A stretch of DNA of 64,000 nt from Eledone cirrhosa. Taxonomy: Eukaryota. Every line of letters starts with the position of its first letter. The stretch's first letter is position 1. The stretch spans positions 83,638,001 through 83,702,000 of the forward strand of contig OZ024744.1 in assembly GCA_964016885.1 (NCBI GenBank), in the 5' to 3' direction. Position numbers and translations under genes: made by a program. Shown piece after piece: positions 1-64,000 of this stretch. The notes below the pieces were generated by a model that saw nothing but the letters and a program-made list of their open reading frames with translations, ran no database searches and was not told the DNA's origin.

Positions 1-125
1 GTTGCTGTAATGGCATGTGTATTGAGCTTAACTATTACATAGAATATATATCAAAATGGGGCATATCAAGAGATGTGAAGTTTGAAAATTAACTCTTTTC
101 ATTTTTCAAATACAGACATGTATAC

Positions 126-226
<101 letters not shown>

Positions 227-239
227 GTATATACTTTAT

Positions 240-516
240 ACACAACAGGAGGAAAAAATATAACACCACTGACGATGTTGCAGATGTGCAACGAAAGATT
301 TATGTAAATTATGTAAACTATATATATGTGTTTGTGTCTATATTGTATCTGTATTATTTTTGACCGTCGGTCAGTCAATGGCAACATTGAGGACCGATTA
401 AGTTAGATCGCAGATATAAAAGACAGCGAGAAGCGAAAACCAACCAAACAGTGAGTGTGTTCTGTTATTAATTCTGGCAATATTACACAAATATGACCCT
501 CCCCAAGTATAACAAT
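240..516 (+). mobile_element. PLE family A pseudo-LTR (solo copy) in microsatellite
   Basis: Near-identical to the pLTRs flanking the RT/GIY-YIG ORF at 21439-23838; ends ATGACCCTCCCCAAGTATAACAAT then (AT)n. Confidence 0.85.
269..296 (+). ncRNA. Minimal hammerhead ribozyme core (family A)
   Basis: CTGACGA-T-GTTGCA-GATG-TGCAAC-GAAA; other copies at 1949-1976(+), 6218-6245(+), 21022-21049(+), 21702-21729(-), 23592-23619(+). Stems I/III are weak in this family. Confidence 0.65.
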
Positions 517-521
517 ATATG

Positions 522-560
<39 letters not shown>

Positions 561-680
561 GTTTATATATATATATATAAATATATTTTGAGTATATGTT
601 GGTTGTTTTAATATCGGAGTATTGACGGAGTAAAACACACTTCAACAACATGTGTACCTGTCTCTACCACACCAACTCGG

Positions 681-735
681 ACTGCCTGAAAAGATCACAG
701 CCAATGATGGCTGTCACCGAAATATATATAGCAGT
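681..735 (+). ncRNA. Hammerhead-like motif, G8>A core, in a ~200 bp (TA)n-flanked element (~585-790)
   Basis: ACTGC-CTGAAAA-stem II (ACAGCCA/TGGCTGT)-GAAATATATATA-GCAGT; stems I, II and palindromic III all form. Confidence 0.55.
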
Positions 736-791
736 ACATCTTTAATAAACGAAGCCAAATTTTTAATATTTGACTTAATTTATTATAGTAA

Positions 792-835
<44 letters not shown>

Positions 836-841
<6 letters not shown>

Positions 842-910
842 ATACTTGGGGAGGGTCATATTTATGTAATAATATTGCCAGAATTAATAACAGAACACAC
901 TCACTCGCAA

Positions 911-915
<5 letters not shown>
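836..915 (-). mobile_element. PLE family A terminal fragment
   Basis: Reverse complement of the family A end (ATTGTTATACTTGGGGAGGGTCATATTT...). Confidence 0.75.
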
Positions 916-985
<70 letters not shown>

Positions 986-988
<3 letters not shown>

Positions 989-1160
989 GATATTAACAAA
1001 TGGAAACTATATTTATAAAACCATATTTATTTCATTATACATATTTCAACGACACCAAGTTAAATTAAATTATGGTGTGCTTTCATCAGATAAAATATAA
1101 TATAGAGCAGTTTTATAAATAAATAAATATTGACATACCCTTAAAGAATGCAACCATTAC
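986..1160 (-). mobile_element. PLE family C pLTR fragment with hammerhead core (1044-1089)
   Basis: Similar to the pLTRs at 12455-13030 and 15209-15690; minus strand CTGATGA...ACACCA/TGGTGT...GAAATATGTATA. Confidence 0.75.
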
Positions 1161-1204
1161 TATATATATATATTTGTTTATTTATATTTATATTTATAAA
1201 TATA

Positions 1205-1240
<36 letters not shown>

Positions 1241-1397
1241 AAATAAATAAATAAATATATATATTTATAAATAGAGAAAGATAGAGGGAGGGACTGAGAG
1301 TAGATAGATAAATAGAGAAAAGTTAAATACGGAAATGTACGAACATATTCAGTCCATACTGAGAGTATGTTTAAAACTAGTCTATAGCGTCATATCT

Positions 1398-1508
1398 AAT
1401 ATTTAATTGGGAATGATATATAAAACAACACAGAAATCTGATATGCCGATAGACATATGAGTCCTATCTATATACAGGCATCTGTTAAGAGACTTATAAC
1501 ATACACCT
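1398..1508. repeat. Dispersed repeat; inverted copy at 2609-2716
   Basis: TTGGGAATGATATATAAAACAACACAGAAATC...GAGACTTATAACATACACCT and its reverse complement. Confidence 0.7.
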
Positions 1509-1610
1509 AGATATCGAAACACAATATCATATCAAATCATATATCTCTATAGAAATACATTCATGCACTCATATATGGTAGATTATATATATTTATATAT
1601 ATATATATAA

Positions 1611-2170
1611 TGGCGAGGTTTTTGATATGAAATCGTGTGTCGAAACAAATATTGTTATACTTGGGTGGGTTATATTTGTGTTATAATATTGCCAGAATTA
1701 ATAACAGAACACACTCATTGTTTGGTTGGTTTTCGCTTTTCGTTTCTGTGTCTTTTATATCGGTAATCTAATTTATTCTGTCCTCAACGTTGCCATTGAC
1801 TGACCAACGGTCAAAAATAATACAGATACAATATAGACACAAACACATATATATAGTTTATCAAAATAAACAAATAAATAAATATATAAACAGACTAAAT
1901 AAAGATGGGTTAGAAAATACAATGCAACGGGAGGAAACAATAGCACCACCGACGATGTTGCAGATATGCAACGAAAGAACTTTGATAAACTATATATATG
2001 TGTTTGTGTCTATATTGTATCTGTATTTTTGACCGTTGGTCAGTCAATGGCAACATTGAGGACCGAATAAATTAGATTACCAATATAAAAGACACAGAAG
2101 CGAAGTGAGTGTGTTCTGTTATTAATTCTGGCAATATTACACAAATATGACTTTCCCCAAGTATAACAAT
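1611..2170. mobile_element. PLE family A inverted pLTR pair (minus arm with tail 1611-1864, plus arm 1865-2170)
   Basis: Two opposing family A copies sharing the ...AAGTATAACAAT boundary; only the left arm extends into the tail. Confidence 0.8.
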
Positions 2171-2289
2171 ATATATATATACACAGTTCAAGAGTAACCA
2201 ATCTTAAAGAGAGAGATGGAGATAGTAGAGGAGATATGAGAGGAGAGATTGGTGAGTTAGTTAGAAGTCAAAGCGTAAACTCATTTGAA

Positions 2290-2396
2290 GTTCCGATGAG
2301 CCACTCTGTTTTTTTTAAATATGTTAGTTATTTTCAACTGAACCAGATCAATTATGATCCAGAAATATTATATGGAGTAGCGAAACAATTGTAAAC
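2290..2396 (+). ncRNA. Hammerhead-like motif with long stem II insertion
   Basis: GTT-CCGATGA-GCCACTCTGT...ATGGAGTAGC-GAAACAATTGTA-AAC. Confidence 0.5.
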
Positions 2397-2521
2397 GGAC
2401 ATTATTATTATTAATATTATTATTATTATTCTCTACATTCCTTACATCAAACTAAAATATGTTGACAATCTTTTAATAATGTCTTCCTTGTGAAATTTGT
2501 GGTCTTGTTTTGCTTAACTAA

Positions 2522-2611
<90 letters not shown>

Positions 2612-2755
2612 TGTATGTTATAAGTCTCTTCACAGATGCCTGTATATAGAGAGGACTCATATGTCTATCGGCATATCCGATTTCTGTGTTGTTTATATAT
2701 CATTCCCAATTAAATATATATAATATATATATATTATATATATATATTATATATA

Positions 2756-2841
<86 letters not shown>

Positions 2842-4324
2842 TGAGAAATGTACTTGTCTGGCAAAACTTCGTATTGAAACTGAAACAATTACATCGCATT
2901 AAGCAGAGATGTACACACGTATGCTAACTTATATTTTACTCATTCAGCATTCTGAAGCCATCTTCCTTCTAAAGAAAACGTATATGGAATATTTCCATTT
3001 GCACATTTCTGATGCATTTTATTCTAAATGGTTTAACCAAAATTCATCTCAATTTGCCTGAAGCATGTGTACACTTTGATTAAATCGCACTCATACTTTC
3101 TTCGAAATCTACAATATGCTTTCTGTTCCACAAGTATATCATGTGATATTCATTGATATTCAATTATACATCATGTGATATTCTATATTCTATATGTAAA
3201 TATAACGCCAGGTTACCAATAGATTTTACGTAGATTGTTATATCTTGAATTTATTATGAATACAATGGATGTTTTCAGTGTTTCATCAGTTTTGTTTTTT
3301 TTTCTTTTTGCGTTTTCTATTTAGGCATGTGTGTTTTATTTTGTAGTTGATAACTGAGACTGTTATTAAGAAAATGTTTGCCGTTATTCCAGTGTATCTA
3401 AACCGATTGGAAGGAAGGGTGAAATTACAAAGGTCATTGCTTTTGGGTTGAGAAATAATGAGGGAATATGCCGGCGATTCAGTATTAAATATTAGGAAGT
3501 TATGAAGAAAGTTGATGAGTTATTTAGTAATGACAAAGAAGAGTCATCAATATATTCTATTGACAGCTTTGTAACAATACTCTTAAGTCAATATATTAAT
3601 ACAATGATCAGGAATAAAAGCCTTCTTTCGAAACATCAGAGAAAATTAGCCTAGGATAAGAAAGACATTTTCTTTTAATTTTTTCCTTCGAAAATTCATA
3701 TTTGTCTTTGCATTGAAAAGAAAGATTTTGTTTCAGATTCGGTGGAATAAGGTTTTAGAGGGTTAACTTTCGAGAAACATGACGTAAACAAAATTCTAAC
3801 AGAAGACATTAACATAAGTTGCATCGTAGAAGAGCCATTATTATTCTTTATTGATTAGCTAGATTTGCTCCCTGGGAAGCATAGCGTGATGGCGGAACAC
3901 TATTCTACATCGTTGTAAGCCCTCTCACACATATGTTCCCACACCACACCCATAAGGCTCGATCTTTCTCGACAAACCTATAATATATCTGGACTTCCAT
4001 GTCTCATCTCCTTAACCTCCACCTTTTAAGTGAAACCGGTCAAGTGCAAAATCTATTCATTTTGATTTGAAGAAGAATTCGTTTTTCGTTGTGTACTATA
4101 CACGTAACATGTATATATATTAAATAGAAATAGATTAGGTGCTTTTGTCAAACCCTTATCCTTTTTCCTATATATCACGATTTGTAAATACACCCTTCAT
4201 ATTCCAACATTTTGAATTTTTTTCTGAATATATATATAAATGTATATATATATACAAACAGACAAATTTAGATAATACAATCCTTCAAGCAAACTACAAC
4301 ACTGTTATATATATATATACATAC

Positions 4325-5327
<1,003 letters not shown>

Positions 5328-5470
5328 TATATATATATACATGTGTGCATGTAAGTATATATATACATACTAGTCTACGTCTGTATACATATATGTATGT
5401 ACGTATACATACTTACATTTAAGTATCATCCGTACTAAGAGTGAGAAATTTCATTTCATTTCATTCTTTT

Positions 5471-5518
<48 letters not shown>

Positions 5519-5519
5519 A

Positions 5520-6114
5520 TAAGATAGTAAAGAATCATCTGTACTCTACCAACATGCTAAAATAGAACACAAGGGTAAATTAGAGAACATAGAAATAAAA
5601 ATAAATATACACACAGAAAAGACGCAATGTTTAGACAAATTACAGAGGCAATAAACATAAAAGAACTACAACCAAAATTAAATAGAAAATATGAGTGGAA
5701 CAGCAACATCACAACTTACAATTAAGGACAAAATGAAAACACACACACACATAGAACAAACAACCAACCAGTAACATGTCAATAAACAAATAAATAAATG
5801 AACATAAACACACACAGACACCCGGATGTGACGCATGCGCAGACTGAGCACACAACACACACACAGAAACAAAATGGCGTAGGACAGAAGAAAGGAGAGG
5901 CACAGAAACAAAGAAAGGAATCCCCAATCACTGAAGAGGTCACAGAGTGTGTGACGAAAGAACTATGACAATATATAAACAACTATCTGGTTGTGGAACC
6001 AACCAACCAGAAATTTATAAATTTATAAATTTATTATAAATTTATTATAATAAATTGAAGTGAAAGCAACTAGTGCGTGTGTTTCTTATTGGCAACATGA
6101 CCCTCCCAAAGTAT

Positions 6115-6120
<6 letters not shown>
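5520..6120 (+). mobile_element. PLE family B 3' end (GIY-YIG C-terminus + pLTR with hammerhead core 5931-5959)
   Basis: Encodes DSKESSVLYQHAKIEH...FRQITEAINIKELQPKLNRKYEW, homologous to the end of ORF 22008-23459; CTGAAGA-G-GTCAC..GTGAC-GAAA. Confidence 0.85.
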
Positions 6121-6169
<49 letters not shown>

Positions 6170-6171
<2 letters not shown>

Positions 6172-6505
6172 AATGGCGTAGACATACAATACAACAGGAG
6201 GAAACATAATAGTAGCCCTGATGATGTTGCAGATGTGCAACGAAAGAACTTTGTTAGACTATATATATGTATTTATATCTGTATTTTTGACCGTTGGTCA
6301 GTCAATGATGATAAACATTGAGGACCAAATGAATTAACTGTGGAGCTATCAAAGATACAGAAGTGAAAACCAACCAAACAGTGACTGTGTTCTGTTATTA
6401 TTTCTGGCAATATTATTACAACAATATGACCCTCCTCAAGTATAACAATATTTGTTTCGACACACGATATCATATCAAAAACCTCGCAAAGCAAATTCAT
6501 CGCCG

Positions 6506-6508
<3 letters not shown>
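6170..6508 (+). mobile_element. PLE family A pLTR with tail
   Basis: Family A sequence continuing past AAGTATAACAAT into ATTTGTTTCGACACACG...CCTCGCAAA. Confidence 0.8.
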
Positions 6509-6545
<37 letters not shown>

Positions 6546-6572
6546 ATGTATGAGCTCTTTGGTACAGTTAGG

Positions 6573-6988
6573 TATATTTGAAAAAAAGGAAAAGAATGAC
6601 TTCACTTGTAGTTCTAAATAATTTGATTTAATTTTATATTATAATATTGAGTTGGTAGAGCTAGTAAGTGATTTGTTAACTTCAGCGGGAAGAATTTTAA
6701 AGATTCCTGGTTAACTTTCTAGGAGAACGTTCTCGCATTCGTCCGTAGATGGCGGTGGCGAATGTCAAACTGAGGTTTTACAATCAGTTTGACACTCAGT
6801 TTGACAATCGCCACCGCCATCGACGAATGCGAGAAAGTTCTCCAAGAAAGTTAACCAGGAATTTTTACAATTCTTCCCACCGAAGTTAACAAAGAACTTA
6901 CTGGCTCTACCAACTCATAATATTATAATATTATAAAATTAAATCAAATTATTTAGAAATACAAGTGAAGTCCTTCTTTTCCTTTTTT

Positions 6989-6995
<7 letters not shown>
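6573..6995. repeat. ~200 bp-arm imperfect palindrome in (TA)n (probable inverted pLTR pair)
   Basis: Arms 6573-6773 and ~6795-6995 are reverse complements; short left tail. Confidence 0.8.
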
Positions 6996-7035
<40 letters not shown>

Positions 7036-7039
<4 letters not shown>

Positions 7040-7244
7040 GTGGTTAGACAACAGTTAGATCACCATACCGAGAACAATTGTTTCACCTTAGCGGATTCTC
7101 AGCTCCTAATTACGCCATTACGAGCTGAGGATCCGCTAAGGTGAAACAATTGTTCTCGGTATGGTGAACTAACTGTTGTGTAACCACTTCTACCTAACTC
7201 GTCCCATGGACTGAGTGCTCTACCACTACGGATATTACCTTCCA

Positions 7245-7245
<1 letters not shown>
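7036..7245. mobile_element. Small hairpin element (family E) with ~70 bp arms and right tail
   Basis: GAAGTGGTTAGACAACAGTTAG... / ...CTAACTGTTGTGTAACCACTTC, flanked by (TA)n. Confidence 0.8.
7121..7158 (+). ncRNA. Minimal type I hammerhead ribozyme
   Basis: CGAG-CTGAGGA-TCCGCTAAGGT-GAAACAATTGTT-CTCG; stem I CGAG/CTCG, palindromic stem III ACAATTGT. Confidence 0.7.
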
Positions 7246-7317
<72 letters not shown>

Positions 7318-7344
7318 AGTGTGTGTTTGTGTTTGTGTGTGTAT

Positions 7345-9237
7345 ATAGCAGCGAGAAAGACGCTAATTAGCTTCTTCGAAGATAAATTATGGGAGAGGAG
7401 GGACAGACTCTACAGTTTTGACATTACTATGTGGTCGAGCGATGTACTTTTTACCTTCTGTTCCCTAAACCCCAGTCAGCTGGAGCGTATGAGGAAGCGC
7501 ATATCGCATTTTTTTAAGCAACACGGCTTATCCGTGATGATAGGTCCTAGCACTAAGACCATGAATTTCCTGGATGTTACCCTGGAAATGAATACGGGCT
7601 TACACCGACCTTATCACAGGTCCAATGAGAACCTGCAATATGTGAACAGGCAATCGAACCACCCCAAGTTCGTCATAGAAGCAATAGTTAAAGGGGTATC
7701 CAAACGCGTATCCACCCTGTGGCCAACGCTGAGGTGTTCAACCTGCACGCTGACTATAATAATGAGGCACTGCGCAGAACCGGTTACACAGAAACCATAG
7801 TGTATACCACGGACAGGGAAATGTCTAGCGCCGAGGCATGCGGATACGACAATAGCAGTAGTACATCCATAGGTAGACGGAACGACCCGGAACTAGCTTC
7901 CAGGAACACGAGTAGCAGCATAGATCATCACAATGACACAAGACCGACAATAAGACAGACGAAAACACACACGGATTCCAGACCACCCAGTACACGTAGA
8001 CAGAAGCCCGACACGCGCACCACATGCGTCGCGGAAACTAGAACTAGAGACAGAGTAAAGACTAGTACGGCCGTGGAACCCGGTAGAGGAAACACCGGGA
8101 TCAGTAGCAAGGATATAGCCCCGACAACAGCACCGCATAGCATTAACGAGACTAACAGTAGAGCCGACAATACAAAACGCAATACGTCAGTAGCGAACGA
8201 CGTAACCCCAACGCCCACAGTAAACATATAGATAGAGGCAACATAGGGGACGAAATAACGGGCGGGCAAAAACCCGAGACGGGTACCTGACCCAACACAC
8301 ATTCACGTTACTACACACACACGAAGGAACAAGACAAGGTCTAAGGACGTTACATGGTTTAACGCGCCGTATTCTAAGCATGAATGCAGCAATGTACCAG
8401 GCCTCTTCTTCCGAGCGTTGGACGAGTGCTTCCCGCCGTCGAACAGATACCACAAGATTTTCAACCGCCACACAGTGAAGTTCTCCTCCACCACACCTAA
8501 CATGGCAGATTACATGGCCAAAACCAACGCGGCGAAGATGGGAAACCTCGACCGTCAACCGCGGCGGCCGAATGACCGTCCATCGGAGCCCGGAGGGCCC
8601 CTTGCAGACCGGTCTTCTAACTACAACCCGGCCTCTGGAGTGGCCACCATGCCCGCGGGAGACGATGCAATGCAACGCCGGGCGGAAATGAGTTTAGAGG
8701 GGAGACCACCGTGTCGGCAGAACAACACCCAGAGAATCGGGAGAGAGCCGTGTTAGATCAAGGGCCAGGCGTCCGAAATGAACATATAACGACAGAACGT
8801 GCAAGTGCAGAGCGTGAACACAGTGCCCTCTGCAGGGAAGATGCCCAACGAAGGGCCTGGTATATAAATGTGTGGTTAGCACACACAATATAAAGCGCAC
8901 CTACATCGGCGCAACATCCACGACTTTTAAATCACGGATGTATAACCACAAAAGCTCTTTCAAGGATCGGAGCAAGAGGCACTCTACTAGGCTGGCGGAC
9001 CTGGTGTGAGACTTGGAAGACAAAGGCACCCCGTATGATCTCAACTGGAGTATCGTTCGGCACGCGAATGTATATTCGGATGGAAATAGAAAGTGTAGGC
9101 TATGCCTATCCGAGGCCATGGAGATAGTCAGAATGAAGGATGATGCGGTCAACCTGAAATCGGAAATATTCATGACCTGCAGACACCAGAGAAGGTGCAC
9201 ACTGTCCGTATTTAATCCACCGGGAAGTCCAAGTTAA
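7345..9237 (+). pseudogene. Degenerate Penelope-like RT-GIY-YIG ORF (5'-truncated, frameshifts/stops); 3' UTR extends to ~9880
   Basis: ARKTLI, MNFLDVTL, YVNRQSNHP, YNNEALRRTGY, VTWFNAPY, HKIFNRHTVK, CKCR-x4-CPLQGRC, LVYKC..YIGATSTTFKSRMYNHKSSF, KCRLCLSE..NLKSEIFMTCRH; YxDD region deleted. Confidence 0.9.
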
Positions 9238-9900
9238 AGGCATGCGGCAGAGCGCACGCCGGCCAGAGCGGCGAAACGGTTTCAAGGGATCAGACACCAT
9301 ACCCTGTTGACTATATATGCCCCGTCGGGTAAGCCGAAATAACCCAGGATGCCTACCCGACTCTGCACGTCACCATAGGCAAAAACATCACCTGAGCCGG
9401 GACAGGTTGACTCGGATTCCATTGATATTCAGTCAAGTGCCTTACACCAACCACAGTGACATACTCTACCACAGTGACATACTCTAGTTTGTCCCCCCCC
9501 CCCCCCATGCATGTGTATCTTTTCAGTAGAGAGTGCATACTCTCCACACATTCCATTTTGTAACACCTAATGTATTTTCCGTAAACAGACCCACGTGTGT
9601 ATCTCATACTTCTCTTGTGTACTATCTCATATGCATACACGTTCCTTCTTCTTTTGTTATATATATTCTTCAAGCAATTTCTAGGTACGGTCAGCGCATA
9701 CTATTTACTGTAACACCATGAACCCACATTATGTGGCTTTGCGTTAGGATTCCATACGTGGATTGATCCATGTTCGCAAAGTATCAACATCTCTGTAGGC
9801 ACATATAACAAGGTGCACCCTTTCATGTATAGCCCACTATGAATCTTTATGTGCCGTTATATGTATGTTTTTATATATTTTCATACATTTATATATATAA

Positions 9901-9968
<68 letters not shown>

Positions 9969-9999
9969 TTTTCTTTTCTTTTCAATGGCTGACAATACC

Positions 10000-10190
10000 T
10001 TACTGGCGCCACTCGAATAAGGTAGTTATTTAACCCATAAATGGAGCCCTAACAGGTACTACTACTCCGGGCCAGGGCAGACCTGGGAGTTATGACAACT
10101 AAGGGGTAACTCCACATTCCCCACAACTCCTGAACTCCCGAACTGGAGCCTTGCCACAGGATGTAGTTTAATGGCATACCCAGGACACAC
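10000..10190. mobile_element. Probable SINE-like interspersed repeat
   Basis: GC-richer island CCCTAACAGGTACTACTACTCCGGG..GACCTGGGAG..ACTCCACATTCCCC..GGAGCC..CCAGGACAC resembling an abundant octopus repeat (recalled, not verified). Confidence 0.45.
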
Positions 10191-11129
10191 AGATATATAT
10201 ATATATATAAATGAAAGGTATAGAAATTGTTTTAGCGACAAGCTAATAGTATTCTATAACATATATATATGCTGCTATGTCGTCAAGATGGGAAAAGTAG
10301 TTAACGTAAGATTTAGGAAAAATAATTCAAACTCATCTCAAAAGAGAATCATGATACAAATTCATCCACAGAATTTAGTGAAATCCAGGGAAAAATCAAT
10401 CGACCCTTAACTCATGATAAAATAAAGTTTAAAATACTTATCCTTCAATTTGGAAAAACATCAAATGCTCTGTATAGTCTTAAAGACTATTTCATGAAAA
10501 CTTTCAGTGGAGATGGTCACGGTTGGATTTCAATCGTCAGCAGAGCTCAACAGATAACCAGGGCTACCACAGAATTATAAGCCAAAAAAGGATTATATAC
10601 ATACATACATATATATATATATATGTATGTATGTATATTTTTATATATGTATATATTTATAACAAGATGCATCATTTCATGTATGGCCCATTGTGTATCT
10701 TTATATGACTTTGTGTGTATATTCTTTTTATGTGTATATATATTTTTTCCCATGCGTGCGTGGGTGTGTATATGAATATGCGCATATTTGTAATAGTGTA
10801 TTTGAGTCTGTGCGGGTGTATGTACATGTACCCGTGTAGGGAAAGGGCTTGTTTGTGTGTATATATGTGTGTTTGCGAGCGAGTGTGTATCTGTGTGTCT
10901 ATATATGTATATGGGTACGTGTATATGTGTGTGCGTTGTCTATGTCTATGTCTGGACGTGTTTGTGTGTACGGGTATATATATACGCATGGGCATGTGTA
11001 TGCATATGTATGTATGTGTGTATGTTGATGTATATAGCCATGTGGGCATGTGTCTGTGTGTGTACGTGCCTCTCTAGATGCATGTATGCGTATGTTTATA
11101 TGTTCTCATTAAATGTGTGTGTATAGCAG

Positions 11130-11628
11130 GCATCTATGCGTACGACTGACATTATTTCTGTGCTTGGGTGTGTGTGTGTGTGCGCGCGCGTGGATGTGTG
11201 AACAACCAAATACAGCAGCAACTTATTGAAGTGTAGCAGACATGTGACAGCTAATGCCCTCATGGTCAGCGGACAGGTACCTGTGGTCAGAATTATGATG
11301 ACGTCGACAACTAGCAGCCAATCACAGAACGCGCGAAGAAGATGAAGTTTTTGACGGTACTGGCCCCAGAGGGTCAGATACCCCAGTGAGAGAATATGCT
11401 CCGAAATCGTTAGACGTGTCCGTCGAACATGCGTGTCCAGAATCAGACAGATCCACACAATGATCGCGTCTCGAGCTGTCCGCCGGCGAAACAATTGTAA
11501 CACACAATAAATTGAGTTCAGATGCATCACTGATTTTTCGTTTTCTATTCAATCATACTCTGCTCTGTAAGAGCATAGAGGGCTCAACAGGCATACCGCC
11601 TATGGAAGCATCTTAGTTACCATCAGAC
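11130..11628 (+). mobile_element. Family F element (related hairpin copy at 17256-17650)
   Basis: Shares TCTCGAG..GCCGGCGAAACAATTGTA..CAGATGCATCAC..GGCATACCGCCTATGGAAGCA with 17486-17630. Confidence 0.7.
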
Positions 11629-12250
11629 ATATATATATATATAAATATATATATATATGTATATATATATATAACTCACCCACACACACACCCCAAACAA
11701 ATTTTTTTCTCCACACGCCACCTACACCCACAACACGCTTAAACCCCACACACACGTGCTTTCCACCACATATTTACACCCTCAGCCTCCTGATTCCTCT
11801 CCCCCCACCCCTCTATCCACACACGCAGAGACACTCCGACCCACAAACACCCCCACACACACCTCTTCCTGAACATGCAACCCCGTTCTTCCCCCAACCC
11901 TTACTTTCACATACACACACACACACACACACACACGCAACCTACACACACACACCACCTTCAGCCCTCCGCGATCGGACACCCCGTCTCCCTCTCCCCA
12001 CTCCACCCGCCACCACCCCTACACACCCCACACCCTTCCACCACCTGTTTACCCCCCTTTTAATTTCAGTTTATTTTGATCATGCCTTTATTTTTAAATT
12101 TATCTCATTCCTTGTATTTTGATCATGCTTTATTTTTATTTTTATCTTTATTTTTTATTTTTTATTTTTTCATTCGCACCGTTTCCTTTCGCTATATGTC
12201 TCTCCACCACTCCCCTACACACCCTTTGAACTCTGTTCCCACACACTTCT

Positions 12251-12284
12251 CACCTGAGGAAGGGCTTATGCCCGAAACGTCGTC
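12251..12284 (+). ncRNA. Minimal hammerhead ribozyme in a pLTR-like element (~11675-12375)
   Basis: CTGAGGA-A-GGGC-TTAT-GCCC-GAAACGTC; palindromic stem III ACGT. Confidence 0.7.
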
Positions 12285-12921
12285 CCCCACCAACACCCCA
12301 CTCTCCAGAGCGTGAAATTAATAAACATTCGTTGTACTGCCTCTCTGTTTTGTCCCTGTTCAAATTTTTCCATTATATATATATATATATATACATATAT
12401 ATATGGAATAACCACAATCACTCTTTTTAAATACATATGCTATTATTAAAATATATATATAGATATTTATATATTATTATAATAAGTAGAAACAATTATA
12501 ATAAGATGTTTCTTTATTAGCCACAGGCTAATAATTATTATAAGATAAATACTTACAAACATAATCTCCATATAAATATATACATAATATAGACAAATGT
12601 CTGAATATATTACCCCCAAATTAACGTTATAAGTGGTCTTCCTTTTCCTTTTCCTTTTCCTTTTCCTTTTTCTTTTCCTTCTTCTTATTTTTCCTTCTTC
12701 TTTCTTTCTTCTTTCTTTCTCTCTTATTATTATATATCTAAACTTTCCATAGCGTTTAAAATAACGGTTTTTCAATAATGTAACTCAACCTTATTTACAT
12801 ATTCATTTGCACATTCATCCATAAGTTTGAAATATCCGTCCTTTAACCTCACTACCCGAGAAAATTCAACTGATAAGGTATGATTTCCTTGTCTATGTCG
12901 AAATGTATAAAACACTCTTTG

Positions 12922-12980
12922 TATTTTATCTGATGAAAGCGTACCAAAGTTTTTGGTACCCTTGAAATATATATAATAGA
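12922..12980 (+). ncRNA. Minimal hammerhead ribozyme (family C 5' pLTR)
   Basis: CTGATGA 12930-12936, stem II AAGCGTACCA/TGGTACCCTT, GAAA 12964-12967. Confidence 0.75.
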
Positions 12981-13176
12981 ATAAATATGGTTTTATATTT
13001 ATAAAAGTTTCCATTTATTTAATATCATTGAATATTTACTCCAGAAAACTGTCGAGTGCTCTGAATCAGTTATAAAGATTTATATTTGTTTTATTGCCAA
13101 CAAATTAAATACCTCTTCTACTTATAAATAACTCCTTTAATGTTGAGCACTTTAAATTATAACTGATTGATAAATA

Positions 13177-15055
13177 ATGGAATTCTTTAGGATTTCTTCC
13201 TCTCTAAAAGAACCTAAGAATAAGGAATATCTAACACAACTCATTGTGAAATTTGACTCCTTTATACGAAGACTTAGATGGCGTGCCTTCCATTTCGATA
13301 AAAAATCAGATGAACTTAAAAAATCAGATGAAAAAATAAATAAATCCAATTACAACTTTGATCTTATCTTCAAATCTAACAACAAACTATTAACTGAATT
13401 TGAAATGATGTAATATCTATTATACCAAACATCAAAATCAAGAAAAACCAATTTGTTGGTCAGAAATACATTAAAGGCCTCAAGAATAATATAGACAATC
13501 TTGAAAAAACTGAGAAGATCCTTGTAAAATCTGATAAAACTAATAATCTATATGGAATGCAAAAGGACGAATATAATAACCTCATATTGAAAGAACTTAG
13601 AAAAACTACAAAATAACAACAAATGAAGATCTTTCAACGTTAAATAGAGAAGCTTCTGAAATAATTCATAAATTTGGCATCCAAAATAGGACTGTACCCT
13701 TTATACCTAGAAGACCGAAAATTAACCTGAAAGACCACAAAGAAACTTTGAAATAGAACTACCAGTCAGATTTATAGCATCATCTAAATCAGACTTAGGC
13801 ATAATTAGTAAACATATATTAGATAGAATCATACCGCAACTTAAAGAAAAACCACACCTGAAACTATGGAATGGTACTAATGAAGTTATAGATTGGTTCA
13901 ATAACATAAAATTTAAACATAACAAAAAATTCATTCAAATGGATATTGCAAATTACTACTCTTCTATTACTCCTAGTTAACTTAATATGGCTCTTATCTA
14001 TGCATCTAAACATACAGACCTATCTAGTGATGAAATGCATATAATTCTAACTGCACGGAAAACATTAATAGAATTCAACAATCATCTCTGGACAAGAGCC
14101 GATAGAAAAAATAATTTTGGATCATCTGACTCGGCGCAAATAACGGATCTTGTGGGCTTATTTATTAATAATACACTGCATAGAAAAATGCCAGAGATGA
14201 CCGGTGGTTTATATCGTGATGATATGCTACTTTTAATTGAAAACAATAGAAATTGTGAAATTAATAGGAAAAGAAAATCCATAATACAATTCTTCAATAA
14301 TTATAACCTTAAGTTAGAAATAGAGAATAACTATAAAATCGTTAACTTTTCAAACGTAACATTAAACCTTAGCACAGGGCTCTACTATCCATTCCATAAA
14401 ATTAATGAGAATCTAAATTACGTAAGTTTTAACTCTAATCATCCTAGATCTATTAAGAACACTATTGTCAATAGTGTCCAGCAACGAATTTCACGCATCT
14501 CTGCTCATAAAAATATTTTTGATGATAAGGCTGAATATTATAATGAAGCTTTAAATAGAGCAGGGTATTAGAATAAAATTAAATACATTGACAACAATAA
14601 CATGGCAAATCTCCCTACTATTAATTATAATAAGAATAAACAATTTAACTTAAACTCTAAAACCAGCAAAAGAACTAGAACTAGAAATATTATTTGGACC
14701 GCGCCCCCATTCTCATTAAGCGTTAAAACATCTTTAGCAAAGCTATTATTTAAAGCACTAGACAAATGTTTTCCTAAAGCCCACAGATACCACTCAATCT
14801 TTAACAGACATACTATGAAAACTATCCTACTCTACTACTATGAACATAGCACAAAATATAAATAGAATTAATAATAGAAACTTAAATTTAAACCCTAACC
14901 AAAATAACCATAATAACAATAATAATATTTCTAGCAATATCCAACCTAATAGTACCGTTCCGAGCAACAACAACTCCGTAAAATGTAACTGTAGAATCAA
15001 ATCAAATTGCCCTCTACAAAATAAGTGTTTCGATAAAATTATAGTTTATAAGTAT
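13177..15055 (+). pseudogene. PLE reverse transcriptase, disrupted; endonuclease deleted after the CxCx5C linker
   Basis: FIRRLRWRAFHF, LVKSDKTNNLY, LKDHK, MDIANYYSSI, GSSDSAQITDLVG, GLYRDD, SNHP, IIWTAPPFS, CNCRIKSNCPLQNKC..IVYK. Confidence 0.9.
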
Positions 15056-15109
15056 ATATATAGTTTATAAATATATATATAGTTTATTAAAATATATATA
15101 TATAGATAG

Positions 15110-15208
15110 GAATATTTTCGAAACAGCGAGTGGGTTTGAAATTATTAGAAATGTAAGCTATCGCCGTATTTTCACTAAAGAAATACGGCGATAGCTTACA
15201 TTTCTAAT
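15110..15208. mobile_element. Tiny hairpin insertion related to the tRNA-bearing element at 60551-61048
   Basis: AATATTTTCGAAACAGCGAG..TGTAAGCTATCGCCGTATTT followed by its own reverse complement. Confidence 0.75.
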
Positions 15209-15595
15209 ATATATAGATATTTATATATTATTATAAGATAAATACTTACAAACATAATTCTCCATATACATAATGTAGACAAATGTCTGAATATATTTCC
15301 TCCAAATTAACGTTATAAGTGGTCTTCCTTTTTCTTTTCCTTTTCCTTTTCCATCTTCTTATATTTCCTTCTTTTTTCTTTCTTCTTTCTTTCTCTCTTA
15401 TTATTATATATCTAAACTTTCCATAGCGCTTAAAATAACGGTTTTTCAATAATGTAACTCAACCTTATTTACATATTCATTTGCACATTCATCCATAAGT
15501 TTGAAATATCCGTCCTTTAACCTCACTACCCGAGAAAATTCAACTGATAAGGTATGATTTCCTTGTCTATGTCAAAATATATAAAACACGCTTTG

Positions 15596-15657
15596 TATTT
15601 TATCTGATGAAAGCGTACCAAAGTTTTTGGGGTACGCTTGAAATATATAATAGAATA
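15596..15657 (+). ncRNA. Minimal type I hammerhead ribozyme (family C 3' pLTR)
   Basis: TATTTTAT-CTGATGA-AAGCGTACC..GGTACGCTT-GAAATATATA-ATAGAATA: 8 bp stem I, perfect 9 bp stem II. Confidence 0.8.
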
Positions 15658-15729
15658 AATATGGTTTTATAAATATAGTTTCCATTTATTGAATATTGTT
15701 GTATCTATATATATGTATATATATCTATT

Positions 15730-17192
15730 CAGGTTTGAAGGTTCACCACTGGATAGAGCTGGTCAATTCCGTATGGAAAATATTGATGTAATAATATGGA
15801 GAGTACTCAACGTAAAGCAGCTCAACCGTCTTCGTTTGTGTAGTTTGTGGTGCGAGTACGGATTTAAATATTATAATAAAATAACAGGAGGCTGGACTTG
15901 TGTAAATCCTTGAAAGGTTTATTATACTATGATCATTTCAATGACCGCGTACCGTATGAATCCGGTGATATCATCAGGAATTCGAAATATAATAAATGAA
16001 TATAACAGATAAAATCCATGGGACTGAAAATCATAGACCCGAGGACGACCGACAAATAAATTTCCCCTTCTTTCGGTAAATGAAATTACTCGGAGCGGGT
16101 GATTCGCCCCGGGGCCCGCCGCGCAGCCGTTTTTTGACCGCCATTTAGTACCTTTAAATTCTAGGCCTAATCATAACTATTAGCTGTATCATGCCTCCCT
16201 CTACTGAAACAAATCCCCCTTCTGTGTAAATTAATAGTACTCGTTTGGTATAACGATGGCCTAACGACGATGGCTGACTTCCCACTAGCACACCTGAAGC
16301 CTAGAATACATTCCTAGAGTGCTTGGAAAAATTGATTTCCATATCTTACGCTAGGCGATCTCACTCGGAATGGCTGACACGTGGTTAGGATGGGCTGGCC
16401 GGAGTCTGCAGTCGCCGCATGCTGTTTGACTGCTAAACAAAGACATAATCTTTACTCTACATCCCACTCGGATAACTTATAGAGGATCTCTAAAATACAA
16501 TTAAAGTTTATTCATAAAAGACTCTTTCTTTAATTAAACCTCGCAACCCCAAAAATTAAAAAAAATGTTTAAACTGTTTAATTTTCAATTTTATAATTTT
16601 TTAATTTTATAATATTAATCTTTCATTTTTTTCACTTCATCCTATAAATCTAAACAAAAATTTAACGTTCCAATCTTCTGCTCACACATTATACCATGTA
16701 GACCCCCACTATATATACCTCTGTTATAATATATACCTCTGTTAAGATACGGGTCCTTTAGAAGAACTTTTCTCGCGGCAATTCCAGGCCTGACAGTAGC
16801 ATGACATTAATACTGACCTTTCTTCCTCTTTCTTTTTTCTTGTAGCATTACATTAACGCTGACTTTTCTTCTTCTTCCTTTCTGTTTTTCTCCTCTTTGA
16901 CTGGGAGGTTAGCAGCACACTATAATCTTTAGCCCCTCACCAGATAGCCTGAAGTAGGCCGAATGGGCAGCACTTGAGGGCAACCGGCTAAAGTGGAAGA
17001 TGCTAGATGGTCGGTCGTCCTCGGGTCTATGATTTTCAGCCCCATGGATTTTATCTGTACATTCATTTATATATTTCGAATACATGATGATATGACCGGA
17101 TTCATACGGAACCCGGTCATTGAAATGAACAGAGTATAATAAACCTTTCAAGGATTTACACAAGTCCAGCCTTCTGTTATTTTATTATAATA
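15730..17192 (-). mobile_element. Non-coding PLE-type element with ~185 bp inverted pLTRs (15870-16052 / 17008-17192) and left tail
   Basis: Inverted repeats carrying hammerhead cores at 15936-15977(-) and 17084-17125(+, decayed); stem II ATGACCGG/CCGGTCAT, stem III ATGATCAT. Confidence 0.75.
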
Positions 17193-17255
<63 letters not shown>

Positions 17256-17256
<1 letters not shown>

Positions 17257-17650
17257 CATAAAAACGATAAATCAGTGATGCATCTGGACTCAGTTTATTG
17301 CGTGTTACAATTGTTTCGCCGGCAGGTAGCTCGAGACATGATCACTGTATGGATCTAGCTGATTCTATGGCTGCAGGTTCCTTCGGACACGAGCAAATCG
17401 TCCGGAGAAAATTTCCTCCGAACGAATTGCCCGTGTCCGAAGGAACCTGCAGCCGTAGAATCAGCCAGATCCATACAGTATTCATGTCTCGAGTTACCTG
17501 CCGGCGAAACAATTGTAGCATGCAATAAACTGACTCCAGATGCATCACCTATTTTTCGTTTTTATACTATCCACACTCTGCTCTGTATGAATATTGAGTG
17601 CTAATTTTGGCATACCGCCTATGGAAGCACCATAGCTACCATTATACACA
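17256..17650. mobile_element. Family F hairpin (arms ~150 bp, centre ~17411) with right tail
   Basis: Arms are reverse complements; (TA)n flanks. Confidence 0.8.
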
Positions 17651-17804
17651 CGTATATATATATATATATAAATATATATATTTATATATATATATTTATG
17701 CCCTTTACTCTTTTCATTGTTCTTATGGTTTTCAAAAGGAGATGGAGAGTTTGTGGTTTGTCTCTCTCTTTTTACACACACACACACACACACACGCACA
17801 CACA

Positions 17805-17929
<125 letters not shown>

Positions 17930-18706
17930 TTATATATGTGCGTGTGTGGGGTCTTCGCGTATATATGTGTATGTATATTTTCCCAAAATTGGTTTACTGA
18001 AAATAGACGTGTTTTTCTGAAAATAAATTTCCGGTTCTCCCGCTTCTCACTCTTTATCTTTCAAATTCTTCTATTATTTTTAATTCTATCTTCAGATGAA
18101 GGATTAGCGTCAGAAACGTTATAACTCTTATATCAAGCGTTACACCAATATATAACATTATTGTAATGTATTATTTGCTTTGTTGTTTTCCGTTTACTTT
18201 TAGCATGCGTATATATGCATATCTGTTAGACACGCAGTGACTAACAACAGAATGTTTTAAGTCTGACATACATGCGTAGCTTGTGAATAAACATTTCAAG
18301 GGTTATCGCTGGCCGTGGTGATGCCTCCCAAATATCTTTTGTAAAGTATCGTCTTATTGGCTAATTTCATCGTCTTAATGGCTAATCAACCAACGAGAGT
18401 AATTGTTGCTCAAAAGCATCCGCCACTTTGTTTCCACGTTTATTTATCGTTTCGCTTTCGTCGTTTTATCATCAAAATATTTTTCTCGTTTTGGTAAGTT
18501 ATATTGTTAATTTATATATTATTTTTTAAATTTATATTAACTATTAAAATCTGAAAATATTTTTCATACATCTTACAATAATATTTATAAGATCATTTAT
18601 AAAATAACAATTATATAATCTAATTATATTACAACGATAATTTATTATTAATATATATCATGTTTAACTAGAGTTATTACAAGCGTTGCCTTAAAAAAAT
18701 ATTAAA

Positions 18707-19137
18707 CTAGACCTGAAAAATGCGCAAGCACAAAAGAGCCACAGAATGTTATAATATACCTTCAAAAGTGTGGGACTAAAATTGTTGCTAAAAAATATTG
18801 TAATCATTATCTATCGTACACTCTGTGGCATCCTTTCCATAACGAACTCAAGACGACACGATCATTATTTAAATGAATTTATAATATAGAATTCGGTTTA
18901 AATACATTTTGTATTAATCATTACTAAACATCTAATATGAGATATTGAACATTAGCTTAAATAATTATCGTGTCGAATTGAGTTCGTTATGAGTCTCTTT
19001 TTTATAAAAGGATGCCACAGAGTGTACGATAGATAATGATTACAATATTTTTGAGCAACAACTCTAGTCCCACACTTTTGAAGGTTTATTATAACATTCT
19101 GTGGCTCTTTTGAGCTTGCGTATTTTTCAGGTCTAGT
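18707..19137. repeat. Inverted repeat pair (18707-18872 / 18957-19137)
   Basis: ACTAGACCTGAAAAAT...CGACACGAT vs ATCGTGTCG...ATTTTTCAGGTCTAGT. Confidence 0.8.
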
Positions 19138-19764
19138 ATATATATGGTTAACAACATCCTAAACATCAATAACACAAAGGAATATATTAACTGTAATAGC
19201 AAGAACATGGTATTTTTAAACCTAAAGATTAATCCTAAATGTATTTTCATACCACTTTAATATTGACTTTGAAAATTCAATTTTTAATTTTAGGTTCATA
19301 TGAGCAATATCTCAAATAGAAACTAAATCAATAGTAATTCGCTATAATATTTTTTTTATTACACTTTACAACACTTAGTACTGTAAACCATCACGCATTT
19401 ACATTTTTCTTCCTGTTTCTACTTGTTTATTTGTTGCTCTTATATTATTTACTTTCAGTCATAAAATATATTTCTTGCTTGATATCTCTTTTTTTAATTT
19501 TTACTTCCCGTCATTGCTTTATTTTCATAATTTCTCGAAATCATTTACTTCTCTATCCTCTACTTCCTAAATATTTCCACTATAATTTTCTCAATCTTAC
19601 TCTTTACAATTGACTCTGAATATCGTTTCGTCTTTATCCTTTATCCTATTTCTGACTTTTCCCTATACTTTTAACACATTTTCCCCCATTTTCTCCTCCT
19701 TTCTGTCGTCCTCGAATCATACACACACACAAACACACACACATATATATATATGTAAAAATAA

Positions 19765-20240
19765 TTTGTATCTCCAAAGAAATACGGTTTTAGGAAGCCG
19801 TAGCTATGCAAGCACCGAGGGGGGGGGGCTAATGCTCTCTGGTGATGTCCAGCAGAAGCAAGGGCGACAACCGTCTATGCATTTCAGGCTTAACTGGCCT
19901 TCGTCAGGACGGTCCCTGCCACCGCTTGCGACTGCTGGGCTAGAAGACAGGCGAGAATATATATTTTTCTCGTCTGTGTAAATGAGGTGATTAATCTCAT
20001 TTCCATATGAACCTGCATAAGTTGGCTCAACTTATAATAAAAAAGAAATAGGATTTCGCTTCAAGCATAGCTTTATACAATATGTACAAATATTTCGTAT
20101 CGCCAAAGAAATACGGTTTTAGGAAGCTGTAGCTATGCAAACACCGGGGGGAGGGGGGTAACGGCCTCTGGTGATGTCCAGCAGAAGCAAGGGGGACAAC
20201 CGTCTATGCATTTCAGGCTTAACTGGCCTTCGTCAGGCTT
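19765..20240 (-). mobile_element. Family H 1.4-mer tandem of a 329 bp hammerhead-containing unit (remnant also at 30590-30715)
   Basis: Direct repeat 19768-19908 / 20097-20237; cores at 19901 and 20230. Confidence 0.75.
19870..19913 (-). ncRNA. Textbook minimal type I hammerhead ribozyme
   Basis: Minus strand ACCGTC-CTGACGA-AGGC-CAGTTAA-GCCT-GAAATGCATA-GACGGT. Confidence 0.85.
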
Positions 20241-20656
20241 AACTGGACAACTAACCCGGCCGACTAACTCACTCGATATGCAAATTAGGCTGCTCAGCCG
20301 TTAACGTTAAAGGAAAGTATACTTTCAAACGTTTAATCGACTGACAGGAAGGTATACGGGGCTGATAACAGATAATAAGCTAGAAACTAGTTCATCGTTC
20401 CTTTGTCAGTGTTGAACAAAGGGGCAACGATGGTTGCCGAACACTGTACGGCTAATAATTGGGGCAGTTTGATTACAAACAAACAGAGCATAATAATAAA
20501 TGTTCGTTAAACCCATACGTACATATATATATTTGTGCATGTATGTATGAATATACATACTACTGTACGTCTGTATACATATATGTATGCACGTATACAT
20601 ACATATATTTAAGTATAAGCCGTACTAAAAGTGAGAAATGAAATTTCATTTGTTCC

Positions 20657-20761
<105 letters not shown>

Positions 20762-20798
20762 TAAATAGGATAAATATATATATATATATATATATATA

Positions 20799-21394
<596 letters not shown>

Positions 21395-21438
21395 GTATAT
21401 ATGTATATATATATATATGTATATATGTATATATATAT

Positions 21439-23832
21439 AGTTTTGCGAGGTTTTTTATATGAAATCGTGTGTCGAAACAGATATTGTTATATTTGGGGAG
21501 GGTCATATTTGCGTAATATTGCCAGAATTAATAACAGAACACACTCACTGTTTGGTTGGTTTTCGCTTCTCGCTGTCTTTTATATATATATATCTGCGAT
21601 CTAACTTACTCGGTCCTCAATGTTGCCATTGACTGACCGGCGGTCAAAAATAATACAGATACAATATAGACAAACACATATATATATAGTTTACATAAAT
21701 CTTTCGTTGCACATCTGCAACATCGTCAGTGGTGTTATATTCATTGTTCCTCCTGTTGTGTTGTATGTCTACGCCATTTTTTTTTTTTTTGTTCAGTCTG
21801 TCTATATATTTATTTATTTATTTGCTTGTTTGTTTATCTTATTTTATTTTGTCTTCTTTGCGCATGCGTTTGCGTGTGTGTATAGTGTTATGTGTGATGT
21901 GTGACTAGTGTGTATAGTGTTGTGTCTGCTGGGTGACTAGTGTGTGTTTATGTGCTTGTGTATGTATTTATTTATCTTATTTTATTTAATTTAATTTACT
22001 TATTTATTTATACTTCTCTTAGGTCAGTGTTGTTTGTTTGGGTGTTGTTGTTGTTCCACTCATTCTTTCTGTTTAGCTTTGGTCTTCTAATTTCTATTTC
22101 ACTGGCCTCTCTGATTTGCCTATCTGCTGGGTCATTCCTATGTTTAGATATTATTCTAATTTCTATGTTGTCTATGTTACCGTCATGATGTTGTCTAGCA
22201 TGTTCGTATAGTACTGACCCGTTTTTTCGTCCTTTTAGTTCCCCCCAGTGTTGGTCTATCCTTTCACCTATGCTACGAGCTGTCTCACCTATGTATGTTG
22301 TTGTCGTGTTTCTGCAAGTACCCTCTGTACATCTTATGCTATAGACTACGTTTCTAGTTTTACAGTTTATCCGGGGGTTCACCTTACATATGATACATTT
22401 CCTATTGGTACAGTGGGTTTTCTTAAAAGGGTAGGTTTTGCTGATCAGGGATTTTATGGTGGTTCCTGGCTTTTCTACCACCTTTATTTTTAAGTGGGTC
22501 TTTCTCAGGGCCTTTCTACACTGGTTAGCTAATTTCCCTCCAGGGGTGGCGTCCACAAACATGACACTCTGATATCTCTGGTTGTCGTACCATGATGTGG
22601 CCTTCCCTATCTTATGTCTAGCCCTATCTAAGCTATTCCATGATTTGCTCCTGTATAGTGGGCAAATTCCTTTCATGTCCAGTTCTATGAGGGTCTTATA
22701 CTTTTCCATGGCTCCTTCGTATACTCTGACTCTGTCTCTTTGGTTGTAGCCAGAGAACTGCATGCGGTTGATGAAGTGTTGGATGTGTCCTTCCATTTCT
22801 GTTGGGTCGCACATGCTGGACACATTCTTCATCACTCGTACCAAATCTGCGATCAGAATATTAAACTTAGCACTACTGGACATTGCTGAGTTTTTGAGTA
22901 TCAGGTATTTGGAGGCCATGGGTTTAGCATAGTGTGAGTGGAGAATTTGGGCTCTCTCGTCTATAGTGTTAATCCAGAGTTCTGTGTCTAATACAGGTAG
23001 TCTATTGTTAGGGTGTTTGGAAGGGAAGTCTATAGTTACAGTTATACTCTGGTGTATGGAATTAGCTATCTGCTGGATGCTTTCCATCGTGCTACGTTCT
23101 AAATCAAACTTGTTAGTGCTCTCTAGTGGGGGTGTTCTTATAACTATATTGATATCGTCTACATAACGAGAGTACATGATGAGGTCTATGGAGCTTTCAT
23201 TAAGGAGATCTTTAAGTCTCCTTTCCCACCATACCATGAAAAGGTTGGCAACATCGCCAGCTATGCTGACGCCGATGGATGCTCCCTCATTTTGGGTGTA
23301 GATTTTCTCATTGAACTTAAATATGTGGCCCTTTAGGGTAGTTTTGATACTAGCCCCTATTGCATGTGCGACCATTTTTCTTACCTGATCAGTGTTTTGG
23401 GGGGTCCGTATAGCTTTGGTCCACCCAATCCACCTTCCTATGGGAGTCTTTTTAGCCATTGAGGTTATGGTGGGGGGTCTACCTCTTATAGGTCTACTAG
23501 GGCAGAAACATCTAAGGTCATGGCTGTCACAAAAAAAAAAAAAATGGCGTAGACATACAACACAACAGGAGGAACAATGAATATAACACCACTGACGATG
23601 TTGCAGATGTGCAACGAAAGATTTATGTAAACTATATATATATGTGTTTGTCTATATTGTATCTGTATTATTTTTGACCGCCGGTCAGTCAATGGCAACA
23701 TTGAGGACCGAGTAAGTTAGATCGCAGATATATATATATAAAAGACAGCGAGAAGCGAAAACCAACCAAACAGTGAGTGTGTTCTGTTATTAATTCTGGC
23801 AATATTACGCAAATATGACCCTCCCCAAATAT

Positions 23833-23838
<6 letters not shown>
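21439..23838 (-). mobile_element. Young 5'-truncated Penelope-like element family A with inverted 5' pLTR
   Basis: 3' pLTR+tail 21439-~22005, ORF, inverted pLTR ~23530-23838; both pLTRs give the same 58-aa spurious translation in the ORF track; (TA)n flanks. Confidence 0.92.
22008..23528 (-). CDS. PLE RT (C-terminal half) + Cys linker + GIY-YIG endonuclease; open up to the truncation junction
   Basis: QNEGASIG, YSRYVDDI, LPVLD, YAKPMAS, CTNRKCIIC, VVYSIRC..YIGETARSIGERIDQH, RQIREASEI..PKLNRKNEW; frame continues upstream of M23459 (DLRCFCPSRPIRGRPPTITS). Confidence 0.92.
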   Translation of the reverse strand, partial: DSHDLRCFCPSRPIRGRPPTITSMAKKTPIGRWIGWTKAIRTPQNTDQVRKMVAHAIGASIKTTLKGHIFKFNEKIYTQNEGASIGVSIAGDVANLFMVWWERRLKDLLNESSIDLIMYSRYVDDINIVIRTPPLESTNKFDLERSTMESIQQIANSIHQSITVTIDFPSKHPNNRLPVLDTELWINTIDERAQILHSHYAKPMASKYLILKNSAMSSSAKFNILIADLVRVMKNVSSMCDPTEMEGHIQHFINRMQFSGYNQRDRVRVYEGAMEKYKTLIELDMKGICPLYRSKSWNSLDRARHKIGKATSWYDNQRYQSVMFVDATPGGKLANQCRKALRKTHLKIKVVEKPGTTIKSLISKTYPFKKTHCTNRKCIICKVNPRINCKTRNVVYSIRCTEGTCRNTTTTYIGETARSIGERIDQHWGELKGRKNGSVLYEHARQHHDGNIDNIEIRIISKHRNDPADRQIREASEIEIRRPKLNRKNEWNNNNTQTNNTDLREV

Positions 23839-23889
<51 letters not shown>

Positions 23890-24019
23890 AAAGTTCTCTT
23901 TCTCCCTCCTTCTCTCTCTCCGTCTTTTTTCTTTCTTTCTCTCCGTCTTTTTCTAATTGTGCTTAACACTATGACTAATAAAATAATATAAACATTTCAC
24001 TATCCAGAGAGCTTCCAAA

Positions 24020-24183
24020 AATAATGGTTGCATTTAATAGGGTACGTCAAAATTATTTATAAAACTGTTTATATATTGTATTTTGTCTGATGAAGGCGTA
24101 CCATATTTTAATTTGGTATCCCTGAAATATGTATAATGCAATAAATATGGTTTTATAAATATAGTTTCCATTTATTAATATCG

Positions 24184-24185
<2 letters not shown>
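24020..24185 (+). mobile_element. Family C pLTR fragment with hammerhead core 24087-24127
   Basis: CTGATGA-AGGCGTACCA..TGGTATCCCT-GAAATATGTATA. Confidence 0.75.
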
Positions 24186-24258
<73 letters not shown>

Positions 24259-24391
24259 GTGAGGTTATCTTTTACAAAATGAAAAATAACCGAGGTGTCC
24301 TACACGAGTGAAAGTATAAAGAAAAAGAGATGAAATCGAAAATGCAACTGGAGTCTTATTTTAAAAAAAATATATATATATTTATTTGGTT

Positions 24392-24429
24392 CCTTTACCG
24401 GTTTCGCAGTTCTTCTGCTTTTCAAAAGG
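24392..24429 (-). ncRNA. Hammerhead ribozyme with U3-A8 core variant
   Basis: Minus strand CCTT-TTGAAAA-GCAG-AAGAA-CTGC-GAAACCGGTA-AAGG. Confidence 0.55.
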
Positions 24430-24691
24430 TGAGTTGAGATGGAGGGTCTGTGGTTTTTCTCACATCTGGTTGGTCTCTGAATGTTACTTGTTTATATGGA
24501 AAAAGTGGCTCGAAAATGCCAGGTTTTTCGAGAAGTAATTTGATTGGTTTATCAATAATTATAATAAATTTCGCGCCAGTTCGCGTTACAATAGTTCTTC
24601 AAATAAGAGGGGGGGGGTGTCACAGGTTGTTTTTTCATATATGAGTGTTTGAATTTCTTTTTACTTGAAAAAAGGAGGCTCACGAAGGCTT

Positions 24692-24744
<53 letters not shown>

Positions 24745-25000
24745 ATTTATATATATATATACATATATATATACATATATACACATATACATATATATAT
24801 GTATATATATGTATATATTTCTACCACTCTTGCTGCCAATTTTTTCGTCGTATACAAAAACAGACACAAACAAACTTATATACAAATTCACTACATTCTA
24901 GTCTTTATTTTTATAATGAGAGCCGTCATTCCCCTGACAGGGCATGCGCATTTAAAACAATAAATACTATGTGAAGTAAAATTAGACACACAAATACCAA

Positions 25001-25070
<70 letters not shown>

Positions 25071-25848
25071 TCAAACATCCCACCGCACCCACGCAAAATT
25101 TAAAATGTAATAACACAAATTAAAATAAAATAAAATAAAATAGTACATAATGAAATAAATAAATATTAAAACAACAAAAAGATAATTCAGAAAATAAGTA
25201 TTAAAATAATGACAATGCCAAGTGAAAATCCCAAAGAAAATATTGCTATTTCCACACACCACATCACGGCACGCTGAAGATTAGATGCTAAATTTCTATT
25301 CAAAGTCTACTAATAACATAGTTTTTGGCATATTATTGCCGTAATAATATCTAATGCTTATTCTCCAAAATATTTGACGGATATCGAGTGCTACTTATCT
25401 TTATTTTAGTTATTTAAATAGGCATTAATCATTCTATACGTTTACATGTGTGAAACTACGTGTGAGTATACCCGTATGCATGTGTTTGATTATGAATAGT
25501 CTGATTTGATTTAAATGTGTGCTTCAGTGCATTTGTGCATATATGTGTATGTGTGTGTGTGTGTGTGTATGTGTATGGATGAATGAATATATGTATATAT
25601 GTATACGTGTATGTACATATGTATGTATGTATGTATGTGTGTATGTATGTATGTATATATGTATGTACGTGTGTATGTATGTATGGATGATTGTATGTAT
25701 GTATATATGAATGTATGTATATATGTATGTACGTATGTACATATGTGTGTATGTACATATGTGTGTATTAATGTATGTGTGTATATGTGTTTATATATCT
25801 ATATCTATCTATATATATATATATATCTATATATATATATATGTATAC

Positions 25849-25879
<31 letters not shown>

Positions 25880-26074
25880 TATGTGTATATATATATATGT
25901 ATATATGTATATATATATATATGTATATATGTATGTATGTGTATATGTGAGTGTGTATGTGTCCGTATGTGTGAGCGTTTGTGTATATGGTTTAATTATG
26001 AGAAATTATATTAGTGATTGGCAAGTATCTGAGACTGTCAAACACAGTTTCAAGTATGACGAGTGTGTATGTAC

Positions 26075-26162
<88 letters not shown>

Positions 26163-26263
26163 TTACGTGGGTGACTGGATACACACATAGATGTGTTTTT
26201 TCTACGTGTTAGCATATGAGCACCTTAAATTTTGTGTGAATATGTATATGTGTGTTTTATATT

Positions 26264-26300
<37 letters not shown>

Positions 26301-26334
26301 AAAGTGTACGTATGCATAAATGTATGATGACCTA

Positions 26335-26530
26335 GAGACCAGTATCGGTAGAGCGTCGGATAAAATCCTTTGTGGCATATAGTTACGTCCCTTTATGTCT
26401 TGCGTTCAAATGGTGCCGAGGTTCGCTTGGCCTTCCATTCTTACGGGGTCGATAAAAATAGCGTACCAATAATGCACAAGGGTCGATTTAATCGACTTTC
26501 CCCTCGGCGAAAATTGTTGGCCTTGAGCCT
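26335..26530 (+). mobile_element. tRNA-derived SINE with Deu/Nin-like core
   Basis: CAGTATCGGTAGAG..GTTCAAAT..GCCTT(T)CAT..GGGGTCGATAAAATA..GTACCA. Confidence 0.75.
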
Positions 26531-26675
26531 TTAGACGTGTTTATTGTTTGTATAAAATGTTTGTAAATAGGGATTTGTTAATATCTGTAAGTTAAAAGAT
26601 CGTGTACTTGTGTTAATGTATTTCATTTATAACTGATTACTGGTTTACTAAAAATATGTGATTATCGCAATTGTA

Positions 26676-26732
<57 letters not shown>

Positions 26733-26733
26733 A

Positions 26734-26769
<36 letters not shown>

Positions 26770-27139
26770 TGCATGATATCCAATGATGTTGACTTGTTCT
26801 TCTTTTTGGTACTCATCATCTTGGTTAAGAGAGTGGGACTGGCTTTGTGCAGTGCCTTTGCTCACTATAAAAGCTTCACGGCACAGGCATTGCTTTATAT
26901 CTGGAGATCTCTCTGCACTTGTCGTCACATGGTACCATGGGCCCAGCACTATGTGTCAATAATTGTCACAAGTGTAGTGTTTGTACCAGAGTGTTCAAGT
27001 CACTGGCTGGACTAAAATGTTACACTCGTTCAGCGCATCGGTAGGGGTTCTCCTACATGGATATAAAGTAGTGGCCGTACTCGAACACGAGTTGGCAGCC
27101 ACCATGTATGTATATATATGTATGTATGTTTTTTGTCCT

Positions 27140-27490
27140 GCAGGGTGTCCAAAATCACCCTCCTCACCAAGTAAACTTGTGTATATCTATATGGGTGCAT
27201 GTGTATGTATATGCGCGGGGACATAGAAATAGTCGGGCTGGACACTCGATCGCGTGGTTAAACCACTGGGGGGTGAAGGACCCTGGTCTTTGTCAGGGCA
27301 TTCTTCTAGGAGAAGGCAACTGAGGAAACCGGGATAACTCCGATATAAAACCTGCGGCTCAGTAGTTACCGATGATGTTGATCTTTTCTTCTTTTCGGGT
27401 TATAGCTACTGTCGCTCAGAGAGTGGGATTGGCTCAGTGCACAGTCATTCCTCAGTTTAAAAATATCTTCACGCACAGTCATTGCACGAT
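27140..27490 (+). mobile_element. Probable RTE-type 5' UTR relic (diverged partial copy 26785-26893)
   Basis: TCTAGGAGAAGGCAACT..AAACC motif and duplicated GATGTTGA..GAGAGTGGGA..GCACAG..CATTGC block. Confidence 0.35.
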
Positions 27491-27639
27491 GGAATTAATT
27501 AATAATTATTAATAATGGTATATCGTGCAATCGCCATACTCGATAACGAGGGGGCAGCCATCATATGTATGTATGTATTTATTTATGTATGTATCTATGT
27601 AGGTATGTATATAGGTGTGTATGTATGAACGTATGTATA

Positions 27640-27870
27640 TATTGGCTCACGATCGCAAGGTCGTGAGTCTGATTCCTGGTGGTGCGTTCTATCCTTGAAC
27701 AATACACTTTATTCCACGTTGCTTCAGCTGTAAAAAATGATTTGTACCTGCTATTCGAAAGGCCAGCCTTGTAGCATTCCGTAACTCGGTGAATCTCCCT
27801 CGAGAACTACGTTAAGGGTACGCGTGTTTATAGAATGCTCAACCTCGTTCGTATGAACTGGAACGCTCGT
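27640..27870 (+). mobile_element. Second tRNA-SINE family (V/CORE-like TCCTTGAGCAAG box)
   Basis: B-box-like GAGTCTGATTCC, TCCTTGAACAATACACTTTATTCCACGTTGCT; relatives at 37400-37580(+), 49760-49860(+), 51870-51985(-), 54795-54915(-). Confidence 0.65.
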
Positions 27871-27934
27871 CGTCTTACCCCCCCCCCCCCCCAAAAAAAA
27901 TATATATATATAAAATTGATGTGAAACAGGGAGA

Positions 27935-29245
27935 CCTTGATGCACCTACTCTGTTTGCGGTATATTTTGATGCCATGCTCTCTCACGCTTTCCAGAACAA
28001 CAATGAAGGTGTATATGCAATATAATCGTACAACAGGAAATGTATTCAATTTAGTACAAATGAAATTTAAGACTAAAGTGTTCACCTCACTAATAAGTGA
28101 TCTTCTTTATGCTGATGTTTGTGACCTTCTGAGTCATACTGAGCATGGTTTGTTAATCTCTGCATTTGATTCGGCATGTGATATCTTTGGTGTGACTATA
28201 AAGTTAAAGAAAATGGTAGTTTTATGTCAACCTGCCCCTGCTCAAGTTGTGCACCAACCGAAAATATATGTGCGGGGTAAACTTCTTAAGGTTGTTGAAT
28301 CCTTCATGTATTTTAATAGCACAGTGAGTAAAGATGGAGCATTGGATCCAGAAATATCTCTCAGGATTAAAAGGCAGCAAAATCTTTTTGTAATCTCGAA
28401 TTTGGTCATAAAGACATATCAATACCAAAATAAACATTTCTGTTTATAGTGCTTTCGTCTTAATCTCCCTTCTGTACTTTCTGAAACTTGGATGTGTTAC
28501 AAATATATCATCAGACTCCTGGAACGATTCCATCAAAAAATGCTTGAGTCATATTCTAACAATAAAATGGAATTCATTCACTCGTGACACTGATGTTTTA
28601 GCTGCATCTGACATGTTACATCGACGCAATAATTCTGAAAAACCAACTGCGGTAGGCTGGACATATTGTCCAAGCAACTATTTTGTGGGTAATTTACTCA
28701 GGGAAGAAGGAAACAAAGCATACAAAAAACGGATTCAAAGATGCATTGTGGGAGAACTTGAAAAATGTATAAATCAATCCAAAAAAACTGGAAAAAACTT
28801 GCAGTGGATCGCTCTTCCTAGCGCTCAAAAATGTGGGACGGCGTGAAAACGTTTGAGCAAAATAAGGAAAAAACAACCAGTAAGTGAATACGAAATTAAT
28901 GAAACTTTTTCTAAAAAATCTGCCTTTCAGAAGCTGGACTTCAATCACACATGAGAGCTCACAATAGGACACTTACTACTGACCTCAGAACATACCAACC
29001 AATTCACACTTATCAATTCTACATCTGCCACAAAATATGCAAATCTAAAGGAGGTCTAAAGAGACATTTCAAGATTCATCAAGATCAGACAACTCAGGCA
29101 GTTGACCTACTCCTAATATAAGGTGCAGTTTCTGTGTACAACATTTTAAGAGTATGTCTGGTCCAAAAAGTCACATAGGTTCTCATGCCAGAACTGAGAT
29201 CCTCGTCCATTGATGTGGTCAAGCTTTGTGTTGAACAGACAACTG

Positions 29246-29250
<5 letters not shown>
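27935..29250 (+). pseudogene. Degenerate RTE-clade LINE 3' fragment (RT + C2H2 zinc fingers)
   Basis: DLLYAD, FGVTIKLKKMVVLCQPAP, EISLRIK; C-terminal ICHKICKSKGGLKRHFKIH and CSFC..KSHIGSH. Confidence 0.85.
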
Positions 29251-29309
<59 letters not shown>

Positions 29310-29311
<2 letters not shown>

Positions 29312-29606
29312 TAGAATTGGTGCTCTGAAATAGCGATATATATATGAATGTATATATAGTTTATTTTGCAATACACTGTATGCTTAATTAAAAGCATTTC
29401 GAAGACCTTACCCTATTGTTTTAGAGTAGTGACAGTCTCACTTACTTTAAATTTTCAGCAAACAGGGGAGATAAAGCTGACAGAGCTCTGTTTCGTACTT
29501 GTTTGTACTTATCAAAGCTAAGTACTCCACCTGTTTGCGGAAAATCATGAATGTTTGATGAGTGGAGATGGTTGTGCCACCTTTCCTTAAATCTAGTAGA
29601 GTTTGC
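29310..29606 (-). mobile_element. PLE remnant (GIY-YIG fragment NSTRFKERWHNH plus pLTR related to 54150-54610)
   Basis: FKERWHNH resembles FKSRMYNH of the 7.3-9.2 kb element; TGCTCTGAAATAGCGATATATA shared with 54153. Confidence 0.5.
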
Positions 29607-29680
29607 GAAGAAGAAGAAGAAGAAGAAGAAGAAGAAGAAGAAGAAGAAGAAGAAGAAGAAGAAGAAGAAGAAGAAGAAGA
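29607..29680. repeat. (GAA)n microsatellite
   Basis: Direct reading. Confidence 0.95.
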
Positions 29681-29738
29681 GAAATGAACTCAATGCCGCC
29701 ACCACAACGAGTATACACACATATATATATACATATAC

Positions 29739-29779
<41 letters not shown>

Positions 29780-30047
29780 CGTGTGTGCGTGCATGGGTTT
29801 GTGAGGGTGTAAAATGTAAACAGATATAATAACACAATTGGTACAGTGTATATGGAAGGAATATATTAGGTTAACGCTTGAAATAGCAGGAAGAGGGTCT
29901 TAACCTTTCGGACTATATATATACGTGTGTGGTGAGTGTGTGTGTGCAGTTGTAATCTGTAATCTATGTCTGTGCATATGTATATGTATAACTTCCAATT
30001 CTTCTTTACAGAAGAGGACCATCACTTCAACTTTGTGCTGAACAGCC

Positions 30048-30153
30048 ATGACCTCGCGAATGACTCAGCAAACCTGCCTCACTCTTGTATATCTTTTTAC
30101 AACTGTCACACATATAAGGTCTTTGGATCGTCTCGAATGTAACTTAAAGACAG
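30048..30153 (+). CDS. Candidate first coding exon of a secreted host protein (exon 30012-30153)
   Basis: Pyrimidine tract+AG at 30010-30011, GCCATG, MTSRMTQQTCLTLVYLFTTVTHIRSLDRLECNLKT, phase-1 donor CAG|GTAGTC; no downstream exon identified. Confidence 0.25.
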
Positions 30154-30749
30154 GTAGTCATTACTGATAAAGAACAACTTCCATTGGGTAAAAAAGAAAG
30201 TGTACTCACTATTCACAGTATTATCGGATTTTTCATCCTCGAAACCAGTTAAAAACGAAAACAACTACGTAGTTTTACTCCTTTATAAAAACGATAACCT
30301 GGCAATATCATGTCAAACAAGCAACTACGCCATGTTTAAGTTCAGAAAAGATTTTTTAAGGGTCTTCAAATAATTCGATATTTAAAAAAAATCCAAATAC
30401 TGGAAATAACAGCTATTTCCGTATCTTTACGTGATCCGATCTCTATGCCAATTACGATTTCGTGTCAATATGATATATATATATATGGATGTGTATGTGT
30501 GTGTGTAGAAGATATGTATTATAGACAATAAACTATGAAACCACTAGTACTGAGGGTTTCTCGCTGAAACCGTAAATATATATATATATATAAGAAATAG
30601 GATTTCGCTTCAAGCACGAAATATTTATACATACAATATGTATAAATATTTCGTGAGGGCGTTATATAGCTACGGCTTCCTAAAACTGTATTTCTTTGGA
30701 GATACGAAATATTCATACACACATATATACATATATATATATATATATA

Positions 30750-31198
30750 TATTTACGATATTAAATAAATGGAAACTATATTTATAAAACCATATTTATT
30801 TCATTATATATATTTCAGGGATATCATATTAACAATATGCTATGCCTTCCTCAGACAAAATACAATATAAACAGTTTTATAGATAAATAGATTTGACATA
30901 TCTTACAACATCGACTTGTATTTGAAAAGTTGAATTGGCAGCCAATTCAACTTTTCAAATACAAGTCGATGTTGTACGGTATGTCAAATCTATTTATCTA
31001 TAAAACTGTTTATATTGTATTTTGTCTGAGGAAGGCATAGCATATTGTTAATATGATATCCCTGAAATATATATAATGAAATAAATATGGTTTTATAAAT
31101 ATAGTTTCCATTTATTTAATATCGTAAATATACTCCAAATACTTGTCGAGTGCTTTTATATCAGTTATAAATATTTACTAGTTCTAACCCAACAATTT
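30750..31198. mobile_element. Family C near-perfect palindrome (arms ~190 bp, centre 30940) with right tail
   Basis: 1-nt spacer GGC-A-GCC; hammerhead cores at 30813-30854(-) and 31026-31067(+). Confidence 0.88.
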
Positions 31199-31221
31199 AA
31201 ATATAACTTTCCATATATATA

Positions 31222-31312
<91 letters not shown>

Positions 31313-31314
31313 GT

Positions 31315-31724
31315 AGGAGGTGAGTTTTATTGTAGTACAATAAAGCAATGCAGATATCGGATAAGAAGCACTCTACAGTTTGTGGGACTGGAGTATGCAT
31401 AATATAAGATCAAAAGATGGTTAAAGGAGTTCAATATATTTTATTATGCGCATTTCAGAAACAAACATCATCAAACAATAATATTTGTGTTTTCATCAGA
31501 TAAAACAGGAGAACATGATATGAAGGCTAAAAAAAACACTTGTTGATAGTGCAGTTATGTTGATTTAAAACTGCACTATCAACAAGTGTTTTTTTTAGCC
31601 TTCATATCATGTTCTCCTGTTTTATCTGATGAAAACACAAATATTATTGTTTGATGATGTTTGTTTTTGAAATGCGCATAATAAAATATATTGAACTCCT
31701 TTAACCATCTTTTGATCTTATATT
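31315..31724. mobile_element. Family D near-perfect hairpin (31401-31556 / 31569-31724) with left tail
   Basis: Reverse-complement arms, 12 nt spacer, (TA)n flanks. Confidence 0.88.
31618..31688 (+). ncRNA. Minimal type I hammerhead ribozyme (mirror copy core 31453-31499, -)
   Basis: TGTTTTAT-CTGATGA-long stem II (CAAATATTAT/ATGATGTTTG)-GAAATGCGCATA-ATAAAATA. Confidence 0.8.
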
Positions 31725-31729
31725 ATATA

Positions 31730-31853
<124 letters not shown>

Positions 31854-31869
31854 AATATATATATATATA

Positions 31870-33000
31870 TAGGAAAAGGTTCAGGACCCCGACGGCCGAG
31901 CTCTAGTTGTTTCGGCGGCTATTTCTGCACTAAATTAGATTTTTAGCGTGGTAATAAATAGCTGAACCTTTCAAGGAGTAATTCCGTATATGGGCATGCA
32001 ATAATCATGTATTTCTGAAGGTTGCAGTTGTAAAAAGGATTGGTCAAACTTTCTTGTAAACACAGTTAAATCTTTCATGGCGGGTGGCTGAACTCGCCTG
32101 TAGAACAATGAGGGAGTCGGTGAAGCCGGACAAGCGTTGAAAGTAAGTTCTATACAGCAAATTCTAAGGAGTGTGGATGAATTAGGCTAGCTAGAAAGCA
32201 GGCGACAAAAGAAATCTACAGGAATCTGAAAATGGGAAATTGTAAAATTAAAAAATTAAAAGATTAAAAAATAAAATTTTTTTGTTTTTAAAATAGAGTC
32301 TAAAACAGCTGCTATATATTAAGCTGGTGTTGCGTTTTCGGCCAATGATATATAGAATTTACGGGGCTCGCTGGTACTGGGTCTACAAAAGTCTGATGGG
32401 CTGCATCACGATAAGCGAAAGAGGAAAAAGGAAAAGGAAGAGGAGAGGGAGTGGAAGGAAGTGAGAAGAAGAGATAAAGGGAAAAAAGAAAAGAATTACA
32501 TCTAACTATGTATGCTGGGGTTTCTCCTACCTTGTTCGGCAAGTGGGGAAAAGAAGGATGTTACAGCCGTTGTCTACCCACCCGGGTCATGAGTGGGTTT
32601 GAGGGCAAGGTAAGTCCTACGCAATCGATGTTTACAAGCGGTTACAAGTTCGTCTTTTTTGTTTAGGAGTTGGTCCTTCGTAAACAGCATTTGTATCTTT
32701 TTTTCATGGATTACTTTACTGATTGCAGAAGAGAGTGTAACACCAACTTCGTTCAATTTCTGTGCATATTGTCAATTACGAGATTGTTTGATGTATCATA
32801 TCTAAATGTATATATATTTGCGTATAATAACAGTATGCACACTACACATGGTAGCAGAAAATCACCCGAAGGGTGGTTTTTCTGCTAGTATGTTTAATTT
32901 TTCGAAAACACTTAACAATACATATTTCTTCGTACTGGTCGTTCCACTTAAGGCTCCAACGCGTCACTTGTTAACACGTGTGAAGGACAATACGGTATGA
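31870..33000 (-). mobile_element. Degenerate PLE 3' end (endonuclease C-terminus ~32590-33000 + 3' UTR)
   Basis: QLLNKKDELVTACKH matches VNLKSEIFMTCRH of the 7.3-9.2 kb element; terminus shared with 38817-38878. Confidence 0.6.
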
Positions 33001-33898
33001 CTGCTTTTGTTGTGTCCCTCCATATTGCATGATTTTTTGCGGTCCTATTCGCACTAGTTACCAACCTGCTGCTTTTATCAGACCCGCGAAAACTAGGCAC
33101 TTTTAGAGGTGGCCTGTACTTGCCTCGTCGTAACTACTTCACTGGATTGTGAGAGATTTCTTGTGAACTAACAGTATCACCAATTGTTCCATCAACTCTC
33201 TTTTCGTCTGGGGTAGATTATTTGTACATTTGCTCCCATATCGCAACTAGCCATCATATCGATAGCCGTATCGCTATTCGCCACCTGCGACACAGACTCA
33301 CTTCTATTAGTTGACCTCAAACCAATTTGGTAGCAATTAGTAAGGAATTCTCAAAAATGGAGATACCTTTAAGAAATCAAAGATAATTACTAGAGTTTAT
33401 TTAAATGATGAATTTTAAATGAGGTCTTTGATATACTTTATTTGAATAAGGAAACCTAGGATGGCTCGGCTCTGTAGTATTCAAATGAAACACACTCAAT
33501 TTCAAATAAACTTTGAAAGATTTTTGAAAGGCTTATTAAAATCATTATTTCATTACTAAAATAGAAAATTAATATACGATTCTTATGAAAAATTACTGTC
33601 GAAGAATCTAATTTAAATAAAAACCCATTAAAATGGGTGGTTGTTTTTCATAAAATCAGAGCAGGTTTTGGCTGGGTTGGTATCAAAACATTTAAGTGAA
33701 GTATATCTATAGTTATAACACAACACCTGCGATTCTCAAGCATGAAGTTTACCTCCATGGTTGTTATATTTAGGTCTCAGTCATTTCAAAGCTATGCAGT
33801 ATTCTGTCTAGATGAGAAATCATTAATAAGCAACAATACATTATATATTCCCCGTAAATATTTTTATTTTATTTTCCACTTTAGCCTGGACAATGAGA

Positions 33899-33943
<45 letters not shown>

Positions 33944-34041
33944 CGCGTGTGTGTGTGTGCGTGCGTGCGTGTGTATGTATGCTTATGGCATGAATTTGTG
34001 TATATATGTAAATATGTCTAGATATATATTTATATACACAT

Positions 34042-34085
<44 letters not shown>

Positions 34086-34480
34086 ATATATATATATATA
34101 GAGATAGATACATATATATATATGCATTATATTTCTAATAAAACTCACAACTAATTATTCACTAAAATAATTAAATATGCTGAAAATGTATATGTACACA
34201 CAGACATAGACACACATATACACACACACATATATATTTATTTATATTTGATTTTATTTTAGATTATATTAATATATGTATAATGTATATAATAATATTT
34301 ACGTTGTTATATTATATTTTTTGTTCCGTGTGAATATATAGATATAGATATATATATATGTATGTATATGTATATATACATTCGTGTGTTTTGTTTTCCC
34401 GTTTCCATTAAAACTCAGAACTAATTAATCTCTAAAATAATTAAACAAATATATGTATATATATATTAATACATATAAAC

Positions 34481-34513
<33 letters not shown>

Positions 34514-34538
34514 TATGTTTATAATATTTATATATATG

Positions 34539-34636
<98 letters not shown>

Positions 34637-34659
34637 ATATAAATATATAAATATATCTA

Positions 34660-34748
<89 letters not shown>

Positions 34749-35374
34749 CTATATATATATATGTATATATATATGCGTGTGTATATATGTTTGTGCATGT
34801 TACTGTGTGGTGCGTGAAACTAAGATGAGTTAAATATGAAACTATTTGAAGAGGTTAACAGAATATAAGTGAGGAGGTATAGGGTTAGAAACCAGAACCA
34901 CTGTGTTTTTTTCCTCTATAGTAAGATTCAACGATAGATAACTTGTAAAATAATTGCAAGTAAACATTTGAAGGAACGTTAGATGCACAGTAGCAATCAG
35001 GGTTTATCCGATTAAAAGTTGTTGCAATTTGATTAAGAAAAGAAATTCAATCTACTCCAACTGGCCAAGATTTTCTCAAAACCTTCTATTCTAATTTGAT
35101 TCTCTGTTACAAAGTAAATAAATAGAAATTAGTAGAGAGCAGCAGGGGCGTCGAGGGAAGTGAAGAAGGAATTTTTATTGTGCATAAGGTGTAACAAAAA
35201 CAAATAAAAAAAACAAGAAAATGCAACCATACTGTAATATTATATAGATATGTGAGTGCGCGTATATGAAGTAAAGTTAGCTAATGGGTCCATACATGCG
35301 TTTGTATAAATCTATGCACCTGCACATATCTATATACATACGTGAATATATGTTATATATATATATATATACTT

Positions 35375-35443
<69 letters not shown>

Positions 35444-35873
35444 TTATTTATATTTATATTTATATATATATATATAGAGAGAGAGAGAGTGTGTGTGTAT
35501 ATGTGTGTGTGTGCGTATGTGTGCATATGTGATAGTGAGAGAGGGGAGAAAGATGTGATGTCGGAGAATAGAACAATTGCTGGGTGTAACAAGTTTTAGA
35601 GGTTAGGAACTATACAGGAATAACGAAAGCAAATATCAAAACATCTTGCATACCGAAAATTCCTTCACCAACTATCGACTGAAAATGCGATTTCGACGCT
35701 CTCCAACAGGAACACTATTTTCAGAAGTGAACAACAAACAGAACAGCCAGACAAATGTGTAGCGGTCCGCAAAGCTGGCAAGGAATAGACAGTAAATTAC
35801 AGAAAATGAAGTTGGATAATTACAAAGACATAGAAAGAAAGAGAGAAAAAAACAAGGGAGGGTGGTCATATAG

Positions 35874-35979
<106 letters not shown>

Positions 35980-36047
35980 CTCAGTATTTCACTCAGTAAA
36001 ACAGCTTTAGTAGTGATACGAGTGCGTATGCATATTGTTAGCTACAT

Positions 36048-36240
36048 TCGGTGGATTGGCAGTATCGGTAGAGGGTCGGACGCCATGCTTTGACACATAG
36101 AGGTACAGACCTTGCCATTCAGATTTCAAATCCCGCCGAGGTTAACTTTGCCTTTCATCTTTATGGGGTCGATAAAATAAAGTACCAGTAATACACTGAT
36201 AATTGCTGGCCTTGTGCCAAAAGTAGAAACAATTATTATC
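36048..36240 (+). mobile_element. tRNA-derived SINE with Deu/Nin-like core
   Basis: GGTGGATTGGCAGTATCGGTAGAGGGTCGGA..TTCAAATCCCGCCGAGGTTAACTTTGCCTTTCATC..GGGGTCGATAAAATAAAGTACCAG; further copies 37142-37290, 48278-48455, 51476-51690, 59515-59720, 62455-62567 (+) and 61366-61555 (-). Confidence 0.85.
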
Positions 36241-36894
36241 AGAGAAATAGCATGGTGGAGCAATACCCATTAATTTTATATGATATTTCGTCTAGTGGTG
36301 TCCTTTTTCGTTCAGATCGAAATATGCCTATACTTTTTTCTACGAGTCCTTATCCCTATCCATTTCTCTAAGATCCATAAAACTATACTATTCTGTAGTA
36401 ATTGCAATTCAATGGACACTGATGGAAGTAATAATTCTATCTGAAGATCTCGATATCATGTTGATAGCTGAAGAAGGGAGTTTCCCATTTTACGTCATTC
36501 CTTTATTTCTACCATACTGGCATGTAATGTATATTGATTAAACCTAAAATTAACTCATTTCTACTCCTAATTTCTCTAAATTGGTTTCAGTTGGCTAAAA
36601 TGAATTCGATTGGAGCTCTTTCTAAGACTTCTTAAGCCCTATCCTGTTTTATCTACCCTTCTATAAAACGTTATATTTACACCATGTGGAAATTATTTAA
36701 ATATTTTCTTCCAATGGTAGATGAATAGTATTTTAATGCAGCATGAGCAATATATTTAGCAAAAAAAATAAACATACTGACGAAGAGAATCATGGTTTTA
36801 ATGATGTTTATAAAAATCGATCATTGGTGATCGATACTAATTACTGTAATCGATGGTAGCATTCTATTTCTGGGATTCTTAGAAACCGATCTGC

Positions 36895-37002
36895 CTATGT
36901 AAGTACGGCTATGTACGTACAGCATAATCTTTATGTAAGTACAATAATTATGTAAGTACGGCTATGCAAGTACAGCATAAATTGTATGTAAGTAGAGCAA
37001 TA
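36895..37002. repeat. Short degenerate minisatellite (TATGTAAGTAC core)
   Basis: About 6 imperfect copies. Confidence 0.7.
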
Positions 37003-37801
37003 TTCTAAAACCTAAAGGTATGTTTTTAAATTTGTATTAAATCAAAATATCGTTTGCTCCATATAAATGTACAGAATACTATTTTGTTTCTCAATTGATA
37101 TATCCTCGTATATATCATTGACAAATATGTTATATTATAGATGGTGGATTGGCAGTATCGGTAGAGGGTCGGATGCCATGCTTTGCAGCAAAGAGTTACG
37201 GCCCTTTATGAATTCAAATCCCGCCGAGGTTAACTTTGCTTTTCATTCTTACGGGGTCGATAAAATAAAGCACCAGTAATGTACTGGGATAAATGCTGTA
37301 AACAGAAGTTTATTGAGCTTTTCACTAAGAAACAATATCGATATATATTTTATTTGTATGGATTAAAGCTAACATTAACTTATATATGTATACATATGCA
37401 AGTGGAGGCATGTGACTTATAATGACGTGGGTTCGATTATTGGGCTGCGTGTTGTATTCTTGAGCAAAACACTTCATTTCACGTTGCTCAGCTGAAAATG
37501 AGTACCAGCAATAGGTGGTGGTTCAACCCAGCAATGTATTGGCGTCCTGTCCAGGGGGAAGACTTGTTCTCTCAGTCGCTTCACACTATTAAACCGAGAT
37601 AAGCACCGGCCAAATGAGCCTTCTGGCTTAAGACAGACTTTAGACATTTTAAGATACATATACATATATTGTCTTGAGCTCCTCTACATACATACACATA
37701 CACAAACACACACACACATACATACACATGTATATATGTGCCTGTGTGTGAGTGTATACTAATATATATGTAAGTATATATATATAATGTATACATACAG
37801 A

Positions 37802-37904
<103 letters not shown>

Positions 37905-38336
37905 ATATCAACTACATATCAACAATGAAATGCTCGGATCTATTCATTGGAATCTTTGAGCTTATTCTACAGTGGATATGGCGCATGTCTCTCAGATATG
38001 ACAACCCTTAATTTAATTTTGGATATATATATAAACATACATATATATTCCTCTTTGTCCTGAGTACACATATTCACTTGTTTGCCTGATCTACGAACGC
38101 ATGAAAATGTACACCATACAAGAACGGCAATGGACGGTTCTTCTATCTAATACCATGAATATTCTTCGTTGTAGATAATGTAATGGCCAATATTTTTATT
38201 TGAGACAAAACTGCAGTAATGACGAAATTACCGGTAGAGCAGGCTTATTTTAGACTGCTACGCTAGGTATCTCCCATAGCTAACTTGTGTAAAAGTTAAT
38301 CTATATATATGCAAACAAACATACACATACACATAC

Positions 38337-38419
<83 letters not shown>

Positions 38420-38421
<2 letters not shown>

Positions 38422-38691
38422 AAGGCGGGTAAAATTCCCGAGATCCATGGACGAGTTCTCTCCAGCGGTCTCTGTCCCTCATTATCGCTGCCATGTCCTG
38501 CATCTCCAACAGACCAGTGTCTGTCCTTAGGGCATCAACATACGTTAACCTTGGTCTTCCTCTTCTAGTGTGTCCATGTATACACTGAGGATGAAAAACT
38601 CAGAGCTGTATGGGAGCATCCCAAAAGTCAGCTCAAAAGTGACACAGAGGAGACTGAGGTTGGCTGGACATGCTCACCGACATCCAGAGTT

Positions 38692-38695
<4 letters not shown>
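38420..38695 (-). mobile_element. RTE-like LINE 3' end with inverted 5' segment
   Basis: Minus 38578-38420: HGHTRRGRPRLTYVDAL..MRDRDRWRELV; plus 38580-38695: [24 protein letters not shown]. Confidence 0.75.
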
Positions 38696-38753
<58 letters not shown>

Positions 38754-38935
38754 CATACATAAATATATATATCTGTATATATATATATATATGTGTGTGT
38801 GTATATACATATAAATAGGAAAATGTTCAAGACCCCGACGGCAGAGCTCAAGCCGTTTCGACGTCTATTTCAGTACTATATATATTTATATATAGATATA
38901 TGCTTATATATATATGTGTGTGTGCGTGTGTATGA

Positions 38936-38993
<58 letters not shown>

Positions 38994-38999
<6 letters not shown>

Positions 39000-39835
39000 T
39001 ATATATAAAACAGAGAATGTCTGTCTGTCTGTCTGTCTCCCACCCAAGCGATTGTTTTCAAACTTTACACGTGTGAGTGTTTTGAGAAAATGTTCAATAC
39101 CCTAGTGACCGCATTTGTCTGTATGTCTGGCTGTCTACATTACGACATTATGACACTATCTGTGTGCGTGTGTGTGTATATGTATATATAGTGTGTGTAT
39201 ATATATATAGTGGTAACGTTTTTCGAGATATTTACTTCTGCGTTCACAGATTGAGTTTTTTAGGTTCAGAAGATACCGTTAAGGGTGAAAGCAGCGATTC
39301 TTCGCTTAAACTTTAATCTGTTATTTTAATATATATATTACAATGGCTTCAGCTGGATGGCTGGAACAGGTAAAAGTGTAAAAGAGATATATATAATTAT
39401 ATATTTGTGTACAGATATTTTTGCATACACAATAACAAAATATAAACAAACGTATTTATTTCACGAGGCTCGATAAGGATAAATATATATCAAATACATA
39501 AAAACCCTAGAGAAAATATTGTTCTCATTGCTAACGAGGCAGAAGGGGATATACATGATTGGCTGAAGAAGGACGAGACTGTGTTAGTAGTATGACCAAC
39601 AGCCGCTATCACACCAACAACAGCAAAAACAACAACAAATAAGAGAGGGAACGCAATTACATGATTTTAAAAATCTTAATGGAAAATTATTTGCCTATTC
39701 ACTCAAGGCGACTTCACTTACTATTAGGACTTCTGCATCAACTGGTGAACATTCGATGAAACTGTTTCAGAAAGGAGGGATAAACATGCCAATCTTTGTT
39801 TAGAATCCCGTGCAACGCCAGGCCATTCTGCTAGT
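38994..39835 (+). mobile_element. Non-autonomous Helitron-like element
   Basis: 5' TATATATATAAAA..(GTCT)n, 3' GC-rich hairpin CCCGTGCAACGCCAGG followed by CTAG|T at 39831-39835. Confidence 0.6.
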
Positions 39836-40095
39836 GTATATATATATATATATATATATATATTCAGATCAGAGCAAACAGCACGGACACTCTATCTCAA
39901 AATTATTTTTGAAAAGCATTTAGAAATGCGCAACCAGTAAAAACTTAAAAACTTAAAACCACAACTGAATACTAACCCATACAATCACTAATACTCTTTT
40001 ATTCCTAATTAAACCATTTTTCAACTGTGAACAATTTGTCAGCATTTTCTATTCCGTTTACCAATATATATATATATATATATTATGTCTACATA

Positions 40096-40126
<31 letters not shown>

Positions 40127-40154
40127 TATTGACAACATGACCCTCCCAAAGTAT

Positions 40155-40192
<38 letters not shown>

Positions 40193-40544
40193 AAGTAGTA
40201 AAAAAGGACAAAAGACTTTTTGCCTTTTTACTGGAGATATTTTTTCAATATATCAAAATATTTATTTATAAAGTGGGTATTTCTGTATTTAATAATGGTA
40301 CCGGTTTCAGTATTATATGCTTTTCCATCTGCGGATGTGGATAATGCAGTTAAGTTGCAGATCTATACGTATAATAAAAAGGGGAAGAACATTTGTTAGG
40401 TTTTACGTACATCTTTAGAGAGGAAAGTTCATATCTCTCTCTGTGGTTGTCCTTCGTTCTCTGTTAATTGTCTAACAGTAGAAGTTTTAATTTTTTGGGG
40501 GGTTCTGACTGCTGGTTTTGAATAGTACTAGTTGGGAGAAGGAG

Positions 40545-40632
40545 GAGGAGAGGGAGCAGGAGGAGGAGAGGGAGAAGTAGGAGGAGAGGGAGAAGTAGGA
40601 GGAGAGGGAGAAGGAGGGGGAGAGGGAGCAGT
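40545..40632. repeat. Purine-rich 18-mer tandem repeat (GGAGAGGGAGAAGTAGGA)
   Basis: About 5 copies. Confidence 0.85.
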
Positions 40633-40944
40633 GGTGCTATATACTATGCATATAGGTAAATAGATAGATAGATTGATTGATATGTTGATTGATATATAGA
40701 TAGGTAGATAACTTTCTATTTATTTGCCACCAGGGCATAAAAGATTGCAACAAATGCAAAGGAGGGGGGGATTTTACATACAATAAAACGAGTACAAAAA
40801 TATAACAAACAGAATAAAACAATCGAAGTCCTCAATAGGGAGGGGGCGTTTTGGGAGTCCCCCCCCCCCCGAAAAAATGTGCCATCCTTCTCCTCGGGTG
40901 CACAAAGAGAGGGTGCTCCCTTCTTCTCCTATTCTTTCCACCTA

Positions 40945-43900
40945 CAGGCTGATGTAGAGAGAAGGCCCATTCACACGGGCCATTCTCCCCACTTTCACCC
41001 ACCTTTCATAAAACTGGCTGGGGGTTGAGCACCTCTCTCTCCATCCTGATCCTTCTTCCGAAATGATATCGGAAGAAAAGGACCAGTTATTGGCCGGAGA
41101 GAAAGGTGTCCGACCTTAGTCCTTTCAAACGCGTCCACCATACAAATTCTTTCACCATGGCTATTACACAGGGGAAGACCGACTCTCCTTCGTTTTTGAA
41201 GGGGGGAGGTGGTTTGATCGTAACAATGGACTCGGTGGTCAACTAGATTTGTTCCACCCGTGACAGCAGTCGTTCTACATCGCCCCGACAGGTCGGCAAC
41301 GCCCGGGCAGTGTACCAATGCGTGCGCGACGCTTTCCTCGTCGCGCACGCATCTCGGACAGATCTTTTTCGAAGGCTCCCTACCAGGGCGCCCGTGTCTG
41401 TAGAGCTTGTCTGGAACGGACAGAGACCCACGGTAGCACTGCCAGGCTAGGACCTCTGGAAATTGTCCATCGGTCCCAGGCGGAAGGTCCTACCGAACAG
41501 GCTGGCTAGTTCTTCCTCCTTCCTGCATAGGGCTTCTCCGAGGGCGTCGTCGTACCTGCTGCTGACCAACCCTCTATAGAATGTTGAGGTGGAGACTCCA
41601 CTGATAGCTGGGTCTGCCTGCCAGAGAGCCGTGAGCGTCAGAGCACACTCTGTGTGCCAGGCGCCAAGTTTTCTCGGTCTTTGCTTGACCCAGGATTGCA
41701 GCTCGGTAAGCGAGACGAGTCTCGGAAAGGCTCGCCTCACAAACGGGGCCCACACCGGTTGGCCGGTGAAGAATACCTGGAGGTGGCGTAGCCTCAATGC
41801 ATATTTACGCATCTGCAGCCACGGCATCCCCAGCCCTCCATTCGAATGGTGTTTACAGCAGATGGATCTCCTCGCCAAAAGAGGCCGCTTCTTCCAAAGG
41901 AATTGTAAGAGTGCGCGCTCCATTTTGGTGAGCGTTTCACCTGGGCAAGGCACGGCAGTCAAGCGGTAATAGATGACGGACGCTATATAAGTGTTCGCCA
42001 CCTCCGCCCAACTTTTCAGGGATAGTTCGAACTCGGCCCACTTCTGGGCCAGTGCAAACACCCTGTTCGTTACCTCACCCCAGTTCTTCTCCACCTGGAA
42101 GTCTGGTCCGAGCCAAACCCCGAGCAGCTTCACCGGACCCTCTGTCCAGCGTCCGTCAGCGGGCACAGTTTGCCTCTCCACGCGCCGAGTTGCAAACCGA
42201 CGGACTTGTCCCGGTTCAGCTTCGCCCCTCTAAACATTTCATATTCCTCCAGTAAGGTGCCGATCGCCCCGATTTCCGAGGTAGTCGACATCATTACTGT
42301 CACGTCATCGGAGTAGGCCAACACCGCTTTCCGCAATCCCGGTTCAAAGGGAAAGCACTGCAACAACTCCAACTTCCGCAGGAGTGGCTCGAGAGCCAGC
42401 ACATACAGAAGGGAGTAGATAGGGCATCCCTGTGGGATGGACCGCGCGTTTTGGAACGGCTCCGAGAGGTAGCCGTTCACCTTGACCCGCGAGCAGATGC
42501 GGCTCCTGTGCATGGCAGAAATCCAGCCCTGAAAACTGGTTCGAAACCTGCCGCCGCTAGCACCGCATCCAGGTAACCATGGTCGACCCTATCGAGCGCC
42601 TTAGATTGATCCAAGTTTATTAGGGCCCCACCAAAGCCGGGTTCATTCCCTACCATCTCTATGATGCATCGCATGAGGTGGACGTTGTTGTGAATGGACC
42701 TGGACGGGATAGTGCATGTCTGCGCATCTCCCACCATGTTGCTCACGACAAGCGCCAACCTCTTGGCCAAAATCTTTAACTCCGCATTTAGCAGAGTTAT
42801 GGGCCTGGTATTACATATTTAATTCCCCTTGTTCTCGTCCTTCCTCATTAGCGATTCTACGCCCTTGGCCACAGAACAGTGAATTCTCCCTTCTGATGCC
42901 AGTTGGAGTAGACCCCTCGAGGAGATCGGAGAAAAAGTCCGGCATCGCTACATAAAGTTCGTATGGAAGACCATCGAGACCCGGGATTTACGTTTGCCGC
43001 ATTGACTCAGCACGTCCCCTATTTCAGCAGCTGAAATCGGCCTTTCGCAGGACTTCGCCTCCTCGTTTGAAAGACGCGGTAGGCCGTCGAGGTATGGACC
43101 GAAATCCACACCCCCATGCGGCCCCCCGCCCCTCCCGAACAGTCGTGCAAAGTGCCTTTGAAAGGCCTCACACATCTGTCCAGTTTCAAGGATCACTCGT
43201 CCATCCTGGTCCTTCAAAGACCGGATAGTGGATTTAATCCCACTTTTGGATTCTGTCACGCGGGCCCATTCTAACAGCTTTGGCCCCCTCGCTTCCTATT
43301 TTGCTTCTGACAACGCAGCCTTCGTTCTTCGCGTCGAAAAACTTGTCTAAGGCCGTTCTCGACGCTAGCACTCTGGCTACGTTGCCGCTTCTAATCGCTT
43401 CTTCTACTCTATCTACCAAATCCCTTTCCTTTCTATTCCTATCTCAGGCTAATTCCTTACTAGAACCTATCGTGACTACTATAATCTCTCTCTTGAGAGA
43501 GCCCCACCACCTGCTGTTGACAATAGCACCCATTCAACTGTTCCTTAACTAAAGCGCTAATCCGATCCCTGTAAGCTTTACTTGCCGGTAAGGACAAGTT
43601 CAGCTTCCAGTAACCGGGTCCCTGTCTATGCGTTCTATCAAGGTTGACTAAGCAGGTCACTAATTTGTGATCTGAATAGCCCACCATGCGCATCTATGGA
43701 CAACTTACTAGGTCCCTATCCTTATTTCTAACTAGGACCCTATCTAGGCACGACCTAGATGATCCGCCGAGGTTAGTCCAAGTCCAGGTTGGCGCAGTCG
43801 GAAAATCTAGTTGATATCTTTCGGCCAGGTCAAATCGGCCGATTAACTGTTTGAGGCTGTTACACCCTCCTCTATCGGGATATACCCCTACATAGTCCCA

Positions 43901-44348
43901 ACGTGCATCTAGGATACCATTCCAGTCCCAAACTAAAAGCAAGGAGCGGGACGTCCCTAGAAAAGTCTCCAGACGTTGGAAGAAGTCCGGCATCGCTGCA
44001 CCCAAAAGGGGCATAGGCGGCGACCAGCCTAAAGGCTCCACCTTCATCACTGCCAACATCTAGTACCCGCAGTCGACACTCCGGATCCAAGTGCACCGTC
44101 TGCGTTGCGAGTCCCAGGTGTTTTTGCAGCAGAACGACAACCCCACCCCCACCTCCTGACTGACAGAGAGATGCATAGATCTCAAAGTCGTTAAAGGTGG
44201 GGGCTAGCTGGCGCTCGCTGCTGACCCTTGACTCGCAAATAGCCATGACACTTATACTGTGCGACCTGAGGTCATTTAGAAATTTTGCCTGCTTCCAAGG
44301 TGAGCTCAGGCCACGCGCAATCAAACATCCTACTCTCAATACAGCCAT
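40945..44348 (-). pseudogene. LINE ORF2 (AP endonuclease + reverse transcriptase), frameshifted
   Basis: VGCLIARGL, AICES, WDWNGIL, TWTN..SRSCLDRVLV, YSDHKLV, GPGYWKLN, LDQSKALDRVDH, PQGCP..LALEPLL, AYSDDVTV, GGLGMP, ESVAHALVHCP. Confidence 0.92.
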
Positions 44349-44619
44349 GTTGGCGGCGAAGGGGAAGAAAAAGAAATCACCTATCTCCTTATGTCCCGGG
44401 GACCGGGATGCACAACTTCCATAGGGATGAAGGATGGGTTGTTGGGTGGTGGTTTGTGGTGGTGTGTGAACATCAGAGTGTTGTAGGGTTTGGGGGTTTG
44501 GTGTGGTGTGGGTGTCTGGTGGGGGTGGTGAAAGTTATCAAGAGGACGCGGTTCTTTGGTTTTACACAGGGGGCGAGGGCACCTCCTCAGGAAAATTGTC
44601 TTTTAGTTCTACATAAATG

Positions 44620-46199
44620 TCTATCGGAGTTTTAATCATTTTTAAAGAGGGGTTCTCTGTGTCCCTCATGAAATTTGGCCCTTCGGTTTGTACCGAAGGG
44701 TTTTGTTCAATGTTGTTCACAAATTTTATATTTTTTGTGTTGAAGTATGTGTATAGTTGTGTCTGTGTAATTTTTGTTGGTTTTTGTTCAGTATTTCTTT
44801 GTGTTTTGTTTTGGGGAGGGGTTATTTTTCTTTGTGTGGGTGCGGCGTGTTTTCTTTTTTTCGCTTTATTTTTTGGAAGGGTTCTCCCTCGTCTTCTGAC
44901 GTTAAGGGATCCTCTTCCATGTTGGGGGGAGGTATATTTTGGGGTTTTGTTATGTATGTTGTTGGAGTTGTTTTAGTTGGGAGGGGTTGGGTGAGACCGT
45001 GTTCAGTTTTTTGTTGACTTGTTGTGTTTGTCGTTGTGGGGGGGGGGGTATTTGGAGGTGTTTGCAGTAAAGGTTTTTTAGTTTGTTGAGGACAGGCAGC
45101 CCTCAGGTGACCTCTGCCTCCACAGAGGTAGCAAGCGGGTCGCCTACTCTCAACTGCAATGTCCATAAATTGGGAGCCTTCTAGGGACATTCTTTGGGGT
45201 ATCTTTGCGATACGTTCTGGTTTCATTCGAATCAGAACCTGCATGCCTATACCGCCAAAGTGGCCCTGGTGGCTTTGCCTATATCAAGGAGTTCATCTTC
45301 ATCGTCCAGTATCTCTCCTAGTATCCACCACATATTTGTATTTGTGTGTATACAGGAGATAGTTATTTTTTGAGTTTTCCTCCCCATGTAGGTGGGGAAG
45401 AAAATGTACTGTTTGGACACAATTGGCGACACCGAGTATTTTTGGGCCACAAATTGGTCCTTCATCAAAATTACAAGACTCCTATATAACTTCCCTCTCT
45501 CAATAAAAAATAATGTCCTTCAACGCGTCTTTTAACACCAGCTCAATTTCGCTATACGATAATTGAGATGGTTTTTTCGACGCATTTGATATAGTTCTAA
45601 AATTAATTGTCCTTAGGACCGTGTCTCTTTTAATATCCTTGGGGGAGATTATGGTAGATTCACCGTTTTCACCAAAGCTCACCTGTTTTCTCTCCTCCTT
45701 TAGCAATTCCGCTGCATTACTGATGTTAACTGGGGTGAAAGTTTCGGTCTCCTTAACGACCTGGTCAAAGGATATTCGTGTTGTGGGGCCTTTTTTTGTG
45801 TGTTTCGTTGCTGTTGTTCTTGTTTTCTTGGGTGTTTGCGTTTTGGTTGTTGTTGTTTGCGGTACAGTTTTGGTTTTTTTTACCCATTTGTTCGTGTTTT
45901 GAGTTCACATTTATGTTGTTTTCTTTGTCATTGTTGCTGCTGTTTTCGCTTTTGTGTGTGTTTGTGTTATTTTCTTTGTTATTTGTGTTGGTGTTGTTGG
46001 TGTCAGTGTAATTTATACATTCTTTCAATTTACTGTTTCCATTGTTTGGGTTATTACCCAAGTTTTTACAATTGTTCGCCAAATTCACTTCCATACTCGC
46101 ATCCGAAAGCGAGAGAAAGGAATCTTTAGTAGGTTGAGTTACTTGTTCCTCTTTATCACTTTCCCGGAGGGGGGGGGGGCGTGTCAGTGGTGTTTTCAT
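44620..46199 (-). pseudogene. LINE ORF1 (gag-like zinc knuckle), disrupted
   Basis: RRPACYLCGGRGHLRAACP; low-complexity N/K/T-rich flanks. Confidence 0.8.
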
Positions 46200-46414
46200 G
46201 TATGGTGTCCATTATTGTAAGTTGGTATACAAATTTTTCAAAGTAGTTTTTACCCCCAAAAAGGGGTAAAAATAAAATAACCACCTGTCTGCAAGTCCAG
46301 GCGGGAGGTTAGTTTACACAAGTAAAACAAATGAAACACAAACTCACAGTCAAAAACGTAATACAAATCCAAAAAGGCTGCAGGCGAAGTAACACACGTC
46401 TACTTATTATCAAC

Positions 46415-46447
<33 letters not shown>

Positions 46448-46450
46448 GTG

Positions 46451-46496
<46 letters not shown>

Positions 46497-46498
<2 letters not shown>

Positions 46499-47976
46499 TT
46501 ATTTGCCACAAGGGCGCCTCAAGAAAAGGGTACACTACAAAGACACATGCCGGGGATATTACATACAGTCGTGTAAAAATATTGAAACAAATAATCATAA
46601 CAATCGAAATCCCCAATAGGGGGGAAGCGCCATAAATGGGTTGTTTAACCTTTTAATGTTCAAACCGGCCAAAACCGGCCAGAATTCACTACCTTTTTCT
46701 GTTGAAACTGGCTGTAACTGGTCACTCAAACTGATGTTAAGGTATTGTTCTCAAAATAAATACTTTAAAATCTCATAGATTCGATATTATGTGAGATAAT
46801 TATGTGAGATAAAGCATTTACCATGAAAATATAATAGTATATATAGAGTAATGTGAATGCTAAAGGGTTAATACACCGTCGATAGAACAACCCTCAACTT
46901 CAGGAGCGTGTTGTTCAAGTGACCCTTTCTTCCTTTTGCTCTCTTCTTTAACCTACAGGCTTATAAACAGAGAGGGCTCAATCACTCGTGCCATTTTCGC
47001 TTTATTCACCCACCTTTCAGTAAATTTACTGGGGTGCAGTGCCTCTTTCTCCACTCTGATTCTCCTTCTAAAGTGATACTTAAAGAAGGGAATCAATTGT
47101 TGTCCGGAGAGAAAGGCATCTATCCTCAGTCCTCTGAATCTCGTCCACCATATAACTTCTTTCACCATAGCCACTCTTTCGTTTTTGAAAGAGGCTGGCG
47201 GTTTGATCCTTACTATGGACTCGGCAGTCAACTGAATGTGTCCAATACGCGACAGCTGTTCTTCTGCATAGTTCCACAGGTCACTTACGCCCGGGCGTAT
47301 GTGACCTGTGGAACTATGTAAGTGTACAACTTCGTGCAAGACGGTTTCAATGTACTGCTCGCATCTTGGACACGTCCTCTTGGTAGGATCCCTGCCGGGG
47401 CGTCCGTGCCTGTAGATCTTATCTCGAATGGGGAGAGCTCCCCGGTAGCGCTGCCAGGCCAGGGAGCACTGGAAGTTGTCCATAGGTCCCGGGCGGAAAC
47501 TCCTACCGAACAGACTGGTGAGCTCGTCGTCTTCGACGACTAGAGTCTCCCCGAGTTCATCGTCGCACTTGTAAAGTACTAACCCTCTATAGAATGTCGA
47601 AGTGGAGTCTCCACTGATTGCTGTGCCCGCTTGATAGAGGACAGTGAGCGCCTGGGCGCATTCAATGTGCCAGGCGCCCATCTTCTTCGGTCTTCGCTTC
47701 ACCCAAGACTGCAGCTCCGTCAGCGAGACAAGTTGTGGGAAGGCGTGTCTCACAAACGGTGCCCACACCGGTTGGTCAGTGAGGAATACCTGGAGATGCC
47801 GTAGCCTCAGCCCATGTTTGCACATCATTAGCCACGGCATGCCCAGCCTTCCGTTGGAAGAGTGCTGACAGCAGACGGATCTCCTCACCAGTGAAGCCTG
47901 CTTCTTCCACAGGAACTGGAAGAGCATGCGTTCCATCTTGGTGAGGTATTCACGGGGACAAGGCAGGACAGTCAAG
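46497..47976 (-). mobile_element. 5'-truncated second Tx1/L1-like copy (ORF2 C-terminus 46953-47975)
   Basis: Protein clearly homologous to 41447-42181; CPRC..ETVLH; same 3' end GTGGCAAATAA; GATA repeats both sides. Confidence 0.9.
46645..46871. mobile_element. piggyBac-like MITE inserted in the LINE 3' UTR
   Basis: TTAA-CCTTTTAATGTTC ... GAATGCTAAAGGG-TTAA imperfect TIRs with TTAA duplication. Confidence 0.65.
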
Positions 47977-48014
47977 GGATAGATAGATAGACAGACAGCC
48001 AGACAGATTGATTT

Positions 48015-48057
<43 letters not shown>

Positions 48058-48058
<1 letters not shown>

Positions 48059-48162
48059 ATTTCTTTATTTACCATAAAGGCATAACAAGAAGGGACAAAT
48101 ACAAAGGGGGAGTTTACATACAATCGAGTAAAAAGGGTATAAAATGAAAATAATCGAAAAAT
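48058..48162 (-). mobile_element. Third, very short 3'-end copy of the Tx1/L1-like LINE
   Basis: TTTATTTACCATAAAGGCATAA..CAAATACAAAGGGGGAG..TTACATACAA..CGAGTA similar to 40715-40825; embedded in (GATA)n. Confidence 0.7.
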
Positions 48163-48208
<46 letters not shown>

Positions 48209-48629
48209 GGATAGATAAATAGATAGATAGATAGATAAATAGAATTTATGTGTATAATGTTATATACGGTATACCATACATCGGTAGAGGGTCAGACACC
48301 ATGGTTTCCAGCATATTTACGTCCCTTTAAAGTCCGAGTTCAAAGTCGCCGTGGTTAACTTTGCCTTTCACTCTTACGGGAATCGATATGATAAAGTACC
48401 AGTAATTCACTGGTTTAATTGATGGCTTTGTGCCAAAAGTAAAAACAATTATATTAAATGAAATTTCCAACATGATTTTCAATGCTCATTCAATAGACAG
48501 TCTCAAGTTCATATATTATCTTCTTTAAATAGGTTGTTGTTACAGTTGTTATTGTTGATAGGAATATATTTTAAAGAATTTTTTAAAAATTTCCGACATT
48601 TTGCTCCCAATCTATTGTTATCTTATCTC

Positions 48630-48891
48630 ACCATTTCTGTTTCTCTCTCAGTCTCTCAGTCTCTCTCAATCTCTCACAGTCTCTCTCAAGCTCTCTCAGT
48701 CTCTCTCAGTCTCTCTCTTTCCCTCTTTCTCAGTCACTCAGGATCTCTCTCTCTCTCTCACTCTCTTTCTCTCATTCCCTCTCTGTCTCTCTCTGTCCTT
48801 CTCGCTCTCAGTCTCTCTCTGTCGCTCCCTCTCTCTCTCTCTCAGTCTCACAGTATCTCTCTCTCTTCCTCCCTATCCCTCTCTCTCCCTA

Positions 48892-48927
<36 letters not shown>

Positions 48928-49320
48928 CACTCCTTTCCCACTCACCTCTCTTCTCTTTCTCTTTTCACTCCTCTCCTCTCTTTCTCACTGCTCTCTATCC
49001 ATCTGTTTCACTCTCTCAACTCTCTCCATTCCTCTCTCACACTTCTCTCTTTCTCTCCTCTCTCCTCACCCCTCTCTCCCCATCTCTCCCAGCCTTTCCT
49101 TTCTCTCCCCTACAAACATTTTCTCAATTTAATTAATTTATATTTGACTACATTAATCAAGTTATCTATACTAAAATCTACTTCTCTATTTTTCCCTCAA
49201 CCTTTCTCTGTCTGACTCTCTGCCTGTCTGTCTGTCTGTCTGTCTGATTGACTGACTGTCTCGCTCTACTACTCTCTTTCTCTCTCACCCTTTCTTCCTC
49301 TCTCTTTCTCCACCTTCTCT
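48630..49320. repeat. CT-rich low-complexity tract
   Basis: Degenerate (CT)n; source of the spurious 200-aa S/L ORFs. Confidence 0.9.
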
Positions 49321-49349
49321 CTTTATATATATATATATATGTATGTATA

Positions 49350-49399
<50 letters not shown>

Positions 49400-49431
49400 A
49401 ATGTGTGTATATATATATATGTATATATATA

Positions 49432-49488
<57 letters not shown>

Positions 49489-49586
49489 ATGTATATGTAT
49501 ATACATATATATATATATATATATATAAATGAAAATAGAGAAATTAATGTGAGCAAGAAGCCAACAGTGTTTCATAATATATAAGT

Positions 49587-49630
<44 letters not shown>

Positions 49631-49641
49631 TATACACACAC

Positions 49642-49727
<86 letters not shown>

Positions 49728-49976
49728 CATACATATACATATAGAAAGAGAGAAGGAGTGAAGGCGCGTGGCTGAATGGTTGTGAGATTGTGAGTTCGAT
49801 TCCTGGACCGGGCGATATCGTTATGTCCTTGAGCAAGATACTTTATTTCACGTTGCTCCTTCTACCTGGAGTTGCGACCGATAGATAGTATTAGCAATTG
49901 GAAAGACAAACGCAAACATTATTTCCTCGGTCCGATTTGATGAAAATCGATCGATTGTCGATATATATATATATAT

Positions 49977-50501
49977 ATTGTTATACTTTGGGTGGGTCAT
50001 GTTGCCAATAAGAAACACACGCACCAGTATTTTTCACTCCAATTTATTATAAATAAAAAAAAAATTTTTTTTCTTTTCAAAAAATTTATAAATTTCCGGA
50101 CGTTTGTTCATATATTGTCAAACTTCTTTCGTCACACCTTCTATGACCTCTTCAGATTCTTTTCTTTGTTTTGTGGCTCTCCAAGATGGCGTAGAACAGA
50201 ACAAATGAGAGGCACAAAAAAAAAAGAAAATAATCCCCACTCACTGAAGAAGTCACAGAATGTGTGACGAAAGAACTTTGACAATATATGAACAACCGTC
50301 CGGTTGTGAAACCAACCAGCCAACCGGAAATTTATAAATTTAAAAAAAAAATTAAAAAAATGTTTTTTTAAAATTTATAATATATTGGAGTGAAACATAG
50401 AGTGCGTGTGTTTCTTATTGGCAACATGACCCACCTAAAGTATAACAATATCGGTTACAACACACGTTTTCAGATAAAGAATCTTGCTAAATTCAGAAAC
50501 G

Positions 50502-50503
<2 letters not shown>
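49977..50503. mobile_element. PLE family B inverted pLTR pair with right tail
   Basis: Hammerhead cores 50127-50155(-) and 50244-50272(+). Confidence 0.85.
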
Positions 50504-50551
<48 letters not shown>

Positions 50552-50981
50552 CAAATATGTTATGAAATACTGTTAGCTTCTCGCTAAAACAATTTCTATA
50601 CCTTTCATTTATATATATATATATATATATATGTATATGTGTGTGTGTGCGCACGCGCGCGCGTGTGTGTGTGTATGTGTGCGTGTGTGTGTGTGTCTGT
50701 ATGTGTTTGAATACAACTAAATGTTCTATACTAAAAATGTGTTGTACCTATTGTCTGTCACTTTAACAATTTCACTAACCACATATATGATTCTTTCCGT
50801 TATTTCCATAATTTCTATATTTTCTCCATCCCTCCATTTCTCTAAAATGTTCTTCACCTTTTTGTTTGTCTCCCTTCTTTTCTCTTTCTCCCCTTTTCCC
50901 TACCTCTCTTCTTCTTTTTCCCCTCCTCTCTCTCTCTTTTTCTCTGTAATATATATATATGTATGTATGTACACACACACA

Positions 50982-51069
<88 letters not shown>

Positions 51070-52250
51070 CGGGCGTGAACAGGTAAATAAGGTGTTCAAA
51101 TGCCGAGCTCAACTTTACCTTTGATTATTTCAGGGTTTAGCTGAGTTCTGGCCTGACGAGAAATGGGCTCCGACAGGTCTTAAATGTCTAAGATAGGCGG
51201 TATGTAGAGTCAGCGTACTTTCGACTACATCAAGATTTAATAGTTCGGTAACATGTTTTACATACGCTGATGTAAATAGCAATAGAAACTGCAAATGGTC
51301 GCGGCTTGTGATTTGTGGAGGCACATAAATATGAGGTTAAACGATTACAGATTCGCAACATCTATTGAATACGTGTTGAGTCCGAATGGATTCTGAATTA
51401 ATTATTTTGTACCCTTTATGTCGGAAGATATGAAAGCTAAGGCATAAGCTTTAATATTAGAGCTGTGAATAGAGGCCGGTGGATTGACAGTATCGGTAGA
51501 GGGTCGGATGCCATGCTTTGCAGCATAGAGTTACGCCCCTATATGATCTGAGTTCAAATGCCGCTGAGTTTAACTTTGCCTTTCATCCTTACGGGGTCGA
51601 TAAAATAAAGTACCAGTCACGTACTGGGGTCGATTTAATCGACTTTCCCCTCCCCCCAAAATTGTGGGCCTTGTGTCTATATTAGATCAATGAAGGCCCC
51701 ACTCGGTTACGAATGACCATGGTTTTGCACCAAGAAAGTTCCCTTCGAAGCACAAGTCTGTTTTGTGGAAGACCAGTTGTCACTCATGCATGCCAGTCTC
51801 CCCTCTTCACGCCACCGATATTGTCCAAAGCAATGAGAAGATACACCAGTGACGTCGCAACTCTACAACTGAGTAAACTGGATCAACAAAGTGCCTTGCT
51901 TAAGGACATAACGCATCATCCGGTCCGAGAATCGAACTCACAGCTTCTCAGTTGCAAGCCCAATGCTCTAACCACTAAGCCATGCACCTTAGATCTATAT
52001 TAGATCTTTATTTAAGTTAACAGAAGAATCTGTCCACCACTGCTTCGGTAATTGAACAGAGGGTTTCTATAGAAGTTTTTTTTAAATATTTTCCCCTAAC
52101 CACCCGAAAGCACCATATTTCCAACATTTATCATCCATGTTTCCTACGTAGTTTTCAATTATATTTTATTTTTAAATCGTCAATTAACTAGCGTTTGGAA
52201 AGTTCCTGATCAACCTTGTTTCGTAAGTTTGAAGCCAATGTTGATCTTTG

Positions 52251-52323
<73 letters not shown>

Positions 52324-52329
<6 letters not shown>

Positions 52330-52608
52330 GTTTGTATATGTATAATAAAGCCAAAACAATGCAGGTATGGACATAGAATAAAGAATGGTTTAACACTGGT
52401 TTAACCGCTTTACTTGCCTCCGAAGAAGAGATATTATCTCGAAAATTAAGGACATTTTAATAAATCTAAGGTAAAACACTAATTGTCAACAATATCTTTT
52501 GCATTTGCATTCTTTATTCTATGTCCATACCTGCATTGTTTTGGTTTTATTATACATATACAAACGTTTATACCTCATTACACAATGCTTCAAGTGAACT
52601 ATAACTTC
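52324..52608 (+). mobile_element. Short element with 64 bp inverted repeats (52324-52387 / 52508-52571), tail and hammerhead (52416-52453)
   Basis: GCCT-CCGAAGA-A-GAGAT-ATT-ATCTC-GAAAATTA-AGGAC. Confidence 0.7.
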
Positions 52609-52702
52609 CATATATATATATATATATATATATATTCTTACATACGTACAAACAAATATGAATATTGAAGCTAATGTCGAACTTTGCCTTATGAATATAT
52701 AC

Positions 52703-52749
<47 letters not shown>

Positions 52750-52782
52750 CATACAGACATACAGACATATATATACATAGAA

Positions 52783-52993
<211 letters not shown>

Positions 52994-53539
52994 TGTATGC
53001 ATGGCTGGATTGTCTTATTTCGGTCATAACCAACGTGACTTTTTAAGCAATTATGTATGCGTATTCGGTGTTACTTTACGAGGATAAAGAGTGATTTGGA
53101 TGTTATTTCTAACACATTCAACGACCATGTTGAAAACCCACCTTTGTATGTAGATATATTTGTTTTCTCTAACTTACAAAACAATTTTTTGTCTTGTTAT
53201 TCAATTTCCAACTGTTAGTTATACTGGAAGGAAATAGATGTACCTGGACAGATAAAGGCAAAAGAAAGCGAAATATCAATGGTGTCAGACTAAATAGATA
53301 AATAGATTAAAACGATATAGTAAGAATGGGAGTCGACATCGTGTGTAACAGGCAACCATGTGAGAAGACAGTGCAATATGAGGAAGGGTGGCTAGGAGGA
53401 AGGTATAGCATGAGTAGGAGAAATTTAAAGCACTATTCTACAATGGTGAGGTTAAGAGATTTGATGAAATGACTGCAGCATAGAGAGTAATCGAAAAAGT
53501 AAGTGAGAGCGAGAGAGTGAGAGAGAGAGAGAGAAATAG

Positions 53540-53570
<31 letters not shown>

Positions 53571-54096
53571 TAGAGAGAGAGGTGGGGCGGGTGGGGTGGT
53601 ATGGAACTGGTGGAATGTGTAGGAGAATGTGTAGAAAGGGTAAAGACAGAATTTCATTGTGAAAAAAAATGAAGGAATAAAAATATATAAATAGTTAGGA
53701 ATGGAGAAAATAACGTGGAATGCGAGTAAGTCAGTGAAAAATAATGATTTCTAATTTAGACACCAGGTCAGCCATTTTGAAGAGAAGATTGTATTAGTTA
53801 GAATGATCCTAGTACCTGAGCGGTACTTTATTTTATCGTCTCGCTGTCAGGTCATCTAGTGGTTTTCCATACAAAGTGACCCCAAACAAATGTTTCACAA
53901 TCATATGCGCACTAGCTGTTCAATAAGTAGGGACCGATCGATAAAATAAGAGGTAAACTGAAATATGTACTGGTGTCGATATGTTTAATTAAACTATAGA
54001 ATGGACATTGTCCGATGACTGATGCCAGTAGAATTACATATATACATACATTCATACACACACCCATACACACAAATGCACGCACACGCACACATG

Positions 54097-54147
<51 letters not shown>

Positions 54148-54149
54148 AT

Positions 54150-54604
54150 AAATGCTCTGAAATAGCGATATATATGTGAATATAGACATAGAATATTCGA
54201 AAATATTCTGTATGTTTATAATAAACATTTTGAAGACCTAATCGCTGTTTATTATAAACATACAGAATATTTTCGAATATTCTATGTCTATATTCACATA
54301 TATATCGCTATTTCAGAGCATTTATTCCAATTTCTAATTTCTGCCGGACCGGCAACCGCTCTTTCAAACCAGTTCCTGTACACAGCTAAGTATTCTATAA
54401 GTCTCTAGCTGTGTCATTCTCGATAAAAGCACTGGATATGTAGTCCTGAAGATTTCTAACAAGAATGAAACGCGTAGATTACTTCCCTTGCTTTTATCGA
54501 GAATCTAATTGTAATACGTGACGTATTCTATTCTATAGCGATTAGGTCTTCAAAATGTTTATTATAAACATACAGAATATTTTCGAATATTCTATGTCTA
54601 TATT

Positions 54605-54610
<6 letters not shown>
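54150..54610 (+). mobile_element. 310 bp hammerhead unit with terminal redundancy and inverted 5' piece
   Basis: Direct repeat at 54246 and 54556; inverted segment 54150-54245; (TA)n flanks. Confidence 0.8.
54418..54502 (+). ncRNA. Type I hammerhead ribozyme with extended stem I
   Basis: GTAGTC-CTGAAGA-T-TTCT-AACA-AGAA-T-GAAACGCGTA-GATTAC, enclosed by a 14 bp helix TCTCGATAAAAGCA/TGCTTTTATCGAGA. Confidence 0.8.
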
Positions 54611-54656
<46 letters not shown>

Positions 54657-54657
54657 C

Positions 54658-54696
<39 letters not shown>

Positions 54697-54924
54697 GGAA
54701 CGATCGACTTTCGTCAAATCGGACCGAGGGAACAATGTTTCCGTTGGTCTTTCCAATTGCTAATACTATCTATCGGTCGCAACTCCAGGTAGAAGGAGCA
54801 ACGTGAAATAAAGTGTCTTACTCAAGGACATAACGCATCACCTGGTCCAGGAATCGAACTCACAACCTTACGATTGCGAATCCAATTCCCTAACCACTCA
54901 GCCACACGCCTTCATATATATATA

Positions 54925-56393
54925 TTTCGTTTCTGAATTTGTTTAGAAGGATTCTTTATCTGAAAACGTGTGTTGAAACCGATATTGTTATACTTTGGGA
55001 GGGTCATGTTGCCAATAAGAAACACACGCACCAGATGCTTTCACTTCAATTTATTATAAATTAAATTTATAAATTTAGGAATTTATAAATTTCCGGTTGG
55101 TTGGTCGGTTCCACAACCAGACGATTGTTCATATATTGTCAAAGTTCTTTTGTCACACATTCTGTGACCTCTGCAGTGATTGGGGATTCTTTTCTTTGTT
55201 TTTGTGCCTCGCCTTTGTTCTGTCCTACGCCATCTTGTTTGTGTGTGTGTTGTATGTTTAGTTTGCACATGTGTTACATCCGGGTGTCTGTGTGTGTTTA
55301 TATTTGTTTATTTATTTGTTTATTTACATGTTACTGGTTGGTTGTTTGTTCTATGCGTGTGTGTGTTTTCATTTTGTCCTTAATTGTAAGTTGTGATGTT
55401 GCTATTCCATTCATGCTTTCTATTTAATTTTGGTTGGAGTTCATTTATGTTTATTGCCCTCTGTGATTTGTCTAAACATTGCGTCTTTTCTGTGTGTAGA
55501 TTCTATTTTTATTTCTATGTTATCTAATTTACCCTTATGTTCTATTTTAGCATGTTGGTAGAGTACAGATGATTCTTTACTATCTTGAAGCTCTCGCCAG
55601 TGTTCATTTATCCGTTCTCCTATACTACGAGCTGCCTCACCTATGTACACTATATTTTTATCTCTACATTGTCCTTCAGTACATCTTATGCTATATACTA
55701 CATTTCTAGTTTTACAGTTAATATGGGGGTTTGGGGGTTTAATTTACAGATTATACATTTCTTATCTATACAGGGAGGTCTTTGAAAAGGGTATGTATTG
55801 CTAATAAGTGTTTTTATGGAGGTACCTGGTCTTTCTACTATCTTAATATTGAGTTTATGTTTATCTAGGGCCCTTCTGAATTTGTAAGCTAATTCACCTC
55901 TAGCGGTTGTATTGATGAACATTACACTCTGGTATTTATTGCTATCATACCATGAATTTATTCTATTAGCCTTATTCCTAGTTCTTTCTATTCTATTCCA
56001 AAATTTGCTCCTATACAAGGCGCAGGTCCCATTTGTATCATTATTTACCATTTTTTCCCATTTGGTTCTGGCTCCTCTATACACTCTGATTCTATCTCTG
56101 AGTGTAAGCAGAGAACTGCATACGGTGGATGAAGTGTTGTATGTGTCTCTCTAGATGACGTAGGACAGAACAAAGGAGAGGCACACAAACAAAGAAAAGA
56201 ATCGCCAGTCACTGAAGAGGTCACAGAATGTGTGACGAAAGAACTTTGACAATATATGAACGATCCTCTGGTTGTGGAACCAACCAACCGGAAATTTATA
56301 AATTCCTAAATTTATAAATTTAATTTATAATAATTGAAGTGAAATCAACTGGTGCGTGTGTTTCTTATTGGCAACATGACCATCCCAAAGTAT

Positions 56394-56399
<6 letters not shown>
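54925..56399 (-). mobile_element. 5'-truncated PLE family B (linker + GIY-YIG, frameshifted) with inverted 5' pLTR 56152-56399
   Basis: SWYDSNKYQSVMFI, CIDKKCIIC, YIGEAARSIGERINEH; hammerhead intact at 56212-56240(+), mutated at ~55148-55176(-). Confidence 0.9.
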
Positions 56400-56472
<73 letters not shown>

Positions 56473-56704
56473 TATATGTATTGTCATTTCCACCAAAGAG
56501 GTCCGACTAGTCATTGATTACAGAGTCGGGCTAGATCGATACAGATAGAACCTTGAGCTGATCAATAGCGAAACGTGCGTTAATGAAGGAGTAGCCATTC
56601 GTCCTTGTTTTATTTTATTATACTAGACTCTGTCTAGCTCTAGCACTGCCGACGTGAACCTAAACATCGTGTGCTCACTCGAGTGAATCTACAGTAACTC
56701 CGCG

Positions 56705-56783
<79 letters not shown>

Positions 56784-57899
56784 TATATACATAAACAAAT
56801 TTATGGCTCTTTTCTAACTTAGATATACTAATATACTATTCCTGCTGCTGTTACTTATATTTTTCTCTTCTCCTTCATAAATCGTCATTCAATAATACGC
56901 AATGAATGTGAATAGAAATTACCCAGGAACTTTGGTTGAAAGATATATTGGCAGAGAGAAATATTTGCAGTAAAACATTTTATAAAAGAATAACAAACAT
57001 AAAGATTTATTTCAACCTAAATTTTCCTTCAAATCAAGTCCAAGACACCGACACCCGCCACAAAAATAACATAAAACCCACTATTGCAACAAACATGGCA
57101 GTCATACACCAAACATAAAGAAATGAACTAAAGGTTATAACATCATTTACATTTATGATGCCGAATAGTGCTTCTTCTCTTTTTCTAGCGTATGAGTTGG
57201 TCTGAGATTGTTGTCATTTGCTTCATCGAGATCAGAGATAAGTGATAAGATTACAGGATCCATCAAGGGGAGGTAAAAAAACTTGAGCCCCCAGAACAGT
57301 AATCAATCTCCCATTCCCCGTCTATCTCATTATACCAGTAGGTATTTTTCTGCAGTACTTGAGACATCACCAACAAGCATAAGAAAAGTAGAAAAGGTTC
57401 AGTGTGTGGCCGTTTTCATCATATGTCTTATGTTAACTTGAACTGATGAGCTTCAAATGCACTCCAGACGTCGAGGTGCAGTAGCTGCTTCATCCCCTCG
57501 CCTGATCAGTGACAGCCAACCACATCTGGAGTAGTACCAACCACAGCCAACCGTGGCAATCCAAATAAGTCTGTCAGCCAGTTCGATGCTAAAACGTCAC
57601 TGGAAAACATCACTCGACTCAAAAGGCTTCGGGAAAATGTCTGAGAAAATTCCGAAAGCAGCAACTGTACTAGCATCCAATGACCTCATTTAAGCAGTCG
57701 CTAGAAAGCCCTAGTTCTAATCATCCTAGTCACTGGGTGCGCCTATTCTACTTCGGTCTTGGTTGTTCTTACTCTGGTGCTAATAGAGTCTGTTAGGCTC
57801 CCGTCCCAAGTGTGTTCGATGATGTTACGCAAGATTCAAATACCAGCCCGCAATCCTCCGTCTCTGATACTGGTTCAAAGCGCTTGTACCGTGAAAGCG

Positions 57900-59300
57900 C
57901 TAAACTCATTGAATATGATTTCTTAGGTGCGGCCAGAATGATTGCCGCGGTCATGTATGGAGAAGTTTTTCTCCACTCTTCGGTTTAAGGAACAAATATT
58001 GTCTCTTTCAATAAGGTCTTTCCCCTCAAGCTACGACAGAGATGGCCGATGGTCCTCGACCTGGACACTTCGAAGACAACTATCTATACTGCAGTGTGTG
58101 ACTGTTGTATTCACTAGCAGGTTCATTCACAGCACACATGTACCCTACGGTCGTGTTTTTTTTTCTTTTTCGACCTGCTTGGTTGCTCTGAATAATTAAG
58201 ACCATAACATACGACCTATTGATATCGGTTATGTCTTCAGAGGTCTAACTTTCAAAGTCCTCTATTACCTTTGAACTGGTTAAAGAAATAGCTCCTGTGA
58301 AACTCGGGGTCGCTCTAGCCTGCAGATATGAGAAGGGTGTCTATGTTGCATGAAACGAATGTCTACCCGAGCCAGTGTCACCAGATTTTAAGCATCTCCC
58401 CGTCAAACTCGATGTGAGAAAAACCTTCAACTGACTGCGCCAAAACCACTTCCTGGAAAATTGCCTCAGTACAGCACCGTCGATCTACCCAACAGCCACT
58501 TACCATACAGGTCCTTAAGTATATATTTCTCACCATGGATAAAGTTCTTTCATACTCCACCGGCATCCAACAGGGTGACCTCTTGTCTTCGTACTCGGTA
58601 TAGATGATGTAATACATCATTCATTGTGTGGTACTTATATGTTGCGACTATAGATATGCCTGTTGATAATATCTGCTGTGATCTTTCATCTGTAGTTCCT
58701 GCTATGGTAAATCAGTTTTGAAATAAGCTCGCTCAGGTGGGAGTTCGTGAATTTTAATTACAACACAGAAGCCATCGTTATTAAGATGCCGTTGTTACTC
58801 CTCCAGAAGTAGATAAACCTGAAAGGAAAGTTTTCTCATCTTTGGATCACCTAACCCAGCCTGCGATTGACCCGGAAATCCAAACTTCACCAGCTCGAAA
58901 TTCTGATAAATAAACTGCATCTATTAATGCGCATCTGTATCTCTTATTGTTGAAGAATTGCGTCGCTATGCCGACATTATCATCTACCTTTCATGGTGTT
59001 CCCTGTCACTGTTATGCATCTTATCTCTCAAATCTCTGTCATTGCATCTGGCGTTGTGAGGAAGGGATATGCAATATACAATTCGATAACATCGGAAGAC
59101 AGCAAGCCAACTTACCTATCAAATATGGTGACCTTGGTCTCCGGTTTTCAGTTTCATTGGCATTGATGACATATCTTTCTATACTGACCTCATGTCCTTC
59201 CCCATTTAACAAGGTTCTCTATAACACATCAGGTCCTACTACGATCAGTTTAAGATCGCCGATATTTTTATCATTGAACCTATAACTATGGAAATGTTGG
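57900..59300 (+). pseudogene. Highly degenerate CRE-like non-LTR reverse transcriptase
   Basis: Ordered motifs RPIDIG..RGLTFK (58212), LGV, VKLDVRKTFN (58402), STGIQQGDLL (58556), VWYLYVAT (decayed WYLDD, 58626), QANLPIKYGDLGLR (59103). Confidence 0.7.
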
Positions 59301-60064
59301 CATCCTGAGTCCCTAACCACCTCCCTAATTACGTGTATGAAATGCGACTTGCCATCTACAAAAATGTTTTCTTGCAATTTGAAATGTTTCTTTCACTGCA
59401 TCTCACTTGCTAACCTCTGGAGCAACTCCTTTTCAGTTCAGTTCGCTGGGGCTATTGGTTAATATCTACCCAAAGTTCTGCAGATCAGTGAAACAGAACG
59501 AGCGAGCGATATACCTTGGATTGGCAGTACCGGTAGAACGTCAGACTCTATGCTTTGAAGCATAGAATTATAACCATTTACATTCTGAGTACAAATGCCT
59601 TTCTGAGTACAACTTTGGGTACAAATTTGTCTTTCATCATTACGGAGTCGATAAAATAAAGTACCAGTAATGAACTGGAGTAATTACTGGCCTTGTGCCA
59701 AAAGTAGAAACAATTATTGTATGCATTGAACTCTGATATTCTCATTTGTTTTTCTTGACATGATTTGTTTTCTTCTTTAATTTCTCATCCTATTTTCTAA
59801 TAAAGTATTAGCGTCGGAAGCGTTAAGACTTTTCCTACTATATTAAGCATGAAACTAATACATAACTTACCTCTGTTGTGTTATTTGACTTTTCGCACAC
59901 ATAAAATACGCACGAAATAAAATAAGATTATTCTCTATAGAGGATTTAATAATTGTAATTAGATCATTTAAATGAACTAAGGGCACTTATATATTCATAT
60001 CATCTTAGCAGAGCTGATAATGATAACTTTATGTCAATATTAAGGTATATATATATTTTTTTAA

Positions 60065-60137
<73 letters not shown>

Positions 60138-60201
60138 TGTGTGTGTGTGTGTGCGCGTGCGTGTGTGTGCGTGTGTGTGCGTGTGTGTGCGTGTGTGTGT
60201 G

Positions 60202-60420
60202 TAATAAACAAAAACAATACAATTATTCCATTTACCAAAGGTTTCACGAAGGCAGGCGAGCTCGACAGAAACGTCTTAAATCGTCATCAGAAGGAATAAT
60301 TTAATATGGATATAAGATAGGAAATTAAAAACAAAGTCTATTACGATTGGAAGGGAGAGACTGAAATAAAAAAATATATATATATATAAAATAAAATAAA
60401 TGAACGGGAAAAATATACAC
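60202..60420 (-). mobile_element. Hammerhead-bearing pLTR fragment (core 60242-60290); opposite copy 61572-61735
   Basis: Reverse complement of 61575-61670. Confidence 0.75.
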
Positions 60421-60550
60421 ACTGATGCAGAACGTATGGTTAGGGGGTAAAAAATAAATACAAATATATATATATACACACACACATACATATACACATA
60501 CATATATATATTAATATATATTATATACATATATTTATATATATTTATAT

Positions 60551-61048
60551 GTAAGAATATTTTCGAAACAGCGAGCGAGTTTGAAATTAAAAATGTAAGC
60601 TATCGCCGTATTTTGCTTAAAGAAATTAAAGAAAATTATTTAGCCCGATAGTGGGGTAAAGAACCCTCGGAGAAATGGAAAAAGATGAGTATTTACGTAC
60701 AGGGGAGTCGAACCCGCATCTTTAATTATCCAGACCACTGTGCTACCATTACACCAACACATCACCCGTCTTCTTCCATTCAAATTAGAAGCTATAATCT
60801 TAGCAACTGTAAATGTCAAGTAAGAATATTTTCGAAACAGCGAGCGAGTTTGAAATTATAAATGTAAGCTACCGCCGTATTTTGACTAAAGAAATTAAAG
60901 AAAATTATTTAGCCTGATAGTGGGGTTAAGAACCCTCGAAGAAATGTGTTAGTGTAATGGTAGCACAGTGGTCTGGATAACCAAAGATGTGGGTTCGACT
61001 CCCATGTATGTCAATACTCATCTTTTTCCATTTCTCCGAGGGTTCTTA
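60551..61048 (-). mobile_element. tRNA-containing element with 269 bp tandem unit and inverted 5' piece
   Basis: Direct repeat at 60551 and 60820; inversion 60945-61048; (TA)n flanks. Confidence 0.75.
60694..60763 (-). ncRNA. tRNA-like (SINE-type) sequence with A and B boxes; inverted copy 60945-61012(+)
   Basis: TGGTGTAATGGTAGCAC D-arm, TGGT-CTGGATA-ACCA anticodon arm, GGGTTCGACTCCC T-arm; acceptor stem weak. Confidence 0.7.
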
Positions 61049-61090
<42 letters not shown>

Positions 61091-61320
61091 GAGCGCATAC
61101 ATAGATACAAACATAGGCACATTTCAAGATCGGGTTATTGACTTGATATATGCATCCATCTGACCAGACGAAGAAATAACAAACAAAAAATATTGAGATA
61201 CAAAATACCCACAAAAAATATAAACACGGACATATATATACACATACATAGGCATACATACATACGCATATATATATGTAAACGGACTTATATATACACA
61301 TACATAGGCATACATACATA

Positions 61321-61360
<40 letters not shown>

Positions 61361-61574
61361 CACATAATGGTTTCTAATTTTGGCACAAAGCCAGCAATTA
61401 TCCCAGTGTATTACTGGTACTTTATTTTATCGACCCCGTAAGGATGAAAGGAAAGCTAACCTCGGCGGGATTTTAACTCAGATCATAAAGGACCGTAACT
61501 CTATGCTGCAAAGCATGTCGTCCGACCCTGTACCGATTCTGCCAATTCAGCGCCCTTTATATATATATACATAA

Positions 61575-61650
61575 TGTTTCCTTCTGATGAACGATTTCAG
61601 ACGTCTCTGTTGAGCTCGCCTGCTTCGTGAAACCTTTGGTAAATGGAATA
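61575..61650 (+). ncRNA. Type I hammerhead ribozyme with hairpin stem III
   Basis: TTCCTT-CTGATGA-ACGA..TCGT-GAAACC-TTT-GGTA-AATGGAA. Confidence 0.7.
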
Positions 61651-62611
61651 ATTGTATTGTGTTGTTTATTACATATTTAAATAGCTCTGTAGCATACATA
61701 GAGCACTCTCCTTTACCCTTTCTATGAAAATACTTCATATATATACATATATATTATTTGACTTTGTTGTTGTTAGCGAATCGTACGTAAATAAATGAAT
61801 GATTTAATTCCGCCTATAACTTTGGGTCTTTATTCAATATTTACATGCTCTGTGATGTTTCATAAATGAAAGCGAAACATGTAAACAAACAGAGATGGTA
61901 ATAGCAACGGAAAGAGAGGAAGAAGAGAAGCAAGTCCATGATATCTGGGAATTAAGTTCGATCAAATCGTGGGCGAGAAGAGAAGAGGCGTCCAGACCCT
62001 ATGAAATGTGAGCGAGAAAAGGATTTCACACAGGTCAGCCGGGAGGAAGTGAGAGAGGGGAGTAACAGAGAGTGAGTGAGTGAAAGTGTGGGAAAGAGGC
62101 CAACCGAGAGAGGGTGACTGGCAGAGGGGGTGAATGAAGGTAAGAGATACAAGGAGAGAGAAAGAGGATAGCAGTAAGAAAGAAACAGACTGGTCACAGC
62201 GGAGAGAAATATATAAATATAATTAGGTCAGGGCAAGACTTGTGAAAGATATCCTAAAATGGGAAACTGTTAGAAAGCCGACTGGATAGAGGACTGGGCT
62301 TGTATTTCACATGCTTAGTCTTGTCACGCTGATTTTCCTGGACAATTAAGTTACGCGTAGACCATTCTTTGGAATATTCCGTCATTGCACAATAATTCAA
62401 TGAGTAAGTTCCATTAAACCAGCAACAAAACGCTCATCCGTCTCTACCAATGATAGTTCAATCCCGCCGAGGTTGACTTTGCCTTTCATCCTTACAGGGT
62501 CGATAAAATAAAGTATCAGTAATGCATTGGATAATTGCTGGCCTTGTGCCTAAAGTAGAAACAATTATATACAGACAAACATATATATATATATAAATAT
62601 ATATATATGTA

Positions 62612-62890
62612 CATATTATAATAGAATATAAAAGAAAAACGAACACAGACATATACATATAAGTGTTCAAATCGTAAGGGACCGGATTCGCTCAGGTGAA
62701 AAGAATACTAACTATAGACAATTGGGTCTGCTTGTCTCAATTTAAGAAAAAATTAAGCAAATAAATGCAATATATGTATATGTCTGTGTTCGTTTTTCTT
62801 TTATATTCTATTATAATATACGGCTCGGAAATATCTCTTTCTTGGAGCTGTTTTATTGTAAGAGACTATTTTGAGTTCCTAACTCAATAT
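62612..62890. repeat. Inverted repeat pair (62612-62660 / 62771-62818) with tail
   Basis: TATTATAATAGAATATAAAAGAAAAACGAACACAGACATATACATATA and its reverse complement. Confidence 0.75.
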
Positions 62891-62907
62891 ATAACTTTGT
62901 TATATAT

Positions 62908-63011
<104 letters not shown>

Positions 63012-63121
63012 GCATGTATATATATATATATAAATCTATATATACATATGTATATATATATACATTCATATTTATTTATACATATATATATATATATACA
63101 CATATATACATATATATATAC

Positions 63122-63210
<89 letters not shown>

Positions 63211-63331
63211 TGTGTGTGTATGTTTGAATGCATACATACACACACTCCCATATATATATATATATATAGTATCATGATTGATTAATACCATCAAAAATAT
63301 AGCATTCGATGCAATAAACGCATAGATACAC

Positions 63332-63386
<55 letters not shown>

Positions 63387-63498
63387 TATATATATATATT
63401 CATATATACATATAAACACACACATAGAGATATATACACATATATATATAGATATATACATATACGTCATTAATGTTTTTATTCCAGGTTGGAAGGGG

Positions 63499-63539
63499 GT
63501 AGTGTTATCGTTTCAAATGAATTGCTTTTCCGACACTAC
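63499..63539 (-). ncRNA. Decayed hammerhead-like motif
   Basis: GTAGTGT-CGGAAAA-..-GAAACGATA-ACACTAC; perfect 7 bp stem I, mutated core. Confidence 0.4.
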
Positions 63540-63693
63540 TTTGTCAATACGGTTTATTAGGAATTTTTAAATTCTTCAAAAGCGTAATTACTTGAGAGCG
63601 AAAACAATTATAAGGTGGAGCCTGTTGATTAAATAACTTTCTCCGCTTCTCATTCTATTTTCCTCATATACACTGATAAATATACGTATATAC

Positions 63694-63819
<126 letters not shown>

Positions 63820-63895
63820 TTAAATATATATATATAAGTAAATATATATATATATATATTTATATAAATATATATATAAATATATATATATATAT

Positions 63896-63935
<40 letters not shown>

Positions 63936-64000
63936 TTATATATATATATAAGTAAATATATATATATATATATATTTATATAAATATATATATAAATATA

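Follow-up and report, generated by a model that had tools for sequence, protein, structure and literature searches.

A 269-nt tRNA-bearing repeat of Eledone cirrhosa appears to be copied by the enzymes of Penelope-like elements (PLEs) into (TA)n tracts, from RNA that Pol III would start upstream of the tRNA, with methylation of A58 (m1A58) halting about half or more of the cDNAs. We put the probability of this whole reading at roughly 0.58; its parts are graded where they are discussed. In this model, Pol III would start at about G-3/G-4 from internal A and B boxes and read past a T5 run into the next tandem unit, and TRMT6/61A-type enzymes would methylate A58 of the unit RNA. A PLE protein would then nick both strands of a TA tract and start two cDNAs at two internal RNA sites, as an anole PLE does in vitro, each cDNA extending to m1A58, to the RNA 5' end or to a random drop-off. 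Microhomology, in many cases that of the nearest 4-nt palindrome, would join the two cDNA ends and leave two head-to-head arms. Where an arm exceeds one unit, its template would have held several units or been re-entered, and later local duplication would have lengthened some long arrays.

The locus in the window

The window is a 64,000-nt stretch of contig OZ024744.1 (positions 83,638,001 to 83,702,000), and plain coordinates below refer to it. The locus begins with a full 269-nt unit (q1-269; 60551..60819, minus strand, which is the RNA sense). There follow a partial second unit (q1-127; 60820..60946, minus strand), a partial tandem or terminal redundancy 94% identical to the first, and an inverted arm running from q212 to q107 (60944..61049, plus strand; 93%), joined head to head with 3 nt of microhomology. 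A left (TA)n-rich target tract (60464..60550) and a right (TA)n target tract (61050..61088) flank the insertion. The tRNA lies on the minus strand of the unit, with tRNA nt 1 at q213, A58 at q158 and nt 73 at q143.

ARAGORN and Rfam both call a tRNA-like cloverleaf at 60943..61013 on the plus strand (42.5 bits, E 1.2e-5). Its anticodon GGA (60975-60977, plus strand) is followed by U at position 37, and the cloverleaf is predicted to be non-decoding. By sequence it carries a Pol III A box (60950..60960, plus strand) and a B box that coincides with a T-loop containing the GUUCRA motif (60992..61002, plus strand; A58 at 60998). A T5 run (61023..61027, plus strand) lies 10 nt past the discriminator base, is kept in families A–D and pairs with the leader. 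The corresponding module of the first unit (q213-143; 60693..60763, minus strand; A58 at 60708) is more decayed and received no tRNA call from ARAGORN or Rfam. A purine-rich leader (60764..60781, minus strand) and a pyrimidine-rich trailer (60675..60692, minus strand) form the 5' and 3' strands of a predicted 17-bp stalk.

These alignments and tRNA calls agree with the initial annotation, which had described a 269-bp tandem unit with a tRNA-like cloverleaf and A/B boxes in (TA)n, its terminal redundancy (60820-60946 repeats the first 127 nt of the unit), and an inverted piece from about the tRNA 5' end, put at 60945; we place its start at 60944, tRNA nt +2. A hairpin of about 100 bp, reported at 15110-15208 in a TA tract of another element, is indeed a short two-armed copy of subfamily C (15107..15209; q2-76 plus inverted q63-38) with a long and a short end, in a TA tract within a broken Hydra-like PLE. 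The proposed tail stood in part: a PLE-type tail, bounded by the long end (q258-2) on one side and the short end (q34-47) on the other, corresponds to 60551..60585 (minus strand) and is found in the family and in the 15107 copy, whereas the inverted arm of the 60551 insertion has its right end at q107-109 (61047/9) instead of the usual q34-47.

Broken Hydra-like PLE copies lie at 12534-15704, with direct pLTRs and a hammerhead core, and at 7198-8756 (clade assigned by eye against the accessible part of the PMC8557442 supplement). Other fold-back insertions in the window (6507-7036, 7035-7192, 17253-17570, 18699-19145, 20878-21903, 30748-31132 and 54147-54326), most of them adjoining TA tracts, are probably PLE pLTR hairpins of other families.

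An abundant family with a constrained tRNA module

DNA searches of the 3.0-Gb genome returned 150 loci, 118 of them unique after duplicates were dropped; these are the top-scoring matches and not a random sample. They fall into subfamilies A (269 nt), B (260 nt, 85% identical to A) and C (271 nt). An older family D (261 nt), found via a stray match, is 65–69% identical to A–C with its layout unchanged. Units range from 260 to 272 nt across the family and are non-coding, with no ORF in the unit. Two copies of A–C in 60 evenly spaced 10-kb stretches give a rough estimate of about 10,000 copies (95% interval 1,200–36,000), and one exact 19-mer of the unit occurs 5,594 times genome-wide. The family is a real, abundant, non-coding, tRNA-bearing repeat.

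At C28:19.5-19.7 Mb the tRNA-unit motif forms a large same-strand satellite, and in a further subfamily (L436, L438, L450, L452, L454, L456) some bases of the acceptor and of the trailer are changed. An exact 14-nt match was seen between the leader/acceptor of subfamily A (q206-219) and the post-tRNA body of an abundant SINE of this genome (L166, L273 flank); D does not have it.

Between the A and B consensus sequences, 0 of 71 tRNA positions changed vs 27 of 198 elsewhere (p 3e-4). The D cloverleaf is changed on both sides at pairs 2-71, 5-68, 11-24 and 29-41 and broken at 4-69; its T arm is unchanged and its anticodon changed. Across 23 distinct natural copies, 88.6% of cells pair, compared with 84.8 ± 0.5 in shuffles and 37–56% in slid controls; this pairing reflects about two lineages, and pairs changed on both sides, at 9, do not exceed the shuffles (7.0; 77/500). 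By prediction, pairing of the leader with the T5-containing trailer lengthens the acceptor by about 17 bp and leaves 3 nt unpaired on the 3' side; this stalk is 87% paired, and changes in it are mostly one-sided. Three copies had fold z-scores from −2.3 to −3.9, and the decayed copy of the window scored −1.6. Judged from these comparisons, the tRNA module is constrained as an RNA. It differs from functional tRNA genes in its anticodon (GGA vs GGC between families), in U37 in A–C and in scores of 27–50 bits, compared with 60–75 for the top genome matches. None of 16 genome matches qualified as the parent tRNA, at most 47 of 71 nt being matched. The module is integral to the unit in every subfamily, not an independent insertion.

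Two other tRNA-like groups came up in the searches. A different dispersed repeat (L153, L155-L163) carries a tRNA of 53–72 bits with a variable anticodon and long shared flanks, and is neither TA-flanked nor tandem. A tandem tRNA-Thr gene cluster (L152, L154; C1:243.65-243.68 Mb) is interspersed with degenerate tRNA-like copies.

Insertion geometry is of the PLE type

Simple inversions account for 77 of the 118 unique loci, all in the '+-' and none in the '-+' orientation, so that tRNA-sense 3' ends point outward; 37 loci are single arms and 4 are complex structures, which were dropped. One inversion (L124) was also dropped because its breakpoints are identical to those of L122, leaving 76 for scoring. 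A long and a short outer end were found in 64 of these, with a tail of about 40 nt: the long end lies at q245-6 (mostly q258-2) and the short end at q26-60 (mostly q34-47). TA lies on both sides in 68/76. TSD-like repeats occur at only 5 of 113 loci, with no regular target-site duplication, and the unit has no poly-A or simple-repeat tail; with arms in tandem or inverted, the copies are not ordinary linear SINEs with TSDs. A canonical hammerhead core was found on neither strand of the four consensus units by a scan that detected two control PLEs, and an Rfam scan of 6 loci at E ≤ 10 returned no ribozyme family, in keeping with the earlier remark that no hammerhead is evident; one relaxed match fell on the antisense strand of B only.

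This layout is the one described for PLEs, whose insertions are tandem or inverted, with tails of 30–40 bp and (TA)n targets (PMC8557442; PMC3846280, accessible parts). The portion available of an in vitro study of the anole PLE attributes the tail to the distance between two internal RT start sites (PMC11167929). Autonomous PLEs of this genome likewise have long and short ends in TA, with hammerhead cores in those used as controls. Inversion geometry, tail and TA target, as scored across genomic copies, thus support the initial proposal of PLE-type mobilisation, and the unit is very probably moved by PLE-type enzymes.

It is highly unlikely that PLEs play no part, the unit being instead a LINE-mobilised SINE with twin-priming inversions or a DNA-based Helitron, foldback or satellite repeat. 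Such an origin would fit the large satellite that the unit forms on C28, and no PLE partner or common terminus was found among the loci compared. It would not account for two arms with fixed 3'-type outer ends about 40 nt apart, for a tRNA internal to a permuted tandem unit, for the lack of a poly-A or simple-repeat tail and the scarcity of TSD-like repeats, or for RNA-type stops at tRNA landmarks.

Arm ends pile up just 3' of A58

Arm ends were counted at 71 loci chosen by their 3' region only, full-length and tRNA-query loci being left out. They pile up in a first wall at q143-157, where 48 of 93 arms end vs 5.3 expected (per-event p 2e-12). The only ends in q158-188, those of L116 and L149, were scored at q173; they are q153 junctions and were not added to the 48. 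A held-out set of 18 loci has 21 arms, of which 18 end within q143-157 and reach no further than q156. The wall recurs in family D: at 29 loci chosen by the 3' region (L261 and L272 were dropped from these rows), 19 of 24 arms have their end in the interval from nt 73 to nt 58 (p 4e-7 on a conservative background); three of these ends are at nt 60 and two each at nt 59 and nt 58. Copies with a single arm end at the wall as well.

What stops the reverse transcriptase? Arm ends in the stalk region (q121-142) remain at background level; thus, a helix alone does not stop it. An RT blocked by m1A58 halts at nt 59. Most first-wall ends of A–C fall 4–9 nt short of that position, and trimming must therefore be assumed under an m1A58 stop. 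Exact 19-mers are found 5,594 times before the wall and 2,184 times after it, a comparison confounded by CpG, family D and the satellite. Variants at A58 number 54 of 2,238 genome-wide, compared with 24 at U55 and 59 at U60 (p 4e-5, with these two control sites only); 35 of the 59 U60 variants lie in one satellite, leaving 24 non-satellite. At 12 of 13 informative loci the A58 variant is arm-specific, the sister arm keeping A58, and no subfamily with an altered A58 emerged from 30 of the 54 variant loci. Among 143 read-through arms there was no A58 excess (3/143 changed vs a T-site mean of 3.2%). The GUUCRA T-loop is of the kind that TRMT6/61A recognises (PMC11508930, in part). From the position of the stops, m1A58 is quite probably the cause of the first wall.

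Symmetric junctions fall at CATG (10) and ACGT (4), both before the wall, and none at TCGA, in the T-loop just past A58. A PLE-mobilised Pol III unit could also be imagined with a purely structural wall, formed by the T-arm/elbow fold or a bound protein, together with palindrome-guided joining and no methylation. Most A–C junctions do lie on the CATG and ACGT palindromes, and the 143 read-through arms carry no excess of A58 mismatches, as this would predict. We nevertheless regard it as unlikely: the RT is not halted by the longer helix of stalk plus acceptor; the edge in D is sharp (nt 59-58) although two of the three palindromes are missing there; single-arm copies, too, end at the wall; and the genome as a whole holds an excess of A58 variants.

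If the A58 wall is indeed a methyl stop, a host tRNA-modifying enzyme would shape and limit the retrotransposition of a repeat, and a PLE RT would copy modified sense RNA in vivo from two start sites. Insertion junctions would then map RNA modifications in species without RNA data.

Probable RNA 5' ends near the front of the tRNA

A second wall lies at q206-217, where 14 of 38 arms end vs 1.9 expected (per-event p 3e-4). Altogether 23 ends fall at q206-219 (15 scored, 8 read by eye). Eight do not extend beyond +1, four reach -1, and the other 11 lie between -2 and -6. Six of the 23 run at least 3 nt past +1; slippage might account for two of those at -3. In family D, two copies have their end at +1 or +2. 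Because nearly half of the ends (11 of 23) lie at least 2 nt past +1, a Pol III start fits better than RNase P, which would leave ends at +1/-1; a Pol III start near G-3/G-4 is thus the likely cause of the second wall, as far as end positions can tell. An RNase Z end was rejected, there being no pile-up at q121-142, and inspection of the unit revealed no bulge-helix-bulge motif. The suggestion that Pol III or RNase P/Z defines the RNA ends therefore found support for the ends near the tRNA front, with Pol III favoured, and none for RNase Z.

A conserved T5 is expected to end Pol III transcripts. Since 24 of 38 arms pass the second wall despite the conserved T5, high read-through or template re-entry is needed, and templates must often include upstream units.

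A different source of RNA ends would sidestep the T5 problem. The unit would still be PLE-mobilised and A58 methylated, with every stalked cloverleaf of a longer transcript (Pol II or read-through) serving as an RNase P cutting site, as for MALAT1 mascRNA; the resulting monomers, perhaps ligated into circles, would replace the hammerhead one-for-one. The conserved stalk of purine leader and pyrimidine trailer, with 3 unpaired nt beside the acceptor, recalls MALAT1, in which lengthening of the acceptor stem, together with a bulge, favours cutting by RNase P (PMC8457004, accessible part). The two D copies ending at +1 or +2 fit such cuts, and so does the near-identity of successive passes within one insertion. 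The ends that run at least 2 nt (11 of 23) or at least 3 nt (6) past +1 do not, the bulge is on the 3' strand whereas that of MALAT1 lies 5' of the cut, and both A and B boxes are kept. Moreover, a rolling circle was rejected for a 10-unit array, in which period-2 variants point to local duplication. We consider RNase P an improbable source of the ends and retain the Pol III start.

Template source and a candidate partner PLE

What was the template of multi-unit arms? A heterogeneous linear template was rejected, since second-pass singletons number 78 vs 93 and 97 (32 loci, 3,609 sites). Near-identical passes would be expected alike from a homogeneous source array, from a circle and from a 1.3-unit RNA whose two tRNA copies allow strand transfer.

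A PLE protein match lies within the locus at 13 of 138 loci, and at 0 of 138 is the unit the pLTR of an ORF. No significant match to the unit was found in 60 PLE loci, comprising Neptune-like GIY-YIG matches and a young 1,217-aa family and sampling about five families. One family, PLE-X (L280-L309), is a candidate partner on sequence grounds: it has a hammerhead-like core, a 44-nt tail and an age similar to that of the unit, and shares with subfamily B a 14-nt motif and the last bases (z 2.3, p ~0.02 among 18 comparisons). Against D the comparison gave p 0.05-0.10, and against subfamily A no match. Six short unit motifs had no match in the accessible PMC8557442 (Craig 2021) supplement, where line breaks or cut cells may hide matches.

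One locus (L280; L247:8401-10000; C4:80329400-80331100) runs from q87-157, ending beside A58, via 34 unexplained bases to a 5'-truncated PLE-X. This single junction (n=1), possibly a two-template insertion, was not counted as evidence. Another apparent unit/PLE-X chimera, O304, proved to be a separate neighbouring insertion.

Relation to known elements

In its mode of action the unit resembles a non-LTR retrozyme or non-autonomous PLE, but the lack of a hammerhead sets it apart from retrozymes, and it is not a classical SINE either. Metazoan non-LTR retrozymes are tandem, non-coding units of about 170–400 nt proposed to be non-autonomous PLE derivatives (PMC7229834; bioRxiv 10.64898/2026.07.22.740005, accessible parts). 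Their small tandem units are of similar size to those here (260–272 nt) but are defined by a type I hammerhead per unit and circRNA. The tRNA mimic here lies about 107–180 nt from the short end, compared with 101–126 nt for the hammerhead in PLE-X.

The initial annotation knew of no well-described equivalent, which is overstated. A close precedent is schistosome Sm-alpha/Sj-alpha, tRNA-derived (Gln-TTG in S. mansoni), apparently Pol III-transcribed, tandem and hammerhead-bearing (PMC2770079, PMC6765202, in the portions available). Like our unit it is non-coding and of high copy number, an upstream unit driving the downstream one. Its hammerhead cuts multimers, whereas motif and Rfam scans gave none here, and the accessible descriptions mention no stalked cloverleaf in intact form, no stops at A58, and no tails or inversions of the PLE kind. 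Hammerhead-less, non-autonomous elements also exist: Chlamys PLEs (MRC1), like Naiad, have no canonical hammerhead and combine pLTR tandems and inversions with a 30–40 bp tail and microsatellite targets (PMC8557442, in part), all features of the present unit. MRC1-type elements differ in that an autonomous partner has their 3' sequence too, and the available part of their description mentions no tRNA module.

At the level of the module, the likeness is to MALAT1 mascRNA: its cloverleaf is non-decoding as well, and an A-rich leader and a U-rich trailer lengthen its acceptor stem. In the text available (PMC8457004) it is a processing signal of a single-copy lncRNA, and its extension is 7 bp long, with a bulged A on the 5' side; the module here has about 17 bp, a 3' bulge and Pol III boxes, and is mobile. 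Among octopus tRNA-derived SINEs is OK. SINEs are single linear copies with a 5' tRNA head, a LINE-type or simple-repeat tail and TSDs, a description that sets the unit apart. Common to it and classical tRNA-derived SINEs (octopus OR, Ceph-SINEs; PMC4758252, accessible part) are A/B boxes, short length, lack of coding capacity and high copy number. The literature searched yielded no ribozyme-free tRNA-mimic PLE passenger; the family may already be named in Repbase, Dfam or SINEBase or in the supplement of PMC13282606, whose available text reports 893 unclassified recently active SINE families.

A short passenger could use Penelope enzymes without a ribozyme, a point that is open for the hammerhead-less Naiad and Chlamys elements. 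Tentatively, long-lived Penelope passengers might have swapped their hammerhead for a host-processed tRNA mimic, the stalked cloverleaf setting RNA ends so that tandem units are regenerated and thousands of junctions forming a fossil record of m1A58 and of the RNA 5' end that genomic DNA suffices to read; the ends may be set via terminal tRNA redundancy that allows strand transfer, or by RNase P and ligation. A 270-nt RNA with two fixed starts and built-in stops would make a compact substrate for PLE assays in vitro.

The window also contains, at 22008-23651 (minus strand), a member of a very young PLE family (L217-L246) with at least 150 copies that are 100% identical over 200 aa. Its ORFs reach about 1,217 aa, its tandem copies are spaced at about 4.1 kb, and it combines a hammerhead core with a tail of about 57 nt.
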